In this document: in pieces, positions 1-64,000 of the stretch
Position numbering within the stretch: the first letter of the stretch is position 1
Layout of the letters: every line of letters begins with the position of its first letter
Assembly: GCA_000146045.2 (NCBI GenBank)
Contig: BK006948.2
Location: 384,001-448,000 of the forward strand
DNA length: 64,000 nt
Source of the DNA: TPA_inf: Saccharomyces
Taxonomy: Eukaryota
Direction: 5' to 3'
Notes under the pieces: generated by a model
Databases searched by the model: none
Told to the model about the DNA's origin: nothing
The model's input: the letters and a program-made list of their open reading frames with translations, nothing else
Made by a program: the position numbers and the translations under genes

Positions 1-420
1 TCTAAGCTGGTATGTGTTCAGTCTTGGTAAAGACGGAGGAATCAAATTGTTTATTGTCACCGGCCTTGCAATATGTGGGCCCGCAGTATTTGGAACATCC
101 TCACACAATGCTCCTATATTAACAGAATTTCTTCTTCCAGAAAGATCTGTAAGTGAGCCAGTTCTGCTCTCATAACCAGGCTCTTCAAGTGTTGCAATCT
201 TTGGGAGCTGAATTTGCGGTAGAGTCACATTCGAAGCAACTACCGAAATTGTATGCAAATCAGCCTTGTTCTCCTCTTTAATAAACCCTACAGGAGGGCT
301 TGGCACGAAAGCGGTATCCGTCATTTTTTTTGGCTTTGTACTGTCTCTTGTCATTGAATGGGAAGCTAAAATAGGTTGAAAATTAAAAGGATGATTGTCC
401 ATTTTTATTTGCATTAACAT
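1..420 (-). CDS. CIN5: bZIP (YAP-family) transcription factor CIN5/YAP4, N-terminal ~140 codons; the 3' part lies beyond the window start
   Basis: The reverse complement of 1-420 translates to MLMQIKMDNHPFNFQPILASHSMTRDSTKPKKMTDTAFVPSPPVGF..., which I recognise as the Cin5 N-terminus. The start codon is the reverse complement of 418-420. Confidence 0.8.
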   Translation of the reverse strand, partial: MLMQIKMDNHPFNFQPILASHSMTRDSTKPKKMTDTAFVPSPPVGFIKEENKADLHTISVVASNVTLPQIQLPKIATLEEPGYESRTGSLTDLSGRRNSVNIGALCEDVPNTAGPHIARPVTINNLIPPSLPRLNTYQLR

Positions 421-2824
421 TTGAGTAGGTTTTTGGTTTTCCTTCTTGTTCCAAGCTGTTATTCTATATCTATGATGAGATTAACGGCTGCAAAAAGTCG
501 TAGTTAATCAGTAAAATTATCTAATGAATTATTTGTAAGCAGAATGCGTGAGAAAAAATAAATCACCCAGTTCCTTTTTTATATACATGAACTTTGGTAA
601 TGATGCAGACATCAACTAGTTCTCGAGTGAGGAGGTATCCTTATCAAATCACTCTCTCCCTAGTATTGAAAGGGTTTTACTCGCCTTCTGCTCCTAGTTA
701 CGATTTTTGCCTAGTACTCCTTCCTACCCTCTTCCTCATAGATTTAATGCCAATAAAATTTTCTTTGCATGTCACCATTGGGATCGGTGAGGCAACTCCG
801 GTTCCGATTTTTTTTTTTTCAGCGCCGTGGTATTTCCGCTCGGGAAATCCCCTCCCGCATTGCGTCAGAGCTTATCGATGTAAAGTTAATTTCCCTTTTT
901 TTCGGTTGGGCTGGAGCACTTGGTTGCATTACTAACAAATTAACGAACAATAGTTTTAAAAGCAAGTGCCTTAAGATTTAGGTCATTCCTTCGAGGATTT
1001 CTGGGAACAATTTAAAGAATAACAGAAACTTTTGCGGCCCTTTTCATCATCTACGTGTTTTGTAAGAATGAGATCACATTCCACGTAGCCCTAAACATTG
1101 GCGTACATTTCCACTCGGAACCTTTTCTCGACCCCTCTCCGTACGCCAAGTTTTACCTTGAGGAGTAAGTCGTCAAAGGGGCGTGGGGCAGCCATTTCTT
1201 AGGAGGTGGGAAGACATGGCAGTGAGTGGGCCCTATGATTGCTGCTGCAGGGGACTTTTCAGGATAATCATGTAAACGATAAAACGGAAAAACAAAACTA
1301 CGGACGTTGTTACCTTTCCATTTTGAAATGTTTCTCCGAAAAAATACCATTTTGCACAGTTCAACATTCTTGATGGCAAAAGCGAAGCATTGCGTCAACG
1401 GGTTAGATAAGTCATTTACTGTCAATTAGTACCAATACCTGTCTTTGCTCACCGAATGGCACTATACAGTGACGTTAAGATCTTGTAGTTGTTTTTCAAG
1501 AAGGCACTAAATAAGGTAATATATGGTGCCTTTCGCAATGACTCGTGTATCTGGCAGATCTATAGCTGCACACCTGATTTTTTTGCTATATTTGAATCAG
1601 GAGTAAGTTTGAACCATAATCATTCCAATTCAGTTTGATAGTACCTTTTTTTTAAAATTTTTGAAAGAGCTATCGCTTAGCTATCGGCGGGCATATTGAA
1701 TTGCGCAGTAGATGAACATTTCACTAGTTGTGGCCAAAGAAGTTAGTTAAAAAGTGTAAATATGTCACAGTACTTATCCTTCTCTAAAGAATTAGTTTAT
1801 TAAAAGCAGCAACAAGAAGAATGACTGTCAACCATTTTTAGGTCATTGCAACAAATCTCAAAATACGCTTTTATAGATAATCTAAGAAGATCGTTATATG
1901 GGAATACTAACAGTGAGAAAATGGAAGAAACGGGTTAGCGTAGAAAATTGTAATTAAAAAACAACAGTTTTAAGAAGGTGGTGGGCAATTAATACTTGAG
2001 GATTAATACTTAGAGCTTATTCAAAAAGAAAAGATAGAATTTCATGTAATACATGAGAACAATGTAAGGTTTTTAAGGTAACGAGTAACTAAGTTTTGAA
2101 ATATCTTCACTAGCCTTGCAATCATCTTTTAGCTTTTCTATTTGCCGGATTCTTTACAACATAATCACGCTTTCTTCTAGTTGTAATTTTCCTTCTAGAT
2201 GTCATTATTTCAACCGATGTCATTAATATCCTTTTATGGTGTTTACAAAAAGAAAGTTTCAAGTACCGCTCACCTACACTACGTTGTAATTCTTAGATAC
2301 ATAACTTTAGTTTTGTCGCCTATGTGCACAGATAAACAAAACAACCTATAAAATTTCCGTTGGGCCCTTTTGTCCCTGATTTCTGGTGTGTAACCCATTT
2401 ATTTCTGTCCTGTAATAATTCGTCTTCGGTGATTGCCATATATACACAGTTTAGCTTTACTAACTATAAACATCCGAGAAGAAGAAAAAAGAAGGTCTGA
2501 TTTCTATCAAACAACATGTGAAGATAACACAATCGATGTGATTGATATCAGATTTACTAGCCCCGTTGGATTGAAAAATCTGCAAGGAAGGGCTAAAGAG
2601 CAATATACTTTCTTTTGTTGTTTCGGGGTGATGAGAAAATTGTAACTTTTTTTTTTAACTTGGCGAGAAAATTGACTGGAAGAAGTGTCAAAGATAAGGC
2701 TTCTATCATATTCAAAACAAGTACCACCAAATGGCAGCTCAACTCCGAAGGCTCAAAAACAATACTTATTGATATTGCACTCACAAGCATTTTTTGTTGC
2801 GGAACGTCTTTACGTGCAAGATTA

Positions 2825-4684
2825 ATGATCATAAGATTGCATTTTTACTACCTCCTCACTTTAGTTTACCATTTAGGACTTGTAGGTGCGTATGAAAAAG
2901 CAGCAAGAAAGAGAATTCAACCTCCCGATTTGATACCTGGTCCTCCGGGACATAAACTTGGTGATGAAAGACCACCGCATTACGACCACCGGCCACCTTA
3001 TAAAAAACACATCGACAACATTCCAGCTTACAATCTGACTGATTTGATAGATGATAAACTACTAAATAAATATGAAAACTCATGCACGGTAAATGTATTG
3101 ACAGGTGGCTTCATCTCTCTAGCAAGTAATTCGTGGCACTTACGTGCTTATAATTACACTTTAAATTACCCATCCTTTTTGATCCGATGCGATAATGGCA
3201 GTGCAAATCCTAATTTCTCTCATGTCTTACAAGACTTTGTTTATGACATCAACAACAAATTCAACGTTCAAGATGACAGTAGTAAATACATCGGAAAAGA
3301 CCCATTTCCCTTAGGAATGATAATGATCACCTTTGCTTCTGGGTGTATCTGTGTGGCAACATGGATGCTATTTTTGGTTGTCTTATTACTGCCATCCGAT
3401 AATCATAATAGAAGAAATAAAGTTGTACATGTTTACGTCCTTTTCTCTGCGATTATAAGAACTGTATTTCTAAACGAGACTATAGCCGTCATATTTGACA
3501 GCCAATATCACGATGACTACCAGGATGCGAGCCAATTTGAATCGTTCATCGTAGAAACTGCACCATATAAAATATGTGAATTAGTTGCAAATATTTTGAG
3601 TGATATAAACTGGATTTATATTGTTCACTACTTACAGTCCAATTATGGAAAACCAACTTGGAATTGGATCCCATTTAAAATGAAAAAGGGGACACATATC
3701 ATAATTACCGTGGGTTGCTTCCTCTCACTAGCCGATAACATTTTATTCGCAAACCTTCTTTGGAGAAAGAACCTTGTAGTTTTGAAGGTATTTTACAAGC
3801 TAATCGAATTACTGATTTACACAATTTTCATCTCCATTATTTGTTACTTCACATGGCATAATTTTGCTTACATACTTTTACCGAAAACTGCTGAAATTAA
3901 TACGGACGGTAAGTGTAAAACGAAATTGAGAATTCTTTGGGAAAATTATCACGAAACTATACCATTATTGGCGTATAATATTCTTATATTTATTTTATTC
4001 TATTTCACCACAATTTTTTTCGCTGCTTTCACCAAACATGTTAGAGGTTGGACATTTAACTTTGTTCATCTTTTGAAAGTTTTAATAACAGTGAACGTTT
4101 GGGGCTTAATTGGAGTATTGGAAAAGAGGGAGCTGCACATAAGCAAAAAAACAGTCCTTGGACGAAAAATTAACAATAGGGACAAATTTTTCGCCAATCC
4201 AACAGTCAATTATTACGGAGAAGATTTAGGCAAGCATTTAAGCGCCATAACGTTAAACAGGGATTTAAACACTACTAAAAGTAACACTACTTCCCACGAT
4301 TCATCAAGTTTAGTAGGATCCCCTTCACCCACCTGGAAATCTCCAATCGAAAGAATAAGGGACAGAAGAAGAAGACATAAGATAATGAAAAGTGAGAATA
4401 AATTTGGGCAAAATCCCAGTTTTGGAAGTAAATCGAATGGCAAACCTAATACTAAAACGACATTATCCAAATATCGACAGCTATTAAGGAAGCCTAGGCG
4501 AAAAACCAATTCATATGAACCAAAAAATGGCATTGGACAGAATAAAGAAGGCTCAACTGTTAGACCAGGAGCCGACAAACATATTAGAGATTCCAATTAT
4601 CTAGCTACAGACATCAGTGACAACGAAAGTATGGAAACCGAACTTCGAACCAACCACATTTATAATTACGAAAATAGTGATTAA
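2825..4684 (+). CDS. DFG16: 7-TM membrane protein of the Rim101 pH-response pathway (619 aa using the second in-frame ATG of ORF 2615..4684)
   Basis: The translation is multi-pass hydrophobic and matches Dfg16. Starting at the ATG at 2825 gives a length of 619 aa. It sits next to CRS5 and HMS1, as in the reference. Confidence 0.85.
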   Translation: MIIRLHFYYLLTLVYHLGLVGAYEKAARKRIQPPDLIPGPPGHKLGDERPPHYDHRPPYKKHIDNIPAYNLTDLIDDKLLNKYENSCTVNVLTGGFISLASNSWHLRAYNYTLNYPSFLIRCDNGSANPNFSHVLQDFVYDINNKFNVQDDSSKYIGKDPFPLGMIMITFASGCICVATWMLFLVVLLLPSDNHNRRNKVVHVYVLFSAIIRTVFLNETIAVIFDSQYHDDYQDASQFESFIVETAPYKICELVANILSDINWIYIVHYLQSNYGKPTWNWIPFKMKKGTHIIITVGCFLSLADNILFANLLWRKNLVVLKVFYKLIELLIYTIFISIICYFTWHNFAYILLPKTAEINTDGKCKTKLRILWENYHETIPLLAYNILIFILFYFTTIFFAAFTKHVRGWTFNFVHLLKVLITVNVWGLIGVLEKRELHISKKTVLGRKINNRDKFFANPTVNYYGEDLGKHLSAITLNRDLNTTKSNTTSHDSSSLVGSPSPTWKSPIERIRDRRRRHKIMKSENKFGQNPSFGSKSNGKPNTKTTLSKYRQLLRKPRRKTNSYEPKNGIGQNKEGSTVRPGADKHIRDSNYLATDISDNESMETELRTNHIYNYENSD

Positions 4685-5037
4685 GGCAGGCCCAGTGGAC
4701 GAAAAGACATAACTGCAGAAGTACAGCTGCCTTTATTTCTTGTGGTCATTTATTGCTTTTATTTTCAAGTCAGATATACAAGAAAATCAAATCCCATCGT
4801 CAACGTCACGTATAAACGATTAATTTACAGTAATACCATACTCTACCAACATTATTTTAGTCCGACGTTCAGTCCTGTAGGTGTTCCAAATCCTTCTGGC
4901 ATTGACTTCTGTGCAGAAACCCTTCAAAATGAGTTCCACTTTACGTCAGATCGCATAACAACCGGTCATATATTTTTTTCTTTTGCTAAACCCCCTACTG
5001 CAAGCACTTTTAAGAAAAAGAACAATAAATGCGTCTT

Positions 5038-5046
5038 TATTGCTGT
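5038..5046 (+). promoter_or_regulatory. Candidate Ace1 copper-response element (TATTGCTGT, matching THNNGCTGD) about 170 bp upstream of the CRS5 ATG
   Basis: Motif seen in the sequence. CRS5 is known to be Ace1/copper regulated through a GCTG-core site. Confidence 0.3.
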
Positions 5047-5212
5047 GTGGAAGTGATTTTTGTCTTTCGGACAAAAAAAGGATAGGGATGCGAGAGGGCT
5101 GTGAAGTAGTGATCAAGCGGGGCCTATATAAGAAGGGCGCACATCGTCCCCCCTAAGAATAGCGAAGCGATATTACACTGAACACTACAATGTCAAATAG
5201 TACTCAATAAAT

Positions 5213-5422
5213 ATGACTGTAAAAATATGTGACTGTTAAGGCGAATGTTGTAAGGACTCTTGTCATTGTGGGAGCACCTGCCTTCCAAGCTGTTCTGGCG
5301 GTGAAAAGTGCAAATGTGATCACAGCACCGGAAGCCCTCAATGTAAGAGTTGTGGTGAAAAATGCAAATGCGAAACCACGTGCACTTGTGAAAAGAGTAA
5401 ATGCAATTGTGAAAAATGTTAG
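5213..5422 (+). pseudogene. CRS5: CRS5 copper metallothionein reading frame interrupted by an in-frame TAA at codon 9 (5237-5239). The frame otherwise encodes the full 69-aa Cys-rich protein.
   Basis: ATG at 5213, then MTVKICDC*GECCKDSCHCGSTCLPSCSGGEKCKCDHSTGSPQCKSCGEKCKCETTCTCEKSKCNCEKC*. The reference protein as I recall it has Glu (GAA) at position 9. TATA (tatataag) is at 5125-5132 and an Ace1-like element at 5038-5046. Confidence 0.8.
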
Positions 5423-5770
5423 GTGACCCCTACTCTTTACTTATCATAAATACATCATCATATTTTACCCTTAATTAACAACATTTATTTAACTGCATGA
5501 ACTAAATATAAGGTATAGTTTCTTTTTCCCGGAATCTTTTTTTTAGATCGTTATTATTTAGACGGCACTAAGAGAAATAAATTAAACTAAATTACGGTGC
5601 GGAGCTCAAGGCATCTGCGAGTGTTTACTAACACTAAAAGAGATGAATAAAATAGATTTCTCAATGCAAAATTAAAATTACAATGTTACGCATACACACA
5701 AGTACAGATTTGTATATAGTATTTCTTCTTCGTTTTATCTGTCGTGTTGAAACATTTTGTTGTTCAAGTA

Positions 5771-7075
5771 TTAAAAGTCTCCTGCGTTGTTAAAATCCAT
5801 ATCATGTGAATTGTTGGTGCCGCTCATGAGGCCGTTTTGATGTGGAATATTATATTGAATGTTATGCAATGGTTGTTGTTGTCGTGGCTGCCGCTGCCGT
5901 TGGCGTTGGCAGCTTCTGGTTTGCTTTTGTACTTGTTCACTACTACTGTTGTCACTCAACGGTTGAGATGGCTCGGTAAGATGGACGAAAGAATCCCGTG
6001 TGTCATTTGATAAATGTTGATTAGCCAAGCTTAGCTGTAGGCACTTTCTTTCTAAATGACAAATATATTCAATAGATTTCGTTAAAATGGACGCCTTATT
6101 CAATTTTGTTGCTGGCTCTAGGCCATCTAAGTCTGCTAGGTCTCTAGATGTAATGGGAAGATCGTTACATTTTTTATACGCTACTCGTAGCGTTGGGACA
6201 GTTCTCCTTAATTGTTCAATTTTATCATTAATATTGGAACGGTATTTCTTTTCAATTATATTGTGTGATACCCTTCCTGTCCTCACCCTTGTTATTCTTT
6301 TGGGTTTAACATGAAAATGTTTCCGTATAGGTGAAGTTTTTAACTTGAAGCTCATACTGTCAGCATTGTCAATATTCTCCAAATTCAAAGATGATTTAAT
6401 CTCGTCTGCAGTAACTAAGGGAGACTCTGTCTTCGATAAAGGCAAAAAATTTTCAAAGCCAGACAATTGTTCCTTTTTCACGATTGAAGCTGCTGAAAGA
6501 AGACTCGAGTCCTTTTCAGATTTAAGATCGGTTTGCTTTACATTATCAATGTTTTCATTTTCCTCGCTACTAAAGACTTCCATGTTATCAATGTATTCTT
6601 CGCTGTCAATAGTATTGCCATTGTCTGTAGTCATTGTAGTACTACCCGTCGTTGTTGTAGGTATAGAAGCCAGAGCATCATTATAGTAATTACTATCAAT
6701 TACTGGAGTGTGGCCTGAAGTATTAGGAAACGAGGAGTCACTATACTGGTCTGTGGCAGAATATGTGTTGTTCTTATATACAGGAGGCACGGGAGGTTGA
6801 AGATGGATGGGATGCTGAAATGGAGCGTAATAAGCATGCGTCGGAGGTCCTTGAGAACCCAAATCCTCGGTATTGTAATTTGGTGGCGGCACGTTGTAAT
6901 TGTTACTTTGAAACATTAAATACATTTGGTTCGTGGTTACATTTACATTCTGCTCTTCGCTGCCATCTTGAGCACTTCTACAATCAAAAACCTTGATGGC
7001 GACTTTATTACCTAGGTCGTTCATTACAGAATTGCCATCCGAAGAACCAGAAAAAGGTTTTTGAAAATTTGGCAT
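5771..7075 (-). CDS. HMS1: bHLH (myc-family) transcription factor; 434 aa if started at the third codon (Met) of ORF 5771..7081
   Basis: Contains the bHLH segment HNIIEKKYRSNINDKIEQLRRTVPTLR and a QRQRQRQPRQQQ tail. Length and position match HMS1. Confidence 0.85.
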   Translation of the reverse strand: MPNFQKPFSGSSDGNSVMNDLGNKVAIKVFDCRSAQDGSEEQNVNVTTNQMYLMFQSNNYNVPPPNYNTEDLGSQGPPTHAYYAPFQHPIHLQPPVPPVYKNNTYSATDQYSDSSFPNTSGHTPVIDSNYYNDALASIPTTTTGSTTMTTDNGNTIDSEEYIDNMEVFSSEENENIDNVKQTDLKSEKDSSLLSAASIVKKEQLSGFENFLPLSKTESPLVTADEIKSSLNLENIDNADSMSFKLKTSPIRKHFHVKPKRITRVRTGRVSHNIIEKKYRSNINDKIEQLRRTVPTLRVAYKKCNDLPITSRDLADLDGLEPATKLNKASILTKSIEYICHLERKCLQLSLANQHLSNDTRDSFVHLTEPSQPLSDNSSSEQVQKQTRSCQRQRQRQPRQQQPLHNIQYNIPHQNGLMSGTNNSHDMDFNNAGDF

Positions 7076-8175
7076 TTCCAATTTATACTCTTATCGTTGC
7101 TAAAATGAGTCGTGTACTGCAACTGCTCTATATTCTATATTCTAAGCGAATGGGTGGGTGGGTGTGACTAACTATTAAACTACCTAAGCGATCTCGAGAG
7201 CCAAGGCGAGTAGTAGAAATAAAACTAGAAGCGCGCTTTACAGGTTTGACCTTAAGTATGATGCGATAAGACACTTACATAGGACGATTTTTGAGGCTTA
7301 CAATGTGTAACCAAGGTATATAAAAGGTGCTGCTGCTCTTGGGAAAAATACAAAGAAAACGCCTACGGTAAAAATACAATACCAGCTATTTTTTTCTTTT
7401 GAGAAGCCCACTCAAAGTAAAAATTAAACAATGATGGAAAAGAACGGAAAAAAGTTCAAACAGAAAATTAAAATACAGCAGAGAAGACTAGGCACAACAA
7501 AGTGGGATTGTGTCTACGCTTTTAACGGTGTACCCTTTTTCCTCGCCACGTTTTCACTCAGATCTAAATCTCTGCTGTAATTTACAGCGGCATAAGAAGG
7601 CACGTCCCCTGAAAGTAGGCTAGCCAGAAAACAAAAAGGCCAGAATCGGCGCGGAACTTCTCGTATCGAGAGCAAATGAGGGGTGCGGCACACAGTAGGA
7701 AAGGGTAACTGATTAACATACGTACACCCCGGCATAAAAGCTTCTGCAGGCTTTGTAGGCAAGAGACACTGCGGAGAATAAAAGGTTGTGACGCCCAATA
7801 CCTTCGCCGGACTCCTTCTTGGCGTTCACAAAAGACGATGCTGCAGCATTTTTTTCTTGCGTCGAACTCGCGCCCACAGCAACGAGACGGTTCCGTTCCT
7901 TCCCGTAATGTTGCTTTGATTAACAAAATTCTCGTTTCCTCAGTTCTGTGAGCCCGTTTGTCAGCAGAGGAATCCCAATGAAGAAAATTTTTTCTGGAAA
8001 GTAAAAGCGAGCGAAAAGTTTAAGGTTCAGATTGCATCACTATTCGTTCAGTTGATAGCGAATGTAGACCGCTAGCGGCTTGATTAGATAAATAGAGTGG
8101 GTTAAAAAAAAGGAAAAAAAAAATGTGAATTGCACATGCCCAGCGCGCTCGCAAAACATATAAAGTTGTCCTCAC

Positions 8176-8376
8176 ATGCGGCGTGCATTGTTCATAGCGG
8201 GGCAAACATACTTGTGGCTTAATTTGACACATCTACTTTTAATCTTTTCTTGGTCTAGTACAATGGCTTTTTCCCAAAGTAGAAGGCTTCTTACTCCAAC
8301 CGTACCCTGTCCTACTTTACTGGGCATTGATTTTTTAATTCTTGTCTTGAGGCATTTCGACGAGATTTTCATTTGA
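8176..8376 (+). CDS. Small 66-aa ORF in the HMS1-EXO1 intergenic region (corresponds to the small annotated ORF YOR032W-A as I recall it). Coding status uncertain.
   Basis: ORF track only. Hydrophobic and low complexity. Confidence 0.2.
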   Translation: MRRALFIAGQTYLWLNLTHLLLIFSWSSTMAFSQSRRLLTPTVPCPTLLGIDFLILVLRHFDEIFI

Positions 8377-8415
8377 AAAATATACCTCCGATATGAAACG
8401 TGCAGTACTTAACTT

Positions 8416-10524
8416 TTATTTACCTTTATAAACAAATTGGGAAAGCAAGGAGATAGATCTGACTGCCGGCCGAGCTTGGCTTGACTTAGTAGTTTCGATG
8501 TCCCTTTTCTTACTTTCCTCATGCAAAATTGGTGATGAATTGAATGATTTTCGTTCATCTACGCTTTTCATGTCAATCACAATTCTCTGTGACCTGGCAC
8601 CAATAAGGCTTTTTCGCAGTGATGGCCTTTGCGTGATTTGATTTTTACCATCGTTATCGTCGCAATCATCATCTCTATTTTGATTGACGTATACCATTCC
8701 TCTACTTTTTTGATTAACGTGCCGAGGAAATAGTGGTTGTCTATTTGCATTAACTCCGCTGAATGAAGATGAATATCTAAACTTTTGTAAAACTTTTGTG
8801 CACCCCGATATACTCCTCTGGGATGACCCGGGAAATGAGGTGGTGCTGCTCGTGGGAACTCTTGATTCCGCAGTTTCGCTATAATCCTCGCTAGTATCGC
8901 CATCACCGTCATCATCTGTATTATAGATTTCGTTACCGATAGTCTTTCCTTCAGAATTCTTTCGGTCCTCTTCAATGTCACTGACAACTTCAGAAACCTC
9001 TTCACTCAGGTTGTCGTCATCCTCTAAATTGGTTGTAATAAAAGAACTAGGTATTTGTGTAGATAGTTGAGACTCGGAAACAGGCTCTTCCAAAGATTGT
9101 GAGTTTGTGTCCTCTTTAAAATCCTGTATGCTGTCGCCTTTTTCTTTGAAGTTTTCCACAACAGTCATGGAGGGTTTATTAAAAAATTTGCTTCTTGTAT
9201 CCTTCAACGTTTCTTGGACTACATTGGCATTACTTAATTTCCTACGCTTAATTGCCATTGTCAGTTTGTCTTCCGCTTGTCTTAGACTATGGATGTTATT
9301 TGCAACTTTTGGGTTATGATCCAATTTTGTCATTTTTTGGAAGAACGATTCTATTGGTTTGACTTTGGCTTCAGAATTAGTAGTATTAGTTTTCCCGAAC
9401 TCTATATTTGACTTGGATGCCAGCTGTAATTTGTGCTCTCTGTTGGCTAGAGGTTGGTGAAAATCATATGGATTCAAGTCACCTTGAGCAATTTTTAAAT
9501 GCAAGTGGTGATCTATATCGTCGTCGAAATGAACAATTTGCTTTTTCTGAGTTTCTCTGTGTATGACAAAACCAATGCACGCGTAGAGTCTTTTTCTTTT
9601 ACTTTCGGTATCTTTCAAGTACAGCGGAATTTCATTCAAGCTCACTATTTTCTTCCGAATAGGGCAAAATACCCTTTGGAATTGAAATGCTAAAACTGCA
9701 GCTTCATATTCATTAATGTATGTGTCTGGTATCATCAGTTTTCCCTCCCGCTGTATACTCAGAATTATCCTTTCAATAGTATTGAATCTTCTAACTAATT
9801 TCATTGCGGTAATCAGGCCAACCTTGGGAATTCCATTTGTATAGTCACAACCGGATAAACAAACCATTGTTATGATTTCTTCATTAGTTAAGGATCCCAA
9901 CGGAAACTTTTTAGGCAGTTTAATAAAATTATCGCGACATATTTCTAAACATTCTCCATAATCATTCAGCTTCGTAATGAGACGTCGACATCCGAAGACG
10001 AGGAGGTCAGAATCTTCGGATATTATTCCTTGCACAATGTTTTTCTGTTCTAAATATACCATTTGAGAGTCAGCCTCAAACGGAGCCACTATGTACCGAA
10101 TACCGTTTAGCTTACAGTAGCATATGATACATTTTGCCATTTCAGGCGTTATGTCGACACATTTTTGAAAATAGTCCATAGCATTTTTCTTTTCGCCACA
10201 GGCCCACAGTCTTTCAGCTATGGCTTTGTTTTCTTTTCTCTTATCCCTTCTTTTAGATTCAGTAGACTTTTTAACTGGAATGGCATCACCATCGAAGACC
10301 AAATACGGTTCAACTTTAAAGGTTTTCAATAAACTAAATCTTTTTATGAAAAACTGCAGGTACTTATCAGTTGGTTTTCCCATTGCAAGTTCATAAGCAC
10401 AAGAGCAGGCTGCTCTATGTAGCCATGCATAGCCATCAATGGCTAACACTTCTCCTTCATACCTACGTAGTGATACTGGATTCTGTATGGGCTTTAACTG
10501 AGGAAGAAGACCTTGGATACCCAT
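8416..10524 (-). CDS. EXO1: 5'-3' exonuclease / flap endonuclease of the Rad2/XPG family (702 aa)
   Basis: The N-terminus MGIQGLLPQLKPIQNPVSLRRYEGEVLAIDGYAWLHRA is the XPG-N domain. The length of 702 aa matches Exo1. Confidence 0.95.
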   Translation of the reverse strand: MGIQGLLPQLKPIQNPVSLRRYEGEVLAIDGYAWLHRAACSCAYELAMGKPTDKYLQFFIKRFSLLKTFKVEPYLVFDGDAIPVKKSTESKRRDKRKENKAIAERLWACGEKKNAMDYFQKCVDITPEMAKCIICYCKLNGIRYIVAPFEADSQMVYLEQKNIVQGIISEDSDLLVFGCRRLITKLNDYGECLEICRDNFIKLPKKFPLGSLTNEEIITMVCLSGCDYTNGIPKVGLITAMKLVRRFNTIERIILSIQREGKLMIPDTYINEYEAAVLAFQFQRVFCPIRKKIVSLNEIPLYLKDTESKRKRLYACIGFVIHRETQKKQIVHFDDDIDHHLHLKIAQGDLNPYDFHQPLANREHKLQLASKSNIEFGKTNTTNSEAKVKPIESFFQKMTKLDHNPKVANNIHSLRQAEDKLTMAIKRRKLSNANVVQETLKDTRSKFFNKPSMTVVENFKEKGDSIQDFKEDTNSQSLEEPVSESQLSTQIPSSFITTNLEDDDNLSEEVSEVVSDIEEDRKNSEGKTIGNEIYNTDDDGDGDTSEDYSETAESRVPTSSTTSFPGSSQRSISGCTKVLQKFRYSSSFSGVNANRQPLFPRHVNQKSRGMVYVNQNRDDDCDDNDGKNQITQRPSLRKSLIGARSQRIVIDMKSVDERKSFNSSPILHEESKKRDIETTKSSQARPAVRSISLLSQFVYKGK

Positions 10525-10772
10525 TCCTTTCTACGCCTTTCAGTTTTTTCGAGCTCCTTTTATTTTAATGTGGTCCAAAAAGCAATATCAAATATAATTC
10601 TATGAGAGCATATAGATATACCTGAAGGAGCAAGGACCTGATATTTTTTGTTAAGGTTTTTTTACACGGGCCAGTAATACAAATTTCTCGAAAGATCCTT
10701 TTGCCTTCTATCAATCACGCAAATTTTTGTTGTGCACAAAACTAGTTATTGTACTTCCCGCCTTTGCTAAAG

Positions 10773-10778
10773 ACGCGT
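10773..10778 (+). promoter_or_regulatory. MCB (MluI cell-cycle box, ACGCGT) about 250 bp upstream of the EXO1 ATG, in the EXO1/AKR2 intergenic region
   Basis: Exact ACGCGT hexamer. EXO1 is a known G1/S MBF-regulated gene. Confidence 0.4.
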
Positions 10779-10836
10779 AAGAAAAAAAAGTACAAATAAT
10801 GCCCTATAAAGAAAAAAATTTAAATAAAACGCGAAC

Positions 10837-13086
10837 TTAGTTTGGACGTAATACTTCTCCTTCTCGGGCCGGATATTCGTATAGCTCGTAGTAGTCAACC
10901 TCAGTTCCACCCAACATAGCTTTTGAAGTATCCGAAGAATAGAAAAATCGTTGCCACAAGGGCGCTGTTACATCACTATTAAGCCAAAAATCCGTCAAAT
11001 TCGTCTTCCAGTGATTTGTCACTAAGAAACTTCGAAGCAATGAACTGTGATGTTGTTGTGGAACCTGTCCATGCAAAATGTGGGTTATACCTACTATTTC
11101 CTTAATAGTAACGAGCCATTGATTAATACCCATCATTGAAAAGCAAGCGCTAAGAATGGCGCGGCGCCTATTTCTTGGTTCCAAACCATCAATAGAAATT
11201 GTGTGAGTAATGGTGGTCGCACTTGGACCTTCAGGAATCATATCACTATCTTCAACACCTTTACTTTCACTGGTATATATAGAGTTTTCGAAGGGTATCA
11301 GATTGATAAATTTTGCCTTGTGCTCCTCCTTGATTAAGATGAACAATTCAGGAGTCGTGATTCCTTTTAATATCTGGAAGAACTGGACAATCAACATAGC
11401 CCCCAGCCAGATGAAGTTTACGCTAATCCAAATGAATAAAAAAAAGGTAGAGGGATCGTAATTAGAACCCTTACACAAAGTCTCATTCTTGAGCAGGGCA
11501 CATCTTGCATATTCTTCAACTTGTTCGTAAATATAGTTCGTTTTCTTAAAATATGCCAGACATAACCACATGAACAAAAACATGTGATATTGGACCGTCA
11601 CAGCAAAGAAGACAAAAAGTTTGTGATTTTTTAAGCCAACATCATTATAAATCCATGGACAATAATGGTCATATCTGGCCACCAGGGCGCCGCTAAAGAA
11701 AGAATATTTACTCCTCAAAGGCTTCCTTTCTAATGTCTCAACACAAAAGTTTTCCCTATCAAACTTCCCTAAGTCAATCAGTTGTTTTATTGTTTCTTGT
11801 ATCGAAGTCAAACTATCATCCGTTTTCAGACAACCAGGATCTGACCGTACTAATCTCAGAAATAGTACAACTGTGAGAAAGGAAGTAACCAAAAACTGGA
11901 CGTTTTTCATGGTATAGTCAGATACACTATATGGATAGAGTTTCTTCGTCCATATATATATTAAAAAACAGAAAGTGGACAGAAAGAGGCCACTGAAAAA
12001 GGGAGTTCTAGTCAAAGAAACTTTGTAAGTGTTTTTTCTGGGAAGGCATGGTAATACAAACTTCTTTAATGTGTTGACCATGACAACAGTGACCAGTAGG
12101 GAAAGCATAATGGCTAGCACTGGAGAAAGAACGAGAGAAATTAAGTATATGTAAACCATGAGTAAAAATGGTGACAAAAAAATTGTGAATTGTGCATGCG
12201 AGCTTTTCTTGAACAGTTTGTCTTTCTGATTTCCAAGCCTGTCATATCCATGATGTTGCAACGCTTGTTCAAAAAGTGATTTGGTTCCCATTCCTTCGGC
12301 TAGATCAAAACAGTCTTGCTTCTGGTTATTCCTTTCGTAGAAATTTGCACCGCTAAGTATTAAGTCACATATGACCCTTTGATCACCTCCAACTAGAGCA
12401 CAATGGAGAGCATTGAACCCTCTGTTGTCCGTCCATGCAACTGTGGAGCCAAATTTCAATAAAAGTTCTACAGTGAGAAAATCTCCTTGATAAGCAGCCC
12501 AAAGTAGGGGTGTTCTGTTATTGTTATCTTTTGAATCGATATCGACGTTGTCATTGTTGTTTACGACAAAATAAAGAACATAAACAACAAGTAAAATGTT
12601 AGAACTGTAAACGCTAAAATGCATGATGTTAAGACCCTGCTCATCTTTGAGCGTCGGATCAGCGCCATGTTTGAGAAGCAGGTCAACAATGTAGATATTA
12701 CCGTACCTTGCGGCCCAGTGCAAAGCAGTAGCCCCTCCGGGGCCTGCCGCCTGGTTAGGATTTGCTCCCCTAAGTAATAGGAACTTTGCTACAGAAAACC
12801 TATTGTTTATACAGGCCCAGTGTAAGCCGGATAATTCATCAATGCGGTCGTTATTAATATCCACTGCTCCACTTTCGACCACGTCCTTCACCACTTTTAA
12901 ATCCCCATCCTTAGCGGCTTCAATGAAAATATCAACCACATATTCAGTGTTGGATCCATCGCCTAGAAGTTGCGCTTTGTTATTGTCCGAATCACTTACA
13001 GCGTGTTGAGCCACATCAGTGACAACAGCTGCCCCATTAGAAGTTTTTTTCACGTTCTCATCATCAATAATTGACATACTGGTCAT
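10837..13086 (-). CDS. AKR2: Ankyrin-repeat palmitoyltransferase with a DHYC variant of the DHHC motif (749 aa)
   Basis: N-terminal ankyrin repeats, multiple TM segments, and [12 protein letters not shown]. Length 749 aa and position between EXO1 and SHE4. Confidence 0.9.
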
Positions 13087-13425
13087 AAGAAACAGTAGAG
13101 TATTTCACAGGTAATTAAGATGTTTATCTGACCGATGAACTTTACAACTTGCTAGTAAAAAGTTGGTGGAGTTCAGTTATTATTAAATGAAAAATGCAAA
13201 GTTTTGACGCTTTCTAATTGTAAACGACAAAGTGAATGATAAAAAGATCGCTGAACGAAAGATGATTCCAAATACTCAAAAATAGCAGCCATACAAACTG
13301 GAACTACTAAATTCAACTAAGATTAAGCGATTAAGAAGTCAGGCTCGTTTAACAACAAGCTTGGTACATCCCAGGCTGCACGAAGTCGTAACTTAAAAAA
13401 AAATAAAGAAGCGAAAAAGAGAAGA

Positions 13426-13668
13426 TCATTTCCTTTGGCATCTATTGTTTGCGAAGCCATCGGACCGAGGCACCTTTGAAAAAAAAAAAAAGGAGCACTT
13501 TCTTCCTTTTTCTCTCACCCAGATTCTTTTAGAACACGTAGGGTACCAGACATAATTTAGAGTAGTGTGATACTTCTGGTGTAAAAATAGAACAAAATAT
13601 ATAAAGGGCACCACTACCAGAGGATATTCTCTGGCTACGAAAATCTTACATAGTTCTTGTGTGTTCAT
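13426..13668 (-). CDS. Small 80-aa ORF between AKR2 and SHE4 (corresponds to YOR034C-A as I recall it). Coding status uncertain.
   Basis: ORF track only. Confidence 0.2.
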   Translation of the reverse strand: MNTQELCKIFVAREYPLVVVPFIYFVLFLHQKYHTTLNYVWYPTCSKRIWVREKGRKCSFFFFSKVPRSDGFANNRCQRK

Positions 13669-13734
13669 TATCAGGGTGCTGTTGTATTTCTTAGTGAAAA
13701 TTAAGAAGAGTTAAACATGGCGATTCTTTCCATA

Positions 13735-16104
13735 TTAGACTTTAATTTTAGCAAGGATAACGGGAATTGCCGCTGAAAACTCTGGTCCTGAATCGCCTCT
13801 CTTTAAAGACATATTTAAAGCATCCTTTAATTTTTGATTTTCTTGCAGCAACGGATACACCTCGTTAGTGCCATTATCCGGTATCACTTCGAATAATCCA
13901 AAAAAAAGCATAAGTAACCTTTGTCTTAACTCAATGTCATCAATTTGATCCGCAAATACCTGAATAGCATTTTCGATTAGTTCTTTCTTGGTTAACAGTT
14001 CCTTAGCTATCAATGGAATCGTGGTGGCAATGTTAGCAAAGATAGCAGCCACTGCTCGTTGAGACTCAACGTCGGATAACTGAAGAAGTTTCACCAATAT
14101 ATTAAAATTTCTCAAACTCTGAGGATTTTCCAAGTTAAAGAACTTAGCAGCAATCGTTAATGGATGACTCATCATATTACTTATGAGCTCTAATGTTGAT
14201 CTTTGCAAAGGAACGTTTTCGTCTAGCATCAGATTCTCAATCGTGGACCAATATACTTTTGTAGATACGATATGCTTGCAAACTTCTTCACCATCAGAGG
14301 TCTCCGATGATGCCAAGTTCGTCAGAGCTAATAGTGCCTCGTAATTGTCTGTCAGCTTTATTTGTTCGTCGTTATGTAACGGATTGTCATCCACTGGCGT
14401 AGACCTTGGCAACAATTCGAACAAGAAGGGGATAGCGTTTAATGCAGAGTATTTTTTAAATATCAAACCCGGATTAGTGAATATTAGCATTCTTGTTAAT
14501 GCCCGACACCCTAGAATCCGTATTGGCTCCCCTATGTCCTGCTTATTGGCCAAATATTCTAAGATGATAGTTGTACCACCTTGTGAAATGCATTGAGGAA
14601 TGAAGTTTTTCGAGCGGGTTATGTTATATATAACCCTAACCACTTGTTGTTTACAATTGGGGCTCAAATTGTGCATTTCCCTCTTCAAAAAGGAAATCAG
14701 CTCGGTCCTTAATATGTACTTTTCGTTAAACAAAAGAATATCTTCCTTTGATTCTTTCTCTGCGCCTACCTTGTCTGCGCCTGGGCCCTTCAAATCTGCG
14801 TAATTTTTTAAGTCATTGATAGACTGTGAACTACCATTGGATTCCTCTGGTAAAGTGGACAAATTTGCCATGATAACTAAGAGACCATATAAACAGTGCG
14901 TCATTTTCTGGCTTTTAATCATAGTTAATAGAATTTCAGTAAAGCTCTCGTTACTCCTAATCATAATCTTAACCGAGGCCTTTAGACTTAAATATGCCAG
15001 CGCTTCAACGGACATTTCAACTTTAGGAACCTCCTCGAGCTTAACCGCACTTTCATTGACATTTTCAATTTTTGGCATGATACGTCTTGAAATAGCGTTT
15101 ATAAAGATTTCGGACAGTTGCTTCAAGTTTATACACGTTAATTTTGTGAAAGACCATGTCTTAACTAACACCAATGCAGAATATATTTGTACATCTTCCA
15201 CGTTTAGTGATCTTTCCAATAGTTGAAGGTAATTTTCTGTAATATACGTTCTCATGGTCTCATCAATACACGCGGAAGATAATAACCGCAGCAGTTCTTT
15301 TGTAAACTGTAAATCCTGCTCTTCGAATACTCTCTTCTTAAAAAGCTTACTTAGTCCTTTGGTCAAAAATATTTCAGAACAAAGTGTTGTCAATGAAGGA
15401 TATAATTCTGATAGGGTTTTGACTATGATGGACAATGGATCATTTCCAACGTCTATTTCTGCCTCCACAATTAAGCTACTCATGAAATCGACCACTGCTT
15501 TATCAAAGTCTTTTTGGAAGCTTGATTGTAATTCAGCAAAAATTATAAGCATCATCGATTTTACTTCATCTTCGCTTATGCGCAAAATAAGTTCCTTCAC
15601 TAAAAATCGCACCTCCTTGAAATTGTACTTGAACTTATTCAATAGTTGTAGAATTATGCTCAGTAAATACGTGACGTGGGTGTCCTCGCCATAGTGTATC
15701 CTAATTTGCAGCTCATTTAACAATGCAATTGTTGCGTCTTTATTGGAAAAGCAACCAACGAAAACGTGGATGGATGATCTTGATAATATTTCAAATAAAT
15801 TGAGTGCGAAGGGAATATCATTCTGTATAAGTTTAGATAAATGTACGCGGGACTCAGAATGGTCTTGGTAAGACCTGGTCAATATTTCTTCGATTTTCTG
15901 ACGATCTTTAAGGGCTTCACTATTCGTTAAATCAGCCGGCATTTTCCCAGATTCAGATTTTTGCCTTAGCTGGAAAATTGTATTTATAGCATCATTGTAT
16001 TTTTGGACATCAGGGGTGGATTTCAAAGTCTTGTCAAATGCAGCGCAGAGGCTATCAATAGTAGAGCTATCGATTGGATCATTCCCTTTCTCACACAGTG
16101 GCAT
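13735..16104 (-). CDS. SHE4: UCS-domain myosin chaperone (789 aa)
   Basis: Length 789 aa, armadillo-like helical repeats, position upstream of and divergent to PEP12. Confidence 0.9.
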   Translation of the reverse strand: MPLCEKGNDPIDSSTIDSLCAAFDKTLKSTPDVQKYNDAINTIFQLRQKSESGKMPADLTNSEALKDRQKIEEILTRSYQDHSESRVHLSKLIQNDIPFALNLFEILSRSSIHVFVGCFSNKDATIALLNELQIRIHYGEDTHVTYLLSIILQLLNKFKYNFKEVRFLVKELILRISEDEVKSMMLIIFAELQSSFQKDFDKAVVDFMSSLIVEAEIDVGNDPLSIIVKTLSELYPSLTTLCSEIFLTKGLSKLFKKRVFEEQDLQFTKELLRLLSSACIDETMRTYITENYLQLLERSLNVEDVQIYSALVLVKTWSFTKLTCINLKQLSEIFINAISRRIMPKIENVNESAVKLEEVPKVEMSVEALAYLSLKASVKIMIRSNESFTEILLTMIKSQKMTHCLYGLLVIMANLSTLPEESNGSSQSINDLKNYADLKGPGADKVGAEKESKEDILLFNEKYILRTELISFLKREMHNLSPNCKQQVVRVIYNITRSKNFIPQCISQGGTTIILEYLANKQDIGEPIRILGCRALTRMLIFTNPGLIFKKYSALNAIPFLFELLPRSTPVDDNPLHNDEQIKLTDNYEALLALTNLASSETSDGEEVCKHIVSTKVYWSTIENLMLDENVPLQRSTLELISNMMSHPLTIAAKFFNLENPQSLRNFNILVKLLQLSDVESQRAVAAIFANIATTIPLIAKELLTKKELIENAIQVFADQIDDIELRQRLLMLFFGLFEVIPDNGTNEVYPLLQENQKLKDALNMSLKRGDSGPEFSAAIPVILAKIKV

Positions 16105-16347
16105 CGTGATTCTAATTTTTTAGTAATCTTTTCATGTGAGTAGTTTAGATAAAACGTCTTCACTATTAAGTAGAAGATTCGTAATTGGATTTAAGCCTTC
16201 GTGCCTTATCGCGGCTGATAATCATCATGATCGACGATGAACTACTGCGCCAGAGTATAATCCCCTATAAAACAGGCCTGCTATCACTCCAAAGAGAATG
16301 CTTTTATAGAAGAATATAACGTAAATTACTACAATAATTGTGTTGAG

Positions 16348-17214
16348 ATGTCGGAAGACGAATTTTTTGGTGGTGATAATGAAGCCGTTTGGAACGGTTC
16401 CAGATTCAGTGATTCACCTGAGTTCCAAACGTTGAAAGAAGAGGTTGCTGCAGAGTTATTTGAAATAAATGGGCAAATAAGCACGCTGCAGCAGTTTACC
16501 GCGACACTTAAGTCATTTATAGATCGGGGAGATGTTAGTGCGAAAGTTGTGGAAAGAATTAATAAGAGATCTGTGGCAAAGATAGAAGAAATAGGCGGGC
16601 TCATTAAAAAGGTCAATACATCAGTGAAAAAGATGGATGCGATTGAGGAAGCTAGCCTGGATAAGACTCAAATAATAGCGAGAGAGAAACTTGTGAGGGA
16701 TGTCAGTTACTCTTTTCAAGAGTTTCAAGGTATTCAGCGGCAGTTTACCCAAGTAATGAAACAAGTTAATGAAAGAGCAAAAGAATCTCTTGAAGCAAGT
16801 GAGATGGCAAATGATGCTGCTTTATTAGATGAAGAACAAAGGCAGAATAGCTCAAAAAGTACTCGAATACCAGGCAGCCAAATAGTCATTGAGAGAGACC
16901 CGATAAATAACGAAGAGTTTGCTTATCAGCAAAATCTTATCGAGCAAAGAGACCAGGAAATCAGCAATATTGAAAGAGGTATAACGGAACTGAACGAAGT
17001 TTTTAAAGATTTGGGAAGTGTTGTTCAACAGCAGGGTGTGCTAGTTGACAATATTGAAGCAAATATTTATACAACGTCAGATAACACTCAATTGGCTTCA
17101 GACGAGCTAAGGAAGGCCATGCGGTACCAAAAACGTACGAGCAGATGGAGGGTGTATTTGTTGATTGTGCTTCTCGTAATGCTTCTTTTTATTTTTCTCA
17201 TTATGAAATTGTAA
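16348..17214 (+). CDS. PEP12: Syntaxin-family t-SNARE of the late endosome/vacuole pathway (288 aa) with a C-terminal TM anchor
   Basis: SNARE coiled-coil followed by the C-terminal hydrophobic tail WRVYLLIVLLVMLLFIFLIMKL. Length 288 aa. Confidence 0.95.
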   Translation: MSEDEFFGGDNEAVWNGSRFSDSPEFQTLKEEVAAELFEINGQISTLQQFTATLKSFIDRGDVSAKVVERINKRSVAKIEEIGGLIKKVNTSVKKMDAIEEASLDKTQIIAREKLVRDVSYSFQEFQGIQRQFTQVMKQVNERAKESLEASEMANDAALLDEEQRQNSSKSTRIPGSQIVIERDPINNEEFAYQQNLIEQRDQEISNIERGITELNEVFKDLGSVVQQQGVLVDNIEANIYTTSDNTQLASDELRKAMRYQKRTSRWRVYLLIVLLVMLLFIFLIMKL

Positions 17215-17554
17215 ACCAAACCAACACACGTCGTCAAATATCATATACATAATATATACACTTAAAACAGATTCGTGTTAATGAACTTGTTTTGCACTTT
17301 CACTGTACAATGCATGGGCTCTCTCATAATATTTCTACGCCGTCGCATCTTAACCAGCCGCAAAGAGAGAGTATATTCCATAATTCAGTTTTTCGCCTTT
17401 CCTTGCCCTTCTGAAATGTTGTTAATATCATCATACCCTAATGAAGAGTGAAAATTCACTTAACCCAAGTGAAAAATACAACTTCGAAGAGTGCAACGTG
17501 TTGAAAGAACCCTTCAAAAATAGAAAAGAGGAAACGAAAAAAAGAAAAAGTAGC

Positions 17555-18655
17555 ATGCTGTGGAAAAATTATGTTCTATCCAGTTCCCGAATAACACGTA
17601 GGCTTCATAAGTCACCTAGAAAGAGCAGCTTCTCTAAGAACTTTTTTATCACAGGCTGCCTACTGACAGTTGGAGCAGTAAGCAGTTATTTAACCTACAG
17701 GTACACAAGTGAGAGGGAAAACAAACATGAGTTATCTCCATCTTATTTTGTCAAGTACAAGATTTCACACAAGCGAGATATTGATTCATCACATTTTTTA
17801 TTGGAAGTAACTCCGTTGTTTAAGCAGAAAGTTAACATATGGTCATTGATGACTGCGGAAAATCTGTGGTCCGTCGAGATCAAACAACCGGAAGTCATGG
17901 TGGTCCGCAATTATACGCCTCTACCGCTTAAATTTAACCCAGCTTCAAAAGAGATTGAAATCTTAAAAGATGGTGACAATGCAGATGGAAAATTATCTTT
18001 CTATATTAAGAAGTATGAGAATGGAGAAGTTGCAAGATGGTTACACCATCTTCCCAAGGGACATATAATTGAAATAAGAGGCCCGTTTATCGATTATGAG
18101 TTTCCTCATTTGCCTAATGAGCTAAAAAGATCTCGCGATTGTTTATACATGGATAATCGCAATGAAAGGGGCAATAACGTTAGAGAAAATTCCCAATTTA
18201 TTTACCAGCCTTATGACATAATGATGTTCACCGCTGGTACCGGAATAGTTACTGCGTTGCAACTACTTTTGACTGAATCACCATTTAGAGGTACTATAAA
18301 GTTATTTCATACGGATAAGAACATTAAACAACTGGGACCCTTGTATCCTATCCTTTTAAGACTTCAAGCTTCAAACAGGGTCCAGTTAAAAATTTTTGAA
18401 ACAGACCGACAAACTAAACAAGACGTATTGAAAAGTATCCAGAAATCAATCACGAAGCCCTACCCATACAAAGGTCTGCTCCCCTTTTCCAACGTTAACA
18501 ACAAGAATATTATGCCTGTGTTGGCATTGGTATGCGGCCCCGAAAGTTATATTAGTAGCATATCTGGAAGAAAATACGATCTTAATCAGGGACCAGTAGG
18601 AGGGTTACTTTCCAAAGAAGGCTGGAACTCCGATAATGTGTATAAACTTTCATAA
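17555..18655 (+). CDS. CYC2: Mitochondrial FAD/NAD-binding oxidoreductase-like protein needed for cytochrome c haem attachment; 366 aa from the second in-frame ATG of ORF 17441..18655
   Basis: Starting at MLWKNYVLSS gives the reference length of 366 aa. Located between PEP12 and HIR2. Confidence 0.8.
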   Translation: MLWKNYVLSSSRITRRLHKSPRKSSFSKNFFITGCLLTVGAVSSYLTYRYTSERENKHELSPSYFVKYKISHKRDIDSSHFLLEVTPLFKQKVNIWSLMTAENLWSVEIKQPEVMVVRNYTPLPLKFNPASKEIEILKDGDNADGKLSFYIKKYENGEVARWLHHLPKGHIIEIRGPFIDYEFPHLPNELKRSRDCLYMDNRNERGNNVRENSQFIYQPYDIMMFTAGTGIVTALQLLLTESPFRGTIKLFHTDKNIKQLGPLYPILLRLQASNRVQLKIFETDRQTKQDVLKSIQKSITKPYPYKGLLPFSNVNNKNIMPVLALVCGPESYISSISGRKYDLNQGPVGGLLSKEGWNSDNVYKLS

Positions 18656-18760
18656 TTTAACGTTCGAGATTAAGAAGGCAATTACAATAATATTACATAC
18701 TGTAGATAATGAATATAATGAAAAATATAAGAGTTTAAACTATACATTGTTAAAGCCAAA

Positions 18761-21388
18761 CTAAGATATTATATTCATTTCCTTGGCATAACGTGTAGTA
18801 ACTCTTTGAACCTGTCTGATATCACCGCATGCAATTAGTATCTTTTTTAGAAGGTTCCTCTTAAAATCTTTATCGGCAAATGCTGACCCGGTACCACTGA
18901 TGGGGAGATCATCATATAACCATTGAAAAACATCGTTCAAACGGTCCATATACCCCAATTCACTCAGACGGATGCAATAAACCATCATTAGCTTCGAAAA
19001 CTCTTCAGGCTCCTCCAATCTGATACTTATTAGGATTTTATTTTCCAGGTGAGACAAAGTTACGATCTCCTCCATATTTTCAAATCCCTCTTTCATTAAT
19101 ATTGTCCTAGCAAATCTCTGTAAATTCTTAATCCTACCCTTTCTATTAAGTTCGTCATTCGTTTTGCATTCCAAAAAGTTAATGATACTTTGATTATCAT
19201 TCTTGATATCACTAACTATTTCATTAATATTAGATTCACTGCCATTAAAAGAGTCGGTATTTGCTTTGCTAGAAGACAACCCAGTAGTATTAGTAGTGTC
19301 CCAGTACTGCGAACCATAGGCCCACCACCCATCGCTTACCAGAAGCCATGTTTCCATGTTCTTATCGAACAAATAACCATCGCCATTACTCAGTGTAACT
19401 AGTGGCACACCCTTTTTTGTAATAGAGCACAATGTTATATTTTCAGCTCTGGTCAATATATCATCTGAGTATCGCAATGACGGGTTTAACAATGGATAAA
19501 TAGTGTTGGTGGGAAAAGCCAGCTTCTTCTGCTCTATGTTCCAACAATAAAGCTCCCCTATGCTTGTTAAGCAAAGTAAATAAGTTCCACATGCTTCAAG
19601 GAAACTAATGCTAACTCCTAATACTAGGGGAGCCATTAGTTTTCTACCCGAATCAGAATATATGTAAATACTTCCGTCCTCACTACAGAATGACCAAAAG
19701 GTGTCACCTGCTGTGCAGATTGTTATGAGTTTTGGAATAAAATCTTGAAATAGAACTTGATCTTGATCGAGAACTTTTGAGGTAAGCTTGACAATTGTCG
19801 GCCTTTGTTCATTGCCAGATCCATTCTTAACATCGAGGATTAAATTCGGATTATTAATTGGAGAGTATTTAAATGTAGATCTGATTTTCGGTGTTGCAAG
19901 TCTAATCCTTGAGAAAGACGTATTGGGTAGGAGCAAGCCGGTATCTAAAAAGTCAATTGGCTGTAGCTCTTTTTTCTGCTTTTTGCTGCCAGGGGCAATG
20001 TTACTTGGAGTTGCCTCTTTTGGCTTTCTCTTCAAATCCCTTGGCACAGTGTATGATGGAGTGTTGAATTCCATTGATGTGCTCTGGATAGTTTTGATGC
20101 CATTAGTTTGATTGTTAGCCGTTTTTTTTTTGGTCGGTTTCTTGCCCACGGCAGATCTACCAATATCGTTTGGAATAGGTGCTGCGCTTGCAGATTCTTC
20201 TAATTTGATGTTTTCTGGGAAACTTTTCGGTATTTGTTCTGCTAACGGCTCTTCAAGCTTTGGAAGCTTTTTGTTTACTTCTTGTAACGATTTGATTTCC
20301 GTTTGAGGCAATGCTACACCTAAATCCTTCTCTTGGAATGCGAATGTATACAATGTCGCGTCGTTTGAAATGGCAAACAAGGTGAACCCATCCTGTGACC
20401 AAGACATATCGTTTATTGCGGTGGAGGAAACCTGGAGAGCATTAAACAAAGGTTTCATTCTCTTCGTATTCCAAACCAAAATAGTACCGTCTGTAGATCC
20501 CGAAGTGGCGATTAAATTATAGCGTGTGCTGGTGCCCTTTTTCAAATTAGGCTTTTCATAAAATGCTGGAGAATAAACAAGAACTCTACATCCATTTGAA
20601 GAAGGTGTTACCAGTGTTTTTGTAACTTTGTAGTTGTTATTTCTGTCAAGTAAAGCGGTACAGCTGGTAGCATTATTCGGCACACCTTTCACCGAGTTTA
20701 TCACTGGTAAAATGTCTGCCTGAGGTGACATTGAGATTCTATAATGTAATGGATACATTTGTACATGCTGCGTAAGTTTATTTATGAGTTTGTGTGTACC
20801 CGTTTTGTTAATTTGATAGACTAAAATTGATCTATCTGAAGTCATAACAGTAAAAGTTTGGCCAGTAGGATCTATTATGCCTGTAATAGGTTTGCTCGCC
20901 TTGTCAATAGTTATTTCAGAGAGTTTATCAAAGGTTTTATGCCGAAATAATAGTATCTTATTTTCATTACTTAAAAGAACAAATAAGATACCTAAGTTTA
21001 TGTCATATTTCACATCCGTTATTGTGCTTGGAGATTTACACTCGAACAGAAGCTTACTGTTCATTTTTTCGACAGAATTGATGTTATTTGTATCTCTACA
21101 GAGCCAACCTGAATAACCCCACAGACGATGTTCAGATCCAATATACAATGTTTCGAGATCACCTGTTATGAAAAAAATATCACCGGTAGTATCCTGATCC
21201 ACCTGGAAAGAAACTTCTGGCTTTAAATCCTTAATCATAACCCTATCGAATGCAGTATCGACTAGTTGTTGTTGTCTCCACGCCATCACGTGACCCCCAC
21301 TGCCTGCCAATATGATATAGGGACCAAGGGCAGCTAAGGCATTCACTTGTTCATTATGAATATCCAAAGGATACTTTAATAATCTCAT
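18761..21388 (-). CDS. HIR2: WD40-repeat histone-gene transcriptional corepressor / HIR complex subunit (875 aa)
   Basis: N-terminal WD repeats, length 875 aa, divergent from CKB2. Confidence 0.95.
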   Translation of the reverse strand: MRLLKYPLDIHNEQVNALAALGPYIILAGSGGHVMAWRQQQLVDTAFDRVMIKDLKPEVSFQVDQDTTGDIFFITGDLETLYIGSEHRLWGYSGWLCRDTNNINSVEKMNSKLLFECKSPSTITDVKYDINLGILFVLLSNENKILLFRHKTFDKLSEITIDKASKPITGIIDPTGQTFTVMTSDRSILVYQINKTGTHKLINKLTQHVQMYPLHYRISMSPQADILPVINSVKGVPNNATSCTALLDRNNNYKVTKTLVTPSSNGCRVLVYSPAFYEKPNLKKGTSTRYNLIATSGSTDGTILVWNTKRMKPLFNALQVSSTAINDMSWSQDGFTLFAISNDATLYTFAFQEKDLGVALPQTEIKSLQEVNKKLPKLEEPLAEQIPKSFPENIKLEESASAAPIPNDIGRSAVGKKPTKKKTANNQTNGIKTIQSTSMEFNTPSYTVPRDLKRKPKEATPSNIAPGSKKQKKELQPIDFLDTGLLLPNTSFSRIRLATPKIRSTFKYSPINNPNLILDVKNGSGNEQRPTIVKLTSKVLDQDQVLFQDFIPKLITICTAGDTFWSFCSEDGSIYIYSDSGRKLMAPLVLGVSISFLEACGTYLLCLTSIGELYCWNIEQKKLAFPTNTIYPLLNPSLRYSDDILTRAENITLCSITKKGVPLVTLSNGDGYLFDKNMETWLLVSDGWWAYGSQYWDTTNTTGLSSSKANTDSFNGSESNINEIVSDIKNDNQSIINFLECKTNDELNRKGRIKNLQRFARTILMKEGFENMEEIVTLSHLENKILISIRLEEPEEFSKLMMVYCIRLSELGYMDRLNDVFQWLYDDLPISGTGSAFADKDFKRNLLKKILIACGDIRQVQRVTTRYAKEMNIIS

Positions 21389-21767
21389 TGTTCCGGATTG
21401 TGTAGGAACTCCTTTGCTGCGTGGCGTATTCCTCTGTATGGACGATTTAGCACTTTTTGTATATTGTTTTATGAAGACTTCATAATTCTAGCCGAATTAA
21501 CTGATATTTTTTTCGCGCTTTTTTTTGTCGACCTTCCAGGAAGAAAAAATATGAAAGCGAATAAATGGAGGTGTATTGGCAATCCTTTATCAAATGAAAA
21601 CAAGCACCAAATAGAATAAGTAAATCACATTCTTAAAGAAGTTGGTCATTCCAGATACGTGGAATTTTCCTGCTGTATTTTTTCATCAATCTTTTACTTG
21701 AGAAATACTAGCTTTTTTCAAATTATTCAAGATTAAGGGACTTAGAGAACTGATAGAAAAGCAGATC

Positions 21768-22544
21768 ATGGGCAGTAGATCGGAGAATGTGGGAACAGTG
21801 ACTAGAGAAGGCTCCAGAGTGGAACAAGATGATGTCCTCATGGATGATGACTCTGACTCATCGGAATACGTGGATATGTGGATCGATTTATTTCTTGGGA
21901 GAAAAGGCCATGAATATTTCTGTGATGTCGATCCTGAGTACATCACTGATCGTTTTAATCTGATGAACTTGCAAAAGACAGTTTCAAAATTTTCCTACGT
22001 GGTACAATATATTGTGGATGATTTGGATGATAGTATCCTAGAGAATATGACACATGCCCGTTTAGAACAATTAGAATCAGATTCCCGGAAGCTGTATGGT
22101 CTCATCCATGCACGCTACATTATAACTATCAAAGGATTGCAAAAAATGTACGCTAAGTACAAAGAGGCGGACTTTGGAAGATGTCCCCGTGTGTATTGTA
22201 ATTTACAACAGTTGTTACCGGTTGGTTTGCATGACATTCCTGGTATAGATTGTGTCAAGTTATATTGTCCATCTTGTGAGGATCTTTATATACCAAAATC
22301 ATCGAGACATAGTTCCATTGATGGTGCATACTTTGGAACAAGTTTTCCAGGTATGTTTTTGCAAGCATTTCCAGATATGGTACCCAAACACCCAACTAAA
22401 AGATATGTTCCAAAAATATTTGGATTTGAATTACATAAACAAGCTCAACTGACAAGGTGGCAAGAACTACAACGACTCAAGTTAGTTGAGAAACTTGAAT
22501 CCAAAGATGTTGATTTGACGAAAAGTGGTGGTTTTAAAACCTAA
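21768..22544 (+). CDS. CKB2: Casein kinase II regulatory beta' subunit (258 aa)
   Basis: CK2-beta zinc-ribbon CPRVYCNLQQLLPVGLHDIPG...VKLYCPSCEDLYIP. Length 258 aa. Confidence 0.95.
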   Translation: MGSRSENVGTVTREGSRVEQDDVLMDDDSDSSEYVDMWIDLFLGRKGHEYFCDVDPEYITDRFNLMNLQKTVSKFSYVVQYIVDDLDDSILENMTHARLEQLESDSRKLYGLIHARYIITIKGLQKMYAKYKEADFGRCPRVYCNLQQLLPVGLHDIPGIDCVKLYCPSCEDLYIPKSSRHSSIDGAYFGTSFPGMFLQAFPDMVPKHPTKRYVPKIFGFELHKQAQLTRWQELQRLKLVEKLESKDVDLTKSGGFKT

Positions 22545-23063
22545 CTATTAAAGAAAGAAGAAAAAATTCGAAATGAAATCCTAGGCGAAATTGAAAACGA
22601 AAATGAAAATAATGGAGAAACTTCGTCATAAAATTGTGAAAATCAGGTATCATTTGTTCTCCTAGCATTTTCTTTCCTAGAATATTACTATTTTCTACCT
22701 CCATTCGTATTTTACTTTTCCTATTTAATATTAAATTTTTATATACCGTTATTGCCCCTTACGGCAATAATACAACCAGATAAAAGAGCGTGCTCCGAAG
22801 TTAGCCTGTTATATATCAACAATTTGCAAATGTGGTTACCCACGAATTATTGGTGTTATTTTAGTGAATAGCTTGAAATCTTTGAATGTAGGAAGCATCC
22901 TTATTTATCAAGAAATTGGAGAAGTGGCGGCATCGCGTGGAGACTGCCTATGAACTAAGAGGCGGTTTATATTTTAAAAACTCAAAAGCTGTTTGAAGAC
23001 TAATCTGGAAGTACTGAAAAGAGGAGATTTACTCATTCTTTGGTGCAGCAAATTTCTTTCGGC

Positions 23064-23921
23064 ATGAAGTTTTTACTGCAGCAAATAAGAAATATGCATG
23101 TTAAGCCTATAAAAATGCGATGGTTGACAGGTGGTGTCAATTATAGTTATTTACTAAGCACTGAAGACAGGAGAAACTCATGGCTGATTGACCCTGCAGA
23201 ACCACTTGAGGTGTCGCCAAAATTAAGCGCCGAAGAGAAAAAAAGTATTGATGCTATTGTCAATACACATCACCATTATGACCATTCGGGGGGGAACCTA
23301 GCGCTTTATAGTATCTTGTGCCAAGAAAACTCAGGTCACGATATTAAAATAATTGGTGGATCTAAGTCCTCCCCGGGTGTCACTGAAGTACCCGATAATT
23401 TGCAGCAGTATCACTTGGGTAACTTAAGAGTAACATGTATTAGGACTCCATGCCATACAAAAGATTCCATATGCTATTATATCAAAGATTTAGAAACAGG
23501 TGAGCAGTGCATCTTCACAGGCGACACTTTATTCATTGCCGGTTGTGGGAGGTTTTTCGAGGGCACAGGAAGAGATATGGACATGGCCTTAAACCAGATA
23601 ATGTTAAGGGCTGTTGGTGAGACGAACTGGAATAAGGTTAAAATATACCCTGGTCATGAGTACACCAAAGGCAATGTTAGCTTTATCAGAGCAAAAATCT
23701 ATTCCGATATAGGGCAGAACAAGGAGTTTGATGCGTTGGAACAGTATTGCAAATCTAACGAGTGCACCACCGGTCACTTCACCCTGAGAGATGAACTAGG
23801 TTATAACCCATTCATGAGATTGGATGATCGTGCCGTTAGACTAGCAGTCGGCGATACTGCTGGGACTTATCCCAGATCCGTAGTGATGCAAGAGTTAAGA
23901 AAGCTTAAAAACGCTATGTAA
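23064..23921 (+). CDS. GLO4: Mitochondrial glyoxalase II (hydroxyacylglutathione hydrolase) of the metallo-beta-lactamase fold; 285 aa from the ATG at 23064
   Basis: THHHYDHSGGN metal-binding motif, length, and neighbours. Confidence 0.9.
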   Translation: MKFLLQQIRNMHVKPIKMRWLTGGVNYSYLLSTEDRRNSWLIDPAEPLEVSPKLSAEEKKSIDAIVNTHHHYDHSGGNLALYSILCQENSGHDIKIIGGSKSSPGVTEVPDNLQQYHLGNLRVTCIRTPCHTKDSICYYIKDLETGEQCIFTGDTLFIAGCGRFFEGTGRDMDMALNQIMLRAVGETNWNKVKIYPGHEYTKGNVSFIRAKIYSDIGQNKEFDALEQYCKSNECTTGHFTLRDELGYNPFMRLDDRAVRLAVGDTAGTYPRSVVMQELRKLKNAM

Positions 23922-24424
23922 CTGGCATGCAGTCTAAATATTTGCAAAGTATGTCTGAAGGACTAATGATAGGTGGGTCAGGATATCAGCTTAATCCTCA
24001 CCCATGAAGAAGAAGATATGTCAAAAGCCATATTCAGTAATTGGTCTATTTGTCTCCGTTGTCCACGCTTTCATAGCCATAGAGGAAAAGGCGTAGAAAG
24101 TTCTATATAACAGAGTATTTAGTATTATATTCCCGAGGTTTTAGGAAAGAAAGAAGAAGAAAGAGAAGGAGGAAAATGGGAAGAAACTTAAGATTGAAAG
24201 TGTGAGAAAAATGAATGGCCCTCTCTTTATATAGTGTTCAAAAAATTGAACAGCGATTTATTGTCATCACAGACGTTGAGTCTCTCTCTTTTCCTATTAA
24301 AATTAATCTTAGCAAGTAAGGGCTTGGAGGGAAGATAGCGTTGAGCTGTGAAGTCGATCAAATAAACAGCTTGAGACTAGTTAAGTAGCCACCCCCAGCA
24401 AAACGATATTGCCAAATCAAAATC

Positions 24425-25660
24425 ATGGAAGAAAAGGAAGGTATCAAGGATTCTTCTCTCCTTGAGAAGAGTAATGTTCCGGAATCAATTAATGAGGATA
24501 TTTCAAAGACGACGGATGTGGATCTAAATTCCGATGGGAAAAAGGATAATGACACTTCTGCCAAGGATGGTACACCTAAGGTTGAAGAAAAGGTGAACAA
24601 GTCCTCAGGAATTGATGAGGACGAAGTGGTGACACCCGCTGAGGATGCAAAAGAAGAAGAGGAGGAGCATCCCCCCTTACCTGCCAGAAGGAAGTCTGAG
24701 GAGGAGCCATCTAAAGAGAATCCAATATTGCAAGAATTGAAGGATGCTTTTCCCAATTTGGAAGAAAAATACATTAAAGCGGTGATCATTGCGTCCCAGG
24801 GTGTTTTGAGCCCAGCTTTCAATGCCTTACTATTCCTATCAGATCCCGAATCTGGTAAAGATATCGAGTTACCAACACAACCTGTAAGAAAGAACCCAGA
24901 GGCGCCGGCAAGAAGACGACAAACTCAATTAGAACAAGACGAATTATTGGCACGGCAATTAGATGAGCAATTCAACAGCTCACATTCCCGTCGTCGTAAT
25001 CGTGATCGCGCAACTAGAAGCATGCATGAACAGCGCAGAAGACGTCATAATCCGAACGAAAGGGAGCAACATCACGAAGACAGTGAGGAAGAAGATTCGT
25101 GGTCGCAATTTGTAGAAAAGGACCTGCCAGAGCTTACGGACAGAGCCGGTCGGTCATTACAGGACACAGCAAACAAAGTTAGTAACTGGATAAGTGATGC
25201 TTACCGGAGAAACTTTGCGTCAGGTAATGAGCAAAACGACAACCAACATGGTCACCAAGATCAGCAAGAATGGGAGCCAGAGATTGTGGATTTGTCACAA
25301 GGCGGGAAAAATTCAAGACCCCAGCAACCTGAGAGAAGAAGATTCAATTCGTTTGGCGTTCAAGTCGGTGATGACTCTTTAGAAAGCCACGGAATCACAC
25401 TACACAACGAAGATGGATTTGAAGATGATGAAGATGTGCCACCTCAGTTACCAACGAGAACAAAATCTGGTGAGTCGACTGGAAAAGTAGTGGCAGAGAC
25501 AACCTACATTGATACTCCAGATACAGAAACGAAGAAGAAATGGCAGCCGCTACCACCGGAACCCCTGGATACTACACCAACTAAAGTAAACGCTGTTTCT
25601 AGAAATAAGAAAAATCCGGATGAGGATGAATTCTTAATCAATAGTGACGACGAGATGTAA
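24425..25660 (+). CDS. CUE5: CUE-domain ubiquitin-binding protein (411 aa)
   Basis: CUE domain AFPNLEEKYIKAVIIASQGVLSPAFNALLFLSDP. Length 411 aa. Confidence 0.95.
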   Translation: MEEKEGIKDSSLLEKSNVPESINEDISKTTDVDLNSDGKKDNDTSAKDGTPKVEEKVNKSSGIDEDEVVTPAEDAKEEEEEHPPLPARRKSEEEPSKENPILQELKDAFPNLEEKYIKAVIIASQGVLSPAFNALLFLSDPESGKDIELPTQPVRKNPEAPARRRQTQLEQDELLARQLDEQFNSSHSRRRNRDRATRSMHEQRRRRHNPNEREQHHEDSEEEDSWSQFVEKDLPELTDRAGRSLQDTANKVSNWISDAYRRNFASGNEQNDNQHGHQDQQEWEPEIVDLSQGGKNSRPQQPERRRFNSFGVQVGDDSLESHGITLHNEDGFEDDEDVPPQLPTRTKSGESTGKVVAETTYIDTPDTETKKKWQPLPPEPLDTTPTKVNAVSRNKKNPDEDEFLINSDDEM

Positions 25661-25759
25661 AGCTGATATCTACGTACATGTGTATACGTGCCAATATTTG
25701 GACGCATCTTATTTTACGCGCTTGTGAAGAACTCACTACCTTCTTGAAGGAAGTAAGAA

Positions 25760-25876
25760 AAAATTTTCAGAATTGTTGATAGTCGTATATCTTCCATTAT
25801 AACTATTGTTAGCTATTAATTCAGATAATGTAGATAAGATTGAAAACATAAATTCATCATAAAAAAGAATAGGTCT
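25760..25876 (-). ncRNA. SNR62: Candidate C/D-box snoRNA (possibly snR62, which I recall maps just downstream of CUE5). Boundaries approximate.
   Basis: On the minus strand there is an AUGAUGA C box (reverse complement of 25854-25860), a CUGA (reverse complement of 25821-25824), and a further CUGA (reverse complement of 25767-25770) near the putative 3' end. Flanking GUAAAAGA / UCUUAC segments could form a terminal stem. No coding ORF. Confidence 0.35.
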
Positions 25877-26869
25877 TTTACGGCACCCGTTCAGACACTT
25901 TGACACTTCAAAGTATATGCATCAGCACACTTCTGACCATTCTACGTATTGTAACAGCAACATGAGTTCTTTAAAACTCCAATTGACATTTTCGTAATGT
26001 GTTTTGCATATCATCTAAATTTCAATGACAGATTTAAAAAGTCAAGTAATTAAAAATTTTCATAAGCGTGCTTTTTTATAGTGCGAAGAACGGCAAAGGC
26101 AACCTTAAGAAAAAAAAATGATAGGTTACGTGCTATATCCGGAAAATAAAGAAAGATGAGTAAGAGTTAAAGAAAGAATTCAACCAACCTGATGGGTGTA
26201 TGAAAATCCCGATTTTATATCGACAGCGCTAGCATGCATGAACAGTGTTTTGACGGTCAAGAAAAAACATAACCTCTGCATAATGTACTTACTTATCAAA
26301 ACGTTGCAAATCTTGTATGTAAGAGGTGTTTGGGTGTTTTTTCCAAACGACCCGAAGGAGGGCAATTCAAAATAAAAAAAGCAAATTTTATCAGGAAGAG
26401 AAGATTTTAGTCAGAACGGGCCATGTTCAATGGCCAATTTCTTATGCTCTAGAGTAATAATTACTAAGGAGGAAAGTAAGACAAAAAACGGTCTATCGTT
26501 GTTTTAAGTTTACAGCATAGGCATAGTGATAGAGTGTGAGAGAGTCTCTAACTCGGCGTCAGTTTAGAGTCATTTTTTTCTTTTCTCCCCCCAAAGGTCA
26601 TAAGAAGATAAGGATCCAAATTTAGAAGACAAAAAAAGTTTTGTTAGAACGTTTATCCCATTAAAAATAAGGGAAAAGAGAAACAACGTTATTTAGTGAT
26701 TTTTTTAATTGAGAAGCATTTTCTCCAGTGATAATTTAATTGTTTTTTTATTCGGAAAAGAACAGAAAGCGCAAGAAGACAACTCCTTCACACTTAGGCT
26801 ATTAATTTTCCCGCCTCCCCATTAATTGATAAAGATAAAGGTTGTCTGAGCTTACACTTATTATAAACA

Positions 26870-28330
26870 ATGGACGATATAATCACGCAAGTTTCTCCAG
26901 ATAATGCAGAGTCCGCTCCGATTCTACAAGAACAGCAACAGCAACAGAACTCACAGTACGAAGGTAACGAGGAGGATTATGGTGATTCATTGATTCATTT
27001 GAATATTCAAGAAAACCATTATTTCATTACGAGGGACCAGTTGATGTCTCTACCTGAATCCCTATTACTGTGTTTATTTCCCTCAGGTGTTTTTTTGGAC
27101 CGTTGTGGTCAGGTCATTACTAATTTGACCAGAGACGATGAGGTCTACATTGTTAATTTCCCTCCTGATTGTTTTGAGTACATCATGGAGATATATACAA
27201 AAGCGCATGATGATTTGTATAATCATCCTGTGGAGAAATTTTTTGACAGACCATCAAGTAGCTTTGTTTCGAATGCAAAGGGATTTTTTGGACTGAGTAG
27301 CAATAATTCAATTTCGAGCAACAATGAGCAGGATATTTTACATCAAAAGCCCGCTATTATTGTTTTGAGAGAAGACTTGGATTATTATTGTGTACCTCAG
27401 GAGGAATTTCAGTTTGATTCCACTAATGAAGAAAATAATGAGGATTTATTGCGACATTTTATGGCTCAAGTGAAAATGGCTGCTGGCAGTTATTTAACTT
27501 CAAAAACATCGATTTTCCAAGGTTTGTATTCTTCGAATAGACTAAAGCAACAACAGCAACAACAGAAAATTGAAAAGGGGTCCAATTCTTCTTCAAATAC
27601 TAAATCTACTTCGAAAAAATTGGGACCTGCTGAACAACATTTAATGGATATGTTGTGCTCCTCCGGATTCACCAAGGAAACTTGTTGGGGTAACAGAACT
27701 CAAGAAACTGGCAAAACGGTTATAAGTTCACTGTCTCTTTGCCGATTGGCTAACGAGACAACTGAAGGATTTAGGCAAAAATTTAACGAGGCTAAGGCTA
27801 AGTGGGAGGCAGAGCACAAACCTTCTCAAGACAACTTCATCACCCCAATGCAATCTAACATATCGATTAACTCTTTATCTGCAAGTAAATCTAACAGTAC
27901 CATTTCTACAGCAAGGAATTTAACAAGCGGAAGTACAGCACCTGCTACAGCACGTGATAAGAGAAAATCAAGGCTGTCGAAACTAGCAGATAACGTTCGT
28001 TCGCACTCTTCCTCGAGACATAGTTCGCAGACCAGAAGTAAACCTCCGGAGTTGCCCAAATTGTATGATCTAGTGCCAAAACCTAATATCAACGCTAAGC
28101 TACTATTATTTTGGAGAAAACCTGCTCGTAAATGTTGGTGGGGTGAAGAAGACATAGAGCTAGAAGTGGAAGTCTTCGGCTCTTGGAAAGATGAATCAAA
28201 GAAAATCATTGAATTGATCTTGCCAACAAACGTTGATCCTGAAGCAGAACTACATAAAATCATTGTACCCGTCCGATTACATATTCGTAGAGTTTGGACT
28301 TTAGAGTTGAGCGTTATTGGGGTGCAGTGA
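26870..28330 (+). CDS. WHI2: Stress-response / nutrient-signalling regulator (486 aa) with short poly-Gln runs
   Basis: N-terminus MDDIITQVSPDNAESAPILQEQQQQQNSQ, length 486 aa. Confidence 0.95.
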   Translation: MDDIITQVSPDNAESAPILQEQQQQQNSQYEGNEEDYGDSLIHLNIQENHYFITRDQLMSLPESLLLCLFPSGVFLDRCGQVITNLTRDDEVYIVNFPPDCFEYIMEIYTKAHDDLYNHPVEKFFDRPSSSFVSNAKGFFGLSSNNSISSNNEQDILHQKPAIIVLREDLDYYCVPQEEFQFDSTNEENNEDLLRHFMAQVKMAAGSYLTSKTSIFQGLYSSNRLKQQQQQQKIEKGSNSSSNTKSTSKKLGPAEQHLMDMLCSSGFTKETCWGNRTQETGKTVISSLSLCRLANETTEGFRQKFNEAKAKWEAEHKPSQDNFITPMQSNISINSLSASKSNSTISTARNLTSGSTAPATARDKRKSRLSKLADNVRSHSSSRHSSQTRSKPPELPKLYDLVPKPNINAKLLLFWRKPARKCWWGEEDIELEVEVFGSWKDESKKIIELILPTNVDPEAELHKIIVPVRLHIRRVWTLELSVIGVQ

Positions 28331-29006
28331 GTGTATATAATATATTAGAGAAAGAAATGGAAAGAGATCGGGCCAAAGACACAATATGTAACAGTATGGT
28401 TTCTTGGTATCCCCTCTTTCTATTCCTCCCTTGTTACGAAATGATGTATATTTGTATCTCTATAACAAAATTATATGAACTGTCTCAAAGCACATGAAGA
28501 AGGAAAAAAGGTGGCGTCGAAGACTGCTAGATATTTCTCTTCGTATCTTCCCATCCCCTTCTGCAAATAACGGTTTTTCCATTGTCTATTTCAAAGTTAC
28601 CCGCATAATAAAGTCGTACATTGTTCGAAAAATATCACTCAAAAGCAGCATTGATCCGGTATAAAACAATAGAAATTTTTTTTTTTTTTTATTGTTATAA
28701 TTATTCTGACTCACGTCTGGATTTCGTTAGTTCGTCATTTTTTCTTAATTTCAGTAAACTGTGATCACGAGTCTGCAACATCATTATACACCGTATATCT
28801 GTATTATTAAGAATCAGGGTCTCCTTTTAATTTGCTGTTGAAAAACATCTTAAGGGAGTGTGATTGTCTGTTGATGTATACTAGTCTGGTAAAGCTAAAT
28901 ATTCTTATAAAAAACTTTTGGTAACCCATTATTACAGGAAACAAGATCCATTTATCAGATAAAAATTATAAAACATTAAGGAATCAGGACCTTTTTTTCG
29001 ACAATC

Positions 29007-29480
29007 ATGATAGAGGCGTTGGAAATAGTTCTATTGCTCGTTATACAATCACTTCAATATATCTGTCGCACATGCATAGCTTTTTTGCTAATACCATTCT
29101 TAGGCCTGTATGCATTCGATCTCTTCCTATACGTTTATCGGATGATACTTTATCTGTCACAAATGTTCAATTACAAGAGAAAACTAGGACGTTCTAAAAC
29201 AAATAATAGGCCGCATAGTCCCAGGCTACATAAGATATACAGTAGTGGGGATTGCATGGATACCTTAATTGGCCAAGTAAGGGATTTGAGAGTATTTTTG
29301 TTATCCACGATCCACAGCCACTCTAAAAGATTCTTTTCTACGAGATTTCAGACAAAATCAGGCATTAACTCTGCTATTGACGCGAATGATGTTGAAACAA
29401 CATCTGACGTATCTAGTTTTACAAATTTACATTTAACAAGGTCATCGGAAGAAGGTTATTATATCGCAGGATCGATATAA
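29007..29480 (+). CDS. IRC23: Small protein of unknown function (157 aa)
   Basis: Length and position upstream of TOM6. Confidence 0.7.
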   Translation: MIEALEIVLLLVIQSLQYICRTCIAFLLIPFLGLYAFDLFLYVYRMILYLSQMFNYKRKLGRSKTNNRPHSPRLHKIYSSGDCMDTLIGQVRDLRVFLLSTIHSHSKRFFSTRFQTKSGINSAIDANDVETTSDVSSFTNLHLTRSSEEGYYIAGSI

Positions 29481-29851
29481 TAAAAGAAAATATGGAAAAC
29501 CCTTTCATGGGTGTTTGCACGGAATTAGGATCACATAATGAATACACACAGGAGGAAAACGGCTCGATACATGATTTGGCCATAACGGCAAAAGCGTATA
29601 CTCACATAATCGTATGCAAACATATCACACAAATCTATCATACGTATGTATACATTTATATAATATATGCATATGGCGGATAATATATTATTGTTCACTG
29701 ATTTTGTCACTTTATACGTAGTCTTCCTCGCATTATTTAGAGACGAGGGAGAAAAATGGGCCAAACATATTTGATCATTGTACGTGATGAATCCATGTCC
29801 TGTAGGCTTCTCAAGAGAACAAAAACAAAACACAGACAAAATAATTGAAAA

Positions 29852-30037
29852 ATGGACGGTATGTTTGCTATGCCAGGCGCAGCTGCAGGTGCGGCCTCCC
29901 CACAACAACCAAAATCAAGATTCCAAGCTTTCAAGGAATCTCCACTATACACAATTGCACTAAACGGTGCCTTCTTCGTTGCAGGTGTTGCGTTTATTCA
30001 ATCTCCACTCATGGACATGTTGGCCCCACAATTATAA
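29852..30037 (+). CDS. TOM6: Small subunit of the mitochondrial outer-membrane TOM complex (61 aa)
   Basis: MDGMFAMPGAAAGAASPQQPKSRFQAFKESPLYTIALNGAFFVAGVAFIQSPLMDMLAPQL recognised as Tom6. Confidence 0.9.
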   Translation: MDGMFAMPGAAAGAASPQQPKSRFQAFKESPLYTIALNGAFFVAGVAFIQSPLMDMLAPQL

Positions 30038-30458
30038 GGGGTTGGTTCTTGTATAGTTGAGATTTTTTCACTTACCTGTATATATATTGGTTTTTGGGTT
30101 CTCAAAAGAATTTGTCAAATATGTTTATATTTTATTCCCGAATTATGTAGAGTTAGCAGTGTATATAATGGAAAAAAAGCAAGTATGCTTTACATTTAGT
30201 ATTCCTTTTAACGCAAGCCTTTTGTATACGGGCTGTTTACTGTTCACCGGAAAGCCGTGACAAAAGAGAGTGACAAAGGTATCGAAATCACAAGGTATAT
30301 GCTGTGTTTGTATTTATATAAGCTTGCCTCACAAGTAAAAGTGGATCAACAAACTGAGAAGAAACAAATGGGACCCATTGATGTCGTAATAATATATTCA
30401 TTGGTGTATGAAATTAGATTAAAGCTTTTACGTATTTTGAGGTATTATGTACTGAATT

Positions 30459-31907
30459 CTAATCCTTTAACACTTTCTTAACTATTTTTTCGACTTCATC
30501 CCAATCATCCGTTGGAACACGAGTCATTTCTATATCACCGAAGTATTTCTGAATTGCAGATAAAATATTGAAAGAATTTTTGTCATGTACAAAGGAAATG
30601 GCAACACCTTTTCTGCCGAATCTACCGGTTCTACCGATTCTGTGAATGTAAGTAGCTGGATCTGCTTGTCCGTTAGCAAGCGTTGGAAGATCATAGTTGA
30701 CAACCATTGAGACAGTAGGAATATCAATACCACGGGCCAGGACATTAGTAGTAATCAAAACTTTGGATCTACCCTCTCTGAAGTCGTCTATTAATCTGTC
30801 TCTTTCTTGTGTCTGTAAATCACCATGCAAGATAGAAACTTCATGACCTTCACTTTTCAATTTCCCATATAAAACGTTTGCGGTTTTTTTGGTTGCAACA
30901 AAAATAATGGAAGATCCAATTGTCATTAAACCATATAGCTCAGTTAAAACATCAAACTTATCTGCTTCGTTTTTGCAGTCCATGTATAGTTGTTTGATGG
31001 CATCAACATTAACTTCATTTGTTTGTAATTCTAAAGTATTAGCATTTGGAACGATCTTCTTTGCGTACTGCCTAACTGCATCGGCAAAAGTAGCACTAAA
31101 CAAAACAAGTTGAGTATCCTTGGGTAAAAATCTCTTAACACGAATACACTGGTCACCTAGACCCTGCTGATCCAACATGTTATCGGCTTCATCCAAAACA
31201 AAAATTTTAATTTTCTGTAGCTGCATCAATTTTCTACGCATTAGGTCAAGAACAGTGCCCGGCGTACCAACAATCACTTGAGCATTAATTTGCTTGTTTT
31301 TCTCAAAAGAATCGGGAACAATTAACTGACTGGTTATTTTTGTGAACTTACCCATTTCCTGAACGACTTCTAGTGTTTGTCTGGCCAGTTCTCTGGAGGG
31401 GGCTAAGCAAATTGCCTGTGGAGATGCGTCTTCTGGGTTTACTCTTGTTAGCATCGTTAAAGAAAAGGCGGCAGTTTTACCTGTACCTGATTGAGACTGA
31501 GCAATCATGTTCCTAGGCGGATTATGTAATAATAATGGCAGCGCCCTTTCTTGAATTTTGGATGGTTTTTGAAATTTCATAGCATATATCCCCTTTAGTA
31601 GTTCTGGTGCTAATCCTAATTCATCAAAAGATTTAGCACTGTACAATGGAGAATTTGGGTCAGCCTGGATATCAGCAAGTTTGACCTTAACTTCATATTC
31701 TGAGCTGATTAAATTACTATCCTCCTGTTTTGTTTTTTTTTCCTCAACTTTTGGAACTAATTTTTCTGCAGGCTTGATCGAATCAGCAGTCTTTTCTGGT
31801 TGGGACTTAACAGTCTCTTTTGTTGAAACTTCACTTGTATCCTCTTTCTCATTATCAATCTTTAAAGAAGCTAGTAAATCGGCCGGATCTCTCTTTGTAT
31901 CACTCAT
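30459..31907 (-). CDS. DBP5: DEAD-box ATP-dependent RNA helicase for mRNA export (482 aa)
   Basis: Q-motif, GTGKT (Walker A), DEAD (VLDEADNML), SAT and HRIGRTGR motifs. Length 482 aa. Confidence 0.95.
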   Translation of the reverse strand: MSDTKRDPADLLASLKIDNEKEDTSEVSTKETVKSQPEKTADSIKPAEKLVPKVEEKKTKQEDSNLISSEYEVKVKLADIQADPNSPLYSAKSFDELGLAPELLKGIYAMKFQKPSKIQERALPLLLHNPPRNMIAQSQSGTGKTAAFSLTMLTRVNPEDASPQAICLAPSRELARQTLEVVQEMGKFTKITSQLIVPDSFEKNKQINAQVIVGTPGTVLDLMRRKLMQLQKIKIFVLDEADNMLDQQGLGDQCIRVKRFLPKDTQLVLFSATFADAVRQYAKKIVPNANTLELQTNEVNVDAIKQLYMDCKNEADKFDVLTELYGLMTIGSSIIFVATKKTANVLYGKLKSEGHEVSILHGDLQTQERDRLIDDFREGRSKVLITTNVLARGIDIPTVSMVVNYDLPTLANGQADPATYIHRIGRTGRFGRKGVAISFVHDKNSFNILSAIQKYFGDIEMTRVPTDDWDEVEKIVKKVLKD

Positions 31908-32346
31908 TCCGATCTAAGGTGGTAAGTATTTTTATAGATGTTCTTGGTTGCTGATCGAGTATTTTATGGTGTATAAAGGTCAACTGGTTTTAAAGGTAAT
32001 GCAAATTTTGCAATGCTTTGCTTGATTGAAAAATTTGCATACGGGTAATACCGCGTTGATAATAATGTAACAATCAAATAATCAAGACAACAGCAGAGTT
32101 ATTCTTTAAATACGATATATATGGGAGTATCATCATATTTAAATGTTGATTTTTTTGGGTTTTTTTTTTGGGCAATTTTAGAGCAGTAGGCTTAAAATAT
32201 ATTAAAATTATTAAAGGTATTACTTAATCTTAAAGGTCGTCGAAATCTATAATAGTACGTGTATCAAACACTTTTGTAATTAATATTAATGTCGTTAAGT
32301 GGTTAAATAGTGGGGTATTTCGTTTTTGCGTTGTTGTAAAAATTTA

Positions 32347-33681
32347 CTAGGACATTCCATCAGGCTTCCAATCTAACCCCAACCTTTGATAAACCTGTGT
32401 TTGGCATTGAAACCAGATGGCAGCCCTCTCCTCTGAAGTTAGAGAAACCTTATTAACGACATTTTTCTGTGTACCAGCACCTAATGTCTTAGCATCATTT
32501 TTATAATTTTTTAGTTGCAAATTTTTCATTAAAGCCTTTTTTAAAAGACTACCAGAGTTAGTGCAGTCATGTATTTTAAAACCATGCGGTATGAGGCTTG
32601 GAGGCGGCATGTCAGGCCTTTTCAAATTTGAATTTAGTAATTTCCATCTCTTGTATTCGGAGCGCTTTTGTTTAAAGTCATATCTGCATTGGGCCTCGAC
32701 GGCAACATTTAATAAATAGTTCTCAATTATATTTCTCCATTCAGGCTTTGATAGACGCATAATGGGTTCCTTTGACCCAGTCATTTCTTCATGTCTTTTT
32801 CTTGCTGATGCAACTGTATATTTTGCGCTTGTCAACTTAAAATTGCGGTCTAGATTTGCTTCTATGTATAAGTCTGAGTTAACCAATGTCGCTATTATAA
32901 ACTCATCACTGGAACTTAGGGGAAGTAATTGTAGTCTGAATTGCGGTAAGTTTATACCGGAGGTCACTACCGTCGGTAACTGGGAACCCCATTCTGGCCT
33001 TAATTGTTCCACAATTAACAAGGATCGTATATCGTTTAGATCCCAGTCCAGCAATTCGCGCTTTGTAAACTTAGGACGTCCGTTATAAAGTATATTTGCT
33101 GGATCAGACATCAGAACTTCGGGAGAATACATATCATAGAATGTTTTGGGTAAAGCGTCTTCAAGTGTTACTTCTGTGACGAACTTAGGTGTTTTTGTAT
33201 CAATTAACGAGCTGCCTGTGGTGATGTCCGTAAGAGCAGTAGATGGCTGTGAAAATATACTCGATTCGTATGAAGATGAATGGTCTGAAACAAAACTTTG
33301 ACTGTCCGGGGTATTTATGTGTTGGATATTTGCATTTTCTGCAGTATTACTGTTCACTTCCATAGGTTTAGTTCCTGCAGTAGGCAATAACCTTTTTATG
33401 ATTTCTATTCTTGCCCTGTCTGCATATTCTGGTGGTGTAGTAACAAAATTGTTGTTGCTCCTAACATTTCCTGAATTGGAACTCAAATTATAGTGATTTG
33501 GTGTGTTTATTTCTTGGTTATTATGTGGAAGATTGCTGTTGAATCCAATAGAAGGAACGCTATTTGTCATTTCTGTGTCAGCGTTGGGTTGAACATTCTT
33601 TGGATTTTCGTCATGTCTTTTCGATTTTCTTTTCCCTAATACTTGGTTCCTCGCTGTTGCTGGAGGTGGTGAAACAAACAT
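32347..33681 (-). CDS. STD1: Glucose-signalling regulator interacting with Snf1/Rgt2/Snf3 (444 aa)
   Basis: Length 444 aa, Asn/Ser-rich N-terminus, position between DBP5 and RAT1. Confidence 0.9.
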
Positions 33682-34629
33682 CTCGTTTTATTTGTCTGTT
33701 AAGTAGTGCAAAACCTCCTACAATCGCGATGGTAACGAAAATGATAGGTAAATGAGAGCTTCTAATATATTAAACTGGTTTCCTACGGTACGATATTTCT
33801 TGAAGCCTTTCTTCTCCTCTATTTAGTTCGAAAACGTCCCTCTCTCGTTAACTCAAAAGAAAATTTACTAAACTATAACTCTGTCTTTTAATAACTCCTG
33901 GAATTTTTCCGTTATGGAACTAAGAGCAGCCTTCGCTAAAAGATTTTCCGTGTTTTCAAAAGGAAGGGAAAAAATTGGACAAAAACCCGCGTACGAAAAT
34001 TTTCCTGCTTAGCTCAGTCGGATTTATTGAAAACTTTATTTCATTTTTCCACAACATCCCACATTACCCGATTGTTTGTTGCAAGATTTTTTGAAGAGGA
34101 CGCTTGCATATTGGCCAAGGAGGAAGTGTAAGATGTGCTTTCGTGACTTGAGCGAAGGGGTTGGCGTTGTATAGCATGAACTTCCCAATATGTTGCATTC
34201 ATCCCTGGATGATAACAGACCAAAGACCAAATTTGATTTTAAGTTTAGGAACTTAGAAAAAAAAGGTAGTGCCGTATTCGAAACTTTCGCCGTGGACTGC
34301 CTCTCTTTTCAAAAAAGAAGAACAGACCATGCTTTTTCTCCTGGATCTGGAAGAAAAAATACACGAAGCGTATAAATCAAAATAGAGTTCGGTCTATTGG
34401 CTTACAAGGATTTCGCTATTTTACAAGAGGACGTATATTCATATATTCATGCTTCAGCATGATTTTCTCTTAACTTAATATGTTCCATTTTTTGTTATAA
34501 AATATTACTGTTCGTCGTTTGTAAGAGCAGACACTATTATCTTAAAAGAGCTTTTTTTTAATTGTATGAAGATTTTATAAATTTGCGAAAACCTAAATTT
34601 ACCATAAAATAAAATGCGCACGAGTAGTT

Positions 34630-37600
34630 CTAACGCCTATTTGCTCTTGAATTGTCATACCGACTTTGCTTGTTATTCCGAGAGTAGCTGTTGCCGCTGT
34701 ACTGTCCACTATTTCTATTTCCGGAATAGTTATTGTTCCTGTAATTTGAATTTTGTCTGTAATTATTGTTTCCACCATCATACCTGCTATTGTTGAAGCC
34801 GGGTTGACTGTTGTAGCTATTCCTACCATAGTTGTGGGCGGGTTGGACATTATTTCTACTGAGCTCAGCAAAATAAAAGAATGCTCGATAGCCACCAGTT
34901 CTTGGTTTGTACTGAGTAATACCCTTTGGTCCTACTGGAACAATATTTTGCTTCAAATCATTACCAAAGTTCCAGCGACGGGAGTAATTTTGGTTATTAT
35001 ACTTGTACATTATGGAATCAAGGTCATATGCTGTTAGTACCGGTTCTGACGGAATGAACCCGTTCAGTATAATAGACTTATTTCTCGATGGCAACGGAAT
35101 TAATCTATAGGACATCTTTAAAATCAAGGTGGTAGATAAATTTGGCAGTGACCCACCTTGAATCGGACATACAATTTTCCCATTTAATTCGAAACCTTCA
35201 ACGTCCTTTGATACAATACCACTTAAACCACTCTTGAAGTGTTGAAACTTCACAACAACATTGTTGTTGTTGTTTTCCTTTGAGTATAATTTCTTCGAAA
35301 ACCTCTCATAATTAGCATTCTTGTTACTTATTAATAAAACAGGTTCTCCGCGAATATTTCTTGCCCTCTCAGCATCAGAAAGTAAAGGATATTGTGCACG
35401 AACAGCTGTTAACAGTCTATCCTGATCGATGAATGGTAGCAACGCTATGCCTTGCCAGGACATCTTCTTACCATTCATATCTATGGGAAATTCTTCAGGA
35501 TAAAAATCAATGATTTCAGAGTCAGGTTCAGACATCAAAGACCGGAAAATTTTTGGCAAAGCATGGCCAGATGCAGCTGGTAAAACACTCATCAATTGTT
35601 CGTAAGGTAAAAATGGAGTACCTTCTTCGAACTTTATCTCCAAGTGAGAAAACCCATGGAAATCTGTTGCCAGAGGAGCATAATGGTACGGATAGAACCA
35701 ATTCCAAGAGGCACAACCTTGATAGTAATACATTAGTACCCAGGCGACCCCTTCGATATAGCATTTTACCATATCTTTTCTTAACTGTTCAATATCTTGA
35801 GGAGTAACGTGAAATTTAGCTGTGTAATATCTTTCGTGGTAACCAGGTTCGAATAGTTTGACAAATTCATCTGTATCAAAGACCCCATTTTTGGGACCTT
35901 CGCTGACATTCACTGTGCTGTGGACTGGTGAATCTCTTGATACTTCTGTAGTTTCAGAGTTTTCCCTGTCGTTTACGTCAGCCACAATCTCATCTTTGAT
36001 CTCTGCATCGAGATCGCACTCTGATTCCGCTTTCTCTGTCTTAACTTTTTTGCTATCCTTAGCAATTTCTTCCTCTTCATTATCCTTTTCAAGACGGTGT
36101 TTCTTATTTATTATTTTCTGTTTCATAACTTCTGCAAGGTTAAAATTAGTTTTGTTAGCCTTACTAACAGCATCATCAATTTCTTCCTTGCTGATATCTT
36201 TCATCAGTTCATTGTTCTTATCACTCTGTTGCTTAACTTTGGCGATTGCTTCTTCGTTCCCCTCGTTCGCAAGCATCAGTTCCTTTTTCAACCTTACCAT
36301 ATCACTGGTGGTCAAGTTCCATGAACCTTTTGCTAAATTTCCTTGTGTGTCATACATTTGCAGTTGCTCCGTAGCTACTGTAGGATGCCTGTCTTGACCT
36401 TTTGACATATTTTTCTGCGCTTTCCTTCTTTCAAAAGCTTCTTTCTTTCTGGCTTCTTGAATATGTCTAGTTTTGAAGATATCCCCCTCACGGGAGCCAA
36501 GGTGTTGCAATAGCGTTTCAACAGAAGGGAGGTTCAAGACACCGTCGCAGGTCATGTACGTTTTCAATTTCGGTAGTACTACCTTCCAAATATCCAAGAG
36601 AATATCAATACTATTTTCTCTGACATCTAAGCATGGTAAATGTGGTAAAAAGTCATTACCACAGAAAAAGCACATGAAAACCCAATCGTCGATAGCCCTT
36701 TCTAAATCAAATGTAAATGGAAGACCCGGAACCCATAACTCAGCGGACAAGTATTCCCTCAAAACATTTATGTGCAGCCACAAGAAAGGTTGTTCGGAAT
36801 TTTGTTTTTGGAGAAATTGTTTTTCTTCTTCAGTCATATTTATAGTATCTTTTAAGTTATTTCTTTTCCGATTGTCTTGAGCAAAAACATCTTCTCTTAG
36901 AATTTTAAAATGTGGTTCATGAGTGGCAAGGCCCAAAAAAATTAAATCAGCATCCAAACCGTATATACAGTGCGTTGTGTTGGGATTATATTCAGGATCA
37001 GCTCTTTGAGACCTAATGAAATTCATTATTTTGTGCTCACCTTCACCTGGGACGGTGGCGTCACTGATAATCACCTGCAGGTTTTTCCAACCAGGGTCAG
37101 TGGCCAGTTTAAATGCTGTCCAATAACGGAGGGCCGCGGCAAGCTTATCCATAAATGGGGTGCCTGGAGTGATCGCATTTGAATCCCAAGTTTTCTTGTT
37201 CCTGACGGCATCATCGATTATCTCACCAACTTCTTCTCGCTGTCTCATAATTTCTTCCCTGGCTTCGTTTTCAATCTGAGCATCCCTAGCACTCCTAAAT
37301 CTACGCGCTCTCTGCTGGTTCATTTTGGCACGAGGAGCAACACCATCAACAGCCATAACAAGTACCTTGCGTGGTCTAGCCATATTTAACACACGATTGG
37401 TATATTCAAAAACTGCCAAAAGCATTTCATCTTCAGTCTCTGGAGGCGGTTTGTTTTCTGGGTGCGAACATGGATGAACAATACCATTCATATCCAAATA
37501 CAAGTTGTCTAACTCACCGTTTGGATTTGAGGCGGAATAATCCAACGGCAATATGACACCGTCGACTATCTGAGGTTGCTCTTCCAATACTGGGGATATG

Positions 37601-37650
37601 ATCTTTGGATATTTTCGAGATAGCCATCTGAAAAATGACGGAACACCCAT
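34630..37650 (-). CDS. RAT1: Nuclear 5'-3' exoribonuclease of the XRN family (1006 aa from the second in-frame ATG)
   Basis: MGVPSFFRWLSRKYPKIISPVLEE... XRN N-terminal domain. The ORF track extends 16 codons upstream to 37698. Confidence 0.95.
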   Translation of the reverse strand: MGVPSFFRWLSRKYPKIISPVLEEQPQIVDGVILPLDYSASNPNGELDNLYLDMNGIVHPCSHPENKPPPETEDEMLLAVFEYTNRVLNMARPRKVLVMAVDGVAPRAKMNQQRARRFRSARDAQIENEAREEIMRQREEVGEIIDDAVRNKKTWDSNAITPGTPFMDKLAAALRYWTAFKLATDPGWKNLQVIISDATVPGEGEHKIMNFIRSQRADPEYNPNTTHCIYGLDADLIFLGLATHEPHFKILREDVFAQDNRKRNNLKDTINMTEEEKQFLQKQNSEQPFLWLHINVLREYLSAELWVPGLPFTFDLERAIDDWVFMCFFCGNDFLPHLPCLDVRENSIDILLDIWKVVLPKLKTYMTCDGVLNLPSVETLLQHLGSREGDIFKTRHIQEARKKEAFERRKAQKNMSKGQDRHPTVATEQLQMYDTQGNLAKGSWNLTTSDMVRLKKELMLANEGNEEAIAKVKQQSDKNNELMKDISKEEIDDAVSKANKTNFNLAEVMKQKIINKKHRLEKDNEEEEIAKDSKKVKTEKAESECDLDAEIKDEIVADVNDRENSETTEVSRDSPVHSTVNVSEGPKNGVFDTDEFVKLFEPGYHERYYTAKFHVTPQDIEQLRKDMVKCYIEGVAWVLMYYYQGCASWNWFYPYHYAPLATDFHGFSHLEIKFEEGTPFLPYEQLMSVLPAASGHALPKIFRSLMSEPDSEIIDFYPEEFPIDMNGKKMSWQGIALLPFIDQDRLLTAVRAQYPLLSDAERARNIRGEPVLLISNKNANYERFSKKLYSKENNNNNVVVKFQHFKSGLSGIVSKDVEGFELNGKIVCPIQGGSLPNLSTTLILKMSYRLIPLPSRNKSIILNGFIPSEPVLTAYDLDSIMYKYNNQNYSRRWNFGNDLKQNIVPVGPKGITQYKPRTGGYRAFFYFAELSRNNVQPAHNYGRNSYNSQPGFNNSRYDGGNNNYRQNSNYRNNNYSGNRNSGQYSGNSYSRNNKQSRYDNSRANRR

Positions 37651-38667
37651 TATATTACGAAACTTGGCTGTAGCACTTCCTTGAAGAACCTGTCTCACTA
37701 ATTATTACGGGATGTCTTTATGTTGTAATAGGTTCATCGATGAGGTTTGGTTTTTTATTGCCATAGCTGAAAATCTTATCTAGATACTCTCGTTACCCGA
37801 CTTATCATTCCCGAGACGCTCAAATATACAACCTGATGAGAAAGTAAGGTAATATACCTCCAAATGTTCAAGATTATAAAATACATTGCAGTGCCTTAAA
37901 AACGTACTTCCGATATTATGTGATAGTAAACTTTTCGTAGTTTTTCATCAGAGATGGGGAAAGCTTTTTTGGTGAATTGATTTTACAACTACTTGTTTCA
38001 GTATACTATAAAAATCGAGTAAAATTCGTGAATCTTTGAATAGAAAAGATTTCGTGAACATATCTATAAATTAATCACTTTCTTAACCGATATAAGATTT
38101 TAGCCCGGTGATATAGGCTTCAATCAGCAGTTACGCTTTTTTGCTTTAATTTTACTGTTTATGGAGGTAAACTAACGCTCCTGCTCTCTTTCATATATCA
38201 ACAGATAGGTCTGTTGATTGATTCAAATAAATTTATTTTCCTTATGTGCGCCATAATTATATGACCCTATAAGCTGCCGATAGCGGATTTTCTGTTCTCT
38301 ATGGGAAACTCTGTAGTTTTCTTTTTTTTAGTTTAGTTCGTTCCCAAAAATGGAAGAACGTCAAAACAGTGATCTACATTAAGCTGAGGCGAAAACACTA
38401 AACGAGGAAAGTTATACGATGGCACAGGAACAAAATAGAAAGTATGTATGACGTTGAAGGCTGATTAAAGCATTGAAAGGGGAAAAATACTTGTGAACTA
38501 AAAAATGTACATATTACGATGTCGAAATATAAGGAAGTAAAAATGCTGTCCGGTTCTTTTGAATAGGAGAAAAAATAAACAGAACATAGTCGGGAACTTC
38601 GAGAAAAAAAGTAAGAATTGAAAAATGCATATGAACGATCAGATTGACATTCAAATTCTACGTATCA

Positions 38668-39816
38668 CTAAAGTTTAGCCTTCTTTTTAGAGGAAAACAA
38701 GTTAGCTATTTTGGACATGAATTGTTTGAAGGTGCTAATCGGGTATTTCATGCTTGCTTGGAATTCCTCCTTTTCAATATCAAATTGTTTTGAATCCGAA
38801 GTATCTAAGATATCTTCAACATCGTCAGTATGTGGTAAAGTTTCAGGATCAACATGGCCCGGTGTGATTGGAATCGAGGTGCTTCTACCTTTAAACGCAA
38901 ATCCAGGGTGGAAGATGGTCAAAGTGACCGTAGCGATGGCCATCATTAATGCATCTAAGATAATAAAATACCACTCGTGTGTGATCAGATAGCCATCCCA
39001 ACCGACAACTAATTCAGCCAAACGGTAACAACAACGGGTAAAAATGGTTAGTACCGCAACGGTTATTGCCAGATTAAAATAATGAAAAACCCAACGTTTA
39101 GGTTCGAGTCTCAAAAAATGGAACTTTTCCCTGTATAAATAATCAACTTCTGTTTGCGATATCTTTAAGAGGCTCAATGAGATAGGTCTAGAATTTATGT
39201 GTTCCCATCTTACCGATATATATATACGGAAAAGGAAGTGAAACCATAACATAAGAAAGATGGCCATCGATGCAACTTGAATGGCCAAACCAGCAATGAA
39301 AACATGATTGCCGGTTGTTGTGGACGTTCCATCTGTGACCGCCACACCACACAGGCCACCGCCTACAGCTTGCACCACAAGCGATACGATATCGGAACAT
39401 ATGAAAATAAAAGAATACGCCATTGGAGAGGGCAATAAAGAGAACCTGTGGCCGTATACTTCTATAAGCTTTGCAAGTTGATAATAAATACCACCCATTG
39501 TGAAAACTGGTGCAATAGTCAAACAAATCATGTTCAAAAGAAAAGCGTCCATATCGGCGACATTAGAATGCGACCACGTCCTCCCTATAAATCCAAGAAC
39601 TTCCAAAATACCTGTGCATATAAAAGCGATTGAAAACCAGTATTGGCGCATCAGTAACTGTACGACATGTATTGTCAGTAGTATACCCCAAATGACAATC
39701 ATCGTGATATTAAAACGAAGGTTCGGTACCATACCACCATAAAGGGAATTACTGTTAGCTGCTGCTTCTAACTGTGGCAAAAGACTGCCTAACGTATTAT
39801 TTGTTGCGTTGGACAT
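38668..39816 (-). CDS. RSB1: Multi-pass membrane protein of the RTA1/sphingoid long-chain-base transporter family (382 aa)
   Basis: Seven hydrophobic segments, length, and position. Confidence 0.85.
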   Translation of the reverse strand: MSNATNNTLGSLLPQLEAAANSNSLYGGMVPNLRFNITMIVIWGILLTIHVVQLLMRQYWFSIAFICTGILEVLGFIGRTWSHSNVADMDAFLLNMICLTIAPVFTMGGIYYQLAKLIEVYGHRFSLLPSPMAYSFIFICSDIVSLVVQAVGGGLCGVAVTDGTSTTTGNHVFIAGLAIQVASMAIFLMLWFHFLFRIYISVRWEHINSRPISLSLLKISQTEVDYLYREKFHFLRLEPKRWVFHYFNLAITVAVLTIFTRCCYRLAELVVGWDGYLITHEWYFIILDALMMAIATVTLTIFHPGFAFKGRSTSIPITPGHVDPETLPHTDDVEDILDTSDSKQFDIEKEEFQASMKYPISTFKQFMSKIANLFSSKKKAKL

Positions 39817-40845
39817 TTTGAATTTCTCAACGTCTATAATCAGAAAAAAAGTACTGTGAGAAATCTATTTTAGAACAACCAGCAGTAATTAGTTACGCCC
39901 TTAGTATACTATTGCTTGAACTGCTAGGAAACCAGAGTTTACGTAGAAAAGTAATGAATTTTAAGTCTACTACTGAAAGAAAAAAAAAAAATACTTTACT
40001 GTGCAAGCGACAAGGAAAACTCTTCTTATTTCTATTGATTCTGGGGTCGACTGCAAATAATAAACCTTATATAGTGTTTTGCCCATCAGCTCAACTGTTT
40101 TAGGTGAAAATGGGAGGCACACCAAAGAAAAATAAACAGGGCAAATTAGAGCTCCGTGGGTACAACCGATCAGAATCACACCTATTCCCTTTTAGAGAGC
40201 GAGATAGCGAGAAAAAGTCAAGAGCTTTTCGACATTTGCGGAAAAATTACGGGGGATGCTTACGTACAGCTAGGGGGCGACAGAACCCTCAAGGCATGGC
40301 CGTGCAGCACTCGCACAGGACTTGGTGCAAGAAGTTCGGTTACTAATGAGAATGTCAACTATCGGAGCTGCCACAACTACTAGGCAACGTCGTTTTCCAG
40401 TGGTCCCTGACATATCAATTGCCGCACTGTCACTGTGCGCAAATATAATAGGAAACAGAGGACCGACGGAGACCATATCTTTCCGCGGAAAAAGAGTCCG
40501 AGCGAAGTCCGGAAGGAAATATGACGGAGCAAGAATGCTTCCGCGGATGTAAAAGATTGTGCTATGCTCTGGATTGCCCTCTCGGAGAGTTTTGTTGGTT
40601 TGTTTCACTGAAGCCATTGATAATAAACTCTTTATTGGGTGATGACGAGGCTGAGCACCAAAAAACCTAAAAGGAAACCAAAAGTTTAACTCATTAAATA
40701 AGTTGTGACTATATTTCAACACGCGCTCTAATAAATATAGCCTTTCTTTTAGCTTTTCTATAAAACTAGATAAAAATAGTAATTTTTGAGAGTACTTAAG
40801 GCAACAGAAGGAGTGAGTAAAAATAAAAAAGAAGCGTGGATGCGC

Positions 40846-42084
40846 TCAGCCTTGTAAGAAATTGTCCAGGACATCTTGAAATTTACCATGAGAAGCCTTG
40901 TTTGCTTTGCCTAAGATTTCTTCGGCGGTTTTGTAAGCTTCTTCTTGTTCAGCACTTTCATTGTCAAGCAGGTTACCTAGGTCAATATATGCTTCGGCGA
41001 CTTGAACCCAGGTGTCCGGATCATCCTCCAGTTTAGCCTTTTCCAAGTATTCTAAAGCCTTTTTTGTGTGCTTCAAAGCGGTTTCTTGGGCGTTCTTGGC
41101 TTCCTTGTCGCTAACCTTTTCAGAACCGCCATCATCGTACTGTAGGCTTAAGAAAACTTTACTTGGTTCTTCAGCTTTTTTTAGGTATAGTTCCCCTAGG
41201 GTGTTAGCTATTGATGCATAGATTTTCACATCTGTATTTGTGTTGTCAAGCAATTTATCAAAATGGTTTCTTAGCCACTCGTAATTCGCTTCTAGCGATT
41301 GTTGTAGGGGATATACAGGGTGTTCTGGTTCCAACTCAATATCAATGAGTTCCTCTTCCTCTTCATTATCGCTATCTATGCCCTCTTGAATAGATTGTTC
41401 GCGACCAAAATTCTCGACGATGTCCAATAAGTCATTCACCATTTGTAGGATTTCAAAAGTAAATTCAGTATCGTTTTCATAAATTGAAAAATGCTTCTTA
41501 CCATGTTCAAGCTGTCCTACAAGATCAAGTTTTTTATCCTTCGATTTCAAATGGAGATTGGAAATATATTCCAACGGAATCCTTTGGAAAATTATCTTTG
41601 CTAAAACTAGTTTTAGAAATTGGGATTCAGGGAAATGCGAAAGACCTAATTCGACTCTTTCGATAGCACTTTCAAAAAATGAGGATACATCTTTTTTTCT
41701 CTTTTCTTCAGTGGCTTCCTCATCGCCTGCCTTGAAAATAGTCAATTCAGATAAAGCCAGAGCATATATACCATGGAAAATATCGTTCAGCGTCTTCTTA
41801 ATCTCTTTATCTTCTTCAGAAAGACGCAATAATCTGTCACATTCGTGAACGATTCCATTTAAAACATATTCGTCGTCTCTGTCAGAGTGAAAATATTTAG
41901 ACCACAGTCCTTTCAGCTGAGCTAATTCGTCATCTAAATCAGCATCATCGTCAAGCTCAACACTCATTTGACTTCTCACAGGTGTGGATTCTCTGGAAGG
42001 TTCATCGCTCTTCTTTTCGACACTTTCCACCTTTCTTTTCTTTTCTCTACTTTGTTTACCTAAACCTAAGGGTCTTTTAGCCAT
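40846..42084 (-). CDS. ETT1: Nuclear protein linked to translation termination efficiency (412 aa)
   Basis: Length 412 aa, acidic helical protein, position between RSB1 and TMC1. Confidence 0.85.
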   Translation of the reverse strand: MAKRPLGLGKQSREKKRKVESVEKKSDEPSRESTPVRSQMSVELDDDADLDDELAQLKGLWSKYFHSDRDDEYVLNGIVHECDRLLRLSEEDKEIKKTLNDIFHGIYALALSELTIFKAGDEEATEEKRKKDVSSFFESAIERVELGLSHFPESQFLKLVLAKIIFQRIPLEYISNLHLKSKDKKLDLVGQLEHGKKHFSIYENDTEFTFEILQMVNDLLDIVENFGREQSIQEGIDSDNEEEEELIDIELEPEHPVYPLQQSLEANYEWLRNHFDKLLDNTNTDVKIYASIANTLGELYLKKAEEPSKVFLSLQYDDGGSEKVSDKEAKNAQETALKHTKKALEYLEKAKLEDDPDTWVQVAEAYIDLGNLLDNESAEQEEAYKTAEEILGKANKASHGKFQDVLDNFLQG

Positions 42085-42771
42085 TTCTGTACGATTACTT
42101 TCTTGGACTGTTCTCCTTTTTTCTTCAATTCTTTTTCTTTTGGGTGCCTACAATTGTTCTATTATTTAAAAACTAGTTTATATTGAAATTTTTCAAAATA
42201 TGCAACATTTCAAATGACGAAAAAAAGAGTTCTTTTTCTCGCACTTTTTTTTTTACCTCTTTCGGTCGCAAAACGATATATGCGGAAAATTGTTTTTCCG
42301 CTACAACCTCATGAAATGGAAAAAGAAATGGTGAAGTTACTCCAGCTTTCATTTGTTTATATTTCGATTGCCTTAACGCTTAAAAATGAATTGTAAACAT
42401 AAAAAAAAAGTCGTTTTCTCCCTTTCTTCCCCGTACAAAAAAAGAAACGAAAAACCAAAGACCAACCAACAGATTAGGTTCTTGCGTAAGGCGTTTCAAA
42501 GGTTAAGCACCACTTCTTGATTATTAATATTATTAGTTATACGTTATATAAGAGTAAGTGGTTACAATGAACGGTCTCTCTTGATGAGTCAGGATAGATG
42601 AAGAAAAAAAAAAAAAAAACGAAGAGACCATTCAAGTAATTTATACATGTTATTTTGTAGAGAAATGCATCAAAAGCGTTCTTTTCCCTTGTGTAACATC
42701 AATGCCGATTAGACGTTACAATGCAGTTCCCAGTGAATTAGATGTGTGTATGATTTAACCATGATAGGTGT

Positions 42772-43224
42772 TTAAATTTGTATCTTTGGAGCCTTAGTTT
42801 GTTCAGCTTCTAGCTTATCAGCGTTTCTTTGATGTAGCTGTTCTTTGCAGCTCGTTAAGCCATTACAAGCATGGTTTTCCATTAATCTGTGTTTCGAGCA
42901 AAAGTGACCTTTGCAAAAATTACAGTCACCGATGAATTTCGAAGCCGCACTTGAACAGGTATCGAAATAACAAGCATTCTTCTTTTTCTTCTTGGTCGTT
43001 TTCTTAGTCACCCGCCTACTGCTCTGACCCGTCGATGTCACGCTAGAGTTACTAGAAGACCTTGAATTCAACGGTATAGCACCCAGGACGGTCCCGGAAT
43101 CTGATTTCTTTATCTTAGCGTGGTATGTGCTTTTATCCTCGATCTCATGCATGGGATCCTTGGGAGTAACTTGTCTAATTTCATCCTTTCTGGATGGAAT
43201 TTCGATTTCGTTTATATCAGACAT
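42772..43224 (-). CDS. TMC1: AN1-type zinc-finger protein (150 aa)
   Basis: C-terminal AN1 finger CYFDTCSSAASKFIGDCNFCKGHFCSKHRLMENHAC. Confidence 0.85.
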   Translation of the reverse strand: MSDINEIEIPSRKDEIRQVTPKDPMHEIEDKSTYHAKIKKSDSGTVLGAIPLNSRSSSNSSVTSTGQSSRRVTKKTTKKKKKNACYFDTCSSAASKFIGDCNFCKGHFCSKHRLMENHACNGLTSCKEQLHQRNADKLEAEQTKAPKIQI

Positions 43225-43832
43225 TTTTAGTTTCTATTCTTTTGGTGATTTTGATAGTTTTGTGCTTCACTTGATGTAAATGAATCAGTAAAGCAGAATA
43301 AATAGCGGTTTAGCGGATAGGCTGCTTGATCCTTTTATCCAAGATGTATGATAGAGTCAGGAACTCTTCAAGCGGGAAAGGCGAGAATATCTCTTATGCA
43401 AAGTCTAAGACTTCGGTGGCAAGTATTTCCCTTTTATATCTTCTTTGCTTCTGGGCCGATGCAGTCTTTGCCACCGCCCCCTTCTTTCTTTTTTTCCCTG
43501 ACAGGGCCGAAGCTCGCAGAAAACAGAAAGGTGAAACGAACCGCAGAGCTGTGGAGCATTTGATCTCACCCGCTTTGCGATAAGCTGGCAAGGTTAAATC
43601 GGATTTGAACCACTCCCTTTCCCTCAGAATGAACATCCGATAGAGTGACGACGCACCTCCGCAGCATCGTAAGCGCTAACTATGAGACATAAAACTCCCT
43701 TTGGAAAATGAGTTAAGTGTCCTACTTGCCTATTTTTAGCCTTCTCTTCTGGTTATCAGTGATTAATGCAAATTTATTCTATGTAAAGATATATATAGTT
43801 CAAAAGTTTTACAATAATGAAATTAGTCCTAT

Positions 43833-43962
43833 TTAAGATCGCTGTAGCCCTCCTTTATCTTCTTTCTTTTTTCCTTCATCGTCTTCATCTTCGTCTTCGT
43901 CATCTTCATCGTCGTCGTCGTCGTCGTCATCATCGTCGTCATCATCGTCGTCATCATCATCA

Positions 43963-44004
<42 letters not shown>

Positions 44005-45857
44005 TCATCGTCATCATCATCATCGTCATCGTCGTCGTCGTCATTATCTTCATCTTTACCACCAGTATCGTTCTTCTTATTATCATCCTCCTCATCGTTA
44101 TCTTCATCCTCTTCTTCTTCCTTTCCCGCAGAAACATCGGGATAACCACCTAGTTTGACGACTATCTTGCCAACAATCTCATTTGCATCCATCATCCCAC
44201 TTAACCCGATGTCACCGTTTATGCCCATGACTTTTTCTGAGGGTTTAAATACAGTTACCCAAGGCATCTCTTCTTGAATAATTCGAAAATGTTTTTTAGT
44301 CATTATGGAATTGAACGTACCGCTACCCATTGAAGGCGCTAGGAATATGGGAAACGTTGGATTCCATGCCCTTATTACACTTGTCAAAAGGTTGTCACAT
44401 AAACCAAGGGCAATCTTGGCCAACGTGTTTGCGGTTAATGGTGCGACAACTAGTATATCTGCCCAACGACGTAGTTCTATGTGTAATACAGGATCAGTTC
44501 GTTGTCGCCATACATCCCACTCGTCTTGGTCTGTCCAAAATTGTATATGTGCTGGCAGTTCAATTTGAGGATGTTGCGATACAACGTTTGAAGAGTTGCT
44601 GTACGTACGACTACCACCAAGTGTCGAAGGAAATCCAGTAGTAGAGGCCATTTGTTTTTCTTCCTCCTGTTTATTATTTGTCTGAGAAGCCGCTGAGTTT
44701 GAAGACGTCTTCTGAATGCTAAATTTTTCAAGAGAGGCTACTTTTTTCTTGTTACCAGTTATATTGCCAGCATTAGAATTGGTGCTGTTGAAAGAAGTAT
44801 CGATACTATTGTGTTGTTTCTTATTTTTCCTCATATACTTCATTGCAAAAAATTTGGTTGCTGAGTTAGTTAGTATAACTTGTATGCATATTTTGTCCCT
44901 TCCGTAAATTTCTTCTAATTTTCTGATCATGTGCTTGAGTTTGAAAACAGACAAAGAACCTGTTGCCCCAAAAAGAACGTGTAGCTTGCCGTCATCTTGG
45001 GGAAGCCTTGGATCCATATTGGTCATAATATTTTCTCTCTTCAAGGGATTTGAGACTGCATTGGGAGACATTGCTTCTTCCAAGACAGACTCCAACAATG
45101 TGGGCTCTCCAGTCTTTGATATGGAGCCCTCTCGTTCAATGTTGATGGGGTTAAATGTATTCACTACCACAGAGGGGCGAGGACTAGTACTGTTAGACCT
45201 TGATCTAACTGATGGGGTGTGTAAAGGATCTTCCACGTAGAAATGTGGGTGCTCCTTTCTGGGGCTATCGGAACTATTGTCAGAGTTTAAAATAGAATCT
45301 GTTCCACCGGTGAAACTTAGCTTTTTAGCCAGCAGGCTGGATATGTTATTCCCCATATCAGCATTGGAGAGAATAGAGGTTGGAGTCGAAAAAGAAGAAG
45401 CAGAAGCCTCGCCATCTTTTGGTACTTTTGTATTTATGTCTTTCAAGTTTCTTCCTTGATTTGCACCCTCCGCTGCGATGTGTACAGACGTTGCTTTCTT
45501 TTCGCTGGACTGTCTGGCCACCTGGTTAGGTGGAGTTTGCTCCACATCCGACCTGAGACTACCCAACTTTGGATCGCTGAATGTAACAGTTGGTATCCTT
45601 TTTAACCCTGGCTCTGGTGTATTACTTACAACTGCCCCAGAAGTTCCGCTAGCATTCATGATTGACTTAGTTTGTGAACCAGTGGGACTAGTTGATTTCC
45701 TTACTACAGGAGTGTCCAGACTAGAAACGGAAGAAAATGGTCCCGTAGAATTTGTGTCAGGCATTGCCGATGAACCTATATTGGCCTGCTCAGCTCCAGA
45801 GAGAGTATTCGAAGCAACCCCTTTCCTATTGTTCTTCAGGCTAGATTTGTTTGTCAT
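43833..45857 (-). CDS. VHS3: Flavoprotein-like (PPC decarboxylase-homologous) Ppz1 phosphatase inhibitor / CoA-biosynthesis moonlighting subunit, with a long C-terminal poly-Asp tail (674 aa)
   Basis: Flavoprotein core (ICIQVILTNSATKFF...), an acidic tail of about 60 consecutive D/E, and length 674 aa. Confidence 0.95.
43878..44043. repeat. (GAC/GAT)n trinucleotide microsatellite, read as GTC/ATC on the + strand, encoding the VHS3 poly-Asp tract
   Basis: About 55 near-perfect triplet repeats, directly visible in the sequence. Confidence 0.9.
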
Positions 45858-46160
45858 TGCGTCTCTGCACTATAATTATGGCCAGTATTCCTCTTTCTGG
45901 TCTCTTCTTTGAACTAAAGTAATCTTATAAAAGGCTATCCTTTTTTTGGCAATCTAGTATTAATCCTGATCAAAAAGTCCTCAAAACGAGCCCTCTTCAA
46001 AGTGCTGTAACACCATTCATCTCATAAGGGGAGGGCATACTGAGCAATAAAACGTTTTCTTACCTTTTCGGTCTTTTGGACTCTCCAACCAGAAAGTTAA
46101 AGGGCAAAAAAGCTCACATGACACGCTTGTTTTGGAAAACGTCATAGAAAAACCACGTGA

Positions 46161-46188
46161 AAAAAAAAAAAAAAAAAAAAAAAAAAAG
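46161..46188. repeat. A28 homopolymer (poly(dA:dT)) in the NOB1 3' / VHS3 5' intergenic region
   Basis: 28 consecutive A, followed by (GAAAAA)n-like repeats. Confidence 0.9.
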
Positions 46189-46246
46189 AAAAAGAAAAAG
46201 GGCAGCTGCCAACTAGTACACACTACACAGATATTTATGAAAAACA

Positions 46247-47626
46247 CTAACTTCTCCTTTTGGAACTGTTGACGTACCTTCCCTTACCAATGCGGACGTT
46301 ATGCTGCTTCAACCCAGTAATTGCAAATGGAGAAATATAGTTATCCGCAGAACCGCCACCAATCCAATTGTTTAGAATCTTCTCGTTGTGTCTTCTTGTC
46401 CATTCTTCTTGCTTTATCACCTTTTCGTACTCCTTTTGATCTTCTCTGAGAATCACATTTTCCTGTGGTTTAGAATGTACGTGTCCCTTTTTGCCGTACC
46501 TTTTTTGGGAGTTCTTAGATAAGGGGCTGGCTACAGAATATCTGTTTCCTCTATTGTTCCATTGGAAGTTCGACTTCAAGTGCGGTGTAACGTTCCCCGT
46601 GCGTGAGTCAACGGAAACTGCGCATCTTAATAAGGTACCCTGTCCACCGCATGAGGCACAGAAGTGCTTTGGCTTGCCGTCTTTTGGTAGAGGAAATATT
46701 TTGAAACAGGCGTGGCATCTTAGCATATAATTACGGATTCGCTTGATTTTCAGACCTGACATGAAATTCATTAGATTTAGATTCATCTGCAACGCTACAT
46801 TTTGGACGGCAAAATCGCCAGTCGCCAATGCCACCTGATTCTCTGGTCGATTCAATGCGACATGGCGATCCTCTTCGGACGCTTCTACACCCAATGAACC
46901 AGTGGTATCTTCACCACTATCCTTAATAATTGCTTCTGTTAAGTTCTCGGGGGTAATCCAATCACCATCATCATCAGCATCCTCGAATACTTCATTTAAA
47001 TCGGAAGATTCCTTTATATTTTCATCATTACATATCTGCTCTTTGGATCCAGCCTCCTCAACATGTTCCTCAGCTTTACTCTCTAGCTCAAGGTTTGCAT
47101 TTTCAGCTTCTCTTGCTTCTCTTGCTTCTCTTTTTGCCTTTTGCTTTTTTCCACCTCTTCTCTTGTTCTTTTTTTTTGGAACACTTTCAGAGTCCTCCTC
47201 CTTTTTATTATCTTCTGTGAGCTTCTGTTTGCCGTCCGTACCAACGTCAGCCTTGGACGCATCTAATGCATCACCTGGTTTTTTCCTCAGTCTCCAATCG
47301 CCATTATTTAGTTTAATTTCTAACTCGTATGTCAAAGCAAGAATATGCAAATCATTGGCACTCAGTACGGAGTAGTCACCGGTCAATTTGGCGAACGTAC
47401 TTACTTTGGCTATCGAGTTTTCACTTGGATGTACTAATTTCAAAGTTCCGAGGCTCTGCCAAATTTCAAGGTTTTTCCTTGCTTGAGCATCCTTAATTTC
47501 TTGAAAAACTGTGGGAGTAGTATAAAAAGACTGTGCATAATTCTGGTAATGTGTGTAGGACTGCGTAATTAATGGGGTGGCATCCAATATCAACGCCCTT
47601 ACATGTGCGGTTTGGTTTTCGGTCAT
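46247..47626 (-). CDS. NOB1: PIN-domain endonuclease that cleaves pre-18S rRNA at site D (459 aa)
   Basis: N-terminal PIN domain, C-terminal zinc ribbon (CHACFKIF...CASCGG), length 459 aa. Confidence 0.95.
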   Translation of the reverse strand: MTENQTAHVRALILDATPLITQSYTHYQNYAQSFYTTPTVFQEIKDAQARKNLEIWQSLGTLKLVHPSENSIAKVSTFAKLTGDYSVLSANDLHILALTYELEIKLNNGDWRLRKKPGDALDASKADVGTDGKQKLTEDNKKEEDSESVPKKKNKRRGGKKQKAKREAREAREAENANLELESKAEEHVEEAGSKEQICNDENIKESSDLNEVFEDADDDGDWITPENLTEAIIKDSGEDTTGSLGVEASEEDRHVALNRPENQVALATGDFAVQNVALQMNLNLMNFMSGLKIKRIRNYMLRCHACFKIFPLPKDGKPKHFCASCGGQGTLLRCAVSVDSRTGNVTPHLKSNFQWNNRGNRYSVASPLSKNSQKRYGKKGHVHSKPQENVILREDQKEYEKVIKQEEWTRRHNEKILNNWIGGGSADNYISPFAITGLKQHNVRIGKGRYVNSSKRRS

Positions 47627-48170
47627 ATTATGCTCCTTTAAAGAAACTTTAGAAAAATACTGAACTATGATCGCCGATGAGATTTATCTAGCGCTGACTG
47701 AACGACCTCTATGTTAAGAACATACTTGAGATAATGGTGCTGTTTCTCCATGTAGACTTCTTCTTAGCAGGTAAAAATTTGCCAATGCAAAACAAAGCTC
47801 ATCGAAAAATTTTGATCTTGCATTATGGAATGTCCGGGTTTTTCTATTGAGACATTCAAATTTTGAATTCTTCTTCAATAGAACCAGGCTCAGCACAGAT
47901 ACAAGAGAAATGATAGTAGATAATACCGCCATAGTGCTTATGCATCATCTGCTAATTCTTTTAAGAATGATCTTCTCAGTCTTACACTGACGAGCACTAT
48001 ATTGATGACTTTGATCACTATAAACGAAGCCAATATAAGCACTTTAGGGTGTAAGGTCTCAAGATGAGTTGATCATATGCGATATATCTTTGAACGCTAA
48101 TAATTGAACGAAAGCACTATGACAAAGTAATGGCAGAAGTCTTTTAAGGTTAAAGAGGTAGTTGTTTTAA

Positions 48171-49373
<1,203 letters not shown>

Positions 49374-49687
49374 ATGATTAGTATATACCTACACAATTAC
49401 AATATGTAGATATATAGTATGGTAGTAATGTTACATTTTCGATTTAGACTAGCCAACCTGCGTATTTACTTGGAATGCTTACATGATTATATTGAATATT
49501 ACAAATTTTATTATGTCCATATTAATCCAGAGTCACGGTGCAATGGAAAAAGGAAAGGGAGAATGATAGAATAAAAGAAGGAAAGAAAGAGACAATGTAG
49601 CGAAGGCTAGAAAGTGATGTGAAAAAAAAAACCACAAAAAAAATAAATAAGAGATCAGAGGGTTAAATGAATGCGCTTTTAAGAAAT

Positions 49688-52345
49688 TCAAATATCTGTA
49701 AAGGAGAATCCATTCAATTTCGAAACTTGCTCATTTTTCCATGTAATAAAATCCTTATCATTTTCATCTTCCATCATACTGGTATCATCAAATCCGCTTT
49801 CAATATCTTTTTGTTGAATGTTTAATTGAAATTTACCTTCTGGCGACATGGAAAGTTTATATATGCTGTGCTCAGGTTCTTTATAAGGACTGCTCAATTT
49901 TTGTGCGTAATCTTCTAATGAGCTTTTGCGTTCCGGGCTTCGTACATTCTCCTTACCCGTGGTGCCAGTCGACCTTTTAAGAAGTTCTAAAGCCTTTTCT
50001 TTAGTTAATTGAGGGATATGACTACCCTTAGTGTCGACTTTGTTCAGCGGGATAGGAAACAATTGGCGTGGTTTTACTGCATGTTCGCCATGCGTATGAT
50101 TTATCCTAGGCGATGATGAAAGATCGGATGATCTGTTTCTGTTTAAGGTAGGTCTCTCTATATTCCCTTTGGAATTCCTAGATATTACTGTGGGTGCTAG
50201 TAATCTTGTTGCTCTTCTGTTCGGACTAGATAACTTCGTTGTTCCTTGCATATGACGAGCAAGCGAGTTCTCTTGGGATAGATCATTCTTTGTTAAGCCT
50301 TGTATTGTTTTCTTTGAAGGCGTTTTATAAGTAATGTTGGCATCATTTAAATTCAAACCAATCGGTACCCTGATGGAACTTTCTGTGGCCTTGAAAGTGT
50401 TTTTTATGACTTTATTCTCTTTGTTCGCACCACATTTTCCCTTTTTAGATCTCTGCATTCTAACTCTACATCTTGGATATTTTGCTTCGATTTCCTGTTG
50501 CTGAATGTCAATTGCTTCTGAAAGTGGCTTACCTTTGAACAAAAAAGGTTGATCAAATAGACCATCGGCCTCTTCTAATTTAATTCTTAAATCATTGATG
50601 ACTCGAGGAAAGTGTCTTGTTATCCTTTTCCTCATTTTTTCTTCAGTTAGTAATATCTTATGAGAATTTCTAGACAAAAGCCGTGAAGAGTCTTTTGAAC
50701 TTCTTTCCAAAAATTCTTGATCTTCTTGTAAAGATTCAAAATCTGATATTAATTTTAAAATTGGCTTATAAAGGGTCAGTTTTTCTTCTAGTCTTTTTAG
50801 CTCATTTTCGCAAGTTTCTAGAAGAAGCTCATCTTCCTGTAAAGTTGTTGCACTGTTCCTTAGTTCTTCAAATACAATGATGAATTTAGACCGACTTTCT
50901 TCTGAATACTGTAACGTACGCCACAATTCCTGAATTTTGTCCCAGGAATCTGATATAAGTTTTTTTATTAGTTTTTTTTTCATTGCTTCAAGTCGCATAA
51001 CTTCTTTAGAGATTCTACCTAAGGACTCGGTTGATAAACTTGAATTGTTACGCATAAAAGTCTTTATGTATTCTTGAGAAATTTTTAGCCTTGTCCAAAG
51101 TTTTTGGCATTGTTCCATCAGGAGCCTCTTTTTGTCTGCTCTTTCCTTATGGATAGCTTGCAGTTTTTCCAATGTAATATCAATTTTAGACATTCTTTCT
51201 CTGTCTACCGGGTGGAAATTTGGTATTTCTGATGTGGAGTTTTCCTCTTCTCCATATGATCTTAGATCTTGTTCAAAATCTTCACCGATTAACGTTGCTA
51301 GGGGAGTTCCAAGTTGTTCACATATTGATGAAATACTAACCTTTTTTGTGAGTACGCTTTTAAACCTCCTCTCGTATTCTTCCTCGTAAATTTTTATGAC
51401 TTCATTCATGTGTTTCACAGATTCTTCGTTAATAGTTTTAAATGCCGATCCCTTTAAAATATCTTTTCTATTATCTATAATAAATTTCATGGACAAACCA
51501 ATATCGCCTTTACCATTTTCTATTTGTAACAAATATGCGGTTAATGTGCTTAATTCTGGAAACTCGGCGATAGCCTCGTTATCTGCTTCTGTCAATCCAG
51601 GAAGGTTTTCTTTTACAGATTGTATGAGGTGTTTTAGAGTGATTAAGGATTTTAAATAGTCGCGGAGCCTGGGTAAAAAACTTCCTAGGACAAATTTTTT
51701 TGCTGTATCTAATGCTGCTTTTTTGCTTAGTAAGGAAAGTGGCTTTTTCGGTGACTGTGGCACAGTTTTACTTTCTTGCAGTAGAATAGCATTTCTAATG
51801 TATAAGTCAGGAATAGTCTTTATGCCACTTGGGTCATTTATTCTCTCTAGAATGTTATTTAGAATATCCTGTTCAATTCCGTTCTCTGCGGACAGTCTTT
51901 TCAATTCTTCGTCAGCTTGCTCAAAAAATTGTTTTATGGAATTAGATATAGTGGTGAATATGATTTTCTCCTTGGTGATAATTTCCGTATTAGAATACCC
52001 AATATTTTGATATATGACATTGAGATTCTCCAGTAATTTCTCTAGATCCTTTGAAATAAGAATGAAATTTTCTCTATACATATTATCCATTGTGTTACCT
52101 TTACCATTTTCTGAGTCTAAAAAATGGTAATTAGTGGACACGTTTTTCAAAGGAGAACCAAAATCTCTAATACGAACTGGGGTCAACTTCATAAACTCTT
52201 TAGAATTTGATTGATTTACCATGGTCGACACAGTCAACGGTGTTGCTAAAGAAGGGTTCATATGCGGTATAACTGTAGTAGACCCAGAATTTTCGCTGTT
52301 TCTCCTCGATTTAATGGGCAAAGGGGAAGAAGTTGCTGTCTCCAT
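49688..52345 (-). CDS. ASE1: Anaphase-spindle microtubule-bundling protein (MAP65/PRC1 family; 885 aa)
   Basis: Length 885 aa, extended coiled-coil core, basic Ser/Thr-rich C-terminus. Confidence 0.95.
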   Translation of the reverse strand: METATSSPLPIKSRRNSENSGSTTVIPHMNPSLATPLTVSTMVNQSNSKEFMKLTPVRIRDFGSPLKNVSTNYHFLDSENGKGNTMDNMYRENFILISKDLEKLLENLNVIYQNIGYSNTEIITKEKIIFTTISNSIKQFFEQADEELKRLSAENGIEQDILNNILERINDPSGIKTIPDLYIRNAILLQESKTVPQSPKKPLSLLSKKAALDTAKKFVLGSFLPRLRDYLKSLITLKHLIQSVKENLPGLTEADNEAIAEFPELSTLTAYLLQIENGKGDIGLSMKFIIDNRKDILKGSAFKTINEESVKHMNEVIKIYEEEYERRFKSVLTKKVSISSICEQLGTPLATLIGEDFEQDLRSYGEEENSTSEIPNFHPVDRERMSKIDITLEKLQAIHKERADKKRLLMEQCQKLWTRLKISQEYIKTFMRNNSSLSTESLGRISKEVMRLEAMKKKLIKKLISDSWDKIQELWRTLQYSEESRSKFIIVFEELRNSATTLQEDELLLETCENELKRLEEKLTLYKPILKLISDFESLQEDQEFLERSSKDSSRLLSRNSHKILLTEEKMRKRITRHFPRVINDLRIKLEEADGLFDQPFLFKGKPLSEAIDIQQQEIEAKYPRCRVRMQRSKKGKCGANKENKVIKNTFKATESSIRVPIGLNLNDANITYKTPSKKTIQGLTKNDLSQENSLARHMQGTTKLSSPNRRATRLLAPTVISRNSKGNIERPTLNRNRSSDLSSSPRINHTHGEHAVKPRQLFPIPLNKVDTKGSHIPQLTKEKALELLKRSTGTTGKENVRSPERKSSLEDYAQKLSSPYKEPEHSIYKLSMSPEGKFQLNIQQKDIESGFDDTSMMEDENDKDFITWKNEQVSKLNGFSFTDI

Positions 52346-52779
52346 TTCAACATCAAAAGTAGTGAATCCAAAATGAAACCTTTGAATTCTAATGCCAGAA
52401 TGCTATATCTGATGATTAAAAATAGCCTATTAAAATGCTCTAATTAGTCCTTAAAATAATTATTCTCGGTAATAGCCGTTTGTTCGTATCTTTGCTATTG
52501 TTCTGTGAAAAAACCAGGTATTCGACTTTAATAATATTTTTGTATTTGTTTCCTCTTAAAGATTCTCAAGCTTATTTACCTTTTACCTCATTGGGAAATA
52601 TTAGATGACGAAAGAAAATCACACTGTACGATTTTCTGGGCGGTTATTTAGTGAAATTAAATAATAACGTAGATATGGCAGACAGACTTATTGTTTATAG
52701 GCAGTTCTTTACAATTGTAACTATAAAAAGTGGCTATACTAGGAAAGAAAGTTTTTAAAGATGATTTGTTTTTTCTATC

Positions 52780-52900
52780 TTAAATCTCATATATTTATTT
52801 TTATTCACTTCTGAGAAATACAAGTTGCATGTCTCAAAACTTTTACTTTTCAACAAAATATTAATCAAAAAAAATAAATGAAAAAAGAAGACCATATTGA
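52780..52900. other. Possible replication origin (near-ACS matches in an AT-rich spacer). I recall an ARS in the ASE1-tK interval.
   Basis: ATTTATTTTTA and the reverse complement of TTTCATTTATTTTTTT are 1-2 mismatches from the WTTTAYRTTTW consensus. Evidence is weak. Confidence 0.15.
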
Positions 52901-54170
52901 AGAACATTTAAAATCCTTTGTTTGAAATAGAGATCAAATATCTTGTATTAGCTGGTTTTAAATCAGTAGTATATTGCTATGTATGGTTTGATAAGATGAT
53001 ACAGATTGTTAGACGAAATTATTATCATAATGTTATCTATATTATGGAATGCCAACAATCATCAGCAAATACGTAAATATGACAATGGAAATGAACAAAG
53101 AAAAGAAGAAGAGAAAAATATAATACTATGTAGAATTGTCGAGCTCCAAAGGATATTCTATCTTGTTATCCGTAACATAATCAGCAGGGCGATCTGTGCA
53201 CTTGTTATGAACATATGACATTTTTATTTATTCCCTTCGTGTTATTGTACTCGTGTTTTTTATAAATTTTCCTTCCTCGTAGATGGCTTGAATACCAAGT
53301 AATATTTCTTCTACCACAGTATTACTGGCGTAAGCAACTGAATTCTCCGAAAAGTTTTTTAGATAAACTGCCAAGTTAGTCTGTCATTACCTTTATATCG
53401 TCTTCCTTTAATCTGTAGGTCAGAGTGTTCACTGCTTCAAATAAATCTGCAGATATTCTTCCATTATATTCAAGGTTCAATATTCTTCATGCTTTATAGA
53501 GAACAGTTTGAAAATTGCTGCAATTGATTTCTAAAGTTTTCTTGAACCAAATTGGCAACAAATGAAACGGAACAAACGTTTGAAATGTTTTGTACAAATA
53601 TGAATGCTCTTCGTACGATAGTGGTCGCAGAATTCACCCTGTTCATTAGAATGAATGTTGCCTGTGGGTTGGAATTTTTCAAAACTTGATGTAGAATTTA
53701 GTCCAAGTAGAAGTATTCTTCCCCCACAGAATGTGTGGCGGTGAAAAATTGCGAGACGTGATTGGTGTATCAAAAAACATACGAGATTGTTGGGTTAGTA
53801 TACTGTTTCAACTACGTGAAGGGCTTCTCAATGGTGATATATACTATAAAATTGTTGGTTGAGTATCTGATTGAAAATACATCGACGACATTATAGTCGG
53901 GCGTCCTAAAAATGACCAACTAGATGGCTTGGCTTGATTCGGAGTGATTATATCGCTATAAGTACGGTCCATTCTGTGACGACAGTAATTGAGCAGATAC
54001 GATGATGATGATTCTCTGGAGCAGCTGATAAAACAGGTGTATTATCCGTTGAAAGTTGGCGTTGCTGGAAACCTTATCATATGAGGTTTGCAAATTGGAA
54101 ACGTGTGACGAATTTGATTTGTGTACGCTTCCCTAGAAGTAACCAAATCATAGGCTCTACCATGAGGTAA

Positions 54171-54484
54171 TGAATGATTATTATTGGGCTTCTACCGTTG
54201 CTAAAGGCTATAATATTAGATACACAAAATATATGAAAGTTCCCCTCGAGAATTGAAATCCACCAAAAGAGTATCCATATCTCTTTCTAATAATATTGAT
54301 ATTCTTCTTCTGTTCTTTATGATAATAGTCATTATATTATTACATTATATATCCTTGCAATCCAGCTCCCATTAAATCTGATGACTGTTTCTCATCTTTA
54401 GGGTTATCTTTTTACGCCGCATATGATACTATATTAATAATATGAATGCTAGTCGATAAATAATACTTGATTCCTATTCCAACA
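54171..54484 (-). mobile_element. Degenerate solo delta LTR (Ty1/Ty2) about 160 bp upstream of tRNA-Lys
   Basis: The reverse complement aligns by eye to the delta consensus, with roughly 75% similarity across about 314 bp. Examples are ...ATCCTTGC..TAAATCTGATGACTGTTTCTCATC..CATATGATACTATAT... ending ...CTATTCCAACA, and CTCGAGAATTGAAATCC / GCTATAATATTAGATAC near the other end. Confidence 0.6.
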
Positions 54485-54642
54485 TACTCTATCCAAAATT
54501 ATTTCCTTTATAAAAATTATACCTCAACATTTATCAAATAGTTTAGCAATGTATCCTTTTCGGTAGTTAATTACTTTAAATAACCTAAGTTAAATACCCA
54601 CTATCTATAGAAATCTTTATTTAGGACGCTCCGAAGAACTCA

Positions 54643-54738
54643 TCCTTGTTAGCTCAGTTGGTAGAGCGTTCGGCTTTTAAGCGCATTTGCTTAAGCAAGG
54701 ATACCGAAATGTCAGGGGTTCGAGCCCCCTATGAGGAG
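54643..54738 (+). tRNA. tK(UUU): tRNA-Lys(UUU) gene with a 23-nt intron 3' of the anticodon (96 bp precursor, 73-nt mature)
   Basis: TCCTTGTTAGCTCAGTTGGTAGAGCGTTCGGCTTTTAA [intron] CCGAAATGTCAGGGGTTCGAGCCCCCTATGAGGAG. The A box (TAGCTCAGTTGG) and B box (GGTTCGAGCC) are present, and there is a T-rich terminator downstream. Confidence 0.9.
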
Positions 54739-54905
54739 TTCTTTATTTTTGTCAGTAACTATTCGGGTACCATCCTCTTCTTTTCTTTTTCCCCCACTAT
54801 AAAACGAGTCTATCAATTCCCTTCAAGCATTAGTGGTAGTAATACATTTTAATCACATGAGAGTGTTCATTCAAAAATATATACTATTTCGTGTAAATCA
54901 AGTGC

Positions 54906-56258
54906 TCAATTACTCTTGTGCATCAAGTATGCTAGTAATTGGGCCGTAAATTCGATACAAGCAATCCCAGTAGCAGCTGTATTCTCGTCCATTCCTCTAC
55001 GTGCCACAATCACGCCATGCGCATTTACAGCCTTTATGTATATTGGAACTCTAATCCATTTCAATTTGTTTAGATTTCTCAAAATAACCTTTCGGTTTTC
55101 ATCAAAAGGCAGTTTTTTAAATTTAGATTTCCAAACACCATCATTTATAGTTGTGTATTTTTGGATAAATTCCTTCCAAGGAAGCTCTTCTTCGTTTACA
55201 AGATTACTATTACTTGCTTCATAGTTCGCATCCATATCTAAAGCCGAATTTATGATGGACCCGTATGCATCTGTAACATAGCCTTTCAGTTGCTCCGTCA
55301 ATCCTAATTTTCCTCTGACCTCATTGTGAAGAATGCCATTAGAGAGCATTTTGCGGTACTTGCAAGTAACAATATAACTATAAGCGGTTCCCAGGCCATT
55401 CATAACCAGGGCTATTGGGAGAATTAAGAATGTTGCAACTAGTATAATAAGAATAGTGCGTCCCCACTTTTTATAAGTCTTGGTCGGTTTAGTAGGAGCA
55501 TGGCTGTTAACGTTTAAAGCGTTTAGGTCGACAATCTTAGGCAATATTCCTTTATAGCCAGATCCCGGAATCTTTTCTTCGAATGTATATTTCAATTTGT
55601 TGTCAAAATCTATAAATGGGTCGCAATCCGTAATAAACGCCGTATAGAAGGCTACCGTACGGTCATTTTTGACATTCGCAAACGCTATCCTCCATTTAAA
55701 TAGCGAGAGTGCTTCAAGGTACTCACCCTGGCTCAATTTCACCAATATATTGTTACTAGAATTTGCGATAAACATTTCTCTCCCGCTTTTACCTAAAATA
55801 GTAGATCCCAAGGTCCTCAGCGCACTATATAACGCACTTTTATATGCTATGCCCGTAGGATTGTAAAACTCTACCCCCAAATGAGGCGTTGCCATTGTAA
55901 TGAATAATTGTGGTTCAATATCCTCGAACAGTTCTTTAAATTCGGTCAACATCTTACCGATCATAAATCGGGCCACTAATCCGCCTTGCGAATATCCCAT
56001 TACGCTTAGTTTGGTGATTTTCCCGTCTTTATAATCTCGGATAAATTCACAAACTTCAATCAATGTCCTGTACCCAATGATTTCGATACCATCAAACGTC
56101 TTAAACATGGCATTCTGCTTTGGTAAAAAATATATCATATCATCGTTAACATCTTCCTTTTTTAATGTAGTGGATAAAATTGTCCTCATAGATTCCATAT
56201 GAGTATAGTTACCCCATAGCCCGTGAATCAGCACAAAAAGGTGTTTATCCGAAGTCAT
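54906..56258 (-). CDS. LPL1: Lipid-droplet phospholipase of the DUF676 alpha/beta-hydrolase family (450 aa from the ATG at 56258)
   Basis: HGLWGN and GYSQGG lipase motifs, and length. Confidence 0.85.
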
Positions 56259-56389
56259 CTGAAGCGCTGTATAATATATATGGTTGATCACACGAAGTTT
56301 TCTACCGATTATTGCAGTAAAGAGTTGCCACCCTTTCTTTATTATCTTTGTTTTTCATTTTGATCTTATATACTGAAAATCCCCGTTGA

Positions 56390-57163
56390 TCATGATTTGG
56401 TAAAGAGCTTCAGAAGAGTTTCCACAGTTTCCTGCAATGATTCAAACGAAACCTCTTCACCAGATCCCATCGAAATGCGTTTTAATTCATCCCTGTGCGT
56501 AAATTCAGCTGCATCAAACGTTATCTTGTATAACTTTTGATAGTCTGTAATAGAATTAGAAATACCTCGAAGTCGGAGGCCACCCAAAATTAGCTTGGAC
56601 AAAGTTTCATTGAATTGAAGCCGTTTGTCATTAATATGCACGTTGCGATACACTTCCGTTTTCGTTCCGATCTTCCTTTGTTGAGATTGTTGTATTATTA
56701 TATCAATACTACCTTCCTTTGATACGGAGGCCCTTGTCTTTCCAATATCTTGCTTCAATTTGGTGACCTGGCCATCAAACTCATGCTTCATTGTTAGATC
56801 CACTTGAAAGCAGTTTAACTCTGTGTTCTCTCGAAATATAATCAAGTATGCTGGCTCCTGCGATCGCTGATCGACCTTGTCAAACAATTCAATGACAATG
56901 CCACGATTCGCGTTCCTTAGTTTTGATTTGAAGTAAGCCTGTGCGGTTGCACTGGTACTATAACATCTATATGTATTCATATTTGTGGAGCGGACCCACA
57001 AAGGCAGTTTTGCGAGATCTACATACTGAATGAATTGTCCCCTCAACTCTGAAGTTGATTTACTTGCTGTAGGTCGATTGCTCCAAAGTTGGATATCCCT
57101 AATGACCAAACTTCCCTGCTTTCCGCTAAGAGTAAAATTTAGTGTGCATAATTTCCGTGACAT
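56390..57163 (-). CDS. SLD7: Replication-initiation factor partner of Sld3 (257 aa)
   Basis: Length and position between LPL1 and CKA2. Confidence 0.8.
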
Positions 57164-57533
57164 CAAAAGTCAGGCGAATTGGTGAATGCTGTCCCCTTTC
57201 AAGGCAGTCTATCATTTCTTAGTTACCTGCCAACAGGCCTTTATCAGGCCTCAAAGAAAAAAATTTCCTTGCGTAGCCCGCTTTTCGCCCGAACCTGGCA
57301 AAGCAAACAGACGATCGAAAAATTTCCAACGATCTTATCTAGGTGGAAGTTATAAAAAGAAGAATAAAGCATCGTCAACCTTTTTAACCTGAATTGGGAA
57401 ACAACGGGCACACACATTTGTTGGAGTTTGTATGATTGCTAAAAAATAAAAAGTAATTAAAAAAACATCATAGAGTTGTAAGGTCTCAGGGAAATAGAAG
57501 GAACAATAAACCTAAAAGAATAGAAGAAACAGA

Positions 57534-58553
57534 ATGCCATTACCTCCGTCAACATTGAACCAGAAATCTAATAGAGTCTACTCTGTAGCTAGGGTGTACA
57601 AGAATGCCTGCGAGGAGAGACCACAAGAATACTGGGACTACGAACAAGGGGTGACCATCGATTGGGGAAAGATTTCCAATTACGAAATTATCAACAAAAT
57701 TGGAAGAGGGAAATATTCCGAAGTGTTCAGCGGTAGATGTATTGTAAACAACCAGAAGTGTGTTATTAAAGTTTTAAAACCAGTTAAAATGAAAAAAATT
57801 TATAGAGAGTTGAAAATTCTGACCAATCTAACAGGCGGCCCCAATGTTGTTGGCCTTTATGATATAGTACAAGACGCTGACTCCAAAATACCTGCTTTGA
57901 TCTTTGAGGAAATCAAAAATGTTGATTTCAGAACTTTATATCCTACATTCAAACTTCCTGACATCCAGTATTATTTCACGCAATTATTGATTGCGTTAGA
58001 CTACTGTCACTCCATGGGCATAATGCACAGAGACGTAAAGCCTCAGAATGTCATGATTGATCCTACGGAACGTAAACTAAGGCTGATCGATTGGGGCCTG
58101 GCGGAGTTCTACCATCCAGGTGTAGATTACAACGTTCGTGTCGCTTCGCGTTACCACAAGGGACCAGAACTTTTAGTAAACTTGAACCAATATGACTACT
58201 CCCTAGACTTATGGTCAGTAGGATGCATGCTAGCAGCTATTGTCTTCAAAAAAGAACCTTTTTTCAAAGGGTCGTCTAATCCAGATCAACTGGTAAAGAT
58301 TGCCACAGTACTAGGAACCAAGGAACTGTTAGGCTATTTGGGTAAGTACGGGTTGCACTTACCATCTGAATACGACAACATTATGAGAGACTTTACAAAA
58401 AAATCGTGGACACACTTTATAACCTCCGAGACCAAATTAGCTGTTCCTGAAGTGGTTGATTTAATCGACAATTTATTAAGGTATGACCATCAAGAAAGAT
58501 TAACAGCAAAGGAGGCTATGGATCATAAGTTTTTCAAAACGAAGTTTGAATAA
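57534..58553 (+). CDS. CKA2: Casein kinase II catalytic alpha' subunit (339 aa)
   Basis: Protein kinase subdomains ([28 protein letters not shown]) typical of CK2-alpha. Length 339 aa. Confidence 0.95.
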
Positions 58554-58724
58554 TTGGACAACAATACTCTTAGCAAGGCAATTCTTTTTCCACCACTGAT
58601 TTCCATTTATAAAAAGCAGGGGTTTTCCTTTTTTGTAGCTTGATATTAGAGAATATCCTTAATGTGAATATTAAATTGCAAACTCTATTTAACAACGAAT
58701 GTAGATTATTATATGACCAGAAAA

Positions 58725-59531
58725 TCACTTTATATAGATATAAGAGCCTTCCGTAATGCTATGCAAGTTTTGATGAATTATTATATTGTCGTGAGGCGTG
58801 TTCCGAGGAGTTTCGTCGCCATTGGGATAGAGATGCTCGTAATCGTACGTGTCTGGAAGTGCCTGCCGACGGTAGCGATGTCTACTCTCGTCCCAGACAA
58901 TGGAATAGTTTTGGAATTGTTCTACATCATTTATTAGAACACATGATTCACGAAATCTCCCACGTTTGTCAATATCTCGCCTACGAACAGTGTCATCGAA
59001 TGATATTGAACGCTGAGAGAGCCATTTACCTTTTGAGTAAAATACGCTGCCTTTTTTCAGCAATGAAGAAGCACTTCCCTCCTTTCTTACATCCAATAAT
59101 TGCTTCCCTTGTTCCTTTATATTCCCCATAGGAAAGTCCGTTGGAGTAGGTTGCTCTCTTTCATGTATTCCAACCAGATCAGGTCCGTAAAGAACAGTAA
59201 CGTCTATTTCTTTATTCCAGTTTATGCTTAGTGGATCAATTTTGTATTCATCTAAATTGAAGTGCTTTATGGACCACCTCCTCCATATACAATGATACAA
59301 CCTAGCCATATATATGCTATAGTCAAACTCATTTTCAGAAGAGCAACTGGGTAACCTTAATAATTTATGCTTGCGCATTTTCAGCAACAAGCGCCAGGTA
59401 GTGGACACGTCCAAGCTATCATAGTTAAATTTGAAATGAAAATAATCTATGGCGGGGCGAATATAGTTGGTGGCGTTGTCTAATAGTGCTATATTTTTTT
59501 TTGTCAGCACACTGTCATCTAAACTAGTCAT
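58725..59531 (-). CDS. Protein of unknown function, paralogue of YKR075C (268 aa from the internal ATG)
   Basis: ORF 58725..59594. The length matches YOR062C when started at MTSLDD. Confidence 0.75.
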   Translation of the reverse strand: MTSLDDSVLTKKNIALLDNATNYIRPAIDYFHFKFNYDSLDVSTTWRLLLKMRKHKLLRLPSCSSENEFDYSIYMARLYHCIWRRWSIKHFNLDEYKIDPLSINWNKEIDVTVLYGPDLVGIHEREQPTPTDFPMGNIKEQGKQLLDVRKEGSASSLLKKGSVFYSKGKWLSQRSISFDDTVRRRDIDKRGRFRESCVLINDVEQFQNYSIVWDESRHRYRRQALPDTYDYEHLYPNGDETPRNTPHDNIIIHQNLHSITEGSYIYIK

Positions 59532-60498
59532 TTTCACTAACAAGGTAGTATATGTTAGAGTCTTGGAGATTTTCGACCTGTTCAGACTGGCCAAAAGAGT
59601 GCTAATATGAAAATGTTCCCTCTTATAATATATAACATCTGTGACAAAAATCTATTCTTCCACCTATCGCCTGCATAACATGAGGCCTTTCCTGCGGGAT
59701 AGCTTTTGCTTCAGGTTCTTCTGAGGTTCTGAAAATCAATATATTTTTCCGACAATTTCTCACTATGCCTCTATCCCCCTTAAAAAGAAACACTTTCTAC
59801 CCTCTTTTCTAAACTCTGCACACTAGACCGAGACAGCAAATCGGAGCCCGAGAGAAAATCCGGAGGACGGAAAAACTAGAAGTAATCTTATGCGGGGAGC
59901 ATGCACCAGAACGCCCAGAAAACGTGAATGACACTACATACTTTGATACGGATGTTGGTATTTTTCCGGCTTTTTCTATTTTATCGATGCCGTGTCTGCT
60001 GCCATTACGTACAGGTAGGCAAAGGCAAACAAGAATAGCACTTTTTCACTTGCTGCTTTTTTTTGTGAATGAAGTTTATCGTATATTCTGTTAGTGCCGC
60101 TCGTATCAGCCACTTACGTTATCATTCTAAAGTAAGTATACGAAATGTGCAAACCTTAGTAGACGTTCAAGAATTGCTCGATAATTGCGAACAAACCAGC
60201 TGCTAAGCCGGGAAGTTAAGTCCTCAACACAGAAATGATGCAAACAATTTATTAAATTCAGTGGTAATGCAACAGCAAGAGGAAAGGTGGAGGGATTAAC
60301 GCATTTCAGACAGCTTTATAGGGGGAAAGAAAGCACTCGCAAACTTGCTGCCTGTTCGCAGTCATTGGTTGCAAAAACTAAACTCTACTCACGCACACTG
60401 GAATGAATGGCAATATTCTTTTTTAGGTTAACCGGCCGGACAGTAATATAGTAATCGTTTTGTACGTTTTTCAAGAAGCGACGCACAACTGTTTTCCA

Positions 60499-60516
60499 TT
60501 TTTTTTTTTTTTTTTT
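60499..60516. promoter_or_regulatory. T18 poly(dT) tract about 170 bp upstream of the RPL3 ATG (a typical ribosomal-protein promoter element)
   Basis: Homopolymer visible in the sequence. Its position is relative to the RPL3 start. Confidence 0.4.
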
Positions 60517-60685
60517 CAGTGATCATCGTCCATGAAAAAAATTTTTCATTTGTCTCTTTCGTGCTTCCTGGATATATAAAATACGATTTATTTAGTTGTC
60601 TTTGTCAATCCTCATCTTTCTTTACTCATTATTTCATTTCGGTTTTGTCATCTCTAGAACAACACAGTTACTACAACAATCAATC

Positions 60686-61849
60686 ATGTCTCACAGAAAG
60701 TACGAAGCACCACGTCACGGTCATTTAGGTTTCTTGCCAAGAAAGAGAGCTGCCTCCATCAGAGCTAGAGTTAAGGCTTTTCCAAAGGATGACAGATCCA
60801 AGCCAGTTGCTCTAACTTCCTTCTTGGGTTACAAGGCTGGTATGACCACCATTGTCAGAGATTTGGACAGACCAGGTTCTAAGTTCCACAAGCGTGAAGT
60901 TGTCGAAGCTGTCACCGTTGTTGACACTCCACCAGTTGTCGTTGTTGGTGTTGTCGGTTACGTCGAAACCCCAAGAGGTTTGAGATCTTTGACCACCGTC
61001 TGGGCTGAACATTTGTCTGACGAAGTCAAGAGAAGATTCTACAAGAACTGGTACAAGTCTAAGAAGAAGGCTTTCACCAAATACTCTGCCAAGTACGCTC
61101 AAGATGGTGCTGGTATTGAAAGAGAATTGGCTAGAATCAAGAAGTACGCTTCCGTCGTCAGAGTTTTGGTCCACACTCAAATCAGAAAGACTCCATTGGC
61201 TCAAAAGAAGGCTCATTTGGCTGAAATCCAATTGAACGGTGGTTCCATCTCTGAAAAGGTTGACTGGGCTCGTGAACATTTCGAAAAGACTGTTGCTGTC
61301 GACAGCGTTTTTGAACAAAACGAAATGATTGACGCTATTGCTGTCACCAAGGGTCACGGTTTCGAAGGTGTTACCCACAGATGGGGTACTAAGAAATTGC
61401 CAAGAAAGACTCACAGAGGTCTAAGAAAGGTTGCTTGTATTGGTGCTTGGCATCCAGCCCACGTTATGTGGAGTGTTGCCAGAGCTGGTCAAAGAGGTTA
61501 CCATTCCAGAACCTCCATTAACCACAAGATTTACAGAGTCGGTAAGGGTGATGATGAAGCTAACGGTGCTACCAGCTTCGACAGAACCAAGAAGACTATT
61601 ACCCCAATGGGTGGTTTCGTCCACTACGGTGAAATTAAGAACGACTTCATCATGGTTAAAGGTTGTATCCCAGGTAACAGAAAGAGAATTGTTACTTTGA
61701 GAAAGTCTTTGTACACCAACACTTCTAGAAAGGCTTTGGAAGAAGTCAGCTTGAAGTGGATTGACACTGCTTCTAAGTTCGGTAAGGGTAGATTCCAAAC
61801 CCCAGCTGAAAAGCATGCTTTCATGGGTACTTTGAAGAAGGACTTGTAA
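60686..61849 (+). CDS. RPL3: 60S ribosomal protein L3 (387 aa), intronless
   Basis: [22 protein letters not shown]... Strong codon bias. The ORF track extends 30 codons upstream (60596), but the canonical start is the ATG at 60686. Confidence 0.97.
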
Positions 61850-62078
61850 GAAGTTTTGTTAGAAAATAAATCATTTTTTAATTGAGCATTCTTATTCCTA
61901 TTTTATTTAAATAGTTTTATGTATTGTTAGCTACATACAACAGTTTAAATCAAATTTTCTTTTTCCCAAGTCCAAAATGGAGGTTTATTTTGATGACCCG
62001 CATGCGATTATGTTTTGAAAGTATAAGACTACATACATGTACATATATTTAAACATGTAAACCCGTCCATTATATTGC

Positions 62079-62738
62079 TTACTTTCTTCTTTTTTGCCGT
62101 TTTGACTTGGACCTCTGGTTTGCTATTTCCTTACAATCTTTGCTACAATACCATTTGCCCTTGGGAGCTTGTTTCAGGCCTACGCAACCATAATGGAACC
62201 ACTCGAAGGGACAAGCCGGATTATCACAAGCCACCATTGGCCCATAAGATACATTCCTACAGAAACAATAAACCTCCTCTTGATTATTATTACCCTCTGT
62301 TACATCACCCTGGTTAATCCCAATTGTGGGGCTAGTTATGCTCTCTTTTCTTTCCCTCGATTTAGCCTTTTTCAAGTTAATCTTTAAAAGCAGTTTTGGC
62401 TCCTTATATGCTCCTGGTTCTTCTAACGTCAACTTCGACTTGATATTCTCTAGCGAAGAGTTGAAATTTTTTGTCACTGACTTCTGTATCTCTAGTTCCT
62501 TCTTATGCTGCTTTAAGAAATGAATCTGATCATCGACCAGATCATTAATATAAGTCGCTACCAGCAACAGATCCCTACAGGCCCTTTCCATACCAGGCTC
62601 ATCCTCTTCATTCTTGAATAAGTCGATTGTTTGCATCAGTCGAAGAGATCTTATTAGTTCACATGGTAAATGATCCAAAGTGCTAAGGAAACTGTACCTG
62701 ATATCCGAATCCGAGTTTTCGTTGGCGAGATGTTCCAT
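62079..62738 (-). CDS. YNG1: PHD-finger subunit of the NuA3 histone acetyltransferase complex (ING family; 219 aa)
   Basis: C-terminal PHD finger CFCRNVSYGPMVACDNPACPFEWFHYGCVGLKQAPKGKWYCSKDC. Confidence 0.95.
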   Translation of the reverse strand: MEHLANENSDSDIRYSFLSTLDHLPCELIRSLRLMQTIDLFKNEEDEPGMERACRDLLLVATYINDLVDDQIHFLKQHKKELEIQKSVTKNFNSSLENIKSKLTLEEPGAYKEPKLLLKINLKKAKSRERKESITSPTIGINQGDVTEGNNNQEEVYCFCRNVSYGPMVACDNPACPFEWFHYGCVGLKQAPKGKWYCSKDCKEIANQRSKSKRQKRRK

Positions 62739-63438
62739 TGCTGTAGACGAAAAAAACTTCCTTGTAAAGCGGATGTGCTAGCGCATCATACATTTCAGTT
62801 CTATTAAGACTTTCACAGATGCTGTTGTGATGTTCTGTGAGCCAATCCCAAATGTTTGTATAAGGACGGAAATAAGACGGAGCGCCACGTGACTGAAGAT
62901 TTTTTTTTTCTCGGATTTCTTGGTAATGGGCGGCCGGTATTTCCGGCGGCCAAAAAATGCGAGGATTTGGTTGGTGGAGAGGGTCGAGCGCCTTTACCCT
63001 GCGTAGATACTAAGGGGGCTCTTTCTAGTATATAAACAATTTGAATAATAACGAGGTTAGACGTCCAACTGGATCCATAGACTATCTAAGCTTTTAGTAG
63101 AGGCCATTCGTTTTCTTATTAATCATCGGTTTCACAATCTTTCTTTGTTAAGCAACATTTTATACATTTTTGTACTTTATCTTCAAATATTAAGGACAAG
63201 AAAGAAAAAGAAAAAGAATCCATATTCTATATTAGTGTAACACTATTTTTCTTAAATATTTTTTCCAGTACTCCCCCAGTTTGATAAAAAGCATTCATTG
63301 AATTTCCCCACATTTGTGATATCTTCAATTGATTAGTTTGAACTAGTTCTGAAAAATAATATTTTACAATTTGCATTTTCATTACACTATATCATCTACT
63401 ATTTTTTCTCAGAAGCGGAAGTTATAACTAATTTGACA

Positions 63439-64000
63439 ATGTTTTCAAATCTATCTAAACGTTGGGCTCAAAGGACCCTCTCGAAAAGTTTCTACTCTAC
63501 CGCAACAGGTGCTGCTAGTAAATCTGGCAAGCTTACTCAAAAGCTCGTTACAGCGGGTGTTGCTGCCGCCGGTATCACCGCATCGACTTTACTCTATGCA
63601 GACTCCTTAACTGCCGAAGCTATGACCGCAGCTGAACACGGATTGCACGCCCCAGCATATGCTTGGTCCCACAATGGGCCTTTTGAAACATTTGATCATG
63701 CATCCATTAGAAGAGGTTACCAGGTTTACCGTGAAGTTTGTGCCGCCTGCCATTCTCTTGACAGAGTTGCTTGGAGAACTTTGGTTGGTGTTTCTCATAC
63801 CAACGAAGAGGTTCGTAATATGGCCGAAGAATTTGAATACGATGACGAACCTGATGAACAAGGTAACCCTAAAAAGAGACCAGGTAAGTTGTCCGATTAC
63901 ATCCCTGGCCCATACCCAAACGAACAGGCTGCAAGAGCTGCCAATCAAGGTGCCTTGCCACCTGATCTATCTTTGATCGTGAAAGCTAGACACGGTGGTT
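63439..64000 (+). CDS. CYT1: Cytochrome c1 precursor, N-terminal 187 codons (continues beyond the window end)
   Basis: MFSNLSKRWAQRTL... presequence, then the haem motif CAACHSL. Confidence 0.95.
   Translation, partial: MFSNLSKRWAQRTLSKSFYSTATGAASKSGKLTQKLVTAGVAAAGITASTLLYADSLTAEAMTAAEHGLHAPAYAWSHNGPFETFDHASIRRGYQVYREVCAACHSLDRVAWRTLVGVSHTNEEVRNMAEEFEYDDEPDEQGNPKKRPGKLSDYIPGPYPNEQAARAANQGALPPDLSLIVKARHGG

Follow-up and report, generated by a model that had tools for sequence, protein, structure and literature searches.

Known alleles of CRS5

In SGD the reference gene YOR031W of Saccharomyces cerevisiae S288C is a 'blocked reading frame', closed by a stop codon behind its eighth amino acid (bioRxiv 10.1101/737452), and the literature describes this stop as present in S288c and absent from other strains. 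Together with that of FLO8, the CRS5 stop belongs to the inactivating stop codons that are well documented for S288C, and it also occurs in the laboratory strains 74-D694 and G600 (PMC3240633); in the Peterhof strains, which were derived independently, neither the FLO8 nor the CRS5 stop of S288C is present (PMC4859572). The CRS5 stop is already known: the annotation of the reference genome includes it, and citations go back to 2011 or earlier. Many functional papers treat CRS5 as active in S288C-derived strains and leave the stop unmentioned; no mention of the codon-9 stop was found in recent functional and NMD literature on laboratory strains (PMC9674712, PMC13369610, PMC9813906), nor in a 2026 metallothionein paper and an NMD review. 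A cadmium overexpression study in CEN.PK leaves the CRS5 allele of that strain unstated, and a literature search on a premature stop in combination with metallothionein returned nothing.

The allele analysed in the present study lies in a 64-kb window (the whole stretch of DNA examined, 64,000 nucleotides) and almost certainly represents the null allele that S288C-type strains have in CRS5 (YOR031W), a metallothionein gene inducible by copper. Two matches connect it with S288C: the reading frame in the window stops after exactly eight amino acids, as in the published description of S288C YOR031W, and over 15,426 bp the window is identical to a contig of the unlabelled independent sequencing run SRR29240426. 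The absence of the stop in non-S288C strains, observed here as GAA in 18 loci, agrees with the literature as well. The initial annotation of this DNA, made from the sequence alone, had supposed that the TAA departs from an S288C reference with Glu at position 9; the literature gives TAA as the reference allele and Glu9 as the residue of other strains, and by the published S288C description a normal TAA in the reference, the case in which the annotation by its own account would be mistaken, is what is found.

The CRS5 locus and its interrupted reading frame

The locus is S. cerevisiae CRS5/YOR031W, located between DFG16 and HMS1; this identity follows from a match to the Pfam family PF12809, from the PalH and HLH genes on its flanks and from the gene order on chromosome XV. 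The upstream neighbour encodes a PalH/RIM21-family membrane protein of 619 aa (DFG16/YOR030W, 2825..4684, plus strand), and the downstream neighbour encodes a bHLH protein of 434 aa (HMS1/YOR032C, 5771..7075, minus strand); both served as synteny anchors, and HMS1 was used as a handle to fetch the CRS5 loci of other strains and species. The order PalH, 69-aa metallothionein, HLH and XPG nuclease recurs in many S. cerevisiae chromosome XV assemblies. An ARAGORN search found no tRNA genes in the 64-kb window.

The CRS5 frame begins with an ATG at 5213-5215, is interrupted at codon 9 by TAA (5237-5239) and ends with its natural stop TAG at 5420-5422; the translation of 5213-5422 reads MTVKICDC, stop, GECCKDSCHCGSTCLPSCSGGEKCKCDHSTGSPQCKSCGEKCKCETTCTCEKSKCNCEKC, stop. 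The residual reading frame (5213..5239, plus strand) comprises the ATG and seven sense codons, followed by the premature TAA, while the remaining, untranslated part of the coding frame (5240..5422, plus strand) spans 60 codons, which include 17 of the 19 Cys, and the TAG. A search of the 60 residues behind the stop against PF12809 (Metallothi_Euk2) gave 77.1 bits (E-value 1.4e-21, profile positions 11-69 of 69), and the 69 residues with Glu9 restored gave 89.6 bits, the curated cutoff of the family being 27 bits. All 19 Cys codons of the conserved array (C-X-C and CC motifs) are present in the window frame, and codon 9 is the only place at which its coding sequence departs from the common intact allele of 69 residues and 19 Cys. 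What the TAA breaks is a real coding frame, not an ORF that arose by chance. By profile, Cys array and position the locus is a member of the Crs5-type metallothionein family; the uninterrupted ORF expected of such a metallothionein is lacking in the window, where codon 9 is TAA and no start follows in frame, and the window allele is a null.

Re-initiation would not be a credible route to a Crs5 protein, since no in-frame Met follows the TAA in the translation of 5213-5422, the ORF list contains no downstream in-frame ORF of at least 20 aa with an ATG, GTG or TTG start, and the near-cognate starts in frame after the TAA are AAG and one late ACG only. The initial annotation fares well on these points: the gene it had named as CRS5 is confirmed by the PF12809 match and the flanking DFG16 (PalH) and HMS1 (HLH), the TAA it had placed at codon 9 of an MTVKICDC-stop frame is there in the sequence and the translation, and the 77.1-bit match agrees with its view that the rest of the frame encodes the full Cys-rich metallothionein. 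Its statement that, with no downstream in-frame Met, only an eight-residue peptide is encoded holds for the translation and the ORF list, and the single G-to-T change that it had proposed at 5237 (GAA to TAA) is supported by every comparison allele, which has GAA.

An out-of-frame ORF of 65 aa with a GTG start overlaps CRS5 (5229..5426, plus strand). It is not a gene, though automated callers report it as one: the public collection has 395 blocks with this call, among them contigs with TAA as well as some metagenome contigs with GAA. Such calls are artefacts that arise when prokaryotic-style gene callers are run on yeast DNA. The protein of this ORF does not differ between the two CRS5 alleles because GTT and GTG both encode Val. 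The collection look-up contained no record of the allele-specific antisense ORF of 45 aa.

Promoter region

A candidate Ace1/Cup2 copper-response element, TTATTGCTGT, is located at 5037..5046 (plus strand), upstream of the ATG by 176 bp, and a TATA box, TATATAAG, is located at 5125..5132 (plus strand). Each falls in a block conserved between Saccharomyces species, with TATAAAG at the TATA box in most of them; among the upstream blocks of the five species compared, these are the best conserved. The Ace1/Cup2 consensus, which we take to be HTHNNGCTGD, has 43 matches in the window against 49 expected and is not enriched; the support for the site comes from its position and conservation, because the motif alone is too degenerate to be significant. 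A dependence of CRS5 on Cup2 has been described (PMC5234253). The promoter of the window allele is undamaged. A scan for sigma-70 promoters and terminators was set aside as not applicable to yeast.

The flanks of CRS5 vary to some extent among the alleles compared. Upstream, at 5116, haplotypes that do not differ elsewhere have either A or G; in the TATA region, at 5129, the window has TATATAAG and the four most divergent alleles (L001-L004) have TATAAAAG; a run of six C at 5141-5146, upstream of the ATG, is a run of five in some alleles; and a 3-bp indel (CAT) is found at 5453-5455, just past the CRS5 stop codon.

CRS5 alleles of S. cerevisiae

Alleles for comparison were collected by four routes. 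The first used two variant Crs5 proteins from strains HN1, XXYS1 and EM14S01-3B, the most divergent alleles in the set; the second, ten chromosome XV assemblies whose HMS1 protein is the same as that of the window; the third, a metagenome scan with a DNA pattern left open (N) at the variable base, which gave one contig, with GAA; and the fourth, contigs on which the out-of-frame 65-aa ORF is called, which yielded the contig with TAA. The retrieval is partly biased, in that L001-L004 and L028 came to light through a protein that is intact or nearly so, and in that similar places were collapsed; all ten HMS1-matched assemblies have GAA, and S288C-like records may be among the similar places collapsed there. 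The protein search with the Glu9-restored Crs5 returned three variant proteins only (P0001 and P0002, from L001-L004, and P0003, from L028), and the canonical 69-aa Crs5 had no exact match in the protein collection.

Codon 9 is GAA in all 14 chromosome XV assemblies, including those of HN1, XXYS1 and EM14S01-3B, and likewise in the metagenome contigs L015, L017 and L018 and in a 629-bp scaffold (L028). Codon 9 is thus open in 18 of the 19 distinct S. cerevisiae loci, most of which encode the canonical 69-aa protein. The causal SNP is at 5237 (plus strand), where the window has T and the other, non-S288C-like S. cerevisiae loci have G (18/18), changing GAA (Glu) to TAA. Over the 610 bp of window positions 5013-5622, this position is the sole difference from five of the assembled loci (L005, L007, L009, L012 and L013), and the TAA haplotype carries no secondary lesions.

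Some of the other alleles have changes of their own. In HN1 (L001/L002) a metal-binding Cys of Crs5 is replaced (C33Y, ORF nt 98), and in XXYS1 and EM14S01-3B (L003/L004) two Cys are replaced (C44Y plus C69S, ORF nt 131 and 205); the Cys concerned are otherwise conserved across Saccharomyces, apart from Cys69, which is absent in S. uvarum. These Cys-losing alleles hint that, within S. cerevisiae, the constraint on Crs5 is relaxed or its metal binding altered. The 629-bp scaffold, from an ENA metagenome (ERZ28585547), has a 1-bp deletion in an A5 run (ORF nt 146-150), and its protein leaves the Crs5 frame behind residue 49 (GENANAK… in place of GEKCKC). This is either a second kind of damaged allele or, perhaps, an error in assembling the homopolymer.

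CRS5 in other Saccharomyces species and the origin of the stop

The syntenic CRS5 loci of four other Saccharomyces species were fetched through their HMS1 orthologues. The ORF is intact in all four, with 68-69 codons, and codon 9 is GAG in S. paradoxus, GAA in S. kudriavzevii and S. uvarum and AAA (Lys) in S. arboricola. The 19 Cys are conserved across the four species, with the exception of the C-terminal Cys in S. uvarum, and the pairwise dN/dS of CRS5 between species is 0.05-0.25, values that point to purifying selection between species. The S. uvarum protein (locus L024, 4250-4456, minus strand) has 68 aa and ends in …CTCDE, without the C-terminal Cys. In S. paradoxus CBS432 (L019, GCA_002079055.1) an intact orthologue of 69 codons occupies 4203-4409 (minus strand) with no gene called, and CRS5 appears to be unannotated in that record.

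The comparison indicates that the TAA is derived and arose by a recent, single G>T transversion: derived, because a sense codon stands at this place in 18 S. cerevisiae loci and in four species with an intact, constrained ORF, and recent, because the haplotype is free of any second difference.

Expected consequences of the stop codon

The most likely consequence, judged by the reading frame and its surroundings, would be a transcribed null allele giving an eight-residue peptide and at most a trace of readthrough product. The recent G>T transversion replaced the GAA (Glu) of codon 9 by TAA, and in all else the haplotype equals the common functional allele. Since the promoter is intact, with its Ace1/Cup2-type site and TATA box, CRS5 would still be transcribed and would remain copper-inducible; translation would end after MTVKICDC, with no metallothionein made beyond the readthrough trace, and at a low rate of readthrough only traces of full-length Crs5 would be expected in [psi-] cells. 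The loss of Crs5 would be tolerated because CUP1 dominates, carrying most of the copper buffering in S288C-derived strains; the 2026 metallothionein paper, citing Jensen 1996, describes such strains as typically having multiple CUP1 copies.

A variant of this scheme, in which the TAA allele is not fully silent, is doubtful: low readthrough, raised in [PSI+] cells and in NMD mutants, would provide a conditional Crs5, and the stop would be the cause of the reported NMD sensitivity of CRS5. The CRS5 mRNA does rise in NMD mutants, yet it is classed as an 'indirect' NMD target, a class that is not as predicted for a strong premature stop codon; the premature TAA lengthens the effective 3' UTR by only 183 nt, and this short extension may be the cause of a weak NMD sensitivity. 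If this variant were true, the reported regulation of CRS5 and the results of crs5 deletion in S288C-derived strains would be properties of a strain-specific nonsense allele.

Very unlikely is a functional readthrough of the TAA, programmed or [PSI+]-dependent, by which S288C-type strains would make useful amounts of full-length Crs5. Stop mutations of this kind have been discussed for [PSI+] strains sharing the CRS5 allele (PMC3240633), and readthrough is likewise increased, via Mg2+, in NMD mutants, in which CRS5 mRNA accumulates. The frame beyond the stop is undamaged, and since either Glu or Lys is accepted at position 9 in the species compared, a readthrough product with Gln, Tyr or Lys there would probably work; the stop itself, however, is not conserved, and the TAA is not a selected recoding site, because a sense codon is found there in every other strain and species examined. 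In yeast, UAA followed by G is an efficient terminator, CAR-YYA is a 3' motif that promotes readthrough, and basal readthrough of UAA in [psi-] cells is typically well below 1%. The TAA in the window is followed by GGC GAA, which does not match CAR-YYA, and is preceded by TGT, which is not A-rich; this UAA + G context is unfavourable for readthrough. A programmed recoding site was rejected on two grounds, the lack of conservation of the stop and a 3' context other than CAR-YYA.

Independent evidence for the stop codon

The TAA of the null allele was also found outside the window. It is present in contig SRR29240426_18 of a Logan assembly (run SRR29240426), whose alignment to window positions 1-15426 (15,426 bp) shows 0 mismatches and 0 gaps, and the look-up collapsed 21 further similar places under this contig; over the same span the GAA-bearing environmental contigs L026 and L027 are 99.2-99.4% identical to the window. 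The TAA is neither an error nor private to the window. No loxPsym sites were found within 3 mismatches in the 64-kb window, and the natural stop of CRS5 in the window is still TAG. In the Sc2.0 design, TAG stops are converted to TAA. An origin from an Sc2.0 synthetic chromosome was ruled out by the absence of loxPsym and the retained TAG.

That the TAA arose in this window alone, by faulty sequencing or assembly or by engineering, has next to no probability. At first sight the window does look like an outlier among the 14 chromosome XV assemblies, all with GAA, but the stop is described in four papers for S288C and related strains, and the contig identical over 15,426 bp, with its 21 similar places, would have to stem from the same erroneous record as the window, which is implausible for a read-level assembly; the missing loxPsym sites and the natural TAG, in place of an Sc2.0 TAA, speak against engineering. 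The initial annotation had left the choice between a loss-of-function allele and an error or engineered change; the former stands, and the latter is excluded by the TAA contig, the absence of loxPsym and the retained TAG. It is just as hard to believe that CRS5 is an old pseudogene, decaying or fixed across S. cerevisiae, and not a polymorphic null allele, for although the C33Y allele of HN1, the C44Y + C69S allele of XXYS1 and EM14S01-3B and the 1-bp deletion hint at weakened constraint within the species, the great majority of its loci (18/19) are open at codon 9 and mostly canonical, the TAA haplotype is clean and selection between species is purifying.

Comparison with known systems

As a discovery the CRS5 stop carries little weight, being already annotated in the reference genome; the finding is an ordinary one because the TAA is a documented S288C null allele and not a new mutation or an error. 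Its significance is that of a practical caveat: work on CRS5 in BY4741 and its S288C-derived relatives deals with a nonsense allele, and the codon-9 stop is to be weighed in deletion phenotypes, expression and NMD studies and comparisons with wild and wine strains.

The closest described counterpart is the 'blocked reading frame' YOR031W/CRS5 of S288C (SGD), with the same gene, stop position and flanks and with an open frame in other strains; it is this very feature, and judged by the published description it has no detectable difference from the window. Functional Crs5 (Culotta et al. 1994; PF12809) has the same coding sequence of 69 residues and 19 Cys except at codon 9, and the same Ace1/Cup2-type site, whereas the window allele encodes only MTVKICDC before the stop. 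The flo8 nonsense allele of S288C (FLO8/YER109C) is likewise a strain-specific premature stop in a non-essential gene of the reference strain; the loss of FLO8 has a conspicuous phenotype, with flocculation and filamentous growth lost, while the loss of CRS5 would be masked by CUP1.
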